From NCBI GenBank assembly GCA_050043265.1, contig JBHJIR010000005.1, positions 61,202 to 125,201 on the forward strand: a stretch of 64,000 bases of DNA, written 5' to 3'. The DNA comes from Kiloniellaceae bacterium (GTDB lineage: Bacteria > Pseudomonadota > Alphaproteobacteria > Kiloniellales > Kiloniellaceae). Below the pieces are notes generated by a model that saw nothing but the letters and a program-made list of their open reading frames with translations, had not been told where the DNA came from and did no database searches. Both the position numbers and the translations under genes were made by a program. Of the stretch, positions 1-64,000 are shown piece by piece; positions within the stretch are counted from its first letter, which is position 1, and each line of letters begins with the position of its first letter.

Positions 1-1360
1 AAGCGTTACGCCAGGCCAGCGGCTTGGACTTGGCGTCGTCCGCGTTGTCCGGGTTACGCGCGAAGGTATCGGCGTTGGTGTGCGGGTCCTGATAGTCCGG
101 GCCCCAGCGGCCGATGTAGATGTCGTGGTTGCGCGCGCGGTACTTGGTCAGGGTCTGGCTGCCGTCGCCGGGAATGATCTCCAGTTCCACACCGGCCTGG
201 GCGAAAGTCGCCTGGATCGCCTGCGCCATCTCCATGATCGGGGAGGTGCTGCGGGTGTCCATCGTCACCTTGAAACCGTCGGGATAGCCGGCTGCGGCCA
301 GCAGTTCCTTGGCCTTGGCAACGTCCAGCGTGAAGGGGGTCGACTCCAGCGCGCCCAGGAAGCCCTTCGGCAGGAAGGCCTGGTGGACCTTCATGAGGTC
401 CTTCACCACGGTGGCTTCCATGCCCTTGTAGTCGACCAGGTACTTCAGCGCCTGGCGAACCTGCGGCTTGGACAGCGCCTCGTTCTTCTGATTCAGGCCG
501 AGGTAATAGACCGCACCCTTCACGCCGTCCTGGATATAGGTGTCCGGATTGTTGCGCAGCGTTTCCAGCTGGTCCGGGCCGAGGTTGCGGGCGATATCGA
601 TATCGCCTTTTTCCAGCAGCAGTTGCTGGGTTGCCGGCTCGACAATGTGGCGGATGATGACCCGCTTCATGGCCGGCGCACCGCCCCAGTAGTCGTCGTT
701 GCGGTCCAGAGTCAGCGACTCATTGGCCTTCCACTGGCGCAGCTTGAAGGGCCCGACGCCGGCATAGTTGGACTTCAGCCATTCGTTGCCCAGGTCGTCG
801 CCCTGCGCATGTTCCATCACCAGTGCCTTGTCGACGATGGAGGAAACGCCCGCGGTCAGGCAATAGAGCACGAAGGTCGGCGCATAGGCCTGGTCGGTCT
901 CGATGACCAGGGTCATGTCGTCGGTTGCCTTGACCTTGTCCTTCACGTTGCCGGCCGTGAAGCCGAACTGGGTCAGGATGAAGGCCGGCGACTTGTCGAG
1001 GATGACGGCGCGCTGCAGCGAGAAGGCGGCGTCTTCGGCAGTCATCGGATTGCCGGAGGCAAACGTAACGCCCGGGCGCATCTTGAAGGTGAAGGTCTTG
1101 CCGTCGTCGGAGATGGTCCAGGATTCGGCGGCGACGCCGAAGATCTTCGACACGTCCTCGGGGTCGTAACCGATCAGGCGGTCATAGGTGTTGCCCGCGT
1201 ATTCCAGGGCGGTGAATTCGAACATCTCCGCCGGATCCAGCGAGATGATATCGTCGATGGTGAACGCCATGACGAGCGTGTCGCGCGGCGTCTCGGCATG
1301 TGCCGGTATTGCGGTAATGGCCATAAATGCCGCTACGACACAGGCAAATAGCTTCCTCAC
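1..1360 (-). CDS. ABC transporter substrate-binding protein, peptide/nickel (DppA/OppA, family 5); 3' end runs off the window
   Basis: Manual translation from GTG at 1360 (AGGGAG RBS upstream): signal peptide VRKLFACVVAAFMAITAIPAHA, then ETPRDTLVMAFTIDDIISLDPAE...LAESWTISDDGKTFTFKMRPGVTFASGNPMTAEDAAFSLQR-like family 5 signature (reads VAAESWTISDDGKTFTFK). Missing from the ORF track because it has no stop inside the window. Confidence 0.9.
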   Translation of the reverse strand, partial: MRKLFACVVAAFMAITAIPAHAETPRDTLVMAFTIDDIISLDPAEMFEFTALEYAGNTYDRLIGYDPEDVSKIFGVAAESWTISDDGKTFTFKMRPGVTFASGNPMTAEDAAFSLQRAVILDKSPAFILTQFGFTAGNVKDKVKATDDMTLVIETDQAYAPTFVLYCLTAGVSSIVDKALVMEHAQGDDLGNEWLKSNYAGVGPFKLRQWKANESLTLDRNDDYWGGAPAMKRVIIRHIVEPATQQLLLEKGDIDIARNLGPDQLETLRNNPDTYIQDGVKGAVYYLGLNQKNEALSKPQVRQALKYLVDYKGMEATVVKDLMKVHQAFLPKGFLGALESTPFTLDVAKAKELLAAAGYPDGFKVTMDTRSTSPIMEMAQAIQATFAQAGVELEIIPGDGSQTLTKYRARNHDIYIGRWGPDYQDPHTNADTFARNPDNADDAKSKPLAWRNA

Positions 1361-1539
1361 GTTAAGTCTCCCTGAATGTCGCCCCGTTGGAGGCCAGATT
1401 AAATTCGCGGCTCTCTCTTGCTAGGTTCGCATTGTATCCGCTCCGGACGCCCGGTCCATAGCCGATCGCAAAGGCGAAATAGTGATTTGTACCAATACAA
1501 TAGGCGCAAGATCACCGGACGGTTATGCACAAGCCGCCG

Positions 1540-4500
1540 TCAGGCGGCAAGCTTCACCAACTGGTCGAGCATCTGGCGCACGCCCGTCACCCGCGCCGAC
1601 TCGCTGTCCCACGCGCGGCGGTAGACAAGGGTGTGGTCGGGCCGCAGCTTCACCTCCCCCGCCTGTTTCTGGATAAAGGCGATAAGGCCGGCCGGATTGG
1701 CGAAGCTGTTGTTGCGGAAGGCGACGGTCGCCCCCTTCGGTCCGGCATCCAGCCGTTCGACCCCCGCCTCGCGGCACAACCGCTTGATGGTCATGATCTG
1801 CAGTAGGTTGGCGACCTCCGCCGGCAATGGTCCAAAACGGTCGACCAGTTCGGCGGCGAAACCGTCGATCTCGGCACGGTCGACCAAAGTCGACAGCCTA
1901 CGGTAGAGTCCGAGGCGCAAATTCAAGTCTGAAACGTAAGTGTCCGGGATCAGCACCGGCATGCCGATGTTGATCTGCGGCGTGAAGCCATCGGCCGCCG
2001 CCTCGGCGGCCTCGCCTCCGGCCCTGGCTGTCGCCACCGCCTCCTCCAGCATCTGCTGGTACAGCTCGATGCCGACCTCGCGGATGTGACCGGACTGCTC
2101 CTCGCCCAGCAGGTTGCCGGCGCCGCGGATGTCGAGGTCGTGGCTGGCCAGCTGGAAACCGGCGCCCAGGGTGTCGAGGGTCTGCATCACGTGCAGGCGC
2201 TTCTCGGCAGCGGTGCTGAGGATGCGCCCCGGCGGCAGGGTAAAGTAGGCGTAGCCGCGCTGCTTGGAACGGCCGATACGGCCGCGCAGCTGATAGAGCT
2301 GGGCCAGGCCGAACATATCGGCGCGGTGCAGGATCATGGTGTTGGCGGTGGGGATGTCGAGACCGGATTCGACGATGTTGGTCGACAGCAGGATGTCGTA
2401 CTTGCGGTCGTAGAAATCGGTCATCACCTCTTCCAGCTGGGTCGGCGCCAGCTGGCCGTGCGCCACCGCCACCTTCACCTCCGGCACCAGCGTGGCGAGA
2501 CGCTCCTTCACCTCGGCGATGTCCGTCAGCCGCGGGCAGACGTAGAAGGTCTGGCCGCCGCGGTAATGCTCGCGCAGGATCGCCTCGCGCACGATCACCG
2601 GGTCGTAGGGCAGCACGAAGGTGCGCACCGCCAGGCGGGCGACCGGCGGCGTGGCGATCAGGCTCATCTCCTTCACGCCGGACATGGCGAGCTGCAGGGT
2701 GCGCGGAATCGGCGTCGCCGTCAGGGTCAGCACGTGGACGTCTTCGCGCAGCGCCTTCAGGCGCTCCTTCTGCTTCACGCCGAAGTGCTGTTCCTCGTCG
2801 ACGATCAGCAGGCCGAGGTCCTTGAAGGCGATCGACTTGCTGAGGATCGCGTGGGTGCCGACGACGATCTCGACACGGCCCTTGGCCAGGTCCTCGCGGT
2901 TCTGCGCCGCCTCCTTGGCACCGACCAGACGCGACAGCTGCACGATGCGCACCGGCAGGCCGTTGAAGCGTTCCTTGAAGGTGCGGAAATGCTGGCGGGC
3001 GAGCAGCGTGGTCGGCACCACCACGGCGACCTGCTTGCCCGACATCACCGCCAGGAAGGCGGCACGCAAGGCCACCTCGGTCTTGCCGAAGCCGACGTCG
3101 CCGCAGACCAGACGATCCATCGGCCGCCCCGCGGAAAGGTCCCCCAGGGTCTCCTCGATGGCGCGCAGCTGGTCGTCCGTTTCCGCAAAGGGAAAGCGCG
3201 CGCAGAATTCGTCGTAGAGGCCGTCGGGCCGTTCCAGGGCTTCGGCGGTTTTCAGGGCACGGGCGGCAGCCACCTTGATGAGGGCGTCGGCCATCTCCTT
3301 GATGCGCTCCTTCACCCTGGCCTTGCGCGCCTGCCAGTTCACGCCGCCCAGCTTGTCCAGCTCGACGCCTTCGTTCTCCGACCCGAAGCGCGACAGCACC
3401 TCGATGTTCTCGACAGGGACATACAGCTTGTCGCCGCCCTGATAGATCACTTTCAGGTAGTCGTGCGCCGCGCCGGTGGCGTCCAGCGTCTCCAGCCCCT
3501 CGTAGCGCCCGACGCCGTGGTCGACGTGGACCACCAGGTCCTTTTCCTGCAGGTCGGAAATCTCGGTGAGGAAATTCTCGGCGCGGCGGCGGCGCTGCGC
3601 GGTGCGGGCGATGCGCTCCCCCAGGATGTCCTGCTCGGTCAGGAACAGCGTGTCGGCGAAGCGGAAGCCCTTCTCGATCCCCAGCGCCGCGAGCCCGACC
3701 TTGTCCTTGGCCAGACCGTCGACACCCGCCCAACCGTCCAGCGGCACGCCATCAATGCCGGCGTGCTCCTGCAGCAGGTGTGCCAGGCGGTCGAGCGCGC
3801 CGGCGCTGAAGGCGGTCAGCACGACCCGCTGGCCGCCCTTCAGCACCCGGCCGATATCGGCACCGACCGCATCGTAGATCTGGCCCTGGGTGCCGCCGCT
3901 CTGCAGGGCGGCGCGCTGTTCGGCGTAATCGAGGCCCGGACGCCCGCCGGCATCGCGCACCGTCGCGCCTTCGGGCGCCGCGAAGGGGGTGAACTGGCCG
4001 CCGGGGCGCGCGGCGAGGCCGCGCTCCCATTCCGCCGCGTCGAGATAGAGGTCGGTCGGCTCCAGGGCCTTGTAGACCCAGCCGCCGGTTTCGCCGCCGC
4101 CTTCCAGCGCCTTGCGCGCCTGGTAGAAGTCCAGAATCGTCTCCAGCCGCGAATCGCGCGCTTCGACCGCCTGGTAGTCCAGGGTGACGCCGGCATCGGG
4201 CAGGTAGTCCAGCAGAGTGACCAGACGCTTGTGATAGAGCGGCAGCCAGTGCTCCATGCCCGGATGGGCGCGCGCCGCGCTGACCGCCTCATACAGCGGA
4301 TCGTCGCGCACCACGCCGAAGCGCTCGCGGTAGCGGGTGCGGAAGCGCTCGACGGCCTCCGGATCCAGGATCACCTCGCTGACCGGCTTCAGGGCCAGGC
4401 GTTCGACGGTGCCGGTGGTGCGCTGGGTCAGCGGATCGAACAGCCGCAGGCTCTCCAGATCGTCGCCGAAAAAGTCGAGGCGCACGGGCTGTTCCTGGCC

Positions 4501-5055
4501 CGGCGGGAAGACATCGATGATGCCGCCGCGCACGGCGAACTCGCCGGGTTCGCCAACGGTCTCGACCCGGTAGTAGCCGTTCTCGGCGAAGAAGCCGTTC
4601 AGCCTGTCGGCCGGCAGGGTGCCGCCCGCCTCCAGCAACAGGATTCGACCCTCCAGAGCCTCCGGCGCCGGCACCCGCTGCAGCAGCGCGCTGACCGTGG
4701 TGACCACCACCTGTGGGCGCGCGCCCGCCGGCTGCAACAGCCGGGTCAGCACGTCCAGGCGGCGGGCGACGACGTCGCGGTGCGGACTTACCCGGTCATA
4801 GGGCAGGCAGTCCCAGGCCGGAAACACCAAAGCCTCGACCTGCGGCGCGAAAAAGCCGAGGCAGTCGACCATGCGGGCCGCCTGGGTGTCGTCGAGGGCG
4901 ACATGCAGCCAGCGGCGCCCCTGCGGGCTTTGGGGAGATTGGGCCAGCATCTCGGCCAGCACCAGGGCGTCGAGACCCGGCGGCGCGGAGGCCAGGGTCG
5001 GACGCAAGGCAGACTCCGCCTCCACAGGCGTAGAGGCGATCACGGATTCCGTCAT
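1540..5055 (-). CDS. mfd: Transcription-repair coupling factor
   Basis: 1171 aa; UvrB-like N-terminus, CarD-like RID (DLVVHVDHGVGRY), GDVGFGKT, DEEQ, TATPIPRTL, TRCF C-terminal domain. Confidence 0.98.
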   Translation of the reverse strand: MTESVIASTPVEAESALRPTLASAPPGLDALVLAEMLAQSPQSPQGRRWLHVALDDTQAARMVDCLGFFAPQVEALVFPAWDCLPYDRVSPHRDVVARRLDVLTRLLQPAGARPQVVVTTVSALLQRVPAPEALEGRILLLEAGGTLPADRLNGFFAENGYYRVETVGEPGEFAVRGGIIDVFPPGQEQPVRLDFFGDDLESLRLFDPLTQRTTGTVERLALKPVSEVILDPEAVERFRTRYRERFGVVRDDPLYEAVSAARAHPGMEHWLPLYHKRLVTLLDYLPDAGVTLDYQAVEARDSRLETILDFYQARKALEGGGETGGWVYKALEPTDLYLDAAEWERGLAARPGGQFTPFAAPEGATVRDAGGRPGLDYAEQRAALQSGGTQGQIYDAVGADIGRVLKGGQRVVLTAFSAGALDRLAHLLQEHAGIDGVPLDGWAGVDGLAKDKVGLAALGIEKGFRFADTLFLTEQDILGERIARTAQRRRRAENFLTEISDLQEKDLVVHVDHGVGRYEGLETLDATGAAHDYLKVIYQGGDKLYVPVENIEVLSRFGSENEGVELDKLGGVNWQARKARVKERIKEMADALIKVAAARALKTAEALERPDGLYDEFCARFPFAETDDQLRAIEETLGDLSAGRPMDRLVCGDVGFGKTEVALRAAFLAVMSGKQVAVVVPTTLLARQHFRTFKERFNGLPVRIVQLSRLVGAKEAAQNREDLAKGRVEIVVGTHAILSKSIAFKDLGLLIVDEEQHFGVKQKERLKALREDVHVLTLTATPIPRTLQLAMSGVKEMSLIATPPVARLAVRTFVLPYDPVIVREAILREHYRGGQTFYVCPRLTDIAEVKERLATLVPEVKVAVAHGQLAPTQLEEVMTDFYDRKYDILLSTNIVESGLDIPTANTMILHRADMFGLAQLYQLRGRIGRSKQRGYAYFTLPPGRILSTAAEKRLHVMQTLDTLGAGFQLASHDLDIRGAGNLLGEEQSGHIREVGIELYQQMLEEAVATARAGGEAAEAAADGFTPQINIGMPVLIPDTYVSDLNLRLGLYRRLSTLVDRAEIDGFAAELVDRFGPLPAEVANLLQIMTIKRLCREAGVERLDAGPKGATVAFRNNSFANPAGLIAFIQKQAGEVKLRPDHTLVYRRAWDSESARVTGVRQMLDQLVKLAA

Positions 5056-5088
5056 CAGTTCTCGAGCGGTTCAGGACAAAAAAAGAAG

Positions 5089-5367
5089 TCAGCGGCCCGG
5101 CGGTTGGAACTCGAAGGCCAGCAGCAGCCGGGTCACGTCATGGTCATAGTCGGCCGGCGGCTGGCCGCGGCCGAGGATCCAGTCGTAGACCACCGGCTCG
5201 GGTACGTCCAGCAGGGCCTCGAAACGGTCGAGCTGGGCGGCGTCGAATCCGCCCAGGTGGGCGTCCGCGAAGCTGCCGCTCAGCAGATCCATTTCCTTGG
5301 TGCCGCGGTGCCAGGCGCGAAAGCGCAGGCGTTTGCGGCGGTTCTCGGTGGTTTCGGTTTTGGTCAT
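5089..5367 (-). CDS. sdhE: Succinate dehydrogenase assembly factor 2 (FAD assembly factor)
   Basis: RKRLRFRAWHRGTKEMDLL signature; conserved position between mfd and recG. Confidence 0.93.
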   Translation of the reverse strand: MTKTETTENRRKRLRFRAWHRGTKEMDLLSGSFADAHLGGFDAAQLDRFEALLDVPEPVVYDWILGRGQPPADYDHDVTRLLLAFEFQPPGR

Positions 5368-5429
5368 TGGCCCCTAGGATATAGAGCCAACGAACCCCTT
5401 TGTCAGGCTCTTCCCGGCCGGAAAACCCA

Positions 5430-7514
5430 TTGCGCCCCGAGATCCTCTTTCCGCTGTTCGCGCCCGCCACCAGTCTTTCCGGCGTCGGGCCGCGCTTTGC
5501 CAAGCTGTTCGAGACGCTGACCGGCGGGCCGGCGGTGCTCGACCTGTGCTGGCACCTGCCCAGCGGCCTCATCGACCGGCGCTACGCCCCGCCCCTGGCC
5601 GAGGCGATTCCCGGGCGAATCGCCACCCTGACGGTGGAGGTGGGCGAACACCGCGCGCCGCCGACCCGGCGCCAGCCCTACCGGGTGCAGTGCCACGACG
5701 CCACCGGCACCATCGAGCTGGTGTTCTTCCACGCCCACCGCGACTACCTGATGAAGGCGCTGCCGCCGGGCCAGACCCGGGTCATCAGCGGCAAGGTGGA
5801 GGTCTTCAACGACCGCCTGCAGATGACCCACCCGGACCACATCGCAGTCCCGGCGGAAGCCGAAAGCCTGCAGACGGTGGAGCCGGTCTACCCGCTGACC
5901 GCAGGCCTGACCCTGAAGACCGTCGGCAAGGCGGTCCACACGGCGCTGCAGCGGGTGCCCGTGCTGCCGGAATGGCTCGATCCGCCCCTGAAGGCGCGCG
6001 AGGGCTGGGAGGACTGGCATCAGGCGCTGGCCCGCGCGCACGCGCCGCAGGAAGAGTCCGACCTTTCGCCGCTGGCGCCGGCGCGGCGCCGCCTCGCCTA
6101 CGACGAACTGCTGGCCAACCAGCTGGCCATCGCCCTGGTACGTGACCGCCAGTTGAAGCAGCGCGGCCGTCCGCTGAAGGGCGACGGGCGGCTGTGCGAC
6201 AGGGTGATCGCCGGCCTGCCCTTCCAGCTCACCGGCTCGCAACGCCTCGCCCTGGCGGAGATCAGCGCCGACATGGGCGCCGCACACCGCATGCTGCGGC
6301 TGCTGCAAGGCGACGTCGGCAGCGGCAAAACGGTGGTCGCGCTGCTCGCCATGCTGACCGCGGTGGAGGCCGGCTGCCAGGCGGCGCTGATGGCGCCGAC
6401 CGAGATCCTCGCCCGCCAGCACTTCCAGACCATCGAGCCGCTGGCGCGGGCCGCCGGCGTCGGCATCGCCCTGCTGACCGGGCGCGACAAGGGCAAGGCG
6501 CGCCAGGCGATCCTCGCTGGCCTCGCCTCGGGCGAAACCGCCATCGTGGTCGGCACCCATGCGCTGTTCCAGGAGGACGTCGCCTTCCGGGATCTCGCCA
6601 TGGCGGTGATCGACGAGCAGCACCGCTTCGGCGTGCACCAGCGCCTGACCCTCACCGGCAAGGGCAAGGCCGTCGACGTGCTGGTGATGACCGCGCCGCC
6701 GCTCCCGCGCACCCTGATGCTGCCCGCCTACGGCGACATGGACGTCTCGCGCCTGACCGAACGGCCGCCGGGGCGCCAGCCGATCGAGACCGCGACGCTG
6801 CCGCTCGACCGCCTGCCCGAGGTCGTCGACGCCGTCGACCGCGCGATCCAGCGCAATGCCCAGGTCTATTGGATCTGTCCCCTGGTCGAGGAATCGGAGA
6901 ACGTCGACCTCGCCGCCGCCGAGGACCGCTACGCTGCCTTGCAGCTGCGGTTCGGGGACAAGATCGGCCTGGTCCACGGCCGCATGAAGGGACCGGAAAA
7001 GGACGCCGTGATGGCGCGTTTCGCGGCCGGCGAGATCGCCGTGCTGGTCGCCACCACGGTGGTCGAGGTCGGCGTCGACGTGCCCAATGCAACGGTGATG
7101 GTGATCGAACATGCCGAGCGCTTTGGCCTTGCCCAGTTGCACCAGTTGCGCGGCCGGGTCGGGCGCGGCAGCGGCAAGTCGACCTGCCTGCTGCTGTGGC
7201 AAGGTCCGCTGGGCGAGACCGCGAGGGCGCGCCTCAAGATCCTGCGCGAGACCGACGACGGCTTTCGCATCGCCGAGGAGGACCTGAAACTGCGCGGCGC
7301 CGGTGAGCTGCTCGGGACCCGCCAGAGCGGCATGCCGGAATTCCGCCTCGCCGACCTGGCGGTGCACGACGACCTGCTGGCCACCGCGCGCGACGACGCG
7401 CGCCTCATCCTGGACCGCGACCCGGAGCTGGCCGGCCCGCGGGGCCAGGCACTGCGCGTGCTGCTCTATCTCTTCGAGCGCGATGCGGCGGTGAAATACC
7501 TGCGCTCCGGTTGA
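5430..7514 (+). CDS. recG: ATP-dependent DNA helicase RecG
   Basis: Probable TTG start at 5430 (MRPEILFPLFAP); wedge domain, GDVGSGKT, DEQH, QLRGRVGRG and TRG motif. Motif III is atypical (see findings). Confidence 0.97.
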   Translation: MRPEILFPLFAPATSLSGVGPRFAKLFETLTGGPAVLDLCWHLPSGLIDRRYAPPLAEAIPGRIATLTVEVGEHRAPPTRRQPYRVQCHDATGTIELVFFHAHRDYLMKALPPGQTRVISGKVEVFNDRLQMTHPDHIAVPAEAESLQTVEPVYPLTAGLTLKTVGKAVHTALQRVPVLPEWLDPPLKAREGWEDWHQALARAHAPQEESDLSPLAPARRRLAYDELLANQLAIALVRDRQLKQRGRPLKGDGRLCDRVIAGLPFQLTGSQRLALAEISADMGAAHRMLRLLQGDVGSGKTVVALLAMLTAVEAGCQAALMAPTEILARQHFQTIEPLARAAGVGIALLTGRDKGKARQAILAGLASGETAIVVGTHALFQEDVAFRDLAMAVIDEQHRFGVHQRLTLTGKGKAVDVLVMTAPPLPRTLMLPAYGDMDVSRLTERPPGRQPIETATLPLDRLPEVVDAVDRAIQRNAQVYWICPLVEESENVDLAAAEDRYAALQLRFGDKIGLVHGRMKGPEKDAVMARFAAGEIAVLVATTVVEVGVDVPNATVMVIEHAERFGLAQLHQLRGRVGRGSGKSTCLLLWQGPLGETARARLKILRETDDGFRIAEEDLKLRGAGELLGTRQSGMPEFRLADLAVHDDLLATARDDARLILDRDPELAGPRGQALRVLLYLFERDAAVKYLRSG

Positions 7515-7594
7515 GTCCCACGCTCCGATTGAGTCTCGATGACGGCTCTTTTCATCGCCAATTTCGGAGGCTGAGACTCTCCTCCGTCGGAAGG

Positions 7595-7609
7595 TTAATC
7601 CATTGTTAG
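7595..7609. promoter_or_regulatory. CtrA-like box (TTAA-N7-TTAG) with three upstream GANTC sites
   Basis: TTAATCCATTGTTAG, one mismatch to TTAA-N7-TTAA; GANTC at 7513, 7531 and 7575. Confidence 0.5.
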
Positions 7610-7666
7610 GCGCAAACCGCGACACTGTTGCGGGCACCTAACATCATCACGGACAGAGACTGGTTC

Positions 7667-8155
7667 ATGTCTGGCTTCGTCACCAACGAGCGCCGCCTCA
7701 TCCTGCGGGTCGAGGACTACTGGCACTACCTGCGGCAGGACCGCGCGTTCCCATCGACCACCGACATCGACCCGGTCGAGCTGGGCGACGACTGGTGCGA
7801 CTGCTTCGTGATGAGCCCGAACGAGCCGCCGGAAGACGCCACCTTCCTGTTCGTCGGGCCGCGCCTGCTGGAAAACGCCCGACTGCCGGAAGACTGGGCC
7901 CGGAAAAGCCCGCGCCAGGTGCGCGACTGCCCACCCGGTGCGATGCTGGCGCGCTGCGTGCAGTACGTCGATCAGGTGCTGGAACAGCGCATCCCGGTGA
8001 CCGTGGCGGAAGTCTTCGAAGAAGCCGGCGAAGAAGTGAAGCTGCGTGGCACGCTGTTTCCGCTGTCCTCCGACGGCCAGCAAATCGATGCCATCCTCGG
8101 CGCCGCCAACTGTGCCCGTCTTGAGGCGCTGCAGCTCGCGCTGCCGGCAGCCTGA
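7667..8155 (+). CDS. Stand-alone PAS-fold protein (PAS_5/DUF1457-like)
   Basis: ERRLILRVEDYWHYLRQDRAFPSTTDIDPVEL pattern (YW..LR..R.FP...DIDP) and C-terminal LFPLSSDGQQIDAILG. The ATG at 7667 is preferred over TTG 7628. Confidence 0.75.
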   Translation: MSGFVTNERRLILRVEDYWHYLRQDRAFPSTTDIDPVELGDDWCDCFVMSPNEPPEDATFLFVGPRLLENARLPEDWARKSPRQVRDCPPGAMLARCVQYVDQVLEQRIPVTVAEVFEEAGEEVKLRGTLFPLSSDGQQIDAILGAANCARLEALQLALPAA

Positions 8156-8183
8156 GTTCTTTCCCGAGGAAAGTGAAGGACCT

Positions 8184-9635
8184 CTAACCGCTCTTGGCGA
8201 GTGGCGGCAGGGCTTCCGCGTCGGAGCCTTGCCGCGCGGAGTCCGCTGCGTCCGGCGGTGTGACGATGCCGCCGGAGACCACCATCTTGATGCCCTCCTC
8301 CACGGTCATGGTCAGCATCTGGGTTTCCTTGCGCGGCAGGAACAGCAGGAATCCGGAGGTCGGGTTCGGCGTCGTCGGCAGGAAGATGTTCACCGTGTCG
8401 TCGGGCGTCAGTTCCTGAATGCCCCCTTCCGCCGGGCCGGTGATGAACCCCAGCGCCCAGCAGTTCTTACGCGGATATTCCAGCAGGATGACGTCGCGGA
8501 AGGCCTTCGACTGCTCCTTGAACACCGTTTCCAGGATCTGCTTCACCGCGCTGTAGAGGCTGCGGATCACCGGCATGCGCGCCATCAGGCGGTCACCGGC
8601 GGTGAGCTGACTGCGCCCGACGAAACCGGCGGTGAGGAAGCCGATCATGATGAGGCCGAACACCACGACCACGACGCCGAGGCCGGGAATGGAGAACGGC
8701 AGATAGGTTTCCGGATTCCAATGAACGGGGATGTAGGGGGTCACCTTGCTGTCGACGAAGGTGACGAACTCCCAGGCCAGCCAGATGGTGATGGCGATCG
8801 GCGCGGTGACCAGGATGCCGGCGAAGAAGTAGTTGCGCAGCCGGGTGATGAAACCGGGTTTGCGCGGCGCAGGCCCTTCCTTGCGGCGGCGGCGTGGTTT
8901 GCCGTTGCCGTTTTCATCGGCCTGAGGCGCCGACGTGACCTTGCCCGCCGCGGCGTCTTCCACGCGCAACTTGGCGGCCTCGGCCGATTCGGCTCCTTCG
9001 AAGTTGGCCTGATCCGGCACCACGATGCCGCCGGAAATCACCAGCTTGATGCCTTCCTCCACGGTGAGGTCGAGGTGGTGGACGTCGTCCTGCGGCACGA
9101 ACAGCAGGAAACCGGTGGTCGGGTTGGGCGTCGCCGGCACGAAGACGTTGTAAACCGTCGCCGCGGTCAGGCGCTGCACCTCGCCGACCGTCTGGCCGGT
9201 GATAAAGCCAACCGCCCAGCAGCCGGGCCTTGGATATTCGATCAGCACCACTTCGCGAAAGGCCGTCGAAGACTGCGACAGCACCGTCTCGAAGACCTGC
9301 TTGGTCCAGCTGTAAACCGAACGGATGATCGGCACCCGCGCCACCACGCGCTCGCCGATGCGCATGGTCATGCGGCCCACATAGCCGGCGGCCAAGAAGC
9401 CGACCAGGGTCAGGGCGATCAACGCGATGATGAGGCCGAGGCCGGGCACACCGAAGGGCAGATAGCTCTCCGGGTTCCACTGCGGCGGAATCATCGGCGT
9501 CACACGGTCATCGATGAAGGTGATGATGCGCCAGGTCAGCCAGAAGGTGATGCTGATCGGGGCCGTGACCAGCACGCCCGCCAGGAAGTAGTTGCGCAGC
9601 CGTGTGGTCGCGCCGTTCTTGTCAGACTCGGCCAC
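8184..9635 (-). CDS. Membrane protein with two tandem DUF502 (COV1-like) domains
   Basis: Two copies of RLRNYF.AG.LVTAPI.IT.WL.W ... VL.EYPR..CWA.GFITG ... F.P.TPNPT.GFLLF.P ... VEEGIK.V.SGGIV, joined by a charged linker in one ORF. Confidence 0.9.
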   Translation of the reverse strand: MAESDKNGATTRLRNYFLAGVLVTAPISITFWLTWRIITFIDDRVTPMIPPQWNPESYLPFGVPGLGLIIALIALTLVGFLAAGYVGRMTMRIGERVVARVPIIRSVYSWTKQVFETVLSQSSTAFREVVLIEYPRPGCWAVGFITGQTVGEVQRLTAATVYNVFVPATPNPTTGFLLFVPQDDVHHLDLTVEEGIKLVISGGIVVPDQANFEGAESAEAAKLRVEDAAAGKVTSAPQADENGNGKPRRRRKEGPAPRKPGFITRLRNYFFAGILVTAPIAITIWLAWEFVTFVDSKVTPYIPVHWNPETYLPFSIPGLGVVVVVFGLIMIGFLTAGFVGRSQLTAGDRLMARMPVIRSLYSAVKQILETVFKEQSKAFRDVILLEYPRKNCWALGFITGPAEGGIQELTPDDTVNIFLPTTPNPTSGFLLFLPRKETQMLTMTVEEGIKMVVSGGIVTPPDAADSARQGSDAEALPPLAKSG

Positions 9636-9863
9636 TGAGCGTGGCTCCTTCCTCGCTGGTTGCGACCGGCACAGGCCGGCGGCAAATCCGTTCCGCCTGG
9701 ATGAACATCCTGAAAATCAGACGCTTTCAAACGATCTTCAAACGATCGTCCGAACCCTCCCTGCACGCCCTATGATATGGGAATCACCGGCCAAGTTGCT
9801 AGAGCCAGTCATCCCCATCTCCCCGTCCCGGGACCATCAAGGCGTCAATTTTGCCGCCAGGCG

Positions 9864-10760
9864 CTAAAGAAACGCTAAAAGCGCCTGCAGGGTTTCCTCC
9901 GGCGCCTCCTCGGCCAGGAAATGGCCGCAGGGCAAGGCGCCTCCCGAAACCTGCTCCGCCCGCTCGGACCACAACCCCAACACGTCGTAGCTGCGCTCGA
10001 TGACGCCCAGTTCACCCCACAGCACCAGCAGCGGCGGGGCGATCTTGCGGTCGCGGGCGGCGCGGTCGTGTTCCAGGTCGATGCCGGCGGCCGCCCGGTA
10101 GTCCTCGCAGGTCGCGTGGATCGTCGCCGGATCGCGAAAGCAGCGCTTGTACTCGGCCAGGGCCTCGGGCGTGAAGCAGCCGCCGACCTTGCTCCCCCCT
10201 AACCTACCCAGGGCGCCGATCTTCTTTTCCAGATAGAAGTCCGGATCGCCGCCGATCAGGCGCTCCGGCAGGTCGTAGGGCTGAATCAGGAAGAACCAGT
10301 GATAGTAGGCCTCGGCGAAGGCCCGGTCGGTGCGCTGGTACATATCGAGGGTCGGCGCGATGTCGAGCACCGCCGCCTTGTCGATCCGGGTCCCGTGGTC
10401 GAGCAGCAGACGGTGGGTGACCCGCGCCCCGCGGTCGTGGCCGACGACGCTGAAGCGCTCGAAACCCAGCGCCGTCATCACCGCGGCCTGATCGGCCGCC
10501 ATGGCCCGCTTCGAATAGGCCGCATGGCCGGGCTCGCTGTCCGGGGTGCCGCTTTCGGGCTTGTCGCTGTCACCGTAGCCGCGCAGGTCGGGGCAGACCA
10601 CGGTGAAGCGCTCGGCCAGGCGCGGCGCGATCTTGTGCCACATGACGTGGGTTTGCGGATAGCCGTGCAGCAGCAGCAAAGCCGGTCCGCTGCCGCCGAA
10701 GCGCAGGTTGATCCCGATTCCACCGACGTCGATTCGGCGCCGTTCAAAACCCTCGAACAC
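9864..10760 (-). CDS. Alpha/beta hydrolase, fluoroacetate/haloacetate dehalogenase family
   Basis: GTG start at 10760 with GGAGG RBS; LLHGYPQTHVMWH, GHDRGAR, LDIAPT, YYHWFF, EDYRA, GHFLAEEAP. Confidence 0.88.
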   Translation of the reverse strand: MFEGFERRRIDVGGIGINLRFGGSGPALLLLHGYPQTHVMWHKIAPRLAERFTVVCPDLRGYGDSDKPESGTPDSEPGHAAYSKRAMAADQAAVMTALGFERFSVVGHDRGARVTHRLLLDHGTRIDKAAVLDIAPTLDMYQRTDRAFAEAYYHWFFLIQPYDLPERLIGGDPDFYLEKKIGALGRLGGSKVGGCFTPEALAEYKRCFRDPATIHATCEDYRAAAGIDLEHDRAARDRKIAPPLLVLWGELGVIERSYDVLGLWSERAEQVSGGALPCGHFLAEEAPEETLQALLAFL

Positions 10761-10870
10761 TCCAACCTCCGCGTTGTCGTAGCCGGCTGTCAGATCCGGC
10801 GTGGCAGGCTGGTCTGTCCTGCTGCCGGCGTCAATCGATGGGGATCGCGTCTGGATGTAGAGAGGACGAA

Positions 10871-10891
10871 ACCGGGGAGAAACTCCCCGGT
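10871..10891 (-). terminator. Perfect hairpin immediately 3' of tRNA-Leu(CAG)
   Basis: ACCGGGGAG-AAA-CTCCCCGGT, 9-bp stem; only a short U run follows on the minus strand. Confidence 0.5.
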
Positions 10892-10893
10892 GA

Positions 10894-10980
10894 TGGTGCG
10901 GCTGAGAGGACTCGAACCTCCACTTCCTTGCGAAAACTAGCACCTGAAGCTAGCGCGTCTACCAATTCCGCCACAGCCGC
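10894..10980 (-). tRNA. tRNA-Leu (anticodon CAG)
   Basis: 87-nt cloverleaf GCGGCTG...CAGCCGC-ACCA, anticodon loop TT-CAG-GT, long variable arm, GGTTCGAGTCC T-loop. Confidence 0.97.
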
Positions 10981-11033
10981 ATCGCTGTGTACAAGTGGGG
11001 ATCCCACCTGCAAAGTTTCCGAGCCCGGACGGA

Positions 11034-11120
11034 TGGTGCGGCTGAGAGGACTTGAACCTCCACGGGGTTTCCCCCACAGCGCCCTCAACGCTGCGCGTCT
11101 ACCGATTCCGCCACAGCCGC
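11034..11120 (-). tRNA. tRNA-Leu (anticodon GAG)
   Basis: 87-nt cloverleaf with the same acceptor stem, anticodon loop TT-GAG-GG, long variable arm, encoded CCA. Confidence 0.97.
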
Positions 11121-11157
11121 AGATGTCCGCTGGACTGGCCACCGGCTCGGAGCGGGA

Positions 11158-11185
11158 GTTATAACGTTCTCGTCCAAAAGGGCAA
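11158..11185 (-). promoter_or_regulatory. sigma-70-type promoter of the tRNA-Leu pair
   Basis: Minus strand TTGCCC-N16-TATAAC, about 40 nt upstream of tRNA-Leu(GAG). Confidence 0.6.
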
Positions 11186-11383
11186 CGGAAAATTCTGCCC
11201 CAAAACACGACCTGAAAACCGCCCCGGAAGCGCCCCGGCGGTGGGCGCCAAAAAGGGCTGGACGGCGGTCCTGCGGAGGCGCCATCCTCCGCCCCTACCG
11301 TCCCGGGCCACGCCCCGAATTCCAGCGCCGCCCGCCCCAACCGACCCGAAGAGCCCCCGAGAAACCCCCGAGAAGCCCACTCC

Positions 11384-11617
11384 ATGAAAACCGCTGCTCT
11401 CATTACCGTGCTGGCCGTCATCCTGGTGGTCACCCTGCTGGCCGGCATCTACCTGTGGTGGAGCCTCGGCGACGTCCAGATCAGCATCCACGGGTTGATT
11501 GCCATGACCCTCGGCTGCCTTGTCTCCCTGGCGCTCGGCGGTGGGCTGATGTTCCTGGTCTTCTACTCAAACCGTCGCGGGCACGACGATGAGCATCACC
11601 GCGGCCCGCCGCACTAA
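11384..11617 (+). CDS. Small two-TM membrane protein of unknown function
   Basis: 77 aa; two hydrophobic stretches, C-terminal GLMFLVFYSNRRGHD; host-like codon usage. Confidence 0.8.
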   Translation: MKTAALITVLAVILVVTLLAGIYLWWSLGDVQISIHGLIAMTLGCLVSLALGGGLMFLVFYSNRRGHDDEHHRGPPH

Positions 11618-11720
11618 ACCGGTCTAAATGCTTGTATCTCAATTCCTAAGGTTGAAACCCTGCGGCCTTGACACAAAAAGATCACCCCCGGCGGAACCGT
11701 CAGAATTTAGTCTTAAGTCT

Positions 11721-11906
11721 AGGGCGTGGCTGTAGGGCTCGAGACCCTGCCTCCCTGTAAGACTTCATGTCTACCAACCCCCGAAGACGGCCGGGGCTCT
11801 TGGTTCCTACAGCCCCCCTTACCTCTTTCAGATTCCGACATGCCACCGCGGCTTTCGCCGCGCCAAGAGCCGTATCCAAAGACCCTTGTCCTGGGAAACA
11901 GGGGTC
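11721..11906. ncRNA. Putative structured RNA or leader with two interleaved 9-bp helices (pseudoknot)
   Basis: GGCTGTAGG 11728-36 pairs with CCTACAGCC 11806-14; GGCTCTTGG 11795-803 pairs with CCAAGAGCC 11863-71; additional hairpins present. No family recognised. Confidence 0.4.
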
Positions 11907-11919
11907 GTCATCATGGCTT

Positions 11920-12279
11920 ATGGATAACCCGGTCCCGTTAGACCTTTCCGCATTTCGTGATCGCTTGATCGCCCGCCGCCGCGAACTCCAGGACCTGGTA
12001 GAAAGCAGCGCCGACAGCCGGAAACCGGTCGAACTGGACCAGACCCGAGTGGGCAGACTCTCACGCATGGATGCCCTGCAGAACCAAGCCATGTCCCTGG
12101 AGGCCGAACGGCGCCGCAAGCGCGAGCTGCAGCGCATCGAGGCCAGCCTCAAGCGCATCGAGGAAGGCGGCTACGGCTACTGCGTGACCTGCGGCGAGCA
12201 GATCCCGCTGCGCCGCCTGGAGCTCGATCCCACCCTGCCGATCTGCGTCGACTGCGCCAATAGTGGCGGCGCGGACTGA
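11920..12279 (+). CDS. DksA/TraR family C4 zinc-finger protein
   Basis: Coiled coil VELDQTRVGRLSRMDALQNQAM and zinc finger CVTC...CVDC. The ATG at 11920 is preferred over the upstream ORF-track start. Confidence 0.88.
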   Translation: MDNPVPLDLSAFRDRLIARRRELQDLVESSADSRKPVELDQTRVGRLSRMDALQNQAMSLEAERRRKRELQRIEASLKRIEEGGYGYCVTCGEQIPLRRLELDPTLPICVDCANSGGAD

Positions 12280-12283
12280 GATC

Positions 12284-12781
12284 ATGGCCCCCAGCGTCTT
12301 CCGTTTCCCGCGCCTTTGGCTGGCCGCCGCGGCCGTCGCGCTGCTGGTGGTCGCCGCCGCCCCGACGCCACGCGCCCAGGTCACCCCACCGGCTGAACAG
12401 ACCAAGAGCGAGAAGCCGCCGCGCACCACCTGCTGGCGCGGTTGGGGCTACCTGCTGGACGGCGCAACCGGCGGCTACAAGAGCCAGGAAATGCTGCTGG
12501 TCACCATCGGGACTCCGCTGTGGGAGGCCGGCCATCCGGTCGAACTGTTCCTGCTGGACCGCGCCAGCGGCCTGATCTCCGAGATGCCGTCCTTTACCGT
12601 CACCCCGGAAAACCCGCGGCTGTATTACCGGGGCCGGCTGAACTACGTCGACACCACCGCCGCCATCACCGGCACCCAGGACCGGATCGTCATCGGGCTC
12701 AGCCATATCGAGCCGGCCAAGGACGGCGTGCCGGCCAAGGAACGCTACAACCGCTGGGCCTGCGGCTTCCCCGAGCAGTAA
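12284..12781 (+). CDS. Exported protein of unknown function
   Basis: Signal-peptide-like N-terminus (FRFPRLWLAAAAVALLVVAAAPTPRA); host-like codon usage; starts 4 nt after the dksA-like stop. Confidence 0.75.
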   Translation: MAPSVFRFPRLWLAAAAVALLVVAAAPTPRAQVTPPAEQTKSEKPPRTTCWRGWGYLLDGATGGYKSQEMLLVTIGTPLWEAGHPVELFLLDRASGLISEMPSFTVTPENPRLYYRGRLNYVDTTAAITGTQDRIVIGLSHIEPAKDGVPAKERYNRWACGFPEQ

Positions 12782-12983
12782 TGACTGCTCTTTCCCAAGA
12801 ATTCATGGGCTGAATTTCCCAAAATATTTCGAATTTGTTCCGATATTGGGACGAATATTGAAGAATGTGGTTAACGAATTCTAAAAAATAACTTGATCTT
12901 TCTCTCAAAATCCCGATAATTGTGTTTACCTATACTTAACCAAGCGGGCGCCACCAAGGTGCCAATGCAGGGAACGCGTTCCG

Positions 12984-13292
12984 ATGTTGGCAGTACTACA
13001 GTGGATCTACGGCCCCGATGCCGCCTCCGATCCCTACTACCAGTTGCTCCACGACTTTGTTGTGCTGATGCCCTGGTGGTACCCCTATATGTGGCTCGGT
13101 ATCGCCAGCAGCGTGGTCGCCTGGCGCCTCCTGCGGCGCTGGCGCCTGCGGCGCCAGAACCGGTCCGGCCTGCGCCGCGTGCGGACGCGGGTGCGGCACC
13201 TGGCCGACGGCCCCGACGGCTCTCCCTGGGTCCCCGAGGCCGCCAACGACGATCTGCCCATCGCCGCGGCCTGGCGCCACGCCGGCGACTGA
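12984..13292 (+). CDS. Small single-TM hypothetical protein
   Basis: Hydrophobic segment followed by an Arg-rich stretch (WRLLRRWRLRRQNR); lies downstream of an AT-rich promoter-like region. Start codon uncertain. Confidence 0.55.
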   Translation: MLAVLQWIYGPDAASDPYYQLLHDFVVLMPWWYPYMWLGIASSVVAWRLLRRWRLRRQNRSGLRRVRTRVRHLADGPDGSPWVPEAANDDLPIAAAWRHAGD

Positions 13293-13446
13293 CTGCCGCC
13301 TCGGTCCCCCTCTCCAGCTCTTCCTGGCTCTCCCTTCCCGGCAGATCCTGCCTGACGCGGACCGACCTTGCCGGGCCGGTCCGGCCAGCCGCGGCCCGCA
13401 AGCCCCTGACGCCCCCCAAAAACCGCGGATTTCCGACCCGGCGCCG

Positions 13447-13462
13447 TGGCCCGGGAATTGCA
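13447..13462 (+). promoter_or_regulatory. sigma-54 (-24/-12) promoter-like site
   Basis: TGGCCCG-GGAA-TTGCA, one mismatch to TGGCACG-RNNN-TTGCW with exact GG-N10-GC spacing. Confidence 0.6.
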
Positions 13463-13566
13463 CCTCCAGCCTCAGCCCCTGGCAGCCCCCCTCGCCCACC
13501 CTGTAGCGGACCTGGGCGGAAACGGGTGGAGCCGGGCGGCCCGTGAACAAGGATGGGAGAGCTTCG

Positions 13567-14013
13567 ATGACCCTGGCGGATCTGACCGGTTACGACGGCC
13601 GCAATAACAGCGCACTGCAGTGGTTCCACCGTTCCAGCGGCAAGCCGCAGGAGCGCCTGCGCATGCTGGAAGACGCCCTTGCCGTCCCGGAGCCCGATCC
13701 CGAACCGGTTTCCGCCGGTGCCTTCGTCGAGCAGATCGAAGACACCATGCAGGAGCAGTCCAAGCGCGAGATCATGTCGGTGCTGGTGCACCTCAAGCAG
13801 AACGAGATCAAGGCGCTGGTCCGCCGCGCCGCCCATGCCAAGGGCCGCTATCTGGCCGCCCTGATGGAGATGCCGCGCAGCCAGGCCAGCCGCAAGTCGG
13901 CGGTCGAGGAACTGAGCCTTGCCCGGCGGGAATACGAAGAGCTTGAAAAGGGCCTGGAGATTCTGCGCCAGATGATTCTCGACAACGACGTCCAGATCGG
14001 CGGCGTCCGCTAA
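13567..14013 (+). CDS. Hypothetical alpha-helical/coiled-coil protein
   Basis: ATG with GGGAGA RBS; host-like codons; heptad-like C-terminal half (VEELSLARREYEELEKGLEILRQMIL). Confidence 0.75.
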   Translation: MTLADLTGYDGRNNSALQWFHRSSGKPQERLRMLEDALAVPEPDPEPVSAGAFVEQIEDTMQEQSKREIMSVLVHLKQNEIKALVRRAAHAKGRYLAALMEMPRSQASRKSAVEELSLARREYEELEKGLEILRQMILDNDVQIGGVR

Positions 14014-14119
14014 TCCCCACCGGTATCACGGCGGCACCCGGCGCAGATCGCGCCGGGCCGGCTGGGACTATGTCGGAAGGTAGAGGCCCGTCAGTTGAGG
14101 CCCCTTGGGTTGAGGCGCG

Positions 14120-14338
14120 TCAGTTGACGTAGAGAACGTCGCTGTCCGGCTTGGGCATCTGCAGGATGACCGACTCGGAGTTGCCGCTCAGGCGGCCCAG
14201 CAGCTCTTCGGTCGCCTTGGGGCAGGCATTGACCACATCCAGCGCCAGATCGCCGTTGGAATTCACCCGCGCGAAGATCCCCGCCCGGAAGGCATCCAGG
14301 ATCCAGCGCGACGCGTCGAAAGAATTTCGGTCAGACAT
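14120..14338 (-). CDS. 72-aa hypothetical protein
   Basis: ATG at 14338 with GAGG RBS; MSDRNSFDASRWILDAFRAGIFARVNSNGDLALDVV...; GC3-rich codons. Confidence 0.6.
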   Translation of the reverse strand: MSDRNSFDASRWILDAFRAGIFARVNSNGDLALDVVNACPKATEELLGRLSGNSESVILQMPKPDSDVLYVN

Positions 14339-14747
14339 TGCTCTACCTCGTCCATGCTTTCGCACCCTCTTAGCCTGCACATTTTCCTTTAACGTTCGGT
14401 TACCACGCCGCGTTCCGCTGATGCCCGAAAAACCGTGCGCGGCGGCCCGTTTGCATTGCCGGAATCCTACTCTCGGACGAAGCGTCGGCGCTGTGGGCTT
14501 TGTCACGCCGCCCTCTCCATATCCCCTTCCCCATACCCCCGTCTCTGCGCCACCGCCTCTGCGGGCCTCCCGGGTGCGCGCCTGTTCACGGATATCGCCG
14601 GCTGCCCCACAAGTTCGTGAGGGACGGTCCCTTTCGCCCGCAGGAAGGGCTATATCTGACGCCCAGCCGGAAGGCGCCGGAGCCGGGGGTTCCAGATCAC
14701 ATCCCGCTTGCCGGAACCCTGGGGTGAATGAGACGGAAAGGGCCTCA

Positions 14748-15623
14748 ATGCGGATCGACGACTTCATTCCCTGGACCGACAGGACGGGACGCTTTTCCCG
14801 GCTGCGCGCCACCGCCTTTGCCGCGGCGGTGTCGCCGGCGGCCTGGATCGCCATCGCCTTTTCTACCGGCGGTCTGGGCGCCGAGCCGCTGAAGGAAGCC
14901 ACGCACCTGACCGGCACCTGGACGCTCTACTTCCTGCTCGCGTCGCTGGCGGTGACGCCGTTGAAAGGCCTGCTCGGCTGGACGCGCCTGATCGGCATCC
15001 GCCGCATGCTCGGCCTTACCGCCTTCGGGTACATTGCCGCCCACCTCGCGCTCTATGTCGGCGATCAGAACTGGGATCTGGCGAAGGCCGTCAGCGAGAT
15101 CACCAGCCGCATCTACCTGACCATCGGCTTCGCCGCCCTCATCGGCCTGGCCGCTCTGGCCGCGACCTCGTTCGACGCGGCGATCCGCCGCCTGCGTCGG
15201 AACTGGAAGCGGCTGCACCGCACGGTCTATCTCCTGGCGGCGCTCGGACTGTTGCATTTCTTCCTGCAGTCCAAGTCCGACGTTTCGCAGGCAGTGCTGC
15301 TGAGCGGCGTGTTCATCGGCCTGATGCTTCACCGGGCGCCCACAGTATCCCGGACACCGGCTGGCGTACTCGGCGTCGCCGTGTTCTCGGGCGTCGCCGC
15401 GGCGGCGCTGGAATTCGCCTGGTACGCCGCCGGCAGCGGCATTCCGGCCGAGCGTGTGTTGCTGTCCAATCTCGACTTCAGCTACCAGGTCCGGCCGATG
15501 TGGTGGGTCATGGCGATCCTGGCCGCGCCGTTGCCGGTCATGCTGGCCAGGCGCTCAAGTCCCTGGGGTCAGATCGCCCGGTTGATGCGCGGCGCGGTGC
15601 CGCGCCGACGACCATCCGACTGA
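14748..15623 (+). CDS. msrQ: Ferric-reductase-like heme membrane subunit (MsrQ/YedZ family)
   Basis: LAVTPL, RRMLGLTAFGY..AH, LAATS, WKRLHRTVY, LHF motifs; start MRIDDFIPWTDRTGRFS. Confidence 0.85.
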   Translation: MRIDDFIPWTDRTGRFSRLRATAFAAAVSPAAWIAIAFSTGGLGAEPLKEATHLTGTWTLYFLLASLAVTPLKGLLGWTRLIGIRRMLGLTAFGYIAAHLALYVGDQNWDLAKAVSEITSRIYLTIGFAALIGLAALAATSFDAAIRRLRRNWKRLHRTVYLLAALGLLHFFLQSKSDVSQAVLLSGVFIGLMLHRAPTVSRTPAGVLGVAVFSGVAAAALEFAWYAAGSGIPAERVLLSNLDFSYQVRPMWWVMAILAAPLPVMLARRSSPWGQIARLMRGAVPRRRPSD

Positions 15624-15768
15624 GGTTCTGCGAATCAGGACCCGGCGGCCCCGGGATGCGACAATCGGCCCCGGAAAATCCCTTGCGGCGGCGCGGCAGT
15701 GCACCGATTCTCTGCTGCCGGCGCCTTTGGGCGTCGTGTGAGAACTGGCGACCGACAGGACGGATGGT

Positions 15769-16047
15769 TTGCTGAGCCCCAACGACAAAACCGTACTGCG
15801 TTTCGTGATGCGCCACCTCGCCACGGGGTTGGGCGCCGGGGCCCTTTTCGGCGCTGCCATCCTGACCGCCGATCTGGCCGGGCTGCGCAGCCTGGCCATG
15901 AGCAGCGACGCCCCCTGGCTGGTCTTCTTCCTGCTGTTCTTCGGCCTCTTCATCACTTTCGGATCGGTATCGCTGGCGGCCAACCTGATGCTGCTGGAGC
16001 GTGGCGACCAGGATTCGCGCAGCGACCGGGATCTGCGTGACGACTAG
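15769..16047 (+). CDS. Small two-TM membrane protein of unknown function
   Basis: 92 aa; hydrophobic helices GLGAGALFGAAILTAD and WLVFFLLFFGLFITFGSV. Confidence 0.7.
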   Translation: MLSPNDKTVLRFVMRHLATGLGAGALFGAAILTADLAGLRSLAMSSDAPWLVFFLLFFGLFITFGSVSLAANLMLLERGDQDSRSDRDLRDD

Positions 16048-17135
16048 CCTGCGGCGAGCTTACGAACGAAGGAGCCGGCCGGCACGATGACGCGCTCGGC
16101 CGGCAGAATGACGGACGCTTCCGTCCCCTTGCCCGGCGAGCTCTCGACCGACAGGCGACCGCCGTGCAATTCAGCCATCGCCTTGACCAACGGCAGCCCG
16201 AGGCCGGTCCCGCCACGTTTGCGCGAGACATAGCTGTCGACTCGGCCGAACGGCTGCAGCGCCAAAGCGATCTCCTCCACCGTCATGCCGATGCCGTCGT
16301 CGCACACCTTGATGACACAGCGCCCGCTCGCATTTATGGCGAGCGTCAAGCTAACGTGGCCGCCCAGATGGCTGAACTTGCAGGCGTTGGACAGCAGGTT
16401 GGTCATGACCTGCTTCATGATTCGGGTATCGCCACGGAAGGGCAGTTCCTGCGACGGCCAGGATGTCTCGATCGAGACGCCCAGCTTCTGTGCCTGCGGC
16501 GTCACCAGGCGGACGGCGGAGACCGCCGTGTTGGTGAGATCGAAAACCTCCTCATGGAGCTCCAGCTTGCCCGCCTCGATCTTGGAGAGGTCGAGGATCT
16601 CGTTGATCAGGCTCAACAAGTGCTCGCCCGATTCCTTGATGTTCGAGACATACTCCTGATACCGCGGATCGCCGAGCGGCCCGCGGACTTCCCGTTGCAT
16701 CAGTTCGGCAAAGCCGATGGTGGCATTCAACGGGGTGCGCAGTTCGTGGCTCATATTGGCGAGGAATTCAGATTTGGCGCGGTCGGCGGCCTCGGCCTGA
16801 TGCTGCGCTTCCTGCAGCCCCCGCTCAGTTTCCAGCCGCAAACGCAATTCTACTTGCAACTGTTGCCGGGCCGCTTCGCTCTCCGCCGCTTCCCGCTCGA
16901 AATCGTGCCAGCGCCGCCAGGCAAACCAGCCGAACAGCCCTACCGCCAGGGTGAAGGCAAGGGGGATCGCGTCGATCTGGTAACCTTCGTACTTCTCGTG
17001 AAGGAGGTGCCATTCTTCGGCCAGGTCGAACACCATCGACAGGACGACCAGCAGCACGAAGATCGCAGCGGCGACCGCCAGATCGACCAAAGGCCGGGCG
17101 TGTTTGCAATGCAAGAATTTGGCTGTGCGGAACAC
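16044..17135 (-). CDS. Orphan membrane sensor histidine kinase (PleC/DivJ-like HisKA)
   Basis: Two N-terminal TMs, ANMSHELRTPLNATIGFAE H-box, NLLSNACKF, DDGIGM, GTGLGL. Confidence 0.92.
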   Translation of the reverse strand: MFRTAKFLHCKHARPLVDLAVAAAIFVLLVVLSMVFDLAEEWHLLHEKYEGYQIDAIPLAFTLAVGLFGWFAWRRWHDFEREAAESEAARQQLQVELRLRLETERGLQEAQHQAEAADRAKSEFLANMSHELRTPLNATIGFAELMQREVRGPLGDPRYQEYVSNIKESGEHLLSLINEILDLSKIEAGKLELHEEVFDLTNTAVSAVRLVTPQAQKLGVSIETSWPSQELPFRGDTRIMKQVMTNLLSNACKFSHLGGHVSLTLAINASGRCVIKVCDDGIGMTVEEIALALQPFGRVDSYVSRKRGGTGLGLPLVKAMAELHGGRLSVESSPGKGTEASVILPAERVIVPAGSFVRKLAAG

Positions 17136-17418
17136 CGGATCGCCGGCCCCCTGATGAATACATTCGTGTGGCGGCTTTTGCAGTTCCTGCCACGTTGGAC
17201 AGCAACTTTAAGGAATCTGTACTTAACGCCACGTAAAAATAATCATATTGATGATACGGCAGCTGCCGCAGAGAAATGTCCCAATACCGGCAACTTAGAG
17301 AAATAGAAGCGGCATTTTAAGGCATTTATTCATCTATTGAGGGAAGCACGACCGCCAACGACCAGCAAAGCGGGCACTCCGCCGGCCTGGACGGGAGACG
17401 CTTTGGCGATGGGGAGAG

Positions 17419-17494
17419 TGGTGAGCCCGACAGGATTCGAACCTGTGACCCGCTGATTAAAAGTCAGCTGCTCTACCAACTGAGCTACGGGCTC
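17419..17494 (-). tRNA. tRNA-Lys (anticodon TTT)
   Basis: 76-nt cloverleaf GAGCCCG...CGGGCTC-ACCA, anticodon loop CT-TTT-AA. Confidence 0.97.
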
Positions 17495-17535
17495 CCCGGA
17501 AGAGGGAATTCTGCGCCTTTCGGCGCGGCGGGCGC

Positions 17536-17564
17536 ACCTTAGTGGCCGCTTCCCGCCCGGTCAA
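17536..17564 (-). promoter_or_regulatory. sigma-70-type promoter of tRNA-Lys
   Basis: Minus strand TTGACC-N17-TAAGGT. Confidence 0.55.
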
Positions 17565-17629
17565 CCAAAGACAGCCCCCCGGAAAAAGGGCCGTTCCAGG
17601 CCTCGTCCCGGCCTGAACTGCGTCCCTGC

Positions 17630-18187
17630 CTAGACCTCGTCCTTGAACGTCTGTCGGCGCCGCGCCGGACCGTCGGCGCTTAGCTGCTCCACGTTGAAGC
17701 GGTCGCGCAGCCGGTCTGCGACCGGTGCACTGACGAAACTGCTGATGTCGCCGCCCAGCCGGCCGATCTCCTTGACGAAGCGCGACGAAATGAACTGCTG
17801 GCGCTCCGAGGCCATCAGGAAGACCGTCTCGATGCGCGAATCCAGCCGGGCGTTCATCGCCGCCATCTGGAATTCGTATTCGAAGTCGGAAACCGCGCGC
17901 AGGCCGCGCACCAGCAGGCTGGCGCCGACCTCGTTGCAGAAGTCGATCAGCAGGTTGTCGAAGGCGCGCACCTGCACCTCGGCGCCATGGGTGTCCATCT
18001 GGTCGACATCGTCGCGCACCATCTCGACGCGCTCGTCGATCGAGAACAGCGGCCCCTTGCCGGCATTGCGCGCAACCGCGATGACCAGCCGGCCAGTGAC
18101 CTTACAGGCGCGTCCGATGATGTCGCGATGGCCGTTGGTGATGGGATCGAAGGTGCCGGGATAAACCCCGACGAGGGGACCGCTCAT
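17630..18187 (-). CDS. coaD: Phosphopantetheine adenylyltransferase
   Basis: YPGTFDPITNGH, VRGLRAVSDFEYE, FISSRFVKE. Confidence 0.97.
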   Translation of the reverse strand: MSGPLVGVYPGTFDPITNGHRDIIGRACKVTGRLVIAVARNAGKGPLFSIDERVEMVRDDVDQMDTHGAEVQVRAFDNLLIDFCNEVGASLLVRGLRAVSDFEYEFQMAAMNARLDSRIETVFLMASERQQFISSRFVKEIGRLGGDISSFVSAPVADRLRDRFNVEQLSADGPARRRQTFKDEV

Positions 18188-18207
18188 GCTCAGGGCCTTT
18201 TTGTTGC

Positions 18208-21024
<2,817 letters not shown>

Positions 21025-21476
21025 GTGTACTGCCTTGCGAAGACGCCCGGACCCCACGCCCGGACAACGGATTGCATTGCCCCCTGGGATTTACCCGCCG
21101 GGGGCCTGAGGTCACCTAAGAAAAGCGGCCGGATCGGCCGGGAGTTTTGCGGTCCCCGGGGCGCGCTCCGCCAAGATGTCGGAAGGCCCGGAAAACCCGC
21201 AGAAATCCACCACGATTCGTTAGACTGACTATTGCAATCCCGCGCCCCGGCGACAACTCCCGCGACGGCGGGAGCGGACCAATTAAAGCTTTCATTTCAA
21301 GGAGTTAAAAAAGGCTCTCCGGCCTGAGCGCCAGACCGTCCCACCGGCGCGCGAAAGCGCGCCCGGCACCGCCCCCATAGGGCCTGCCGGCGGTCTCCCC
21401 ATAGTCTCACTGAACGCCATTCGGGTTGATTGCCGTCGGCGGCGATTTGCGCCGCCGGGTCGGCTGCCGGTGCGGG

Positions 21477-22007
21477 CTAGAACGGGATCTCGTCGTCCAG
21501 GTCGCCGCCGCCCGAGCCGCCGCCGAAGCCGCCACCAGAACCGCCGCCAGAACCACCACCGAAGCCGCCACCACCCGAACCGCCGCCGGATCCACCGCCG
21601 AAGCCGCCGCTGGAGCCGCCGTCGTCACCGTAGCCGCCCCCGCCACCGCCGTCCTGACGGCCGTCCAGCATGGTCAGTTCGCCGCGGAAGCGCTGCAGCA
21701 CCACCTCGGTGGAATAGCGCTCCTGGCCTTCCTTGTCGGTCCACTTGCGGGTCTGCAACTGGCCCTCGACATAGATCTTGGAGCCCTTGCGCAGATACTT
21801 CTCGGCCACTTCGCTGAGCTTGTCGTTGAAGATGACGACGCGGTGCCACTCGGTGCGCTCCTTGCGCTCACCGGAATTGCGGTCGCGCCAGGTCTCCGAG
21901 GTCGCCACCGACAGGTTGGCGATCTTGGTGCCGTCCTGAGTGGAGCGGATCTCAGGATCGCGGCCGAGAATTCCAACCAGAATGACCTTGTTTACGCTAC
22001 CCGCCAT
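21477..22007 (-). CDS. ssb: Single-stranded DNA-binding protein
   Basis: [14 protein letters not shown] fold, Gly-rich linker, DDEIPF tail. Confidence 0.98.
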
Positions 22008-22091
22008 GCCGTCTTTCTCCAGATTCTGCGTGTTTTCATGTCCGAAAGGGGCCGCACTCTAACGCCCTGGCAGGGCCATGTCAGCAATCCC

Positions 22092-22100
22092 TTATCCACA
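22092..22100 (+). promoter_or_regulatory. Perfect DnaA box
   Basis: TTATCCACA in the ssb/uvrA divergent intergenic region. Confidence 0.55.
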
Positions 22101-22251
22101 AGGCGCCCGGGCCCAACGGGGGCTCGATTTTCGCCCTGCCTTGCCCCATATTGACCCTATCGGCGGCCGCCTGCCACCGATATCCCGAGCCATCGGTCAT
22201 CCAACGCACCCCGAGCGACGACCCCGAGCCCCGAGAGGCTGTGCCGAAGTC

Positions 22252-25175
<2,924 letters not shown>

Positions 25176-25179
<4 letters not shown>

Positions 25180-25667
25180 GCGACGTCGCCTGCCGCCTGG
25201 CCACGGCCGCGGATTTTGAAACCGTCGGCGCGCTGTTCCACCAGAATGCCCGCCACTACTTCGGCGACCGGGCGCCGTCGTTGGACGCCATCACCGCCCA
25301 GGTGCGCGGCGACGTGCTGGCGGAACATGCCAATATCGAGATCCTACTGGCCGAAGCCGACGGGCAGGCCATCGGCTTTGCCAGCTTCGCGGTGGTGCAT
25401 CCCGCCCCGGACCTGGGCGGCCAGCTGTTCCTGAAGGACCTCTTCGTCACCGCGGCCGCGCGCAGCGGCGGCACCGGTCTGACGCTGCTACGTGCCTTGG
25501 CCAGGATCGCGGTGGAACGCGGCTGCGTCCGCCTGGACTGGACGGCGGAAGACGATAACGCGCGCGCCCTCGCCCTCTACGACCGCATCGGCGCCCGCCG
25601 CCTGCCGGAGAAGATCTACTACCGCTTCGACGGCGACGCGCTGAAGGATTTCGCGGAGGGGCAGTAG
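25176..25667 (+). CDS. GNAT family N-acetyltransferase
   Basis: [18 protein letters not shown] motif A and [10 protein letters not shown] motif B; ATGA overlap with uvrA. Confidence 0.88.
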
Positions 25668-25693
25668 CCCTCGGCATTCCTCCCCCTCAAGGC

Positions 25694-25797
25694 TGTCGTC
25701 CCGGGACTAGATCCCGGGATCCCCTGCCCTGTCCGCCGAACCGGTCATCGCCTCCGGCGGGCGCCAATGGGTCCCGGCAACAGGTGCCGGGACGACA
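25694..25797. repeat. REP-like/REPIN palindromic element, family A
   Basis: Terminal IRs TGTCGTCCCGG...CCGGGACGACA with internal hairpins; nearly identical right arm at 62264-62292. Confidence 0.8.
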
Positions 25798-25849
25798 TCG
25801 AGTTGACTGGGCAAGGGCATGCGCCGCCGGAACCGACCGGGACCAGCCC

Positions 25850-28800
25850 CTAATCCGCGCCGCCTGAGGGCTGCACCTCGGGATCGGCGCCGTGCCGCAC
25901 CGGGCGCAGCCGGCGGGTGATACCGCGGATGGTGACGTAGAACACCGGCGTCAGGAACAGGCCGAAGAAGGTCACCCCCAGCATTCCCGAGAACACGGTG
26001 ACGCCCAGCGCCTGGCGCATCTCCGCCCCCGGGCCGGTGGCAAGGGCCAGCGGCACCACGCCCAGGATGAAGGCGAAGGCGGTCATCAGGATCGGCCTGA
26101 GACGCAGGCGGCAGGCCTTGACCACCGCCTCGACCAGATCGTCGCCGGCATCCTCGGCCTGTTTGGCGAACTCGACGATCAGGATGGCGTTCTTGGCCGC
26201 CAGGCCGACCAGCACGATAAGGCCGACCTGGGTCAGGATGTTGTTGTCGAAGCCGCGCAGGGTGACGCCGATCAACGCCGACAGCACGCTCATCGGCACG
26301 ATCAGAATGATCGCCAGCGGCAGGCTCCAGCTCTCGTACTGCGCCGCCAGGGCGAGGAACACGAACAGCACCGAGAGGCCGAAGATGAAGACCGCGATGT
26401 CGCCGATCTGGCGCTCCTGGTAAGCCAGTTCCGTCCACTCGAAGCCGGTGCCCGGCGGCAACGTCTGGCGGGCCAACTGCTCCATGGTGTCGAGCGCCTC
26501 GCCGGTCGATACCCCGGGCGCCGCATTGCCCTGCACCGGCACCGAAACGTACATGTTGTAGCGCTGCACCAGGTTGGGGCCGGAAACGTCACGGACCTCC
26601 ACCAGGGTACCGAGCGGAACCAGTTCGCCGGTCGCCGAGGGCACCTTCAGACGCTGGATGTCCTCGCGCTCCATGCGGAACGCCTCGTCGGCCTGTGCAC
26701 GTACCTGGTAGATCCGCCCGAAGGCGTTGAAGTCGTTCACATAGGCGTTGCCGAGATTGATCGACAGGGTATCGAAGATGTTGGGAATCGGCACGTTCAG
26801 CATCTGTGCCTTGCGACGGTCGATCTCCAGGTAGAACTGCGGCGAGGAAGAACTGAAGGTGGTGTAAACGCCGGTCACCCCGGGGGTCTGGCCCGCCTGT
26901 CCCATGATGGCATAGGCCGACTGCAGCACCCGGTCCATCTCGGCGCTGTCACGTTCCTGCAGCAGCATCTTGAAGCCGCCGGAGGTGCCGACGCCGCGCA
27001 CCGGTGGCGGCGGCACCGCGATGACGAAGGCCTCCTCGATGGATTGCAGGCCGCCGTAGAGCTGGCCGATGATGGCGCCGGCCGGCTGGCCATTGGCCAG
27101 GCGTTCCTCGAACGGCTCCAGTCCGGCAAAGATCACACCGGCGTTGGACGCGTTGGTGAAGGTGGCGCCGGAGAAACCGGCGAAGGCCACGGCGTTACGC
27201 ACACCGGGCGTGTTCTGCACGATTTCGGAAGCGCGTTTCACGACGTCGTCGGTGCGGTCCAGGGAGGCGCCTTCGGGAAGCTGAATGACGACGATGGCGT
27301 AACCCTGATCGAGGGTCGGGATGAACCCGCGCGGCGTCACCTGCAGCATATAGACCGTGCTGGCGAGCAACCCGGCGAAGATCAGCAGCATGACGCCGAC
27401 GGTGAGCTTGCGGCCGACCAGGAAATGGACCACGCGGCCGTAGCCGTCGCTCAGCTTGTCGAAGCCTTTGTTGAAGCCGTCGGCGAAATAACGCCCGATG
27501 ACGGCGAGCGGGAAGCGTGAGGGCTTGCCGCCGTGCGGCTTGAACAGGATGGCGGCCAGGGCCGGCGACAGGGTCAGCGAGTTGGCCGCGGAAATCACCG
27601 TGGCCACCGCAATGGTGATGGCGAACTGCAGATAGAACTGGCCGGAGATGCCGGGGATGAAGGCGACCGGCACGAAAACCGCGGTCAGCACCAGGGCGAT
27701 GGCGACCACCGCGGAGCCGACCTCGTCCATGGTTCGATGCGCCGCCTCGCGCGGACTGTAGCCCAGGCGCATGTTGCGCTCGACGTTCTCCACCACGACG
27801 ATGGCGTCGTCGACCACGATGCCGATGGCCAACACCATGCCGAACAGGGTCAGCATGTTGATGGAAAAACCAAAGGCCGACATGACCGCGAAAGTGCCGA
27901 TCAGCGAGACCGGAATGGCGATGATAGGCACCACGGCCGTGCGCCAGGACTGTAGGAAAATCAGCACAACCAGCACCACCAGCAGCACCGCCTCGAACAG
28001 CGTATCGTACACCGCGTCGATCGACTCGGCGATGAACTCCGTCGGGTTGTAGACGATCCTGTAGTCGATACCCGTCGGGAAGTCCTGCTTCAGGCGCTCC
28101 ATGGTCTCGATCACCGCGTCGGAGGTCTCCAACGCATTGGTGTTCGGACGCTGGAAGATCGCCAACGCCACCGCCTGTTTGCCGTTCAGATAGCTGTTGG
28201 TGACGTATTGCTTGGCGCCCAGTTCGACCCGCGCCACGTCCTGCAGGCGGATCAGGCGCCCCCCCTCGCCCGACTTCACGATGACGTCGCGGAACTCGCG
28301 GGCATCTTTGAAGCGGCCTTGGGTCGTAACCACGTACTGGAACGCCGGGCCGCCGGTGGTCGGCGGCGCGCCGATCGAGCCGCCGGAGACCTGGACGTTC
28401 TGCTCGCGCAGGGCCTCGACGACGTCGCTGGCGGACAGGCCGTAGGCCGACAGTTTCTCCGGGTTGAGCCAGACGCGCAGCGAGTATTCACGCTCGCCGA
28501 AGATGATCAGGTCACCGATCCCGTCCAGCCGCAGCAGCAGGTCGCGCACCCGATTGCGCGCGTAGTTGGAGACATAAAGCTGGTCGTAGCTCTCGTCGGG
28601 CGAGAGCATGTGGACCACCATCATCAGATCGGGCGAACGCTTGGCGGTGGTGATGCCGAGGGCGCGGACCTCCTCCGGCAGGCGCGGCTCGGCCACGGCG
28701 ACGCGGTTCTGCACCAGCACCTGGGCCTTGTCCAGGTCGGTGCCCAGTTCGAACGTGATGGTCAGCGACATCGAGCCGTCGCTGGTCGAATAGGAGGACA

Positions 28801-29038
28801 TGTAGAGCATGTCCTCGACGCCGTTGATCTCCTGCTCCAGCGGGGTCGCGACGGTGGCCGCGACGGTTTCCGCGTCGGCGCCCGGATACTGCGCCGTCAC
28901 CGAGATACTGGGCGGCGCGATCTCCGGATACTGGGCAACCGGCAGCAGGCCGAAGGAGATCAGGCCGACAATGACCATAACCACCGACAGGACCGTCGCG
29001 AAGATCGGCCGGTCGACGAAAAAGTGAGCAAAGCGCAT
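25850..29038 (-). CDS. RND efflux transporter permease (AcrB/HAE1 family)
   Basis: 1062 aa; FFVDRPIFA, GIVVDDAIVVVENVER, GLAAKNAILIVEFA, RLRPILMT. Confidence 0.97.
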   Translation of the reverse strand: MRFAHFFVDRPIFATVLSVVMVIVGLISFGLLPVAQYPEIAPPSISVTAQYPGADAETVAATVATPLEQEINGVEDMLYMSSYSTSDGSMSLTITFELGTDLDKAQVLVQNRVAVAEPRLPEEVRALGITTAKRSPDLMMVVHMLSPDESYDQLYVSNYARNRVRDLLLRLDGIGDLIIFGEREYSLRVWLNPEKLSAYGLSASDVVEALREQNVQVSGGSIGAPPTTGGPAFQYVVTTQGRFKDAREFRDVIVKSGEGGRLIRLQDVARVELGAKQYVTNSYLNGKQAVALAIFQRPNTNALETSDAVIETMERLKQDFPTGIDYRIVYNPTEFIAESIDAVYDTLFEAVLLVVLVVLIFLQSWRTAVVPIIAIPVSLIGTFAVMSAFGFSINMLTLFGMVLAIGIVVDDAIVVVENVERNMRLGYSPREAAHRTMDEVGSAVVAIALVLTAVFVPVAFIPGISGQFYLQFAITIAVATVISAANSLTLSPALAAILFKPHGGKPSRFPLAVIGRYFADGFNKGFDKLSDGYGRVVHFLVGRKLTVGVMLLIFAGLLASTVYMLQVTPRGFIPTLDQGYAIVVIQLPEGASLDRTDDVVKRASEIVQNTPGVRNAVAFAGFSGATFTNASNAGVIFAGLEPFEERLANGQPAGAIIGQLYGGLQSIEEAFVIAVPPPPVRGVGTSGGFKMLLQERDSAEMDRVLQSAYAIMGQAGQTPGVTGVYTTFSSSSPQFYLEIDRRKAQMLNVPIPNIFDTLSINLGNAYVNDFNAFGRIYQVRAQADEAFRMEREDIQRLKVPSATGELVPLGTLVEVRDVSGPNLVQRYNMYVSVPVQGNAAPGVSTGEALDTMEQLARQTLPPGTGFEWTELAYQERQIGDIAVFIFGLSVLFVFLALAAQYESWSLPLAIILIVPMSVLSALIGVTLRGFDNNILTQVGLIVLVGLAAKNAILIVEFAKQAEDAGDDLVEAVVKACRLRLRPILMTAFAFILGVVPLALATGPGAEMRQALGVTVFSGMLGVTFFGLFLTPVFYVTIRGITRRLRPVRHGADPEVQPSGGAD

Positions 29039-29048
29039 CGCCGTTCCT

Positions 29049-30236
29049 CTACTGCTGATCGGCGACGGGCGGCAGCTCGACCAGCTCCGGCGTGACGGTC
29101 GCGCCCGGGCGCACCCGCATCAGGCCATTGATGACGATCGTCTCGTCGCCGGTCAGGCCTTCGCGCACGACGCGATAGCCATGCAGCCGCGGTCCGGGAC
29201 GAACCTGCACCGGCGTCACCTTACCCTCGGCGTCGACGGAATAGACGATACGCCGGGTCTGGTCCGCGGCAATCGCCTCGTCGGGCACCAGCACACCACG
29301 GTATGGCAGAGACCCGGGAATGTTGATGCGGCCGAACAGGCCCGGCTGCATGACGAAATCCGGGTTGGGGAAGACCGCGCGCACGCGCATGGTCCCGGTT
29401 CCCTGATCGATGCGGTTCTCGGCGAAATCCAGCTTGCCGTCGAAGGGGCCGTCGCGCGCGTCGCTGAGCGTCACCTTCACCGGCAGCGCGCCGGCGCCTT
29501 CCTGCAGCGACAGGCCGCGTGAACGGGCATCGCGGGCATAGGCCAGGAAGGAGCGCGCGTCGATGTCGAAGTAGAAGTAGATCGGGTCCAGCGAGACGAT
29601 GCGGGTCAGGATGGTGTCGTCGGAAGAGACCAGATTGCCCACCGAGATGAAGTTGCGGTCGATGCGCCCACCGACCGGTGCCCGGATCTCGGTGTAGGCG
29701 AGGTCCAGCCGGGCGTAGTCGAGGGCCGCCTTGGCGCCCTGCACTTCGGCCTGGGAGGCGATGAAGGCCTGCTGGCGCTCATCGAGCGTACTGGTCGAGA
29801 TGTTGCCGCGCGTCACCAGTTCTTGGGCACGCTTCAGCTCTTTGTCGGTGTAGTCGAGTTGGGATTGGGCAATCTTCAGAGTGGCCGCGGCCTGAGAGGC
29901 CGCCGCCTGGAAGGGACGCTGGTCGATGGTGAACAGCAGGTCGCCCTTGGCAACGATGGCGCCATCGGTGAAGTGGATCTTCTGCAGGTAGCCACCGACC
30001 CGGGCACGGACGTCGACCTCCTCGACCGCCTCGAAGCGGCCGACGAACTCGTCGTCCTCGACGACCTCGCGCACCACCGGCTTGGCGACCGTCACCTTGG
30101 GCGGCGGCGGCGCGGCCTGTTGGGCCACCGAATCGTCACCGTCCCCGCAGGCGCCGAGCAGCGCCACAAGAGCCACACAGGGACCGGCTTTAACCAATCC
30201 GCGTCCAAGGGCCACGGCCCAAGAAAATCTATGCAT
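29049..30236 (-). CDS. RND efflux periplasmic adaptor (MFP)
   Basis: Lipobox-like LLGAC, VRARVGGYL lipoyl half, hairpin, IRAPVGGRI. Confidence 0.95.
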   Translation of the reverse strand: MHRFSWAVALGRGLVKAGPCVALVALLGACGDGDDSVAQQAAPPPPKVTVAKPVVREVVEDDEFVGRFEAVEEVDVRARVGGYLQKIHFTDGAIVAKGDLLFTIDQRPFQAAASQAAATLKIAQSQLDYTDKELKRAQELVTRGNISTSTLDERQQAFIASQAEVQGAKAALDYARLDLAYTEIRAPVGGRIDRNFISVGNLVSSDDTILTRIVSLDPIYFYFDIDARSFLAYARDARSRGLSLQEGAGALPVKVTLSDARDGPFDGKLDFAENRIDQGTGTMRVRAVFPNPDFVMQPGLFGRINIPGSLPYRGVLVPDEAIAADQTRRIVYSVDAEGKVTPVQVRPGPRLHGYRVVREGLTGDETIVINGLMRVRPGATVTPELVELPPVADQQ

Positions 30237-30382
30237 ACAAATATCCCCTTCGATGCCGCCCCGCCTTCCGGCGGCAAACGCCCCACCCTAGATATTCTGC
30301 ACTGCAGCAAATACAAGGTGCCCGTCGCACAGGAGGGGTTGCAATACTTGCATGGACCCGCCGGGCGCCGCAGATTTAGCCG

Positions 30383-31645
30383 ATGACCGCCCTCTTGCCA
30401 ACGAGTCCCGGGCCTACCGAGGATTCACTCCTGACAGACGCCCTGCGCAGCCAGGGGCGCGAACGGGCGCAGCCGGTCATCGACTGGCTGGCGACCATGC
30501 GCCTGCGCCAGACCCGCATCACCCTCCTGTTTGACGGGTTTTTACGCCAGTTGAGCGCCGTAGGCGTCCCGCTCCACCGCTCTACTTTGCACTTGCGGCA
30601 ACTCCACCCTCAGCTACGCGCCCGCACCGTACTGTGGGAGGGCGAGGCCGGCGGCGCCATGGAGATCCCCCGCGCCCATGGCATCGAGGTGAGCGATCTG
30701 TTCCTGAAAAGCCCGGTGAAGCTGCTCTTCGACGGCGGCGCGCCGGTTCGCCGCCGGCTCGCCCTGCCCGGCTGCCCGATCGATTTTCCGATTACCGAGG
30801 ACCTGAAAGGCCAAGGCTACACCGACTACACGGCTCGCCCATTGCCTTTCAGCACCCGCCAGATCAATACCCTGACCCTCGCGACGCGGCACGCCGGCGG
30901 CTTCAGCGATCTGGACATCGCCACGGTCGAGGCGGCCGCGCCACTGTTCGGGGTCCTGCTGGAGCTGCGCAACGCCTATCGCACCAGCCAGACCCTGATG
31001 GAGACCTATCTGGGCACCCGCAGCGCCCACAAGGTCCTGGCCGGCACCATCCGGCGCGGCGAAGTGGAGCGCATCAACGCCGTGCTCTGGACATCGGACA
31101 TGCGCGATTTCACCGGCCTGTCGATGAAACTGCCGATGGAAGAGGTCGTCCAGTTGCTGGACGACTATTTCCAGGCCATGGCCGAAGCCATCAACGCCAA
31201 CGGCGGCGAGATCCTGAAATTCATCGGCGATGCCGTGCTCGCCATCTTTCCGATCGAGGAGAAGCATGCCGGCGACCCCTGCCGCGCCTGCATGGCCTCA
31301 ATGCTCGCGGCCCGCGCGGCGTTGGACAACATCGAGCGCGTGCGCGACGAGCGGCGGGCCGCCGGCAAGCCCGATGCCCGCTGCGGCATCGCCCTGCATG
31401 TCGGCGACGTCATGTACGGCAACATCGGCGCGGCCGACCGGCTGGACTTCACGGTGATCGGCCCGGCGGTGAATCTGGTCAGCCGGATCGAGACGCTGAA
31501 CCACGACCTCTCGGTGCCGCTGGTCTACTCCGGCGCCTTTGCCGGTCATTGGCTGGGCGCAAGCCGCAGCCTGGGCTTCCACGCCCTGAAGGGCTTCGCC
31601 GAGCCGGAGGAAGTCTTCACCCTGGCCGAGGAACAGACTCCATGA
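30383..31645 (+). CDS. Class III adenylate/guanylate cyclase domain protein
   Basis: WTSDMRDFT, LKFIGDAVLAIF, GIALHVGDV.YGNIG..RLDFTVIGPAVN..SRIE; the K and D residues suggest ATP specificity. Confidence 0.92.
   Translation: MTALLPTSPGPTEDSLLTDALRSQGRERAQPVIDWLATMRLRQTRITLLFDGFLRQLSAVGVPLHRSTLHLRQLHPQLRARTVLWEGEAGGAMEIPRAHGIEVSDLFLKSPVKLLFDGGAPVRRRLALPGCPIDFPITEDLKGQGYTDYTARPLPFSTRQINTLTLATRHAGGFSDLDIATVEAAAPLFGVLLELRNAYRTSQTLMETYLGTRSAHKVLAGTIRRGEVERINAVLWTSDMRDFTGLSMKLPMEEVVQLLDDYFQAMAEAINANGGEILKFIGDAVLAIFPIEEKHAGDPCRACMASMLAARAALDNIERVRDERRAAGKPDARCGIALHVGDVMYGNIGAADRLDFTVIGPAVNLVSRIETLNHDLSVPLVYSGAFAGHWLGASRSLGFHALKGFAEPEEVFTLAEEQTP
31550..31629 (+). repeat. Direct repeat copy A (3' end of cyclase gene)
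   Basis: Aligns ungapped to 32310-32389 with 5 mismatches in 80 nt (offset 760). Confidence 0.92.
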
Positions 31646-31781
31646 ACGGAACACTTTCGGCTGCCCGAGGGCGGCGCTATGGCCTCCCGGAGAATTGCCG
31701 CCCCTGGGGTTGCAGCACCTCGATGAATTTCGCTAGCCTTTCTCCGAAGCAAAGGGCTACTAGAAGGCCCCAGGGGGAGAC

Positions 31782-32285
31782 ATGACAGCCGGATCGGACG
31801 AACATCCTGGCAGCGCGACACCACCGCGACGCTGGACATGGGCTGCGATTCTCGTAGCCATACTTCTGCTCGTGCCATGCCTCTTCGTTGGCGGCATCGT
31901 GCAGTGGCTCTACCTCGCCGCGGCCGGCCGCTACCTTTCCGGCACCATCTTTTCTTGGGTTGGCCTAGAAATCGTAGATCAAGTCTTTCTGATCTTCTTT
32001 CCCGGCGTGATCCAGGGGCTTGTTTGCGGTGTGCTCTCTATTTACATCACCTCGCTCCTCTTCAAGCGGGCCAATTACACAGCCGTTGGATACTCTTTTA
32101 TCACGGTCGTCGCCTGTCTCACTGTGCTGTCGATTTTAATGAGCTTATATCTCGAAAAATTTCTTACTCTCGATACCGTCGGCATTATTGCCACCACCAT
32201 CGGCACCATGACCGCAGCCTACTACAGCATGACCACCGTGCAGGAGAAGCAGCGCCGAAATGGTCTGGTTTCCACCTTCGAATAA
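31782..32285 (+). CDS. Four-TM membrane protein, AT-richer than its neighbours
   Basis: GGGGAG RBS; hydrophobic helices; frequent TTT/ATT/TTA/CTT codons unlike the flanking genes. Confidence 0.8.
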   Translation: MTAGSDEHPGSATPPRRWTWAAILVAILLLVPCLFVGGIVQWLYLAAAGRYLSGTIFSWVGLEIVDQVFLIFFPGVIQGLVCGVLSIYITSLLFKRANYTAVGYSFITVVACLTVLSILMSLYLEKFLTLDTVGIIATTIGTMTAAYYSMTTVQEKQRRNGLVSTFE

Positions 32286-32309
32286 GATGCCCGCTCCCGC
32301 ACCTGCCTG

Positions 32310-32389
32310 TGGCAGGGCGAAAGCCGCAGTCTGGGCTACCACGCCCTGAAGGGCTTCGCCGAGCCGGAGGAGGTCTTCACCCTGGCCGA
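32310..32389 (+). pseudogene. Direct repeat copy B: orphan cyclase 3' fragment
   Basis: Encodes [27 protein letters not shown] versus [27 protein letters not shown] in the intact gene; has no 5' part. Confidence 0.8.
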
Positions 32390-32490
32390 AACTGACCCGT
32401 CGTCAGCGGGGACCTCAACGGGTAATTGAGCGCCCCGAGGGGGAAAATCGGGGGCTTTCGGCAGCCCCGCCGCGGCGCTATGGTCCGCCC

Positions 32491-33867
32491 ATGACAGATC
32501 AGAAAACGCCCCCCATTCACGTCATCGGCGGCGGCCTGGCCGGCAGCGAGGCCGCCTGGCAGATCGCCCGCGCCGGCGTGCCGGTGGTCCTCCACGAGAT
32601 GCGCCCGGCGCGCAAGACCGACGCCCACCAGACCGACGGCCTGGCCGAACTGGTCTGTTCCAACTCCTTCCGCAGTGACGATGCGGAGAACAACGCCGTC
32701 GGCCTGCTGCACGAGGAGATGCGCCGCCTCGGCTCGCTGATCATGGCGGCCGGCGACGCCACCAAGCTGCCCGCCGGCGGCGCCCTGGCGGTCGACCGCG
32801 ACGCCTTCTCGGCGCGCGTGACCCAGCAGCTGGAGGCCGAGCCGTTGGTTACCATCGACCGTGGCGAGGTCGACGGCCTGCCCCCGGCGGACTGGGACTC
32901 GGTGATCGTCGCCACCGGCCCGCTCACCTCGCCGGCGCTGGGCCAGGCCATCGGCGCCGTCAGCGGCGAGGACTACCTGTCCTTCTTCGACGCCATCGCG
33001 CCCATCGTCTACAAGGAGTCGATCGACCTCTCCAAGGCGTGGTTCCAGTCGCGCTACGACAAGCCGGGCCCCGGCGGCGGCACGGCGGACTATGTGAACT
33101 GCCCGCTCACCGAGGAACAGTACAAGGCCTTCATCGCCGCCCTCATCGAGGGCGAGAAGACCGACTTCAAGGAATGGGAGAAATCGACGCCCTACTTCGA
33201 GGGCTGCCTGCCCATCGAGGTGATGGCCGAGCGCGGGCCGGAGACCCTGCGCTTCGGGCCGATGAAGCCGGTTGGCCTGCACGACCCGCATACCGACGCA
33301 CGGCCCTATGCCGTGGTGCAGCTGCGCCAGGACAACGCGCTGGGCACGCTCTACAACATCGTCGGTTTCCAGACCAAGCTGAAGTACGGCGAACAGGCGC
33401 GCATCTTCCGCATGATCCCCGGGCTGGAGAACGCCGAGTTCGCGCGCCTGGGCGGCCTGCACCGCAACACCTTCATCAACTCGCCCCGGCTGCTGGACGG
33501 CGAACTGCGCCTGAAGGCCCAGCCCCGGCTGCGCTTCGCCGGCCAGATCACCGGCGTCGAGGGCTACATCGAATCCGCCGCCATCGGCCTGCTGGCCGGG
33601 CGCTGCGCCGCCGCCGAACGGCTGGGCCAGGCCTTCGTCCCGCCGCCGCCGACCACCGCCCACGGCGCGCTGCTGGCGCACATCACCGGCGGCGCCGATG
33701 CCGCCACCTTCCAGCCGATGAACGTGAACTTCGGACTCTTCCCGCCGCTCACTCCACCGGAGGGCAAGCGCAAGGTGAAGCGGAAGGACCGCAAGCCGGG
33801 AATGTCGGCGCGCGCCCTGGCCGATCTCGACACCTGGCGCGGCAAAGCCGCTGCGGCAGCGGAATAG
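32491..33867 (+). CDS. trmFO: FADH2-oxidizing methylenetetrahydrofolate-tRNA-(uracil-5-)-methyltransferase
   Basis: [47 protein letters not shown]. Confidence 0.97.
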
Positions 33868-33888
33868 CCAACAGTCAGCCTGCTCTGC

Positions 33889-33973
33889 TGTCATCCTCGG
33901 GCTTGTCCCGAGGGTCCAGGGCCACCGGCGTCATGGCTGCCCTGGATGCTCGGAACAGGTCCGAGCATGACGA
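33889..33973. repeat. REP-like palindromic element, diverged family A
   Basis: TGTCATCCTCGGGCTTGTCCCGAGGGTCC...GGATGCTCGGAACAGGTCCGAGCATGAC; two hairpins with complementary ends, between convergent genes. Confidence 0.75.
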
Positions 33974-33985
33974 CCGTCCTTGTTG

Positions 33986-34825
33986 CTAATACCGTCCGCG
34001 CCAGTTGCCCCAGGCAAGTCGCCACACCCGGCCGGGTGCCGGCGCCTGCGCCGCGGGCGCCAGGGGATCGCCGCCGGCACGCCGCAGCTGCTTCAGGTAC
34101 AGATCGGCGAGCCGGGCCGGCAGCAGCGCGGGCAGCGCAGCTTTCGGCACGTCGGCGGCAACGCGCCGGGCGGCGGCCAGATGTTCGGCGGCGGCCCGCA
34201 TCAGAATCCCGCTGACCTTGCGCAGCGCCGGGGACGAGCGCAGCTCGAAGAGCTCCTGCAGATCGAGCCCCGCTTCCTCGCAGAGATCCGCCGGCAGGTA
34301 GCAGCGCTTCTGACGGGCGTGCAGCGGCAACGCGCGCAGCAGCCCGAGATAGGCCCAGGCCGGGCCGAGATGGTCCGCCGCCTGACGGCTGGCGCTGTCC
34401 TCGGCGCCGAGCACCTTCAAGGCCAGGCGCAATAGCAGGGTCGACGTACCCTCGACGTAGACCCGCAAGCTCTCGAAGTCCTCCGGCGGTGCCGGATCGA
34501 GATCGAATTCCCGCGCGTCGACCAGCATTTCCAGCAGGTCGCGCGGCAGATGCTTCTCGGCGATGGTCCCGGCCAGCGGCACCACCACCTCATGCGCGCG
34601 CGGGCGGCCCGCGTAGATGCCGGCCAGGCTCTCGCGCCACCACTGCAGGCGGATCTGTCCCAGCATGGGCTCGCTGACCACCTCGGCCGTCTTCGCCACC
34701 TCTTGGTTGAAGGCGTAGAGCGCGAAGCGCTGTTCGCGCTCGGCCTCCGGCGCGAAGAGGGCGCTGAGGGAGCGGTCGCGGTCGTGCCGCTGCACCAGCG
34801 CACCGCAGGCGGAAATCGCGGTCAT
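33986..34825 (-). CDS. Squalene/phytoene synthase-like protein (NDUFAF6-like)
   Basis: HDRDRSLSALFAP, LYAFNQEVAK, GQIRLQWWRE, LVDAREFD; lacks the DDxxD motifs of catalytic synthases. Confidence 0.85.
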   Translation of the reverse strand: MTAISACGALVQRHDRDRSLSALFAPEAEREQRFALYAFNQEVAKTAEVVSEPMLGQIRLQWWRESLAGIYAGRPRAHEVVVPLAGTIAEKHLPRDLLEMLVDAREFDLDPAPPEDFESLRVYVEGTSTLLLRLALKVLGAEDSASRQAADHLGPAWAYLGLLRALPLHARQKRCYLPADLCEEAGLDLQELFELRSSPALRKVSGILMRAAAEHLAAARRVAADVPKAALPALLPARLADLYLKQLRRAGGDPLAPAAQAPAPGRVWRLAWGNWRGRY

Positions 34826-34870
34826 CGGACGGCCATCCCGCTATAGTGGGTCGGCAACCTTTGGGGAAAA

Positions 34871-35473
34871 GTGCAAATGACTGGAATCCTGACCTCCTTG
34901 CGAAACACGGTCATCGCCGGCTTCGTCCTGGCCGGCGGCCTGCTGCTGCTCTATGTCGCCCTGCAGGGCTACGACGGCACCAGCTTCGGCGCCTTCTTCT
35001 TTCGCTGGCTGCACGTCATCAGCGGCATCATGTGGGTCGGCTTGCTGTACTACTTCAATTTCGTGCAGATGCCCAACATGGCGAAGATTCCGGACGACCA
35101 AAAGCCGGCCATCGCCAAGGTCATCGCGCCGGCCGTTCTATGGTGGTTCCGCTGGGCCGCGGTGGCAACCGTCGTCACCGGGCTGATCGTCGCGTCCTTA
35201 AACGGCTACGCCCACGACGCGCTGGCCCTGGGCCTCACTGACGGCGTGCCCAAGCACACCATGATCGGGATCGGCATGTGGCTCGGCCTCATCATGGCGT
35301 TCAACGTGTGGTTTCTGATCTGGCCGAACCAGAAGCGCGCCCTGGGCATCGTCGAGGCCGACGCGGCGAGCAAGGCCCGCTCGGCCCGCATCGCCATGCT
35401 GGTTTCACGCACCAACACTGTGCTTTCCTTCCCCATGCTGTTCGCCATGGTGTCGGCGCAAAACCTTTTCTGA
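34871..35473 (+). CDS. PuuD/urate-hydroxylase-like membrane protein (short, no cytochrome c domain)
   Basis: RWLHVISGIMWVGLLYYFNFVQ, WWFRWAA, IMAFNVWFLIWPNQKRALG, SRTNTVLSFPMLFAM. Confidence 0.8.
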   Translation: MQMTGILTSLRNTVIAGFVLAGGLLLLYVALQGYDGTSFGAFFFRWLHVISGIMWVGLLYYFNFVQMPNMAKIPDDQKPAIAKVIAPAVLWWFRWAAVATVVTGLIVASLNGYAHDALALGLTDGVPKHTMIGIGMWLGLIMAFNVWFLIWPNQKRALGIVEADAASKARSARIAMLVSRTNTVLSFPMLFAMVSAQNLF

Positions 35474-35763
35474 GGAATCGTATTCCAGGGAGCCTGTACC
35501 GGAACGCCGCCGGGGAAAACGCCTTCTGGGGGATGAAGCCGCCGGGCGAACGCGCTAGACTGGAGCAACAGACTGGCGATTCCGGTCTCTTCTGCGGGCC
35601 AGATCGGCGGAATTCCACAGCTTCACGGCGCCGCAGGCGGATTGAAGCTGGAACTTTTCGCGCTTCTGACTAATTGTCCCTGTAGAAGAAGAGCCGCCGA
35701 ACCGGCCCTCGCGGGGGCCGGCGGTATCGTAATGGACAAGAGAGACATAGAAAGAGAGACGGC

Positions 35764-36348
35764 ATGGCGTTCGAGCTTCCCCCCCTGCCCTATGCGCAAG
35801 ACGCACTGGAGCCGCACTATTCGGCCAACACCCTGAGCTTCCACCACGGCAAGCACCATCAGGCCTATGTGACCAAGCTCAACGAGCTGACCGAGGGCAC
35901 CGACAACGCCGGCAAGTCCCTCGAAGAGATCATCAAGTCCAGCTCCGGCGGCCTGTTCAACCAGGCGGCCCAGGTGTGGAACCACACCTTCTTCTGGAAT
36001 TCCATGAAGCCGGGCGGCGGCGGCAAGCCGTCGGGCGGTCTGGCCGCGGCCATCGACAAGGCCTTCGGCAGCCTCGCCAAATTCAAGGAACAGTTCACGG
36101 CCGCCGGTGTCGGCCAGTTCGGCAGCGGTTGGGTCTGGCTGGTCAAGGAAGGCGGCGATCTGAAGATCGTCTCCACCGGCAATGCCGAGACGCCGATCAC
36201 CAAGGGCCAGACGGCGATCCTGACCTGCGACGTCTGGGAGCACGCCTATTACCTGGACTACCAGAACCGGCGCCCGGACTTCCTGCAGTCTTTCCTCGAC
36301 AACCTGGTGAACTGGGACTTCGCGGCGAAGAACTTCGACGCCGCCTGA
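35764..36348 (+). CDS. sodB: Superoxide dismutase, Fe type
   Basis: HHGKHHQAYV, AAQVWNHTFFW, QFGSGWVWL, DVWEHAYYLDY. Confidence 0.96.
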   Translation: MAFELPPLPYAQDALEPHYSANTLSFHHGKHHQAYVTKLNELTEGTDNAGKSLEEIIKSSSGGLFNQAAQVWNHTFFWNSMKPGGGGKPSGGLAAAIDKAFGSLAKFKEQFTAAGVGQFGSGWVWLVKEGGDLKIVSTGNAETPITKGQTAILTCDVWEHAYYLDYQNRRPDFLQSFLDNLVNWDFAAKNFDAA

Positions 36349-36370
36349 TCCTTCATCGGTGTGAGAAACG

Positions 36371-36410
36371 AAAAGGGGCCCGCCCGCTGATTTCGGGGGG
36401 CCCCTTTTTT
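36371..36410. terminator. Bidirectional intrinsic terminator
   Basis: AAAAGGGGCCC...GGGCCCCTTTTTT between convergent sodB and the Mth938-like gene. Confidence 0.85.
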
Positions 36411-36444
36411 CGTGCGCGCCGCGTGGCTGCCGCCGGGCCGCGTT

Positions 36445-36822
36445 TCAGTCGACGGCGATGAGCGCTGCCGCCACCCGTCGGTCTTCCATGGTCAGTACGT
36501 TGTAGGTGCGGCAGGCCGCGCCGGTATCCATCGGCTCCAGCGCGACACCGCGCGCCTTCGCCGCTTCGCGCAGGTCCGGGTCGATGAAGGCCATCGAAGT
36601 CCCGCAGCCGATCAGCAGCACTTCAATCGGCGGCGTCGCCGCCAGCACCGGCTCCAGGCTGGCGATATCCATGTCGGCGATGGCCGTCAGCGGCCAGGCC
36701 GTGGCCCACTCCGGCGCCACCAGGATGGAACCGCGGAAGCTCTCGCCGGTGACCTTGAAGCCGCCGTCGCCATAACTTTCGATGATCCGGCGTCCCTGGG
36801 GAACGAGCGGTGTGACATCCAT
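36445..36822 (-). CDS. Mth938/DUF498 domain protein (NDUFAF3-like)
   Basis: IESYGDGGF, EVLLIGCG, EPMDTGAACRTYNVL..EDRRVAAAL; follows secF. Confidence 0.92.
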   Translation of the reverse strand: MDVTPLVPQGRRIIESYGDGGFKVTGESFRGSILVAPEWATAWPLTAIADMDIASLEPVLAATPPIEVLLIGCGTSMAFIDPDLREAAKARGVALEPMDTGAACRTYNVLTMEDRRVAAALIAVD

Positions 36823-36850
36823 CTCCGCTCCTTTCGTTCGGGTCGTTAAA

Positions 36851-37807
36851 TCAGGACGAGGCCTTGGCCGTGTCCGCCCCAACGCTTTCGGCATCCTCTT
36901 CGGCGTCGCCCTCGCCGCCACGGCGCAACCCGATGTAGGACAGCAACGGCACGGCAAGGCCGAAGGACGAATAGGTGCCGACCGCCACGCCCCAGATCAG
37001 GCCGGCGGTAAATCCGCGGATCACCTCGCCGCCGAAGAAGAACAGGGCGAAGAGAGCCAGCAGGGTGGTGAACGACGTCAGGATGGTGCGCGACATCGTC
37101 GTATTGATGGCGCGGTTCAACAGATCCAGCAGGGGCAACTTCTTGTAGCGCCGCAGCATCTCGCGCACGCGGTCGAAGACCACCACCGTGTCGTTGATCG
37201 AATAGCCGGCGATGGTCAGCACCGCCGCCAGGGTCGCCAGGTTGAATTCGATCTGGGTCAGCGAATAGAAGCCGATGGTCGCCACCACGTCATGCAGCAG
37301 GGCCACCAGCGCGGCGACGCCGAACTGCCATTCGAAGCGGAACCAGATGTAGATGCCGATGGCCAGCATGGCGAGCATGGTGGCAAGGAAGCCGGCCTCC
37401 TTCAGTTCATCGCCGATCTTGGGGCCGACGAACTCCTGGCGCCGCGATTCCACGCCTTCGCCCAGGGTGTCCATGACCTGCTTGATGACATTCATCTGGC
37501 CCTGTTCGTCACCGTCCGGCCGGCTGATGTTGATCAACACGTCGGTCGGGTCGCCGAACTGCTGCAGGGTCACCTCGCCGATGCCCAGATTGCTCAGGCG
37601 GTTGCGCAGATCGCCCAGATCGGCCGGCGCGGGCGTGCGCACCTCGATCAGGATACCGCCGCGGAAATCGACGCCGAGGTTGAGGCCCTGGGTCAGGAAC
37701 AGGGCCACCGAAGCCACCGTCAACGCCACCGTAAACGCCAGGAAAAGCGCGCGCCGGCCGATGAAGTTGAGGCCGAGGTCGATGGGAAGCTTGCGGATCA
37801 GCGCCAT
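36851..37807 (-). CDS. secF: Protein translocase subunit SecF
   Basis: LNLGVDFRGG, FVGPKIG, YIWFRFEW, GYSINDTVVVFDRVRE. Confidence 0.97.
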   Translation of the reverse strand: MALIRKLPIDLGLNFIGRRALFLAFTVALTVASVALFLTQGLNLGVDFRGGILIEVRTPAPADLGDLRNRLSNLGIGEVTLQQFGDPTDVLINISRPDGDEQGQMNVIKQVMDTLGEGVESRRQEFVGPKIGDELKEAGFLATMLAMLAIGIYIWFRFEWQFGVAALVALLHDVVATIGFYSLTQIEFNLATLAAVLTIAGYSINDTVVVFDRVREMLRRYKKLPLLDLLNRAINTTMSRTILTSFTTLLALFALFFFGGEVIRGFTAGLIWGVAVGTYSSFGLAVPLLSYIGLRRGGEGDAEEDAESVGADTAKASS

Positions 37808-37819
37808 GGTGTCGGAGTC

Positions 37820-39394
37820 CTAAATCGCCAGAGACTGGGGCCGGCGGCGGCGCAGCCAGATCACCACCATCAGGCGGGTCACCATGATGGCGGAGAACAT
37901 GGAGGTCAGAAGGCCGAGGGACAGCGTCACGGCGACGCCCTTGATCGGGCCGGAGCCAAAGTGGAACAGCAGCACGGCGGCGATCAGCGTGGTCAGATTC
38001 GAATCGACGATGGTGGTCATCGCACGGCGATAGCCGGCGTCGACCGCGGTCACCGGTCCGCGCCCGTTACGCATTTCCTCTCGGACACGCTCGAAGATCA
38101 GCACGTTGGCGTCGACCGCCATGCCGATGGTCAGCACGATCCCGGCAATGCCCGGCAGGGTCAGCGTGGCCTGCAGGATGGACAGCGCCGCCATCAACAG
38201 GATCAGGTTGACCATCAGGGCGATACTGGCCATCGCACCCAGCAGGCCGTAGATGGCGATCATGAACACCACCACGAAGACAAGCCCCAGCACCGAGGCG
38301 ATTTCGCCGGCCAGGATCGAATCGGCACCCAGGCCCGGGCCGACCGTGCGCTCTTCAAGATAGGTGACCGGCGCCGGCAGGGCGCCGGCGCGCAACAGCA
38401 ATGCCAGGTCGTTTGCCGATTGCGTCGTGAAGCTGCCGGTAATGATGCCGCGCCCGCCGGTGATCGCCGATTCGATACGGGGGGCCGAGACCACTTTTTC
38501 GTCCAGGATGATCGCGAAAAGGCGCCCGACGTTGTCGCGGGTGGCATCGCCGAAGCGCTTCGCGCCAATAGGATCGAAGGTGAAATTCACCGCCGGCCGG
38601 TTGTTCTGGTCAAAGCCAGCCGAAGCGCTTGTCAGATGGTCGCCGGTCACCATGACCCGCTTGCTGACGACATAGCTGGTCGGCATGCCCGGACGGTCGG
38701 CCTCGGCCGGCAGCACCTCCGACGACGGCGGGATGGAGCCGCTGGGCGAGACGTTTTCGCTCACGAAGCGGAAGGTTAGTACGGCCGGTGTTCCGATCAG
38801 CTCCTTCAGGCGCTGCGGATCGCTGAAGCCCGGGACCTGGATGACGATGCGGTCGTCGCCCTGGCGCTGGATCGCCGCTTCGCGGGTGCCGGTTTCGTCA
38901 ATGCGCCGGCGCATCACCTCGATGGCCTGGTTCATGATTTCGTCGGTGCGGCTGCGCACGGCGGCATCGGTCAGGGTGACCCGGATTTCCCGCTCGCCCG
39001 TCGTCTCGATCTGCAGGCCGGACTGCACCCGGCCGATCGCCGTGCGGGCGGCGCCGACGTCGTCGGCGTTGTCCAGCGTCACGCCGACGCCGTCGCCGAT
39101 GACACCCAGCGCGCCGAAGCGAAGTCCCGCCTCGTTGAGCGCACTGCGGATGCCGTCGGCGAGGGACTGGCTGTCCTTCTCGGCGGCATAGGCCAGATCG
39201 ACCTGGGACAGCAGGTAGACGCCGCCGCGCAGGTCCAGCCCCAGGCTGACCTGCTGATGCGGCAGCAGGCTGCCTTCGTCGGCCATCCGCGTCGCCTGAT
39301 CGCGGCTCAGCAACAGGTTGGGCGCGGCATAGATCACCCCGGCCAGAATGACCAGGGCAATCATAATGATTTGCCAGCGGGGCAGATTAACCAT
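37820..39394 (-). CDS. secD: Protein translocase subunit SecD
   Basis: LGLDLRGG, ERTVGPGLG, TLTLPGIAG, MAVDANVLIFERVREE. Confidence 0.97.
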   Translation of the reverse strand: MVNLPRWQIIMIALVILAGVIYAAPNLLLSRDQATRMADEGSLLPHQQVSLGLDLRGGVYLLSQVDLAYAAEKDSQSLADGIRSALNEAGLRFGALGVIGDGVGVTLDNADDVGAARTAIGRVQSGLQIETTGEREIRVTLTDAAVRSRTDEIMNQAIEVMRRRIDETGTREAAIQRQGDDRIVIQVPGFSDPQRLKELIGTPAVLTFRFVSENVSPSGSIPPSSEVLPAEADRPGMPTSYVVSKRVMVTGDHLTSASAGFDQNNRPAVNFTFDPIGAKRFGDATRDNVGRLFAIILDEKVVSAPRIESAITGGRGIITGSFTTQSANDLALLLRAGALPAPVTYLEERTVGPGLGADSILAGEIASVLGLVFVVVFMIAIYGLLGAMASIALMVNLILLMAALSILQATLTLPGIAGIVLTIGMAVDANVLIFERVREEMRNGRGPVTAVDAGYRRAMTTIVDSNLTTLIAAVLLFHFGSGPIKGVAVTLSLGLLTSMFSAIMVTRLMVVIWLRRRRPQSLAI

Positions 39395-39435
39395 CGGCTA
39401 CGATGCCTTCCAGAACGGACCCGACCCTCAGAGGA

Positions 39436-39864
39436 TCAGGACTTGGAGCCCGGCTTGTTGCCGCCAAAGCCGCCAAGCAGACTGCCGAGCAGGCTCTTGG
39501 GCTTGCCGCCGGCATCGTTCGCCGGGGCTGCCGTCCCGCTTCCGGGCGCCGCCTCGGTGCGGCTCAGCACGTCGGAAATGGTATGACGGACGACCCGCAC
39601 CCGCACACCCTCGGCCTGTTCGACCTGGGCTTCGGTGTCGCTGATGATCTTGGTGACCGTCCCGATCAGGCCGCCGGCGGTGACGATCTTGTCACCGCGC
39701 CGCAGGGCGGAGACCATCTCACGATGCTGCTTGACCTTCTTCTGCTGCGGACGGATCAGCAGGAAGTAGAACACGACGAAAATCAGGATAATCGGCAGGA
39801 AGGTCATGAAGGGATCCCCTCCTCCACCTCCTGCGGCCTGGGCATAGGCCGGCGAAATAAGCAT
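39436..39864 (-). CDS. yajC: Preprotein translocase subunit YajC
   Basis: FYFLLIRPQQKK, LRRGDKIVTAGGLIG. Confidence 0.96.
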   Translation of the reverse strand: MLISPAYAQAAGGGGGDPFMTFLPIILIFVVFYFLLIRPQQKKVKQHREMVSALRRGDKIVTAGGLIGTVTKIISDTEAQVEQAEGVRVRVVRHTISDVLSRTEAAPGSGTAAPANDAGGKPKSLLGSLLGGFGGNKPGSKS

Positions 39865-40036
39865 ACTTGGTCCTCTTCCGAGCAGTCAGAACGGCGGACT
39901 ATAGCGGCACGCACGCGAATTGCAACGCCACGGGAATACCTGGCTTGGGTCATCCCAAAGGATTGACCGGACGCGCGCGCGGCAATAGATTTTGCCGCCG
40001 ATTTCAACCTATTGAGTTACGTTCTTTGGAGCATAG

Positions 40037-40912
40037 ATGAGCAGCCCCGACAGTGACAACCTCCTCCCGGTTCTCCAGCGCATCGCCGCGGCCTTGGAGC
40101 GACTCGCCCCTGTGCCCTCTTCTGCCGCCGCCATGGACGGGGCCGACGCCTTCTTCTGGCACCCCGAACACGACCGGCTGGAGCCGGTTGCCCAAGTAAA
40201 TCGTGTCGATATCGGCCTGTTGCAAGGCATTGGCCGCCAGGCCGAGACGCTTTATCAGAACACCCTGCGCTTTGCCGGTGGATTGCCGGCCAATAACGCC
40301 CTGCTGTGGGGCTCGCGCGGCGCCGGCAAGAGCTCCCTGGTCAAGGCTGTCCACGCCAAGGTGAATGCCGAGCGCAAAGACGGCGAGCGCCTGGCCCTGG
40401 TCGAGATCCACCGGGAAGACATCCCCACCCTGCCCCGCCTGCTCGCCCAGTTGCGCGGCGTCACCCGACCCTGCGTCCTGTTCTGCGACGACCTCAGCTT
40501 CGATGGCGAGGATGCCAGCTATAAGTCGCTGAAGGCGGTGCTGGAGGGCGGGATCGAAGGCCGCCCCCAGAACGTGATTTTCTATGCGACCTCCAACCGG
40601 CGCCACCTGATGCCGCGCGACATGATCGAGAACGAGCGCTCGACCGCCATCCACGCCTCCGAGGCGGTGGAGGAAAAGGTCAGCCTGTCGGACCGCTTCG
40701 GCCTGTGGCTCGGCTTCCACAACTGCGATCAGGACACCTACTTCGCGATGATCGAAGGCTATGCCGAACGCTACGGCCTCGACCTGCCGAAGGCGAAACT
40801 CCGGGCCGAAGCCAAGGAATGGTCGGTCACCCGCGGCGGCCGCTCGGGCCGCGTCGCCTGGCAGTACATCCAGGACCTGGCGGGACGGCTGGGCAAGCGC
40901 CTGGAGGATTGA
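40037..40912 (+). CDS. AAA+ ATPase, DUF815 family
   Basis: NNALLWGSRGAGKSSLVKA, FCDDLSF, YATSNRRHL, SLSDRFGLWLGF, GRSGRVAWQ. Confidence 0.9.
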   Translation: MSSPDSDNLLPVLQRIAAALERLAPVPSSAAAMDGADAFFWHPEHDRLEPVAQVNRVDIGLLQGIGRQAETLYQNTLRFAGGLPANNALLWGSRGAGKSSLVKAVHAKVNAERKDGERLALVEIHREDIPTLPRLLAQLRGVTRPCVLFCDDLSFDGEDASYKSLKAVLEGGIEGRPQNVIFYATSNRRHLMPRDMIENERSTAIHASEAVEEKVSLSDRFGLWLGFHNCDQDTYFAMIEGYAERYGLDLPKAKLRAEAKEWSVTRGGRSGRVAWQYIQDLAGRLGKRLED

Positions 40913-40944
40913 GGGACGCTTTTGGCATTCCTGCCGACCTTTGA

Positions 40945-41045
40945 CCTCGTGCTTCGAGACGCTGCGCTCCTCAGCATGAGGTCAAATGTTCAAAGAAATC
41001 ACCTCATCCTGAGGAGGCGCATCAGCGCCGTCTCGAAGGACGAGG
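40945..41045. repeat. Palindromic intergenic repeat, family B
   Basis: CCTCGTGCTTCGAGACG...CTCCTCAGCATGAGG / CCTCATCCTGAGGAG...CGTCTCGAAGGACGAGG: two inverted arms forming a long hairpin. Confidence 0.8.
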
Positions 41046-41069
41046 CGATTTCCGGCAAACCCTTGCCCC

Positions 41070-41396
41070 CTAAGGCTGCGGCGCCTCGGCGCGTTCGGTA
41101 AGGCCGTAGTCGCGCACCACCGAGGCGACGCGGATGCGGTAGTCGGCGAACAGCTCGTGGCGGCCCCGGCCTTGTGCCACCTGATGTTCGGCATGTTCGC
41201 GCCAGCGGATCACCGCCGCCTCGTCGCGCCAGAACGACAGCGAGAGAACCTTGCCCTCCTCGGTCAGGCTGGCAAAGCGCTCGATGGAGATGAAGCCGTC
41301 GATCTTCGCCAGTTCCGGCTTCAGCGCCGCGGCGATATCGAGATAGGCGTCGCGGCAACCCGGCTTGGGCAGTACCTCAAAGATCACCACGTGCAT
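41070..41396 (-). CDS. Antibiotic biosynthesis monooxygenase (ABM) family protein
   Basis: VIFEV.P, IDGFISIERF, LSLSFWRDE, H..AQ..GR..LF..YRIRVA. Confidence 0.9.
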   Translation of the reverse strand: MHVVIFEVLPKPGCRDAYLDIAAALKPELAKIDGFISIERFASLTEEGKVLSLSFWRDEAAVIRWREHAEHQVAQGRGRHELFADYRIRVASVVRDYGLTERAEAPQP

Positions 41397-41506
41397 GAAG
41401 CCTGCTCCCCAGGGCGTTGTTGCTCGCCGCAGTCTGGCAAAGCCGGGGGCGCCGATCCAGCCGTCTTACTGCGACGCTGGCCGAAATATGCCGGCACCGG
41501 AAAGCG

Positions 41507-42826
41507 TCAGTTGCCGGCCTGGGCGGTGCGCGGCGAGAGCTGGGCTTCCGGGTTCACCGCACGGGCGCCGCGGCGCACCTCGAAGTGCAGTTGCGGCCGA
41601 TCGACATGGCCGCTGCTGCCGACCTTGGCGATGGCCTGGCCGCGCTGCACCGTGTCGCCGGCGCCGACCAGCAGTTCCTCGTTGTGGGCATAGGCGGTGA
41701 CCCAGCCGTCGGCGTGCTTGACCAGCAGCAGCTTGCCGAAGCCCTTCAGTTCGCTACCGGCATAAGCCACCACGCCGTTCTCGGCGGCGCGCACCGGCGT
41801 GCCGCGCGGCGCGGCGATGTTGATGCCGTCGTTGTGTTCGCCGCCGGCCTTGGCGCCGTAGGACGACAGCAGCGGCCCCTGCACCGGCCACAGGAAGGAC
41901 GAGCCGGCGCGGGCCGGCGGGTGGGCCAGCGCCGCCCGCACGGTGTCGCGCGACTTGGCGGCGGGCTGGACCGCCGGTGCCGTTTCCGCAGGGACGCCGT
42001 TCGGGGCAACCGCCTGCGGGGCAGCGGCCTCCGGGACCGTCTGGCCAACCGGCGGCGCCGCCGCGGCGGCCGGCTGCTGGTCGGCGGCCGTGTAGGCGAC
42101 GTCCGTCACAACCGGTTCGGCCCGCACGGCGGAACCCGGCGTCGGCAGCAGCAGCTTCTGGCCCAGCGGAATTGTGTAGGGCGGCTGGATGTCGTTGAGA
42201 CGCACCAACTCGCTGCGGTCGACATCGTAGCGCTGGGAGATGTTGTAGACGGTGTCGCCGGCAACCACTTCGTGAACCGGCGCGCGGGGAACCGACAGCG
42301 ATTGGCCGATGCTCAAGGCGTAGGGCGGCTGCAGGTCGTTGGCGTCGATGACGGCGCGCACCGGCAGGCCGAAACGCCGGGCGATGCCGTAGAGGCTGTC
42401 GCCCTTGGCCACCACGTAGCGGCCGCCTGCGGGCCCCGCGGGCTGTGCGATAGCCGCCGGCTGTGCGACAGCGGCGGGCTGTGCGTCGTCGACAGGCTGA
42501 GCGGCAACCATCGGCGGGGTGGCGGGCGGTTGCACGGCGGCCTGCTGGGGCGGCGCAGTCTGCGGCGCCAGTTCCTGAACTTCCACGGCCTCCGGCAGCG
42601 GCGCGCTGGAAACCCCGGTCGAGGTGACAATGGCCGGATCGCGCCAGGCCGCCAGATCGGCCGGCGGCTGCGGCTTGCGCAGCGGCAGCGGCGGCGGGTC
42701 CTTCGGCGTAACGAAGCCGACCGGGCGATAGGTCGGCGCGCCCAGGCAGCCGGCCAGCACCACCGCCGAGGCCAGCAGCGCCACGGGCGCCGCCCAAAGA
42801 CGACCCGTCCTCTGCCCGCGGGTCAT
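41507..42826 (-). CDS. LysM x2 plus M23 peptidase-domain lipoprotein (NlpD/DipM-like)
   Basis: Lipobox LAGC, YVVAKGDSLYGIA and HEVVAGDTVYNIS LysM repeats, NDGINI (degenerate HxxxD), YAHN, LHFEVR. Confidence 0.92.
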   Translation of the reverse strand: MTRGQRTGRLWAAPVALLASAVVLAGCLGAPTYRPVGFVTPKDPPPLPLRKPQPPADLAAWRDPAIVTSTGVSSAPLPEAVEVQELAPQTAPPQQAAVQPPATPPMVAAQPVDDAQPAAVAQPAAIAQPAGPAGGRYVVAKGDSLYGIARRFGLPVRAVIDANDLQPPYALSIGQSLSVPRAPVHEVVAGDTVYNISQRYDVDRSELVRLNDIQPPYTIPLGQKLLLPTPGSAVRAEPVVTDVAYTAADQQPAAAAAPPVGQTVPEAAAPQAVAPNGVPAETAPAVQPAAKSRDTVRAALAHPPARAGSSFLWPVQGPLLSSYGAKAGGEHNDGINIAAPRGTPVRAAENGVVAYAGSELKGFGKLLLVKHADGWVTAYAHNEELLVGAGDTVQRGQAIAKVGSSGHVDRPQLHFEVRRGARAVNPEAQLSPRTAQAGN

Positions 42827-43539
42827 GCCACATCTCCACGGCGCTGGATCAGGCCCGCGGCCTCGCCCCGCAGTTTTTCGCCCCGCAGTGTCTCGCTGAC
42901 AACGCTTTCGCCGGGAATGCCGGAAACCAGCGGCACGAAACGCACGTCGCAGAGGTGCTCCTCGGCAATGCCCTCAGCGGTGCGGGTCAGCCGCAACAAT
43001 GCCTGGTCGCGCGAACTCCGGCCGACCGGCAGCACCATCAGGCCGCCCTCGGCAAGCTGGTCGACCAGGGCGCCGGGGATACTCGTGGCCGCCGCCGTCA
43101 CGATGATGCGGTCGAAGGGCGCCTGCTCGCGCCAGCCCTTCCAGCCGTCGCCGTGGCGGGCGGTGATGTTGTGCAGGCGCAACTGGGCAAAGCGCGCCTC
43201 GGCGGTCTGCAGCAGTTCCTTGAAGCGTTCGATGGTGTAGACACGGCGGCAGAGACGCGACAGTACCGCCGCCTGGTAGCCGGAGCCGGTGCCGATCTCC
43301 AGCACCTTGGTGCGCCGGCTGGCGCGCAGCGCCTGTGTCATCAGGGCGACCACCTGCGGCTGGCTCAGCGTCTGGCCCTGGCCGATGGGAATGGCCATGT
43401 TCTCGTAGGCCTGATGCCGGAAGCTTTCCGGCGTGAAGACGTCGCGCGGAATGCGCTCGATGGCGGAAAGGACCTCGGTATCCGCGATCCCCGCCCGGCG
43501 CAATTCCATGATCAAACGGATCTTGCGCGACGCCACCAT
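42823..43539 (-). CDS. pcm: Protein-L-isoaspartate O-methyltransferase
   Basis: ATG at 43539 overlapping the surE stop; GQTLSQP, VLEIGTGSGYQAA, APFDRIIVTAA. Confidence 0.95.
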   Translation of the reverse strand: MVASRKIRLIMELRRAGIADTEVLSAIERIPRDVFTPESFRHQAYENMAIPIGQGQTLSQPQVVALMTQALRASRRTKVLEIGTGSGYQAAVLSRLCRRVYTIERFKELLQTAEARFAQLRLHNITARHGDGWKGWREQAPFDRIIVTAAATSIPGALVDQLAEGGLMVLPVGRSSRDQALLRLTRTAEGIAEEHLCDVRFVPLVSGIPGESVVSETLRGEKLRGEAAGLIQRRGDVA

Positions 43540-44321
43540 CAGTCGAATATCCTCTGCATCTTCTTCATGGTCGCACGATGGGTCAGGTCCAGGTGCAGCG
43601 GCGTCACCGCGATGGCGCCGCGCGCGGTCACCGCCAGGTCGGTGTCCGCCTCCTTGGAGGTGTCGACCTGGTAGCCGCCGATCCACACGAAGCGACGCCC
43701 GGAAGGGTCCTTACCCTCGGTCACCGAGGTGCCCTTGTCGCGCCGTCCCTGGCGGCAGATCTCGATGCCGGTGACATCGTCCGGCGCCACGGCGGGGAAG
43801 TTCACGTTGACCAGCAGGTCCTTGGACCACGGCATGCCGGCCACCCGGCGCACGATGCGCGGCAGGAACTTCTCCGGCACCTTCCAGCGCACGATGCCGT
43901 CGGCGTCGCGCAACTGGCTGAAGGCGATGGCGCGGAAGCCGAGCAGCGCCGCCTCCATGGTCGCCGCCACGGTGCCGGAATAGGTCACGTCCTCGCCCAG
44001 GTTGCCGCCGTCGTTGATGCCGGACAGCACCAGGTCCGGCGGGTTGTCGGCCATGATCTGGTGGTGGGCGATCAGCACGCAGTCGGTCGGCGTCCCATCG
44101 ACGGAAAACCGCTTGGGGCCCAGCCGGCGCTCGCGCAGCGGCCGGCGCAGGGTCAGCGAATGGCTGGTCGCCGACTGCTCGGTCTCCGGCGCCACCACCC
44201 AGACGTCGTCGCAGAGCGTCTTGGCCAGCTTCTCCAGCACCTTCAGGCCGGGCGCATGGATGCCGTCGTCGTTGGTGACGAGGATGCGCGCCTTCTTCAG
44301 GTTGAGGGTGCCTTTAGCCAT
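43539..44321 (-). CDS. surE: 5'/3'-nucleotidase SurE
   Basis: ILVTNDDGIHAPG, GTPTDCV, YSGTVAA. Confidence 0.97.
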   Translation of the reverse strand: MAKGTLNLKKARILVTNDDGIHAPGLKVLEKLAKTLCDDVWVVAPETEQSATSHSLTLRRPLRERRLGPKRFSVDGTPTDCVLIAHHQIMADNPPDLVLSGINDGGNLGEDVTYSGTVAATMEAALLGFRAIAFSQLRDADGIVRWKVPEKFLPRIVRRVAGMPWSKDLLVNVNFPAVAPDDVTGIEICRQGRRDKGTSVTEGKDPSGRRFVWIGGYQVDTSKEADTDLAVTARGAIAVTPLHLDLTHRATMKKMQRIFD

Positions 44322-44326
44322 GAGAT

Positions 44327-45628
44327 CTATCCATTGGCGGGCCCATCGGCGGCGATGACCTCCAGCCCGCCCATGTAGGGCCGCAGCGCCTCGGGCACCT
44401 CGATGCTGCCGTCGGCCTGCTGGTAGTTTTCCATCACCGCGATGAGGCAGCGCCCGACCGCCACGCCCGACCCGTTCAGCGTGTGCACGAAGCGGGTGCC
44501 CTTGTCGCCGCCCTTCTCACTGGCAGGGCGGTAGCGCGCCTTCATGCGGCGGGCCTGGAAATCGCCGCAGTTGGAGCAGCTGGAGATCTCGCGGTAGGCG
44601 TCCTGGCCGGGCAGCCAGACCTCGACGTCGTAGCACTTGGCGGCGGCGAAACCCATGTCGCCGGTCGACAGCAGCATCACGCGGTACGGCAGGCCGAGGC
44701 GCTTCAGGACATTTTCCGCGCAGCCGACCATGTGCTCATGTTCTTCGGCCGAGCGTTCCGGCGTGGTGATGGACACCATCTCCACCTTGTCGAACTGGTG
44801 CTGGCGCAGCATGCCGCGGGTGTCGCGCCCGGCCGAGCCGGCCTCGGACCGGAAGCAGGGCGTCAGCGCGGTGACCCGCAGCGGCAGGCCTTCGGCGGCG
44901 ACGATCTCGTCGGCCAGCAGGTTGGTCAGCGGCACCTCGGCGGTGGGGATCAGCCACAGGCCATGGGTGGTCTTGAACAGGGCTTCGGAGAACTTCGGCA
45001 GCTGGCCGGTGCCGAACAGCGCCTCGTCGCGCACCAGATAGGGCGGCGCCACCTCGGTATAGCCGTGTTCGGTCGTGTGCAGATCCAGCATGAACTGGGC
45101 CAGCGCCCGGTGCAGGCGCGCCAGCTTGCCGCGCATCACCGCGAAGCGGGCGCCGGACAGCTTGGCCGCCGCCTCGAAGTCCAGCAGGCCCAGATCCTCG
45201 CCCAGTTCGTAGTGCTCCTTGGGCGTGAAATTGAACTTGCGCGGCTCCAGGTGGCTGCGCACTTCCACGTTGGCGCTTTCGTCGGCCCCCTCGGGCACCT
45301 CGGGCAGCGGCGCGTTGGGCAGGCCGCTCAGCAGGTCCTGCAGCTCGACGCCGAGGGCACGCTCGCTCTCCTCGGCCGCGGCCATCTCGTCCTTCAGGCC
45401 TGCCACCTCGGCCATCGCCGCCGCGGCATCCTCGCCCTTGCGCTTGGCCTCGCCGATCGCCTTGGAGGCCTCGTTGCGCCGGGTCTGCAGGGTCTGCAGC
45501 GCGGTCTGCGCCTCCCGGCGCCGGGCGTCGAGGGCAAGCACCTCGGCCGACAGCGGCGCCAGGCCGCGCCGCGTCATCGCGGCGTCGAAGGCGGCGGGTT
45601 CTTCTCGGATCCAGCGGAGGTCAAACAT
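44327..45628 (-). CDS. serS: Serine--tRNA ligase
   Basis: MFDLRWIRE coiled-coil arm, [47 protein letters not shown]. Confidence 0.98.
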
Positions 45629-45864
45629 AGGGGCACGCGACTCGGGTTTGTTACAGGCGAATCCGGGCACTTATACGGCCCCGCCGGCGCCTCTGTCCAC
45701 GTCCGACTCGCCCGATTCGGTCCCAAATTACCTGGGAAATGCCCCAGGAATCCTAGACTTAGCCTCACCGTCCGGACCAAGGCCGGGGAGGAAACCGCTC
45801 TTGCGATTCGCAAAACGGCGTCGAGCTAAAGTGATTTCTGAAGTTCGCCCGCGGCGGGCGGTCC

Positions 45865-46953
45865 TCAGACCGCCGGGCGGCCGCTCGGGCTGGGGCCCAC
45901 CGTTCCCTCGGCCCGCTGGTCGACCAGGTAGTCGGTTGCCACCGCCCCGATCCACATGCAGGTCAGCGCTAGCCAGGCCGTCATGGCGAAGGTCGACGCC
46001 CCGGTGACGCCGGCGCCGATGGCGCAGCCACCGGCCAGCATGGCGCCGAACCCCATCATCGCCGCGCCACTGAGGTAGCGCCGCATGGACTTGGCCCCTT
46101 CGAAGCCCTCCAGCTTCCATTCCCGCGCCAGCAGCGCCGCCAGGGCAGCGCCCAGGAAGACGCCGGGGATCAGCCCGATATCGAAATCCGCGACGTCCTG
46201 GGCGGTCATAAAGAACATGAGAGTATCGGCGGAAGGACCTGAGAAAGTTAAACTTTCCACCGAGATAAGATCGAAGGACTGGACCGAGATCATAGCGGTC
46301 AGCAGCCAGCCGGCCCCCACTGCGAAACCGACGCCAGAGCCGAAGATCAGCACCCACCAGCCGATGCCGGCCCGCCGCGAGACCACCAGGGCGACGATGG
46401 CCAGGATGGCGCCGATGGCAACCCCGGCATAGGGGCCGAGGCCGAAGAAGCTGGTCAGTTCGATGTTCGCCCCGCCGCTGGTTGTCCACAGGCCCGCCAG
46501 GGCATTGCGCGCCGGCGCCAGCACGCCGTGCAGGGTCATCTGGGCCGTCACCGCGAAGACCAGGCCGGACAGCAGGGCACGCAGGTTGCCGCAGGCCGCC
46601 AGCACCAGCAGGCGCCCGGAGCAGCCGCGGGTCAGCACCATGCCGGCGCCGAACAGCAGGCCGCCCAGGATCGCCCCGGAGATCGATCCCGGCGAGGCCA
46701 GCCAGCGCGCCTGTTCCAGCGGCACCAGGCCGCTCAGCGTGAAGGCCTGGGTCCAGAACACGGCAGTGGAAAAGCACAGCAGCCAGACCGACATGCGCGT
46801 GCCGAGCTGGCCGCGGGCGAACTCGACGGTGGCGGCGCGCAGGCAGAAGCGGCTGCGCTGTGAGGAAACCCCAAAGATACCGCCGACGACGAGGCCGATC
46901 AGGGCAGCCGCCCCGGTATCGCCGGTGATTTCCAGAATGTCGCTGATATCCAT
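45865..46953 (-). CDS. YeeE/YedE family sulfur-compound transporter
   Basis: RSRFCLRAA, GMVLTRGCSGR, AMLAGGCAIGAG Cys-containing loops. Start at ATG 46953. Confidence 0.9.
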   Translation of the reverse strand: MDISDILEITGDTGAAALIGLVVGGIFGVSSQRSRFCLRAATVEFARGQLGTRMSVWLLCFSTAVFWTQAFTLSGLVPLEQARWLASPGSISGAILGGLLFGAGMVLTRGCSGRLLVLAACGNLRALLSGLVFAVTAQMTLHGVLAPARNALAGLWTTSGGANIELTSFFGLGPYAGVAIGAILAIVALVVSRRAGIGWWVLIFGSGVGFAVGAGWLLTAMISVQSFDLISVESLTFSGPSADTLMFFMTAQDVADFDIGLIPGVFLGAALAALLAREWKLEGFEGAKSMRRYLSGAAMMGFGAMLAGGCAIGAGVTGASTFAMTAWLALTCMWIGAVATDYLVDQRAEGTVGPSPSGRPAV

Positions 46954-47104
46954 GACGCGAAGCCCGGCGTGGTCGGAATGGCGGATTCCTAGACCATTTT
47001 GGTAAAGGTCGCCTTGATGCAGGTCATGCGAACACCATGCCCTTGCATTCAACCCTGACGTCAATCGGGCTCCCTATCGGTCGGCCGATTGCCGGCCCGC
47101 CGCC

Positions 47105-47983
47105 TCAGGGCGCCGGCGGGACCGTGTCCGGGGGCATGGTGCCGTTGTCGTCGCCTTCATCATCGTGGTCGTCGACGGAGAAGTCGTCGTCCTCCGCTTC
47201 CCGTTCGGCGCGCTTCTTCTCGACCATCTTCGCCATGAGGATGGAGATCTCATAGAGGATGATGATCGGCACCGCGAGGCTGAGCTGGCTCAACGGATCG
47301 GGCGGCGTGAAGATCGCCGCCACGACGAAGACGGCGCCGATGGCGTACTTGCGCTTGGCGGCCATGCCCTTGGAAGTCGCGAGGCCGACGCGGGCCAGCA
47401 GCGTCATCACCACCGGCAGCTGGAAACACAGGCCGAAGGCGAAGATGAGCTGCATGAGCAGCGAGAGGTACTCGTTGACCTTCGGCTCCAGCTCGATCGG
47501 CAGGGAGTTTTCGGTGCCGGGCACCTGAAAGCCGACGAAGAACGTCGCCGCGAAGGGGAAGATAATGTAGTAGACCAGCGCCCCGCCCAGGAAGAACAGG
47601 AAGGGCGTGGCGGCCAGGAACGGCGCCAAGGCCGACTTTTCGTGCTTGTAGAGCCCGGGGGCCACGAACAGCCAGAACTGGGTCAGGAAGATCGGGAAGC
47701 AGATGAAGCCGGCGGCGAAGAAGGCCACCTTCACGTAGGTAAAGAAGACCTCGGTCAGCGCGGTAAAGATCATCCGCTGATGCTGGCCGGTGATGCCGTG
47801 CTCCAGCATCACGTCGGCCAGCGGCTGGGCCAGGTACTGGAAGATAGGCTGGGCGAAGTAGAAGCAGACCAGGAAGGTCACCAGCAGCGCCACCACCGAA
47901 TACAGCAGGCGCTGGCGCAGCTCGATCAGGTGATCCAGCAGCGGCATCTTCTTGTCTTCGGGGGTATCGGTCACGGTGGTCAT
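47105..47983 (-). CDS. tatC: Sec-independent translocase TatC
   Basis: LLDHLIELRQRL, QFWLFVAPGLYKHEK, FGLCFQLP, AIFTPPDPLSQ. Confidence 0.98.
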   Translation of the reverse strand: MTTVTDTPEDKKMPLLDHLIELRQRLLYSVVALLVTFLVCFYFAQPIFQYLAQPLADVMLEHGITGQHQRMIFTALTEVFFTYVKVAFFAAGFICFPIFLTQFWLFVAPGLYKHEKSALAPFLAATPFLFFLGGALVYYIIFPFAATFFVGFQVPGTENSLPIELEPKVNEYLSLLMQLIFAFGLCFQLPVVMTLLARVGLATSKGMAAKRKYAIGAVFVVAAIFTPPDPLSQLSLAVPIIILYEISILMAKMVEKKRAEREAEDDDFSVDDHDDEGDDNGTMPPDTVPPAP

Positions 47984-48633
47984 TCGAACCTGTCAGAAGA
48001 GGGGCCGCCAAGGGCCGGGGCAGCCTTGCGGCCGCCGATACCGGCCAGCAGTGCTAGTCCCGCCGGCAGCAGGAAAACAAACCCGGAGAAGAACATCATC
48101 CGCATCAGCTGCGACAGGTACTCGGCGACTATCGGCTCCAGATGGATCGGGAGGGCATTCTGGGACACCGCTGGTCCCTGAAGGGCAAGATAGAATGCCA
48201 GGATCTTGGGGAAGAAAACCGTATACGCCAGGGCCCCGCCGAGAAAGAAAGACAGCACCAGGGCGGCCGCGCCATAGAGAGCGGCACGTCGCTCGTAACG
48301 ACCACTCCGAACGGCCTCGGCGCGCCAGAGATCGGCCAGGATCAGTGGGCAGCAGAGAAACAGGGCGGAGAAGAAGGAAACGTTTACGTAGGTGAAGAAC
48401 ACCCCCGTCAGGGCCGTGAAGACCATGCGCTGATGCTGACCCGAGGTGCCATGCTCCAGCATCGCGTCGGCCAGCGGCTGGGCCAAGTACTGAAAGATCG
48501 GCTGAGCGAAGAAGAAGCAGACGGCAAAGACCACTACGAACGCCAGCGCCCAGAACAGCAGACGACGCCCCAGCGTCATGGGCCGCCTCACCTTTCCCTC
48601 AGACAATCCGTTCACCGCAGCCATGGCCGTCAT
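47980..48633 (-). CDS. Truncated, diverged TatC paralog (TM1-TM4 only)
   Basis: AQPIFQYLAQPLADAMLEHG..GQHQRM.FTALT nearly identical to the adjacent TatC; LEP...EYLS.LM; no TPPD/TM5-6 region; ATGA overlaps with both tatB and tatC. Confidence 0.85.
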   Translation of the reverse strand: MTAMAAVNGLSEGKVRRPMTLGRRLLFWALAFVVVFAVCFFFAQPIFQYLAQPLADAMLEHGTSGQHQRMVFTALTGVFFTYVNVSFFSALFLCCPLILADLWRAEAVRSGRYERRAALYGAAALVLSFFLGGALAYTVFFPKILAFYLALQGPAVSQNALPIHLEPIVAEYLSQLMRMMFFSGFVFLLPAGLALLAGIGGRKAAPALGGPSSDRFE

Positions 48634-49115
48634 GCGGGCTGCTTGGAGGATGCGCTGCTGTCGCTGTCCTTTTGGGCTTCCTCACCCGTCGGGCTCTCGC
48701 CGGCAGGCGGCGCGAGGGAATGCGGCGGCGCGACGTTGGCCGGCTGGGTCACCATCGTTGCCGAGGCCTTGTCCGCGTTACTCTCCGCCGGCTTCGCGGC
48801 GGCGTCACCGCTGTTACGCGCGTCGTGCTCCACCGAGCGCACCTCCTTGCCGACCTCGTCGTCCGGGTCGATGGCATTGGAGAGGGTACGCTGCAGGTTG
48901 CCGCCACGGGTCGCGTCCAGGGCCTTGCGGGCGTCTTCCAGTTCCGCCTCGCGGACCATCTCGTCGATACCGGACTGAAATTCGCGCGTGAGGGAGCGCG
49001 CCTTGCGCATCCAGTGCGCAACGGTCTTCATCGTATTGGGAAGATCTTTCGGCCCGATCACGATCAACGCAACGAATGCGATGATCGCCATTTCGGACCA
49101 CCCGATATCAAACAT
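48630..49115 (-). CDS. tatB: Sec-independent translocase TatB
   Basis: MFDIGWSEMAIIAFVALIVIGPKDLP. Confidence 0.97.
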   Translation of the reverse strand: MFDIGWSEMAIIAFVALIVIGPKDLPNTMKTVAHWMRKARSLTREFQSGIDEMVREAELEDARKALDATRGGNLQRTLSNAIDPDDEVGKEVRSVEHDARNSGDAAAKPAESNADKASATMVTQPANVAPPHSLAPPAGESPTGEEAQKDSDSSASSKQPA

Positions 49116-49165
49116 GGACGCCCATCATCGGCAGGGGGTGGCGAACAGACGCAACCGGCCCAAAT

Positions 49166-49414
49166 TTAGCCGTTGGCCGCCTTGTCCTTTTCCTCGGAAG
49201 ACGATACCGCGGCATTGTCCTGGTCCAGGACCTTCGGGCTGTCGCCGGCGGTTTCTTCTTCCTTCTTCTTCCCGTCTTCCTTCAGGCCCTTCTTGAAGGC
49301 GTTGATGCCCTGTCCCATGTCGCGCATCAGCTTGGGGATCTTGCCGCCGCCGCCGAACAGAACCAGGACAACCGCCAGCACGATCAGCCAGTGCCAGATA
49401 CTAAAGCTTCCCAT
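49166..49414 (-). CDS. tatA: Sec-independent translocase TatA
   Basis: [44 protein letters not shown]. Confidence 0.97.
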
Positions 49415-49505
49415 TACGGGATCTCCCTCAAATTTGCCGTAATCGCCTCTTGGGGCGGACTATCGCAAAAAGCCCCCGTCGCCGCAACGTCCCAACGCAA
49501 TACAG

Positions 49506-50585
49506 TTAACCGTCGGCCTTGCCGCTGTTTCGCGGAAAAACAAAGGCTTGCGCCCGGTCGAGCGCCACCGCCAGGCATTGTTTTTCCGGTGGCAGGAACC
49601 GTCCGGGCACCCTGGCATGAAAGTGGGGTGCGCCGTCGGGCAATTCCAGACTGCGCAGGTGAACAAGGCTGGTGCGGCCCATCAGGCGCGCCGCCATCAC
49701 GGCTACGCTGTGCGGCGGCACCGGGCAGCCGTCGTCCACCGGGGTCAGATGCAGCGCCTCAGGGCGGATCAGCACCTGCACCGGGCTGCCCTCCGGCAGC
49801 TTGCCGGCGGCCACGGCGCCGAACGGCGTGGCCACTTCACCTGCCTCAACAATGCCTTCCAAGTAATTGATTTCACCGAAAAATGATGCCGCGAAAGCAT
49901 CCACAGGCTGGTAGTAGAGGTTGGCGGGGGTGCCGAGTTGGACCATGCGCCCGGCCCGCATCAGGGCGATGCGGTCGGCCATGAACATGGCCTCCTCCGG
50001 GTCATGGGTGACCATCAGGGTGGTGGTGCCGCTCTGTTTGAGGACGTGCAAAGTGTCGTCGCGCACCTGCTGGCGCAGGCGGGCATCCAGATTCGAGAAC
50101 GGCTCGTCCAGCAGCATCACCCGCGGGCGCGGCGCCAGGGCGCGGGCCAGCGCCACGCGCTGCTGCTGGCCGCCGGAGAGCGTATGGGGATAGACCCCGG
50201 CGGAGCCCGCCATGCCGACCAGGTCCAAGGCATCCGCCACGCGCTGGCGCCGTTCGGCGCCCGAGAGGCGGCGCAGGCCGAAGGCAACGTTCTCGGCAAT
50301 GGTCAGATGGGGGAACAACGCATAGTCCTGGAACACCAGGCCGACCGAGCGGTCCTCGGGCGGCTTTTCGCGACCCTCGCCGGCCACCACCTCATCGTCG
50401 ATCAGCACGCGGCCCTGCTGCAGAGGCTCCAGCCCCGCGGCCACCCTGAGGGCCGTGGTCTTGCCGCAGCCCGACGGCCCCAGCAGACAGACCACCTCGC
50501 CGCGCGCCAGGGTCAGGCTCAGGTCATCGACGGCCAGAAGGCCGCCGAAGGCATGACTGACATGCTCCAAGGCTAGCGCGGACAT
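49506..50585 (-). CDS. ABC transporter ATP-binding protein (FbpC/PotA-like)
   Basis: GPSGCGKT, LSGGQQQRVALAR, LLDEPFSNLD, TOBE-like C-terminus. Confidence 0.93.
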   Translation of the reverse strand: MSALALEHVSHAFGGLLAVDDLSLTLARGEVVCLLGPSGCGKTTALRVAAGLEPLQQGRVLIDDEVVAGEGREKPPEDRSVGLVFQDYALFPHLTIAENVAFGLRRLSGAERRQRVADALDLVGMAGSAGVYPHTLSGGQQQRVALARALAPRPRVMLLDEPFSNLDARLRQQVRDDTLHVLKQSGTTTLMVTHDPEEAMFMADRIALMRAGRMVQLGTPANLYYQPVDAFAASFFGEINYLEGIVEAGEVATPFGAVAAGKLPEGSPVQVLIRPEALHLTPVDDGCPVPPHSVAVMAARLMGRTSLVHLRSLELPDGAPHFHARVPGRFLPPEKQCLAVALDRAQAFVFPRNSGKADG

Positions 50586-50635
50586 GGGGGTTCAGATCAT
50601 CCAGGGGTCAGGCGATCGGTGGCGGGCTCCCGGCC

Positions 50636-51913
50636 TCACCCGGCGCTCCGCTGGCGCCGGTCCCCGGTGTCGTCCCCACCATCGTCGTCCTCCAGGTGCT
50701 CGTCCGGATCCTCGCTCGGCGCGTCATCCGGCGCGTCATCGTCCGCGGCGACCTGCAGCGGCTCCTCCTCGTCGTCGTCGTCCTCATCAACGTCCGCCTC
50801 AACGGCGTCGTCGTCGAGGGGGGCGTCGAGGTCGTCGGCACTGCGCGCTTCGAGGGCGCCGCCCTCTTCTTCGTTGTCGTTGTCGTTGTCGTTGTCTTCA
50901 TCCTCGTCGTCTGCCGCGGCGCTCTCGCCATCGGCTTCCGGCGCGGCCGCCGCCGTCAGATCCACCTCCTGCGGCAGCAGGTTCTCGCCGAAGGTTTCCT
51001 CCAGCAGCTCCTGCTCGCTGCCGTCGATGATCTCGCTCTCGCTGTCGTCCTCGTCGTCATCCTCGTCGACATCCTCCGCCGAGGCGTCGCCGGCCGGCGG
51101 CAGCATGCCGCGGTCGCTCAGCGCGGTCAGCGCCGGGCGGGCATCCAGCAGACCGGCGGCCTTCAGCTCTTCCACGCCCGGCAGGGCATCCAGGCCTTCC
51201 AACCCGAAATGGTCGAGGAAGCTGTCGGAGGTGCCCCAGGTGACCGGGCGGCCCGGCGTCTTGCGGCGCCCCTTGGGCCGGATCCAGCCGATCTCCAGCA
51301 GCGCGTCCAGGGTGCCCTTGGACAGGGCGACGCCGCGGATTTCCTCGACCTCGGCACGGGTGACCGGCTGGTGGTAGGCGATCACCGCCAGGGTCTCCAG
51401 GGCGACGCGCGACAGCTTGCGCACCACCTTGCTCTCCAGCTCCATGCGCGGGGCGAGGTCCTCGGCGGTGCGGAAGGCCCAGCGGCCGCCGCGCTTGACC
51501 AGGGTCACGCCGCGATTGGCATAGAGCGCCTCGAGGTCGCCGAGCAACGCGTCGACGTTGGTCTCGTCCGGCAGAAAGCGGGCCAGTTGGGCCGGCGCCA
51601 GGGGCTCGGCGGAGGCGAAGAGCAGCGCCTCGACCAGCCGCAGATTATCGAAATCGGAGGCCTCGGGATCGTCGCCCCCGGCCTCACCAGAGTCTTCAGC
51701 AGACTCTTCGCCGGACTCCTCATCGGAGTCCCCGTCTTCCTCGACGTCCCCGGCATCGTCGTCTTCGTCGGCGACGGCCTCGACCGCCTCAACGGCCTCC
51801 CTCTCGGGCGTCTCGGGCTCGGGCGTCTCGGGCTCGGACATATCGGTCTCGGGGGCCTCGACTTCGGCGACCTCGATTTCGGGGGTTTCCGCTTCAGGTG
51901 TCTCGGAGGTCAT
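50636..51913 (-). CDS. scpB: SMC-Scp complex subunit ScpB with long acidic extensions
   Basis: VEALLFASAEPL, LSRVALETLAVIAYHQPVTRAEVEEIRGV, GRPVTWGT...FLDHFGL core flanked by D/E-rich tails. Confidence 0.95.
   Translation of the reverse strand: MTSETPEAETPEIEVAEVEAPETDMSEPETPEPETPEREAVEAVEAVADEDDDAGDVEEDGDSDEESGEESAEDSGEAGGDDPEASDFDNLRLVEALLFASAEPLAPAQLARFLPDETNVDALLGDLEALYANRGVTLVKRGGRWAFRTAEDLAPRMELESKVVRKLSRVALETLAVIAYHQPVTRAEVEEIRGVALSKGTLDALLEIGWIRPKGRRKTPGRPVTWGTSDSFLDHFGLEGLDALPGVEELKAAGLLDARPALTALSDRGMLPPAGDASAEDVDEDDDEDDSESEIIDGSEQELLEETFGENLLPQEVDLTAAAAPEADGESAAADDEDEDNDNDNDNEEEGGALEARSADDLDAPLDDDAVEADVDEDDDDEEEPLQVAADDDAPDDAPSEDPDEHLEDDDGGDDTGDRRQRSAG
50871..50896. repeat. Hexanucleotide microsatellite (TCGTTG)x4 in scpB
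   Basis: Encodes DNDNDNDN in the acidic tail. Confidence 0.85.
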
Positions 51914-52713
51914 AGTTGCTCCTGTTGCTCCTCGGCGGCGCTGCGCAGGTAGATCGTCCCGAAGGTTCCCTCCTGACGGATGCTCAGCTTGCCTGCCTTA
52001 CACATTTCAAGGGTGGCGGCAAAGATCGATGCCAGCGCCGAGCGGTGCAGCAGCGGGTCGTGCTGCAGGTCGGGCGGCAGAAAGGTCGCCAGCGTGCGCA
52101 AGCCGGGAATCGCCCCCAGCATGCTCGACAGCCGCTGCACCGCGCGAGCGACCGAATACAGCTCCGTGGCGCGGATCTGCAGGCTCTTCGGCGCGGCCTG
52201 GGCACGCTGGCGGCCATAGGCCTTCAGCAGGTCGAACAGGGTGGCGTCGTAGGTGGTCGTGACACGGGTCTTCGTCCGTTCCGGCGTGCCGCGGGCAAAG
52301 ACGTCGTTGCCCAGTTGCGGCAGCAGGATCAGCTTCTCACCGGCATCGCGCATGGCCTGCAGGCGCTGCATCTGGAACTTCAGCGCGGCGGCCATCTCGG
52401 CGCCGCTCGGCTCCTCCTCGGTGCCGGTCTCCGGCAACAGCAGGCGCGACTTCAGGTAGGCCAGCCAGGCCGCCATCACCAGATAGTCGGCGGCCAGTTC
52501 CAGGCGCAGCTCCCGCGCCTCGCGCACGAACTCCAGGTACTGTTCGGCAAGGTCGAGGATGCGGATGTGCTTGAGGTCGACCTTCTGGTCGCGCGCCAGT
52601 TCCAGCAGCACGTCGATCGGGCCGGCATAGCCGTCCAGATCCAGCAGCAGCCGGTCGCGCACGGAGCTGCGCGCGCCCTCGATGCCCTCCTCGAAGGGGA
52701 CCACTTCGCTCAA
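51910..52713 (-). CDS. scpA: Segregation and condensation protein A
   Basis: YAGPIDVLLELARDQKVDL, ELAADYLVMAAWLAYLKSRLLLP. Confidence 0.96.
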   Translation of the reverse strand: MSEVVPFEEGIEGARSSVRDRLLLDLDGYAGPIDVLLELARDQKVDLKHIRILDLAEQYLEFVREARELRLELAADYLVMAAWLAYLKSRLLLPETGTEEEPSGAEMAAALKFQMQRLQAMRDAGEKLILLPQLGNDVFARGTPERTKTRVTTTYDATLFDLLKAYGRQRAQAAPKSLQIRATELYSVARAVQRLSSMLGAIPGLRTLATFLPPDLQHDPLLHRSALASIFAATLEMCKAGKLSIRQEGTFGTIYLRSAAEEQQEQL

Positions 52714-52753
52714 GATTCCAGCCTCTCAGGAGAGGATTCCATGGGCAAATTCC

Positions 52754-53458
52754 TCATGACGCGCCCGCCAGCCAGATGAAAAACGGCATCAGCCAGTTCA
52801 CCGGCGTGCCAATCACGGTATCGAAGAACGACAGGTTAGCACCAATGAGACGGCCTGCGTAGGGCAGCACGAAGAAGGCGGCGATCAGCACCAGCAGGCC
52901 GTAGCGCTCCATCCGCGCCAAGGGAGCGGCCAGGCTGATCGGCAGCAGGCCGACGGCGATGCGCCCGCCGTCCAGCGGCGGCAGCGGCAGCAGGTTCAGG
53001 ACCGCCAGGATCAGGTTGAGGAAGATCGAGTTGAACAAGGTCAGGCGCAGCCAGTCCGCCGCCGGGTCGGGAGACAGCCCGGCCAGGTGGAGCAGCAGGG
53101 CCGACAGGGCCGCCAGGATGAAGTTGGCCATCGGCCCTGCGGCGGCGACGTAGATCATGTCGCGGCGGGGCTTGCGCAGCCGGTGGAAAGCGACCGGCAC
53201 CGGTTTGGCGTAGCCGAACACGAAGGGCAGCGGCGAGATGTAGAGCAGGATCGGCAGCACGACGGTGCCGAAGGGATCGACGTGCTTCAACGGGTTGAGG
53301 GTCACCCGGCCCTGTTTGTAGGCGGTATCGTCGCCGTAGGACCAGGCGATGATGCCATGGGCCGCCTCATGCAACGTGATCGCCAGCAGGATCGGCAGGA
53401 TCCAGGTGGAAATCGTATAGGCCTGTGAGGAAAAGTCGATATCGAGGTCCGGCATCAC
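52754..53458 (-). CDS. Site-2 protease family (M50) metalloprotease
   Basis: ITLHEAAHG, AAAGPMAN, NLLPLPPLDGG. Confidence 0.93.
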   Translation of the reverse strand: MMPDLDIDFSSQAYTISTWILPILLAITLHEAAHGIIAWSYGDDTAYKQGRVTLNPLKHVDPFGTVVLPILLYISPLPFVFGYAKPVPVAFHRLRKPRRDMIYVAAAGPMANFILAALSALLLHLAGLSPDPAADWLRLTLFNSIFLNLILAVLNLLPLPPLDGGRIAVGLLPISLAAPLARMERYGLLVLIAAFFVLPYAGRLIGANLSFFDTVIGTPVNWLMPFFIWLAGAS

Positions 53459-53465
53459 ACGGTAT

Positions 53466-54503
53466 TCATGAGGCCGGATTCATCAGACCGTCAAGCCGCC
53501 GCTGCAAAGCCGCCTGGTCGACCGCCTCGGGACGGCCCAGGCGCGCCCGGGCGGCGGCGATGCGCCGCTGGGCCTCCGCCGTCAGCGGACCGACGGCCGC
53601 GGCGACCTGCTCCATCTCCTCCGGCTTGCCGTTGCAGTGCAATGCCACGTCGCAGCCGGCCCCGAGCGAGTCCGTTGCCCGCTCGCCGAGGCCGCCCTTC
53701 AGCGCCTCCATCGAGAGATCATCGGACAGCAGCAGCCCGTCGAAGCCGATCTGACCGCGGATCACGCCGGAAATCAGGCCTGGCGAGGTGGTCGCCGGGC
53801 GTTCGGCGTCCAGGGCCGAATAGACCACGTGGGCGGTCATCGCCCAGGGCGCGTCGGCCAGCGCCTGGAACGGCTTGAAATCGGTGGCTTCCAGTTCCGC
53901 CGCCGCCGTATCGACCACCGGCAGATCCTTGTGGCTGTCCACGCGGGCGCGGCCGTGGCCGGGGATGTGTTTGACGATCGGCATGACCCCGGCTTCCAGC
54001 ATGGTCTCGCAGACGATGCGGCCGAGGTCCGCCACCAGTTCCGGATCGCCGCCGAAGGAGCGGTCGCCGATCACCTCGTGGGCCCAGGGGAACTGCAGAT
54101 CCAACAGCGGCACGCAGTCGACGTCGATACCCAGGTCGGTCAGCTCGGTGGCGATCAGCCGGGTGTTGATGCGCAGGGCCTCGTGGGCGCGCTGGCGGTC
54201 GTGGCTCGCCATGCGCCCGAAGTAGCTGGCCGGCGGCGCATTGCGCCAGTGCGGCGGCTTCAACCGGGCTACCCGGCCGCCTTCCTGGTCGATCAGCACC
54301 GGGGCGTCGTCGCGCCCGACGCTGGCGCGCAGGGCGGCGACCAGGTCGCGGACCTGCTCCGGGCTCTCGCAGTTGCGCGCGAAGAGAATGAAGCCGAAGG
54401 GATCAGCGGCCCGGAAAAACGCTTCCTCCGCCGCGCTGAGGCTGAGCCCGGCGCACCCGTAAATTGCCGCGGAGGGGACCCGCCGTTCCGTGTTGTCTGA
54501 CAT
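53466..54503 (-). CDS. nagZ: Beta-N-acetylhexosaminidase (GH3)
   Basis: ILFARN, IDQEGGRVARL, KHIPGHG...DSH, SDDLSM. Start at ATG 54503. Confidence 0.96.
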   Translation of the reverse strand: MSDNTERRVPSAAIYGCAGLSLSAAEEAFFRAADPFGFILFARNCESPEQVRDLVAALRASVGRDDAPVLIDQEGGRVARLKPPHWRNAPPASYFGRMASHDRQRAHEALRINTRLIATELTDLGIDVDCVPLLDLQFPWAHEVIGDRSFGGDPELVADLGRIVCETMLEAGVMPIVKHIPGHGRARVDSHKDLPVVDTAAAELEATDFKPFQALADAPWAMTAHVVYSALDAERPATTSPGLISGVIRGQIGFDGLLLSDDLSMEALKGGLGERATDSLGAGCDVALHCNGKPEEMEQVAAAVGPLTAEAQRRIAAARARLGRPEAVDQAALQRRLDGLMNPAS

Positions 54504-55630
54504 CAGCGTTGCTTGACGAGGCAGTCCTGGTTGCGGGCCTTCAACTGGGAACAGACGTCGGCCGCCGCACTGCGGCTGGGAAACGGCCCGGTCTGTACCC
54601 GGTAGTAGGTGGTGCCTTTGACCTCTGCGGTCTCCATGGTCAGCGGCAGGCTGCCGAGCAACCCCGGGTGCGCTGCCTTGAGCCGCTTCCACTCCGCCGC
54701 CGCCGCCGTCTCGGACTTCACCGAGGACAGCTGCAACACCACGTCGCCGGCGGTCACCGCGGCCACCTGGTTGTCGGTGGGGGTCGCCGCGGGGGCGGCC
54801 GGCGCTTGGGCAGGCGTCGACGCATCGCCGTTGGCAGTCTCCAGCGCCGGCTCATCCAGAAGTTGGGCGATCTGATCGCCTTCCGTCCCGTTGCCGCCTG
54901 TAGCGGGCTTGGGGATCGGCTTGGCGATGCCGCCCTCGGCCATCCCCTCGGCCATCTGGGGCGACTCGGCCTCGCCGGCCGGCATTGCAGGGGCGTCTTC
55001 GGCCATGGCCGGGGCTTCGGTAGCGTCGGCCGCGCTCTCCCCGGCCATCAGCGGCGCTTCGGGCGGGCCGGCCGGCGGCCGGTCTTCCGGCAGGGCCTGG
55101 GCCGTCGGCGCCGGCGGGATCGGCAGGGGTTCCGGCGGGTTGGGCGCCTCCGGGCGCGGCAGCAGCCGCTCCACGCGGGTGGCGCTTTCATTGGTGGCGC
55201 CGGGGTTCAGCACCTCAATGCTCTGGTGCTCGACCACCATGCCGCCCGGCTGCTCGGGCTTCACCTTTTCCGGCATCGGCTCGGCACGGACCACCGGCAG
55301 TTCCTCGCTGGTCATCTGGCCGGTACCCCAGGTATAGGCGTACCAGACAATGGCGCCGAAGCAGAACACCGCCGCCAGGGCGGTGACGATCGGCACCAGG
55401 CTGCGCCGGCCGCGCAGATCGGCCGCCAGTTCCGCAGTGTCCTCGTCGAAGACGTCACTGCGGCTGTCGCGGGGCCGCCGCGCCGATTCCGGCCCGCCGC
55501 CGTCGCGGTCCTGGCCATAGATGATGCGGCGCATGCCCTCGTCGCTGAACGGCGCCGGACCGGCGGTCAGATCGTCGTCCCCGCCGTCATCTCCTCCGCC
55601 GTCTCGGCCGCGTCCCGGCTCGCTCACCAT
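54503..55630 (-). CDS. SPOR domain protein (FtsN-like)
   Basis: Single TM, Pro/Ala-rich linker, C-terminal LQLSS...W..L....YYRVQTGPF...A...C..LK...C SPOR domain; follows argS. Confidence 0.9.
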   Translation of the reverse strand: MVSEPGRGRDGGGDDGGDDDLTAGPAPFSDEGMRRIIYGQDRDGGGPESARRPRDSRSDVFDEDTAELAADLRGRRSLVPIVTALAAVFCFGAIVWYAYTWGTGQMTSEELPVVRAEPMPEKVKPEQPGGMVVEHQSIEVLNPGATNESATRVERLLPRPEAPNPPEPLPIPPAPTAQALPEDRPPAGPPEAPLMAGESAADATEAPAMAEDAPAMPAGEAESPQMAEGMAEGGIAKPIPKPATGGNGTEGDQIAQLLDEPALETANGDASTPAQAPAAPAATPTDNQVAAVTAGDVVLQLSSVKSETAAAAEWKRLKAAHPGLLGSLPLTMETAEVKGTTYYRVQTGPFPSRSAAADVCSQLKARNQDCLVKQR

Positions 55631-57385
55631 TTAGCGCAACTCCTCAACCGGCGTGACGCCGAAGATATCCAGGCCGGAAGCGATCACGAAGGCGGTCGCC
55701 TGCACCAGCGCCAAACGCGCCGCCGTCAGCACCGGATCGTCCGGCAGGAGGAAGCGCAGTTCGGCATGGTCCTTGCCCTTGTTCCACTGTCCGTGAAAGG
55801 CCCCGGCCAGGTCGTAGAGATAGAAGGCCACCCGGTGGGGCTCGTGCGCTTCCGCCGCGCTTTCAAGCAGACGGGGCCATTCCGCCAACAGCTTAATCAG
55901 ATCAAGCTCCCCCGAGTCGGTCTAGCGATTGAGGTCCGCCCCCGCCAAGGACACAGGATCTAGGGAAATGGCCGGCATTTCGGCTTCGGCGTGGCGCAGG
56001 ATCGACCGGCAGCGGGCATGGCCGTACTGGACGTAGAACACCGGGTTGTCGCGCGACTGCTCCAGCACCTCGACCAGGTCGAAATCCAGCGCCGCGTCGT
56101 TCTTGCGGGTCAGCATGATGAAGCGGACGACGTCCTTGCCGACCTCCTCGATGACCTCACGCAGGGTGACGAAGCTGCCCGAGCGTTGGGACATCTTCAC
56201 CAGCTCGCCGCCGCGCTTCAGGTTGCCCAGCTGGCAGATCTTCACGTCCAGATCGCCCTGCCCCGCGGTCAGCGCCTTGACGCCGGAGGTCATGCGTTTG
56301 ATATAGCCGCCGTGGTCGGCGCCCCAGACGTTGATCATCACGGTGAAGCCGCGGCGGAACTTGTCCAGGTGATAGGCCATGTCGCCGGCGAAGTAGGTCC
56401 ACGAGCCGTCGGACTTCTTCAGCGCCCGGTCGACGTCGTCGCCGAACTGGGTGGCCTTGAACAGCAGCTGCGGACGCGGCTCCCAGTCCTCCGGCGTCTT
56501 ACCCTTGGGCGGTTCCAGCACACCGGTATACAGCAGGCCGCTGGCGTCCAGGGTCTTCACCACCTCCTCGACGCCGCCGGCCTCGACCAGCTTGCGCTCG
56601 GATGAAAACACGTCCTGGTGGACGCCCAGGAAGTCCAGGTCGGCGCGGACCAGATCCATCATGGAATCGATGGCGAACTGGCGCACCACCGGCAGCCACT
56701 CGGCCTCGTCCTTGCCAACCCACTTGTCGCCGTCGCGCGCGGCCAGGGCCTTGCCGACGTCCTTCAGGTAGTCGCCGGGATAGAGCCCTTCCGGGATCTC
56801 GCCGATGGTCTCGCCCAGGGCCTCGCGGTAGCGCAGGTAGGCCGAGCGCGCCAGGGTGTCGACCTGCCCGCCGGCATCGTTGATGTAATACTCCTTGGTC
56901 ACGTCGAAGCCGACCTTGGCCAGCAGGGCGGCCAGGGCGTCGCCGACCACGGCGCCGCGGGCATGGCCCACCGTCAGCGGACCGGTCGGGTTGGCCGAGA
57001 CGTACTCGATGTTGACCTTCAGGCCCCGCCCCATGTCGCTGGCCCCGTAGGCGGCGCCATCGGCCAGGATCTCGCCGAGGCGCGCATACCACACCGTCGG
57101 GTCCAGGCGCAGGTTGATGAAACCGGGTCCGGCGATTTCCACGCCGATGACGTCGGCGTGCTTCTCCAGCCGCCCGGCCAGGGTCTCGGCCAGGTCGCGC
57201 GGCTTCAGGCCGGCCGGCTTGGCCAGCACCATGGCGGCGTTGATCGCCAGGTCGCCGTGGCTGCGGTCGCGCGGCGGCTCCACCGCCACCCGCGCGGTAT
57301 CGAGGCCGGCCGGCAACGCGCCGGCCGCCGCCATCTGCTCCAGCTCGCCGACAACGACGTCCTTGAAGTATTTGAAAATGTTCAT
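55631..57385 (-). CDS. argS: Arginine--tRNA ligase, interrupted by an in-frame TAG at 55922-55924
   Basis: ATG 57385 (MNIFKYFK); [34 protein letters not shown]. After the TAG the same frame continues [17 protein letters not shown]...EPHRVAFYL...GVTPVEELR (DALR domain). Confidence 0.92.
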
Positions 57386-58581
57386 GCGTTTTTGACTCGG
57401 ATATCGAAATTCTTGGCGTGCTCGTCCAGCGCGTAGCGATCCGTCATGCCGGCGATGTAGTCCGCCACCAGCCGCGCCCGTTCGGCCTCCGGCAGGTCGC
57501 GCGCCTGGACCTGCCACTCGTCGGGCAGGCAGTCCGGCCGCGCCAGGTAGTGCTCGAACAACTCGTGCACCACCCGCCGTGCCTTGGTGGTCATGCGGTT
57601 GACCTTGTAGTGGCGATACATGCGGGCAAAGAGAAAGCGCCGCAGGGCGCGGTCGTTCTGGCGCATCTCGTCGGAAAAGGCAACCAGCGGGCCCGGCAGG
57701 TGGCGCACCGCCGCCGCCGAGTCCGGCTTGGCCTCGGCGCTGCGCCGGCGCGTTTCGTCCAACAGGTCGGTCACCATGTGGTCGATCAGGCGGCGGATGG
57801 TCTCGTGGATGAGGCGCCCCTCCTCCAGCTTGGGATAGCGCGCCTCCACCTCGGCCAGCACCGGGCCGACCAGCGGGAGGTCGCGCAGGTCGTCGATGGC
57901 GAACAGGCCGGCGCGCAGGCCGTCGTCGATATCGTGGTTGTTGTAGGCGATGTCGTCGGACAGCGCCGCGACCTGGGCCTCCGCCGAGGCGAAGGTGGCG
58001 ATCTCCAGGTCGTGCTTGTCGCGGCAGTAGGCGGCGACCGTCGGCGGCACCGCCTCGCCGCCCTCCTTCAGGCGCGCATGCGGCCCGATCAGCGGGCCGT
58101 TGTGCTTGACGATGCCCTCCAGGGTTTCCCAGGTCAGGTTGAGGCCGTCGAACTCGGCATAGCGCCGTTCCAGCAGGGTCAGGACGCGGAAGGTCTGCTC
58201 GTTGTGGTCGAAACCGCTGTAGGGCGCCATCGCCGCCTTCAGGGCGTCCTCGCCGGCGTGGCCGAAGCAGGTGTGGCCCAGGTCGTGGGCCAGCCCCATG
58301 GCCTCCGCCAGGTCCTCGTTGAGGCCGAGAGCGCGGCTGATCGAACGGGCGATCTGCGCCACCTCGATGGAATGGGTCAGCCGGGTCCGGTAGTAGTCGC
58401 CCTCGTGGTAGACGAAGACCTGGGTCTTGTACTTCAGGCGGCGGAAGGCCCCGGCGTGCACGATGCGGTCGCGGTCGCGCTGAAAGCACGAGCGGGTCGG
58501 GCTCTCCGGTTCGGGGAAATCGCGCCCCCGGCTTTCCTCGGGCCGGCAGGCAAAGGCGGCAGGCGGATTCGGGTGCAACAT
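57382..58581 (-). CDS. dgt: Deoxyguanosinetriphosphate triphosphohydrolase (HD family)
   Basis: [54 protein letters not shown]. Confidence 0.95.
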
Positions 58582-58738
58582 GGGCGCGACCCTACGGCCT
58601 CCCGGGAATTCGCGCAATGGCGGTTTTCCGCGCTATTCCCCGGTGATTCGGGGGCGATTTCCGGGGCAATTTCCGCTTAATTCCACGCTGTTTCCGCCTG
58701 CCTCCGGGCCGGCGTCCCGGGCGGCCGCGCGGGCCGAT

Positions 58739-58766
58739 TTGACAACCCCGCCAGACTCCCTACATC
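58739..58766 (+). promoter_or_regulatory. sigma-70-type promoter of erpA
   Basis: TTGACA-N16-TACATC. Confidence 0.55.
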
Positions 58767-58816
58767 TTGGCTGTGTCCCCGCCCTTTTGGCCGGGGGACC
58801 TGGTTAAGGGAAAATC

Positions 58817-59164
58817 ATGACGGCAACGGCAGATACCCTGGAATTCTCGCTCACCGAACGGGCGGCCAAGCGGGTTGCCTACCTGATCGAACAGGAAGGC
58901 CAGAGCGGCCTGATGCTGCGCGTCGCGGTTTCCGGCGGCGGCTGCTCGGGCTTCCAGTACGGCTTTTCCTTCGACGACACCGTGAACCCGGACGACCGCA
59001 CCTTCGAGCGCGACGGCGTGATGGCGGTGGTCGACGAGACCTCGCTGGAGCTGCTGGCCGGCTCCGAGGTCGATTTCGTCGAGGACCTCGGCGCCGCCGC
59101 CTTCAAGATCACCAATCCCAACGCGACCTCCTCCTGCGGCTGCGGCTCGTCCTTCGCTGTCTGA
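58817..59164 (+). CDS. erpA: A-type Fe-S cluster carrier (ErpA/IscA)
   Basis: VSGGGCSGFQY, NPNATSSCGCGSSF. Confidence 0.93.
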   Translation: MTATADTLEFSLTERAAKRVAYLIEQEGQSGLMLRVAVSGGGCSGFQYGFSFDDTVNPDDRTFERDGVMAVVDETSLELLAGSEVDFVEDLGAAAFKITNPNATSSCGCGSSFAV

Positions 59165-59192
59165 TCCCGATCTGACGCCCCGATCTGACGCT

Positions 59193-59221
59193 TTGACCGC
59201 TGGTGCGACTTGGCCTAAAGA
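59193..59221 (+). promoter_or_regulatory. sigma-70-type promoter of xth
   Basis: TTGACC-N17-TAAAGA, preceded by a 13-bp tandem repeat. Confidence 0.5.
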
Positions 59222-59268
59222 AACTGGGCCATGAGAAACACCCTGCCGCCGCATAATGAGTCGCCGCG

Positions 59269-60063
59269 ATGACCCGCATCGCCACCTGGAACGTCAACTC
59301 CGTCAAAGCCCGCCTGCCCAACGTGCTGGCCTGGCTGAAGTCGGCCCAGCCGGATGTCGTCCTGCTGCAGGAACTGAAGTGCATCGACGACAACTTCCCG
59401 CGCCTGGAGATCGAAGAACTCGGCTACACCGTCGCCGTCCACGGCCAGAAGTCCTATAACGGCGTCGCCATCCTGTCGAAGGCGCCGATGGAGGACGTCA
59501 TGATCGGCCTGCCCGGCGACCAGTCGGACGAGCAGGCCCGCTACGTGGAAGCCACCATCAACGGCTTGCGTATCGCCACGATCTACCTGCCCAACGGCAA
59601 TCCCATCAAGACCGAGAAGTTCACCTACAAGCTGGCCTGGATGGACCGCCTGATCCGCCACGCCGAAGGTCTGCTGGCCAGCGAGCAGCCGGTGGTGCTG
59701 GCCGGCGACTACAACGTCATCCCGCAGGACGAAGACGTCTACGACCCGCGCGCCTTCGCGACAGACGCCCTCACCCAGCCGGAGAGCCGCAGCCGCTTCC
59801 GCACCCTGCTGAACCTGGGCTTCACCGATGCCCTGCGGGCGCTGCACCGCGAGCCGCACCTCTACACCTTCTGGGACTACCAGGGCGGCGGCTGGCAGAA
59901 CGACCACGGCCTGCGCATCGACCACTTCCTGCTGTCGCCCCAGGCCGCCGATCTGCTGGAAGCCTGCGACGTCGACCGCGGCCCGCGCGGCGAGCCCAAG
60001 GCCTCCGACCACACCCCGGTGGTCTGCCGCCTGAGGGACGTCCCCGGGCACGACATCCGCTAG
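59269..60063 (+). CDS. xth: Exodeoxyribonuclease III / AP endonuclease
   Basis: IATWNVNSVKARL, LQELK, GQKSYNGVAIL, YLPNG, GDYN, GLRIDH, SDH. Confidence 0.96.
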   Translation: MTRIATWNVNSVKARLPNVLAWLKSAQPDVVLLQELKCIDDNFPRLEIEELGYTVAVHGQKSYNGVAILSKAPMEDVMIGLPGDQSDEQARYVEATINGLRIATIYLPNGNPIKTEKFTYKLAWMDRLIRHAEGLLASEQPVVLAGDYNVIPQDEDVYDPRAFATDALTQPESRSRFRTLLNLGFTDALRALHREPHLYTFWDYQGGGWQNDHGLRIDHFLLSPQAADLLEACDVDRGPRGEPKASDHTPVVCRLRDVPGHDIR

Positions 60064-60068
60064 GGCCG

Positions 60069-60857
60069 ATGCCCTTCATCCCGCTGCACGACACCACGCC
60101 GCGCTATCTGATCGCGCGGCCCTGGGCCACCTGGGCGCTGATCGCCGCCTGCGCGCTGATCTATCTTGGGCAGATCATGCTCGGCGACCGGGGCAACCTG
60201 CGGCTGGTCTACGGCCTGGGCACCATCCCGGCCTCGCTGACCGGTACCGCCGAACTGCCGCCGGAACTGGCGCTGGTCTCCCCCTGGCTCACCCTGGTGT
60301 CCTACCAGTTCCTGCACGGCGGCTTCATGCACCTGGCCGGCAACATGCTGTTCCTCTGGGTGTTCGGCGACAATATCGAGGATGCCATGGGCCATGGCCG
60401 CTTCCTCGTCTTCTATCTGGTCTGCGGCGCCTTGGCCGCCCTCACCCAGGTCGCCCTCCATACCGGCAGCACCACGCCGCTGATCGGTGCCAGCGGGGCG
60501 ATCTCCGGCGTGCTCGGCGCCTACCTGATCCTGCATCCCAAGGCGCGGGTGCTGGTGCCGATCGTCTTCATCCCGCTCTACCTGCCGGCCTGGCTGCTGC
60601 TGATCTTCTGGTTCGGCTTCCAGTTCTTCTCCGCCACCGCGGGTCCCTCGGCCAGCAACGTGGCCTGGTGGGCCCACATCGGCGGCTTCATCGCGGGCGT
60701 CGTGCTCATCTTCGTCTTCCGCTACAAGGCGGTGCCGCTGTTCGGCCTGGGCGATCCGCCGGGCGGCGTGACGCTACGGCGCGGCCGGATGTGGGCTGGC
60801 CGCGCCTGGCGGGCCCGCGACGAGAGCACCCCGGACCGCAAGGGCCCCTGGGACTGA
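60069..60857 (+). CDS. Rhomboid family intramembrane serine protease
   Basis: FLHGG..HLAGNML, GASGAISG, AWWAHIGGF. Confidence 0.95.
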   Translation: MPFIPLHDTTPRYLIARPWATWALIAACALIYLGQIMLGDRGNLRLVYGLGTIPASLTGTAELPPELALVSPWLTLVSYQFLHGGFMHLAGNMLFLWVFGDNIEDAMGHGRFLVFYLVCGALAALTQVALHTGSTTPLIGASGAISGVLGAYLILHPKARVLVPIVFIPLYLPAWLLLIFWFGFQFFSATAGPSASNVAWWAHIGGFIAGVVLIFVFRYKAVPLFGLGDPPGGVTLRRGRMWAGRAWRARDESTPDRKGPWD

Positions 60858-60881
60858 ACCGCCCTCACAGCGCCTTCGGGC

Positions 60882-62069
60882 TCACAGCGCTTTCGGCAGG
60901 TAGCGCGCGTACCAGGCGCTGATCAGCAGCAGCAGACCCAGCACCACGAAAACCGCCGGCAGCGGCGCCACCGTCAGCACCGCCGCGTAGGCCGCGGCGG
61001 GCAGCAGCTGCGACGCCTCGATGTAGGTGCGAAAGACCGAGGTCATCTCCGAGCGTTCATAGGCGTGCACCGCGCGCAGGAAGGGGATGTTGCCCAGGGC
61101 GTCGAGCGCGGTCGCCCCGATGGCGGCGAAGACGAAAAGACCGGCGGTGATCCAGGGGGTGGGCTGCAGCAGGCCGGCGACGATCGAGGTCAGGCCGGTC
61201 AGCACTGCCGCCCAGATGATGATGCGGCGAATGCCGTGGCGCCGGCCGAGCTTGCCGCCCAGCGGCGCGAAGAACAGCAGCCCCTGCCCTGCCGACAGCA
61301 TCACCGCGACGATGACCTCGTCGCCGTTCTGCTGGACGATGTAGAGCGGCGGGTAGACGAAAAAGGTGGTCCAGAAGGCGCTGCGCCCGAACGGAATGAT
61401 CCAGGCCAGGCGCAGGCGCGGCTGGCTGAGATAGCGGCGGATGTTGTTCCATGGCATCGGCGGTCGCTGCCTGGCCGGCGCCACCGTCGGGTTGTCCTTG
61501 ATGCGCAGATACCAGAAATAGGCCAGCGCCGAGAGGGCGAAAGCCGCGCTGACCAGGCAGACCGGCAGCAGGCCGAACTGCTTGTAGCAGAAGATGCCCA
61601 GCCCCGGCCCGACGAACCACGAGATGCCGAGAAAGGCGAGGCGCAGCGGCTCGCTGGCGACGAAGTCCTTCCGACGGATGTAATCGAGGATGTAGAGGTT
61701 CAGCGCGATGTTCACGCAGACCACCGCCAGGCTGCGGACCTGCAGCGCGGTGACGAAGGGCCAGATCTGCGATTGCACCATCAGCAGCGGCGCGATGACC
61801 ATGCACAGGGTGCCGGCGGAAAAGATCCACTTGCGGCGCACCCTCAACAGCACCAGCGGCACCATGAAGCTGGTGGCGAAGGCGACGATACCGACGCCCG
61901 CATAGACCAGGCTGATGGTGCGGGCTTCCACGAGCAGGGCGTGGGCTTCCAGCGGAATGACCCCGGCGATGAGGGCACGGGAGAAAGCCTCCACTGCCGA
62001 CAGGATCGCAAACTCCCGCGCGCCCGGCCGGTCGACCACGCGCAACCACATCGGAAATCGGATTTCCAC
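60882..62069 (-). CDS. MFS transporter
   Basis: About 12 hydrophobic helices, GKLGRRHGIRR loop motif; GTG start. Confidence 0.85.
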   Translation of the reverse strand: MEIRFPMWLRVVDRPGAREFAILSAVEAFSRALIAGVIPLEAHALLVEARTISLVYAGVGIVAFATSFMVPLVLLRVRRKWIFSAGTLCMVIAPLLMVQSQIWPFVTALQVRSLAVVCVNIALNLYILDYIRRKDFVASEPLRLAFLGISWFVGPGLGIFCYKQFGLLPVCLVSAAFALSALAYFWYLRIKDNPTVAPARQRPPMPWNNIRRYLSQPRLRLAWIIPFGRSAFWTTFFVYPPLYIVQQNGDEVIVAVMLSAGQGLLFFAPLGGKLGRRHGIRRIIIWAAVLTGLTSIVAGLLQPTPWITAGLFVFAAIGATALDALGNIPFLRAVHAYERSEMTSVFRTYIEASQLLPAAAYAAVLTVAPLPAVFVVLGLLLLISAWYARYLPKAL

Positions 62070-62206
62070 GCAAGAACCCCAAGCTGCTGAAACCGCGGGC
62101 CGGCAGCGGCCAGCGCCTTACCTTGTCACTGATAGTCCGATTTGCCGGCGCTTGGCCAGCGGTCAAAGCCAGCGGTCAAAGAGTATCTCTTTGCCCTTTA
62201 AAAGGC

Positions 62207-62292
62207 TGTCGGCCCGGGGCTTGTCCCCGGGACCCAATGCCCTCTCCATCCGCTAACGCCAAGGGGTCCCGGCAACAAGTGCCGGGACGACA
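62207..62292. repeat. REP-like palindromic element, family A
   Basis: TGTCGGCCCGGGGCTTGTCCCCGGGACCC...GGGTCCCGGCAACAAGTGCCGGGACGACA; right arm differs from the 25769-25797 copy at one base. Confidence 0.82.
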
Positions 62293-62333
62293 TTTGTGGG
62301 TGGCACGGGCCTCGTCGGAATGAGGAATTAAGG

Positions 62334-62948
62334 TCAGGCCGAGACTTTGATGGCCGGCAGGAGGTCGCCCAGTACCCGCGCGACCTCGGCCGGCGGCTGC
62401 TTGAACTGCAGGCCAACGACGCGGCCGCGCTGCCAGACCACGGTGGCGGACAGGCCTTCGAAGCGGTCGCCCAGCAGGGTGACGCCCCCGGCGCAGTCGC
62501 GTTCCTGGCTCACCGCCACCTTGGCACCGCCCAGCGACATGTTGAGGATGGTGCATTCCATCTCGCCGTGGCCGCAGGCCAGGGTACCGGGCCACAGCAC
62601 GGAGCGGCGCAGATAGCGGCGTTGCCCTTCGGCATCGCCGAGGTTGGCGAGGACTTCCTGGAACACGGCGTCCAGCGTCTCGGGGTCGCCGAGGAATTGC
62701 AGATCGGCATAGTCGCCGTCCGCGTCGAGAACGCGGCAGGCCAACTGCCCGAAGTCGCGGATCGACAGGAAGAGGTTGCGTTCGCCGCCCGGCATCGCGA
62801 CGGGCCCGCCCGGCAGGCGCACCTGCGCGCCGCGGCGCGACAGCGTCACGATTTCGCAGTCGACGATGCCGTCCGGGCCCTGCAGGTGACCCGGCTGGTT
62901 CACCGCAATCTGCTGCTCGATAAAACCTGCGTCGGCTGTCGCACCCAT
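62334..62948 (-). CDS. Tandem PilZ-domain protein
   Basis: ATG 62948; domain 2 has RRYLR and NMSLGG (RxxxR and D/NxSxxG); domain 1 has only TLSRRG. Confidence 0.8.
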   Translation of the reverse strand: MGATADAGFIEQQIAVNQPGHLQGPDGIVDCEIVTLSRRGAQVRLPGGPVAMPGGERNLFLSIRDFGQLACRVLDADGDYADLQFLGDPETLDAVFQEVLANLGDAEGQRRYLRRSVLWPGTLACGHGEMECTILNMSLGGAKVAVSQERDCAGGVTLLGDRFEGLSATVVWQRGRVVGLQFKQPPAEVARVLGDLLPAIKVSA

Positions 62949-63130
62949 CTGCCCCACCGTCCTCTGAACGGGCCCCCGCCCGCTTCCTTGCCGCCGCACG
63001 CAACTCCGCGGCCGGAAAAACAATCCGCAGGAGAAGTATTGCGCCTGTCTGTTAACAAGTGGCGAAGAGCGCAAATCGACGAAAAGGCCGGGAAACCGGT
63101 CCAGCGCCCTGATTTCCAGGGCTTTTGGCG

Positions 63131-64000
63131 CTATTCGGCGGCGATCGGCGCGAACACGGGACCGCCCGGCATGATGCGCAGGCCGGCCCGCAGGTGCCGG
63201 AACGGCAGGTCGCGGTTGTCCAGCACCACCGGGCCCGGCGCCACCACCACCAGCACCGCCTCGGCGATCGGCTGGAAATCGGCCCGGAAGTGAACCGAGG
63301 ATTTCAGCGCCAGGATCTTCTGGTCGGCGGGTTCGATGCCCAGGTGGCGCAGCATCGCCTGGTCGGCCAGTTGCACCTTGGCCGAGGCGACCGCCACCCG
63401 GACGCCGTCCTTTTCCAGCAAGGCCGTCGGGCCCAGCTTCATGTGGGCGCCCTTGTAGAACGGCCCGGTGCCAGTGCACTGGCCGTCGCCCAGGCGCAGC
63501 ACCTTGAAGGTCGCTTCCAGCGGCGCGTCGCCCGGTACCTTGGAATGGCCGCCGAGGGCAACGGTGATCTCCGCCCCCTCGCCCGCCGCATGGGCGGCCT
63601 TGGCCGCCGCCGGATCGTAGAGGTTGGCCAGCACGGCGCCCACGGCCCCCTCGGAGATCAGCGCGCGCAGCAGGCCGGTGGTGTCGGAGTTGCCGCCGCC
63701 GCCGGGATTGTCCTGGGCATCAGCCAGCACCACCGGCTTGTCGCTGTGGGCGGCAATGCGCATCGCCTCGCGCACCGCTTCCGTGGGCTGCAGGGCCTCC
63801 AGCGCGAAAGCCGACTCGCGCTCCAGAGCGGCCTCGAAGAGGTTGTCGGCAGCCTTGTCGGCGGCCGCCTGGGAGGTGGCGTAGGCGACCAGCGAGGCGC
63901 CGGCACCGTCGAAATCGGCCGGGCAGAAGCCGCAGGCGAAGGAGATGCCGGTGACGCCCGGCTCCTGCGCCAGCAGCTTCACCTCGCGGTAGACCTCCTT
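63131..64000 (-). CDS. M81 family metallopeptidase (MlrC-like), C-terminal part; 5' end outside the window
   Basis: GFCPADF, LADAQDNPGGGGNSD, LALKSSVHFRADF. Confidence 0.88.
   Translation of the reverse strand, partial: KEVYREVKLLAQEPGVTGISFACGFCPADFDGAGASLVAYATSQAAADKAADNLFEAALERESAFALEALQPTEAVREAMRIAAHSDKPVVLADAQDNPGGGGNSDTTGLLRALISEGAVGAVLANLYDPAAAKAAHAAGEGAEITVALGGHSKVPGDAPLEATFKVLRLGDGQCTGTGPFYKGAHMKLGPTALLEKDGVRVAVASAKVQLADQAMLRHLGIEPADQKILALKSSVHFRADFQPIAEAVLVVVAPGPVVLDNRDLPFRHLRAGLRIMPGGPVFAPIAAE

Follow-up and report, generated by a model that had tools for sequence, protein, structure and literature searches.

A half-length TatC paralogue encoded between tatB and tatC in Pelagibius, a candidate signal-blind accessory to the Tat translocase

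Results

The tat locus contains a half-tatC between tatB and tatC

The window, i.e. the whole 64,000-nucleotide stretch of DNA that was analysed, harbors four minus-strand open reading frames (ORF) at the tat locus: tatA, tatB, an ORF of 217 amino acids (aa), and tatC (Table 1). We named PAR the half-TatC paralogue encoded by this 217-aa ORF, together with its orthologues; the genome to which the window's copy belongs is G000. PAR overlaps both of its neighbors by ATGA, at 48630-48633 (tatB/PAR) and 47980-47983 (PAR/tatC), which is an arrangement typical of translational coupling, and the end of the tatB gene (..AAGCAGCCCGCATGA) is kept in relatives. The ORF list and the sequence thus bear out the initial annotation, which had placed a 217-aa ORF between tatB and tatC with such coupling on both sides.

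The Pfam TatC motif (PF00902) is found in PAR with 102.1 bits (cut-off 25.1, E value 4.9e-29), although the match covers only profile positions 6-169 of 208, and PAR is 50% identical to the tatC product across 202 aa. The GC content of PAR by codon position (0.64/0.45/0.77) is of the coding type. Because of this composition, and because intact orthologues exist in other genomes, PAR is not a chance ORF. Indeed, as judged by the sequence comparisons below, it is a real gene that is maintained by selection.

Table 1. Genes and features at the tat locus of the window (TMH, transmembrane helix)
Feature	Position	Strand	Description
tatA	49414..49166	-	82 aa; Pfam TatA_B_E, E 1.1e-12
tatB	49115..48630	-	161 aa; TGA stop lies inside the ATGA that opens PAR
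PAR	48633..47980	-	217 aa; half-TatC with TMH1-4, predicted N-in/C-in
tatC	47983..47105	-	292 aa, full length, with all recognition motifs; Pfam TatC 233 bits, positions 1-208
PAR N-terminal cytoplasmic tail, residues 1-20	48633..48574	-	HLIE segment (E. coli H12-E15) deleted, net 4 residues; acidic to basic
PAR TMH1, residues 21-41	48573..48511	-	most conserved part among the paralogues
20-codon stretch AQPIFQYLAQPLADAMLEHG, PAR residues 43-62	48507..48448	-	old tatC-to-PAR gene-conversion tract
TMH2 end and first cytoplasmic (C1) loop DLWRAEAVRSGRYERRAA, PAR residues 101-118	48333..48280	-	arginine-rich
PAR TMH4, residues 169-200	48129..48034	-	FQLP to FLLP; polar residue (E. coli E170 position) is L188
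PAR C-terminal tail ..GGPSSDRFE and stop	48033..47980	-	duplication junction at codons aligned to TatC ..KRKY|A
TTCTGACAGGTTCGAATGA	47998..47980	-	nucleotide-conserved stretch up to and including the tatC start

PAR lacks most of the signal-recognition residues and the last two helices of TatC

Equivalent residues were defined by HMMER alignment to the E. coli TatC chains 9dzz and 9r91. In the N-terminal tail, HLIELR of TatC aligns with PMT--LGRR in PAR, and the K+R/D+E count is 4/1, vs 3/5 in TatC. L035 and L042 share the N terminus itself (MTAMAAVNG..), lending support to ATGA as the start of PAR. The first loop of TatC, QFWLFVAPGLYKHE, is replaced by DLWRAEAVRSGRYE, in which A105, S110, and G111 stand in place of E. 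coli F94, L99, and Y100, while E103 is kept as E114 (RYERR). This C1 loop is near-identical in L035 and differs in L042, L037, and G001. Alignment to E. coli TatC shows that the equivalents of H12, E15, F94, L99, and Y100 are all lost in the window's PAR. In E. coli TatC, the residues that recognize the signal are H12, E15, F94, Y100, and E103 (PMC13323110), and only the last of these has an equivalent in PAR. The proposed loss of the twin-arginine recognition residues was thus correct for four of them, but not for E103. We infer that PAR is unable to serve as a twin-arginine signal receptor.

The last residue of PAR aligns with Y195/V196 of E. coli TatC, where TMH5 starts. TMH5-6 are missing, including the TMH5 polar-cluster site (M205, T208, and Q215) that binds the TatB/TatA helix, and PAR therefore does not have the six transmembrane helices of a TatC. 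The alignments confirm every replacement listed in the initial annotation, i.e. HLxELR by PMTLGRR, the first-loop swap, FQLP by FLLP, and the absence of TM5-6. The TMH4 change applies to the window's PAR but not to all copies, since the glutamine is retained in the L037 orthologue, alone among PAR sequences. At the 3' end of the PAR gene, the stretch leading into tatC (TTCTGACAGGTTCGAATGA) is the same in G000 and L035 and one base off in L037 (C for A right before ATG), despite an overall dS of 0.8-1.5 between the G000, L035, and L037 paralogues. It is probably a re-initiation or SD-like region for tatC.

The AF2 model of PAR (pLDDT 79.5, pTM 0.74), which rests on a 73-sequence alignment composed mostly of TatC sequences, shows four long helices and a P1 helix. 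It replaced a poor model (pLDDT 57) obtained from a 5-sequence paralogue alignment. The only PDB folds matching the model at E<=0.001 are those of TatC (9e02, 4b4a, 9e01, 4hts, 9dzz, and 9e07), with TM scores of 0.58-0.65 that are to be read in light of this TatC-dominated alignment. PAR is thus predicted to be a four-helix membrane protein with TMH1-4 and the periplasmic cap in the TatC fold and an N-in/C-in topology, in which positive-inside charges are kept.

PAR is intact in six Pelagibius lineages and absent from most species of the genus

Orthologues with the same truncation point are found in six Pelagibius lineages, always as tatA-tatB-PAR-tatC. The ORFs (206-217 aa) are intact in all six, which come from independent assemblies and samples, and a search for frameshifts across PAR copies found none in any of them. 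ATGA overlaps are present on both sides of PAR in G000, in a near-identical strain (L040/L041), and in L035, L037, G001, and G006. In L042, the overlap with tatC is lost and PAR is separated from tatC by a 5-nt gap, the LP motif is also lost, and dN is close to the dS of neighboring genes. A frameshift suspected in the tail of this copy is actually a stop three codons early. PAR is neither confined to one assembly nor frameshifted in relatives.

The second TatC hit between tatB and tatC that was to be sought in relatives is therefore there in six Pelagibius lineages, but 15 of the 18 other Pelagibius species cleanly lack it. G012, for example, has no PAR, yet its TatC and that of G006, which bears PAR, are almost identical. 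Since PAR is missing from most species of the genus, it is dispensable and any function optional. The proposal of a fourth Tat subunit cannot stand in the sense of a core part, because PAR was cleanly lost or never gained in most Pelagibius species; it would be an optional accessory.

The other genera of the family do not have PAR, nor does any other genome in an even sample of 301 alphaproteobacterial genomes. In this class-wide sample, five genomes besides the window's own have a second TatC hit: G146 and G177 encode a second full-length TatC on other contigs, and the hits in G295, G297, and G343 are split tatC genes. Other PAR-profile hits of ~200 aa (P0089, P0096, P0100, P0114, P0119, P0129, P0134, P0135, P0146, P0179, P0184, P0186, P0190, P0192, P0197, P0209, and P0215) turned out to be fragments of ordinary TatC or copies with a frameshift, and not half-TatCs of the PAR type. 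An APGLY-type loop motif is present in all of them, and HLxELR in all except the N-terminally cut P0186 and P0209.

PAR arose once in Pelagibius, and a second half-TatC arose elsewhere

PAR sequences form one clade (support 99.9/100), which in the best tree is attached to clade-A TatC. Topology tests rejected two separate duplications in Pelagibius (AU p=0.021) as well as a PAR clade placed outside the whole genus (p=0.012). The truncation point and an SSDRF tail are common to PAR sequences. Moreover, there is microhomology between tatC (..AAGTACGCCATC) and the end of tatB (..CGCATGA), and TTCGCATGA is still found in L037. These sequence data show that PAR originated when microhomology mediated a partial tandem duplication of tatC, which spanned the start codon through the first TMH5 codons and occurred once within Pelagibius, at about the time of the genus radiation. 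Some lateral movement between species, or conversion noise, may also have marked the history of PAR. The duplication is old, because dS between PAR and tatC is 0.75-2.0 (dN 0.43-0.70). A recent duplication or conversion as the whole explanation is ruled out by a dS vs tatC of 0.4-0.6 per site in every 30-codon window.

The 20-codon stretch encoding AQPIFQYLAQPLADxMLEHG (48448-48507) had been put forward as a sign of purifying selection. The counts are exact, with five synonymous and one non-synonymous differences between PAR and tatC (GCT/GCC, CCG/CCT, TTT/TTC, TTG/CTG, CAT/CAC, and GCG/GTG). However, other clade-A PAR sequences are strongly different there (AEPLFRFL(V/M)QPIA...). Since its TatC-likeness is unique to the window's lineage, this stretch owes much of its similarity to an old tatC-to-PAR gene conversion.

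A second half-TatC is found in a Hyphomicrobiales-like metagenome lineage (P0165, L045/L046), in the arrangement tatB-ATGA-199 aa-ATGA-tatC. It has lost the 10 residues LDHLIELRSR, ends after TMH4, and differs from TatC with a dS of 1.05 and an ω of 0.29. Phylogenetically, it clusters with TatC from its own lineage (93/97), pointing to an origin independent of Pelagibius PAR. Half-TatC copies of both origins are all without TMH5-6 and without the HLIELR segment at the N terminus (E. coli H12/E15).

PAR evolves fast but under purifying selection

The dN/dS of PAR is 0.25-0.26 for the G000-L035 pair (dS 0.84-0.87) and 0.23-0.24 for G001-G006, which differs from neutrality with Fisher P values of 6e-14 and 4e-8, respectively. 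For the same G000-L035 pair, dN/dS is 0.27 in tatB and 0.36 in scpB, and the dS of PAR is in line with neighboring genes. A dN/dS near 1, the sign of neutrality that was looked for, is thus contradicted (0.23-0.26, P <1e-7). The suggested analysis of rates per segment shows that TMH1 is as slow as TMH1 of TatC (pN 0.09-0.22 among PAR orthologues vs 0.05-0.23 in TatC for the same genome pairs), whereas the C1 loop, TMH2, TMH4, and tail evolve 5-10x faster than in TatC. Between G000 and L035, the C1 loop has a pN of 0.07 and a pS of 0.56; PAR loops are not conserved between sublineages. PAR is the fastest-evolving gene in the neighborhood for G001-G006, G001-L037, and G000-L042, and comes second to scpB for G000-L035. 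Its GC3 is 0.68-0.83, vs 0.85-0.95 for tatC, and is below that of neighbors in most comparisons.

Discussion

TatC is the receptor and organizing centre of the Tat translocase. The first structures of TatBC complexes date only from 2025-2026, and show a trimer held via TMH1, TMH5, and the periplasmic cap. The TatB helix of (TatBC)3 is flanked by TMH5 of one TatC and by TMH1 of the adjacent one, and TatCs pack at the periplasmic side (PMC13323110). The cytoplasmic face of PAR has turned basic and would no longer recognize the signal, while TatC-level constraint is kept on TMH1 and, in some lineages, the periplasmic cap. These constrained surfaces are those that touch the neighboring TatB helix and the neighboring TatC in (TatBC)3. 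Such constraint on TatB- and TatC-contacting surfaces suggests that PAR most likely docks on TatBC, or sits protomer-like beside it. Once docked, it might tune the assembly, stability, or number of active binding sites of the complex, which would make it conditionally useful and dispensable. PAR may thus be an accessory derivative of TatC that is under selection, blind to the signal, and docked on TatBC, a reading that we prefer while giving it slightly less than an even chance. A more ambitious reading, which we consider unlikely, is that half-TatCs are a recurrently evolved fourth Tat component, in which a signal-blind TMH1-4 module is protomer-like in (TatBC)3 or caps it. TMH1 would grip a neighboring TatB helix, and the periplasmic cap would pack against TatC. 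Receptors would thereby become asymmetric, with fewer sites active in signal binding or with a changed recruitment of TatA, and the two origins with the same deletions would represent convergent evolution towards that function. When E. coli TatC is cut short at S185, E187, or L189, it acts as a dominant negative only if fused to TatB (PMC5102672), which argues against a simple dominant-negative role for PAR.

Alternatively, PAR could be an entrenched, detoxified duplicate, which is kept open because the translation of tatC is coupled through it. Nonsense and frameshift mutations would be polar on the essential receptor gene and hence purged, a signal-binding half-TatC would trap substrates so that loss of the recognition segment would be favored, and the leftover constraint would only maintain a harmless, well-inserting membrane protein. 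The sole escape would be clean recombinational deletion, which would have happened often. This is consistent with the ATGA overlap or 5-nt gap in every PAR copy, with the nucleotide conservation of the last 17-19 nt before the tatC start across paralogues with dS >1, and with the many clean absences in which tatB-ATGA-tatC is restored, even in a carrier's sister species. It would also account for the HLIELR deletion in both independent families, and fits with the fast evolution and low GC3 of PAR, its unconserved loops across sublineages, and the phenotypic silence of truncated E. coli TatC alone (PMC5102672). However, a dN/dS as low as in tatB and scpB (0.23-0.26; G000-L035 comparison) is far from neutral, constraint is concentrated on TMH1 at the TatC level and not spread across all helices, and the C1 loop, which is new and unlike that of TatC, hardly varies between G000 and L035. 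On balance, we regard this entrenchment as somewhat unlikely.

That PAR has become a small membrane protein outside Tat transport, e.g. a lipid-facing or envelope-stress factor retaining only the TatC scaffold and operon position, is improbable. Its strong divergence from TatC (dN 0.43-0.70), its new arginine-rich loops, and the disappearance of recognition and docking parts would be expected in that case, but half-TatCs of two independent origins always lie within tatABC and share coupling overlaps with their neighbors, PAR comes with no other conserved partner gene, and its best-kept part is the TatB-contacting TMH1. A decaying pseudogene, recent partial duplication, or assembly artefact is very improbable. 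Although distribution is patchy, the L042 copy stops three codons early without its LP motif, and three of the four SNPs between the window strain and L040/L041 fall within PAR (two of these three being non-synonymous), such an interpretation is already contradicted by the intact ORFs in six lineages, a dS to tatC of 0.75-2.0, a dN/dS significantly <1, and the lack of any frameshift. The initial view that PAR is not a decaying copy is hence upheld by its intact orthologues and a dN/dS well below 1.

Several observations run counter to the accessory-subunit reading that we prefer, namely patchy presence, fast evolution, low GC3, the loops that differ between sublineages, the lost LP motif and tatC overlap of L042 together with its high dN, the two non-synonymous SNPs relative to L040/L041, and the silent E. 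coli truncations. The taxonomic range is narrow, with one marine genus and one metagenomic lineage.

PAR is a natural dissection of TatC, in which the TMH1-4 half is kept and the signal-binding segment is deleted. Searching the literature on truncated or duplicated tatC, we found no description of such a gene, and PAR may be an undescribed accessory part of the machine that exports folded proteins. Were PAR to enter the complex, it would be the first accessory subunit derived from TatC, and a natural tool for studying how many active sites are needed per receptor and how TMH1/cap contacts act alone. If it is instead a coupling-locked relic, it would be a clean case of operon architecture preserving and reshaping a partial duplicate over species-level timescales.

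Other extra members of the TatC family differ from PAR. Bacillus subtilis TatCd/TatCy are second full-length TatC paralogues, i.e. complete six-helix receptors with their own TatA and encoded elsewhere in the genome, whereas PAR is a half-protein encoded between tatB and tatC. Tandem duplication of tatC also gave rise to haloarchaeal TatCt, in which two TatC domains with 14 helices in all are fused in tandem, but these are two full domains in one polypeptide where PAR is a truncated separate ORF. With canonical TatC (PF00902; E. coli TatC, Aquifex aeolicus TatC 4B4A/4HTS, and E. coli TatBC 9DZZ), PAR is homologous over TMH1-4 and both periplasmic loops, shares the operon and the predicted fold and topology of the N-terminal half, and retains the P48 equivalent (QP) and the GGxLxY and FP motifs. 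It has four helices instead of six and no TMH5/6 polar-cluster site for TatB/TatA, its N-tail and C1 loop are basic rather than acidic or neutral, most copies are without the polar residue of TMH4, and it evolves ~2.5-6x faster. TatE and accessory TatA paralogues are also dispensable core-subunit paralogues, possibly in the receptor complex (PMC5777986), but TatE is TatA-derived and its function was shown experimentally, whereas PAR is TatC-derived. The E. coli TatC stops at S185/E187/L189 lie almost at the truncation point of PAR, after TMH4 in the second cytoplasmic loop (Cleon et al. 2015, PMC5102672). Those laboratory alleles keep the signal-binding residues, whereas PAR is a separate natural ORF from which the binding segment is deleted.

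The tat locus of the window and the distribution of PAR

The tat locus consists of four consecutive ORFs, the third of which encodes a half-TatC paralogue, hereafter PAR. As the initial annotation had described, this 217-aa ORF shares an ATGA with each neighbour, at 48630-48633 (tatB) and 47980-47983 (tatC). The Pfam TatC profile matches PAR with 102 bits over positions 6-169 of 208 only and covers positions 1-208 in the window's tatC; PAR and TatC share 50% identity across 202 residues. The Sulf_transp gene that follows tatC is likewise present in L035, L037, and L040, and is missing from that position in G001, G006, and the L116 lineage, where serS directly follows tatC.

Genes at the tat locus of the window
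Gene	Coordinates	Strand	Description
tatA	49414..49166	minus	ORF, first of four consecutive
tatB	49115..48630	minus	ORF, second of four consecutive
PAR	48633..47980	minus	217-aa ORF, third of four consecutive
tatC	47983..47105	minus	ORF, last of four consecutive
Sulf_transp (PF04143)	45865-47064	minus	membrane-protein gene between tatC and serS

The initial annotation had suggested looking in related genomes for a second TatC match between tatB and tatC, and orthologues were found in several Pelagibius species. Judging by the naming of related proteins, the window's genome itself belongs to Pelagibius (family Rhodovibrionaceae). Whole-genome searches placed such a match immediately 5' of tatC in G001 and G006, two further species, where PAR is 210 aa long and has ATGA overlaps with both neighbours. 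Protein searches yielded four further sources: a near-identical strain (L040/L041), L035 (211 aa, an orthologue with 64% identity), L037 (206 aa), and L042 (210 aa), the last retrieved when 1.84 billion representative proteins were searched with a profile. The gene order in all carriers is scpA/B-ABC-tatA-tatB-PAR-tatC. PAR is absent in 15 of the 18 other Pelagibius species, in which tatB and tatC overlap by ATGA or lie a few bases apart; one of these 15 is G012, with a TatC almost identical to that of the carrier G006. PAR was found neither in other genera of the family nor in the remainder of an even sample of 301 alphaproteobacterial genomes, and full-text literature searches returned no description of a gene of this kind. 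In the class-wide sample, two genomes harbor a second TatC on a different contig (G146:C103:3564-4178 and G177:C14:7094-7753), called full-length by profile positions 1-206 or 1-208. In L043, an L042-lineage contig with a coverage of 2.75, tatC (2274-3137) is split into ORFs of 41 and 229 aa, which is probably an assembly error.

Between the window and L040/L041 there are 4 SNPs in 2310 nt from tatA to tatC, at 48226, 48142, and 48131 in PAR and at 47337 in tatC. The three in PAR comprise one synonymous change, H164Q, and I168K, and the derived, less TatC-like residues are on the window's side.

Origin of PAR and exchange with tatC

Aligned to TatC, every PAR stops at one and the same position (..KRKY|A), where tatC reads AAG TAC GCC ATC; tatB ends in ..CGC ATG A, and the L037 PAR still ends in TTC GCA TGA. 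This common end point and these junctions bear the signature of a microhomology-mediated tandem duplication that spans tatC from its start codon into the first TMH5 codons (TMH, transmembrane helix). In trees, PARs form one clade (support 99.9/100) with two groups mirroring the two TatC clades of Pelagibius, and the best tree attaches them to clade-A TatC. Two separate origins within Pelagibius were rejected (AU p=0.021), as was a position outside the whole genus (p=0.012). This topology requires several losses and possibly some lateral replacement. The duplication is old, since dS between PAR and tatC (0.75-2.0) is at least as large as that between the two TatC clades (0.6).

The initial annotation had noted that TM1, the first periplasmic loop (P1), and TM2 closely match TatC, and had taken the codon differences within AQPIFQYLAQPLADxMLEHG to suggest purifying selection. 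Our recount of this stretch gave the same 5 synonymous and 1 non-synonymous differences from tatC. However, this stretch is TatC-like in the window's PAR only, the two other clade-A PARs reading AEPLFRFL(V/M)QPIA... Conversely, codons 64-69 of the window's tatC (47777-47794) are GGC CAG CAT CAG CGG ATG (GQHQRM), where orthologues have GAG CAC CAG CGG CGC CTG (EHQRRL). QxQRM is characteristic of PARs, the variant agrees with the neighbouring PAR, and its CAT codon is unusual for a high-GC3 gene, so that it looks like a short PAR-to-tatC gene conversion. Short tracts thus appear to have been exchanged in both directions, long ago considering the synonymous divergence of ∼0.4 per site in the tract, and the likeness of TM1-P1-TM2 to TatC is partly homogenisation, not purely purifying selection.

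Features lost and retained in PAR

In the TatBC-signal peptide structure, the recognition residues of E. coli TatC are H12, E15, F94, Y100, and E103 (PMC13323110). When the window's PAR and tatC were aligned to E. coli TatC chains, the equivalents of H12 and E15 fell within a 4-residue deletion in PAR, and F94, L99, and Y100 were replaced by A105, S110, and G111. The initial view that the parts recognizing the RR signal are replaced therefore holds for H12, E15, and F94, but not for E103, which is kept as E114. Its other two observations were correct: the polar TMH4 residue (E170 position in E. coli, Q in Pelagibius TatC) is L188 in the window's PAR, being kept among PARs only in L037, and TMH5-6 are absent, PAR ending at the first TMH5 codons. 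PAR hence lacks the polar-cluster site for binding TatB or TatA. Its charges still follow the positive-inside pattern, and more strongly so, with the N-tail going from 3 K+R and 5 D+E in TatC to 4 K+R and 1 D+E. An AF2 model (pLDDT 79.5), built from 73 sequences and mostly leaning on TatC, shows four long helices and the P1 helix, and its PDB matches at E<=0.001 are TatC structures only.

Selection on PAR and its possible role

By the Nei-Gojobori method, applied to few pairs, dN/dS of PAR is 0.25-0.26 (dS 0.84-0.87) between the window's genome (G000) and L035, and 0.23-0.24 (dS 0.26-0.28) between G001 and G006, with Fisher P versus neutrality of 6e-14 and 4e-8, respectively. Together with the intact orthologues elsewhere, these values agree with the earlier claim that PAR is not a decaying copy; both a pseudogene in decay and an artefact can essentially be dismissed. 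As a control, the same statistic was computed for the genes around PAR in these genome pairs. The dS of PAR is in line with tatB, tatA, and scpB; tatC and serS have lower dS and very high GC3. In G000-L035, dN/dS of PAR matches that of tatB (0.27) and is lower than that of scpB (0.36); between G001 and G006, every other gene of the neighbourhood is more constrained than PAR. In every carrier, GC3 is lower in PAR (0.68-0.83) than in tatC (0.85-0.95). By region, the rate of TMH1 evolution in PAR does not exceed that in TatC, and the first cytoplasmic loop (C1), TMH2, TMH4, and tail evolve 5-10 times faster.

In (TatBC)3, the TatB helix is flanked by TMH5 of one TatC and TMH1 of its neighbour, the amphipathic helix of TatB rests on the TMH1 N terminus, and the three TatCs are packed together on the periplasmic side (PMC13323110). 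PAR keeps TMH1, at TatC-level constraint, and the scaffold of the periplasmic cap. It lacks a place to hold its own TatB, and its basic cytoplasmic face would be recognition-dead. Judging from these sequence features, PAR might be an accessory protein, blind to the signal, which would dock on TatBC and tune its assembly or valency; this is our preferred, tentative reading, to which we give a little under an even chance. In the main alternative, which we hold to be somewhat less likely, PAR is a duplicate that resists inactivation because tatC depends on it for coupled translation, and that was detoxified by loss of the binding segment. Such a duplicate would fit the way in which the 17-19 nt immediately preceding the tatC start are conserved at the nucleotide level, the numerous clean losses of PAR, and the finding that E. 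coli TatC cut short at S185, E187, or L189 does not interfere unless fused to TatB (PMC5102672). It fits poorly with the low dN/dS, with constraint being concentrated on TMH1, and with a new C1 loop that is near-invariant between G000 and L035.

A second half-TatC in another lineage

The profile search that retrieved the L042 PAR also identified P0165, a half-TatC of 199 aa on two metagenome contigs (L045 and L046). They come from a Hyphomicrobiales-like lineage, and the nearest TatC relatives that carry a name are of Stappiaceae and Rhodobiaceae type; the L045 lineage is known from contigs <2 kb only. The P0165 locus reads tatA-tatB-ATGA-P0165-ATGA-tatC. A 10-residue deletion removes LDHLIELRSR, the F94, Y100, and E103 equivalents are kept, and the protein ends after TMH4. 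Despite a long branch, P0165 clusters in the tree with its own lineage's TatC (support 93/97; dS 1.05 and dN/dS 0.29 against that TatC), not with Pelagibius PARs, and it is absent in close relatives of this lineage. Its layout, deletion, and tree position indicate that a PAR-like architecture with an N-terminal deletion has arisen twice. Between L045 (440-742) and L046 (27-317), tatB, the half-TatC, and the tatC start are 100% identical, tatA differs at 28 sites, and the tatA-tatB spacer has 13 differing sites and a 12-nt gap, a pattern that points to recombination or chimeric assembly.
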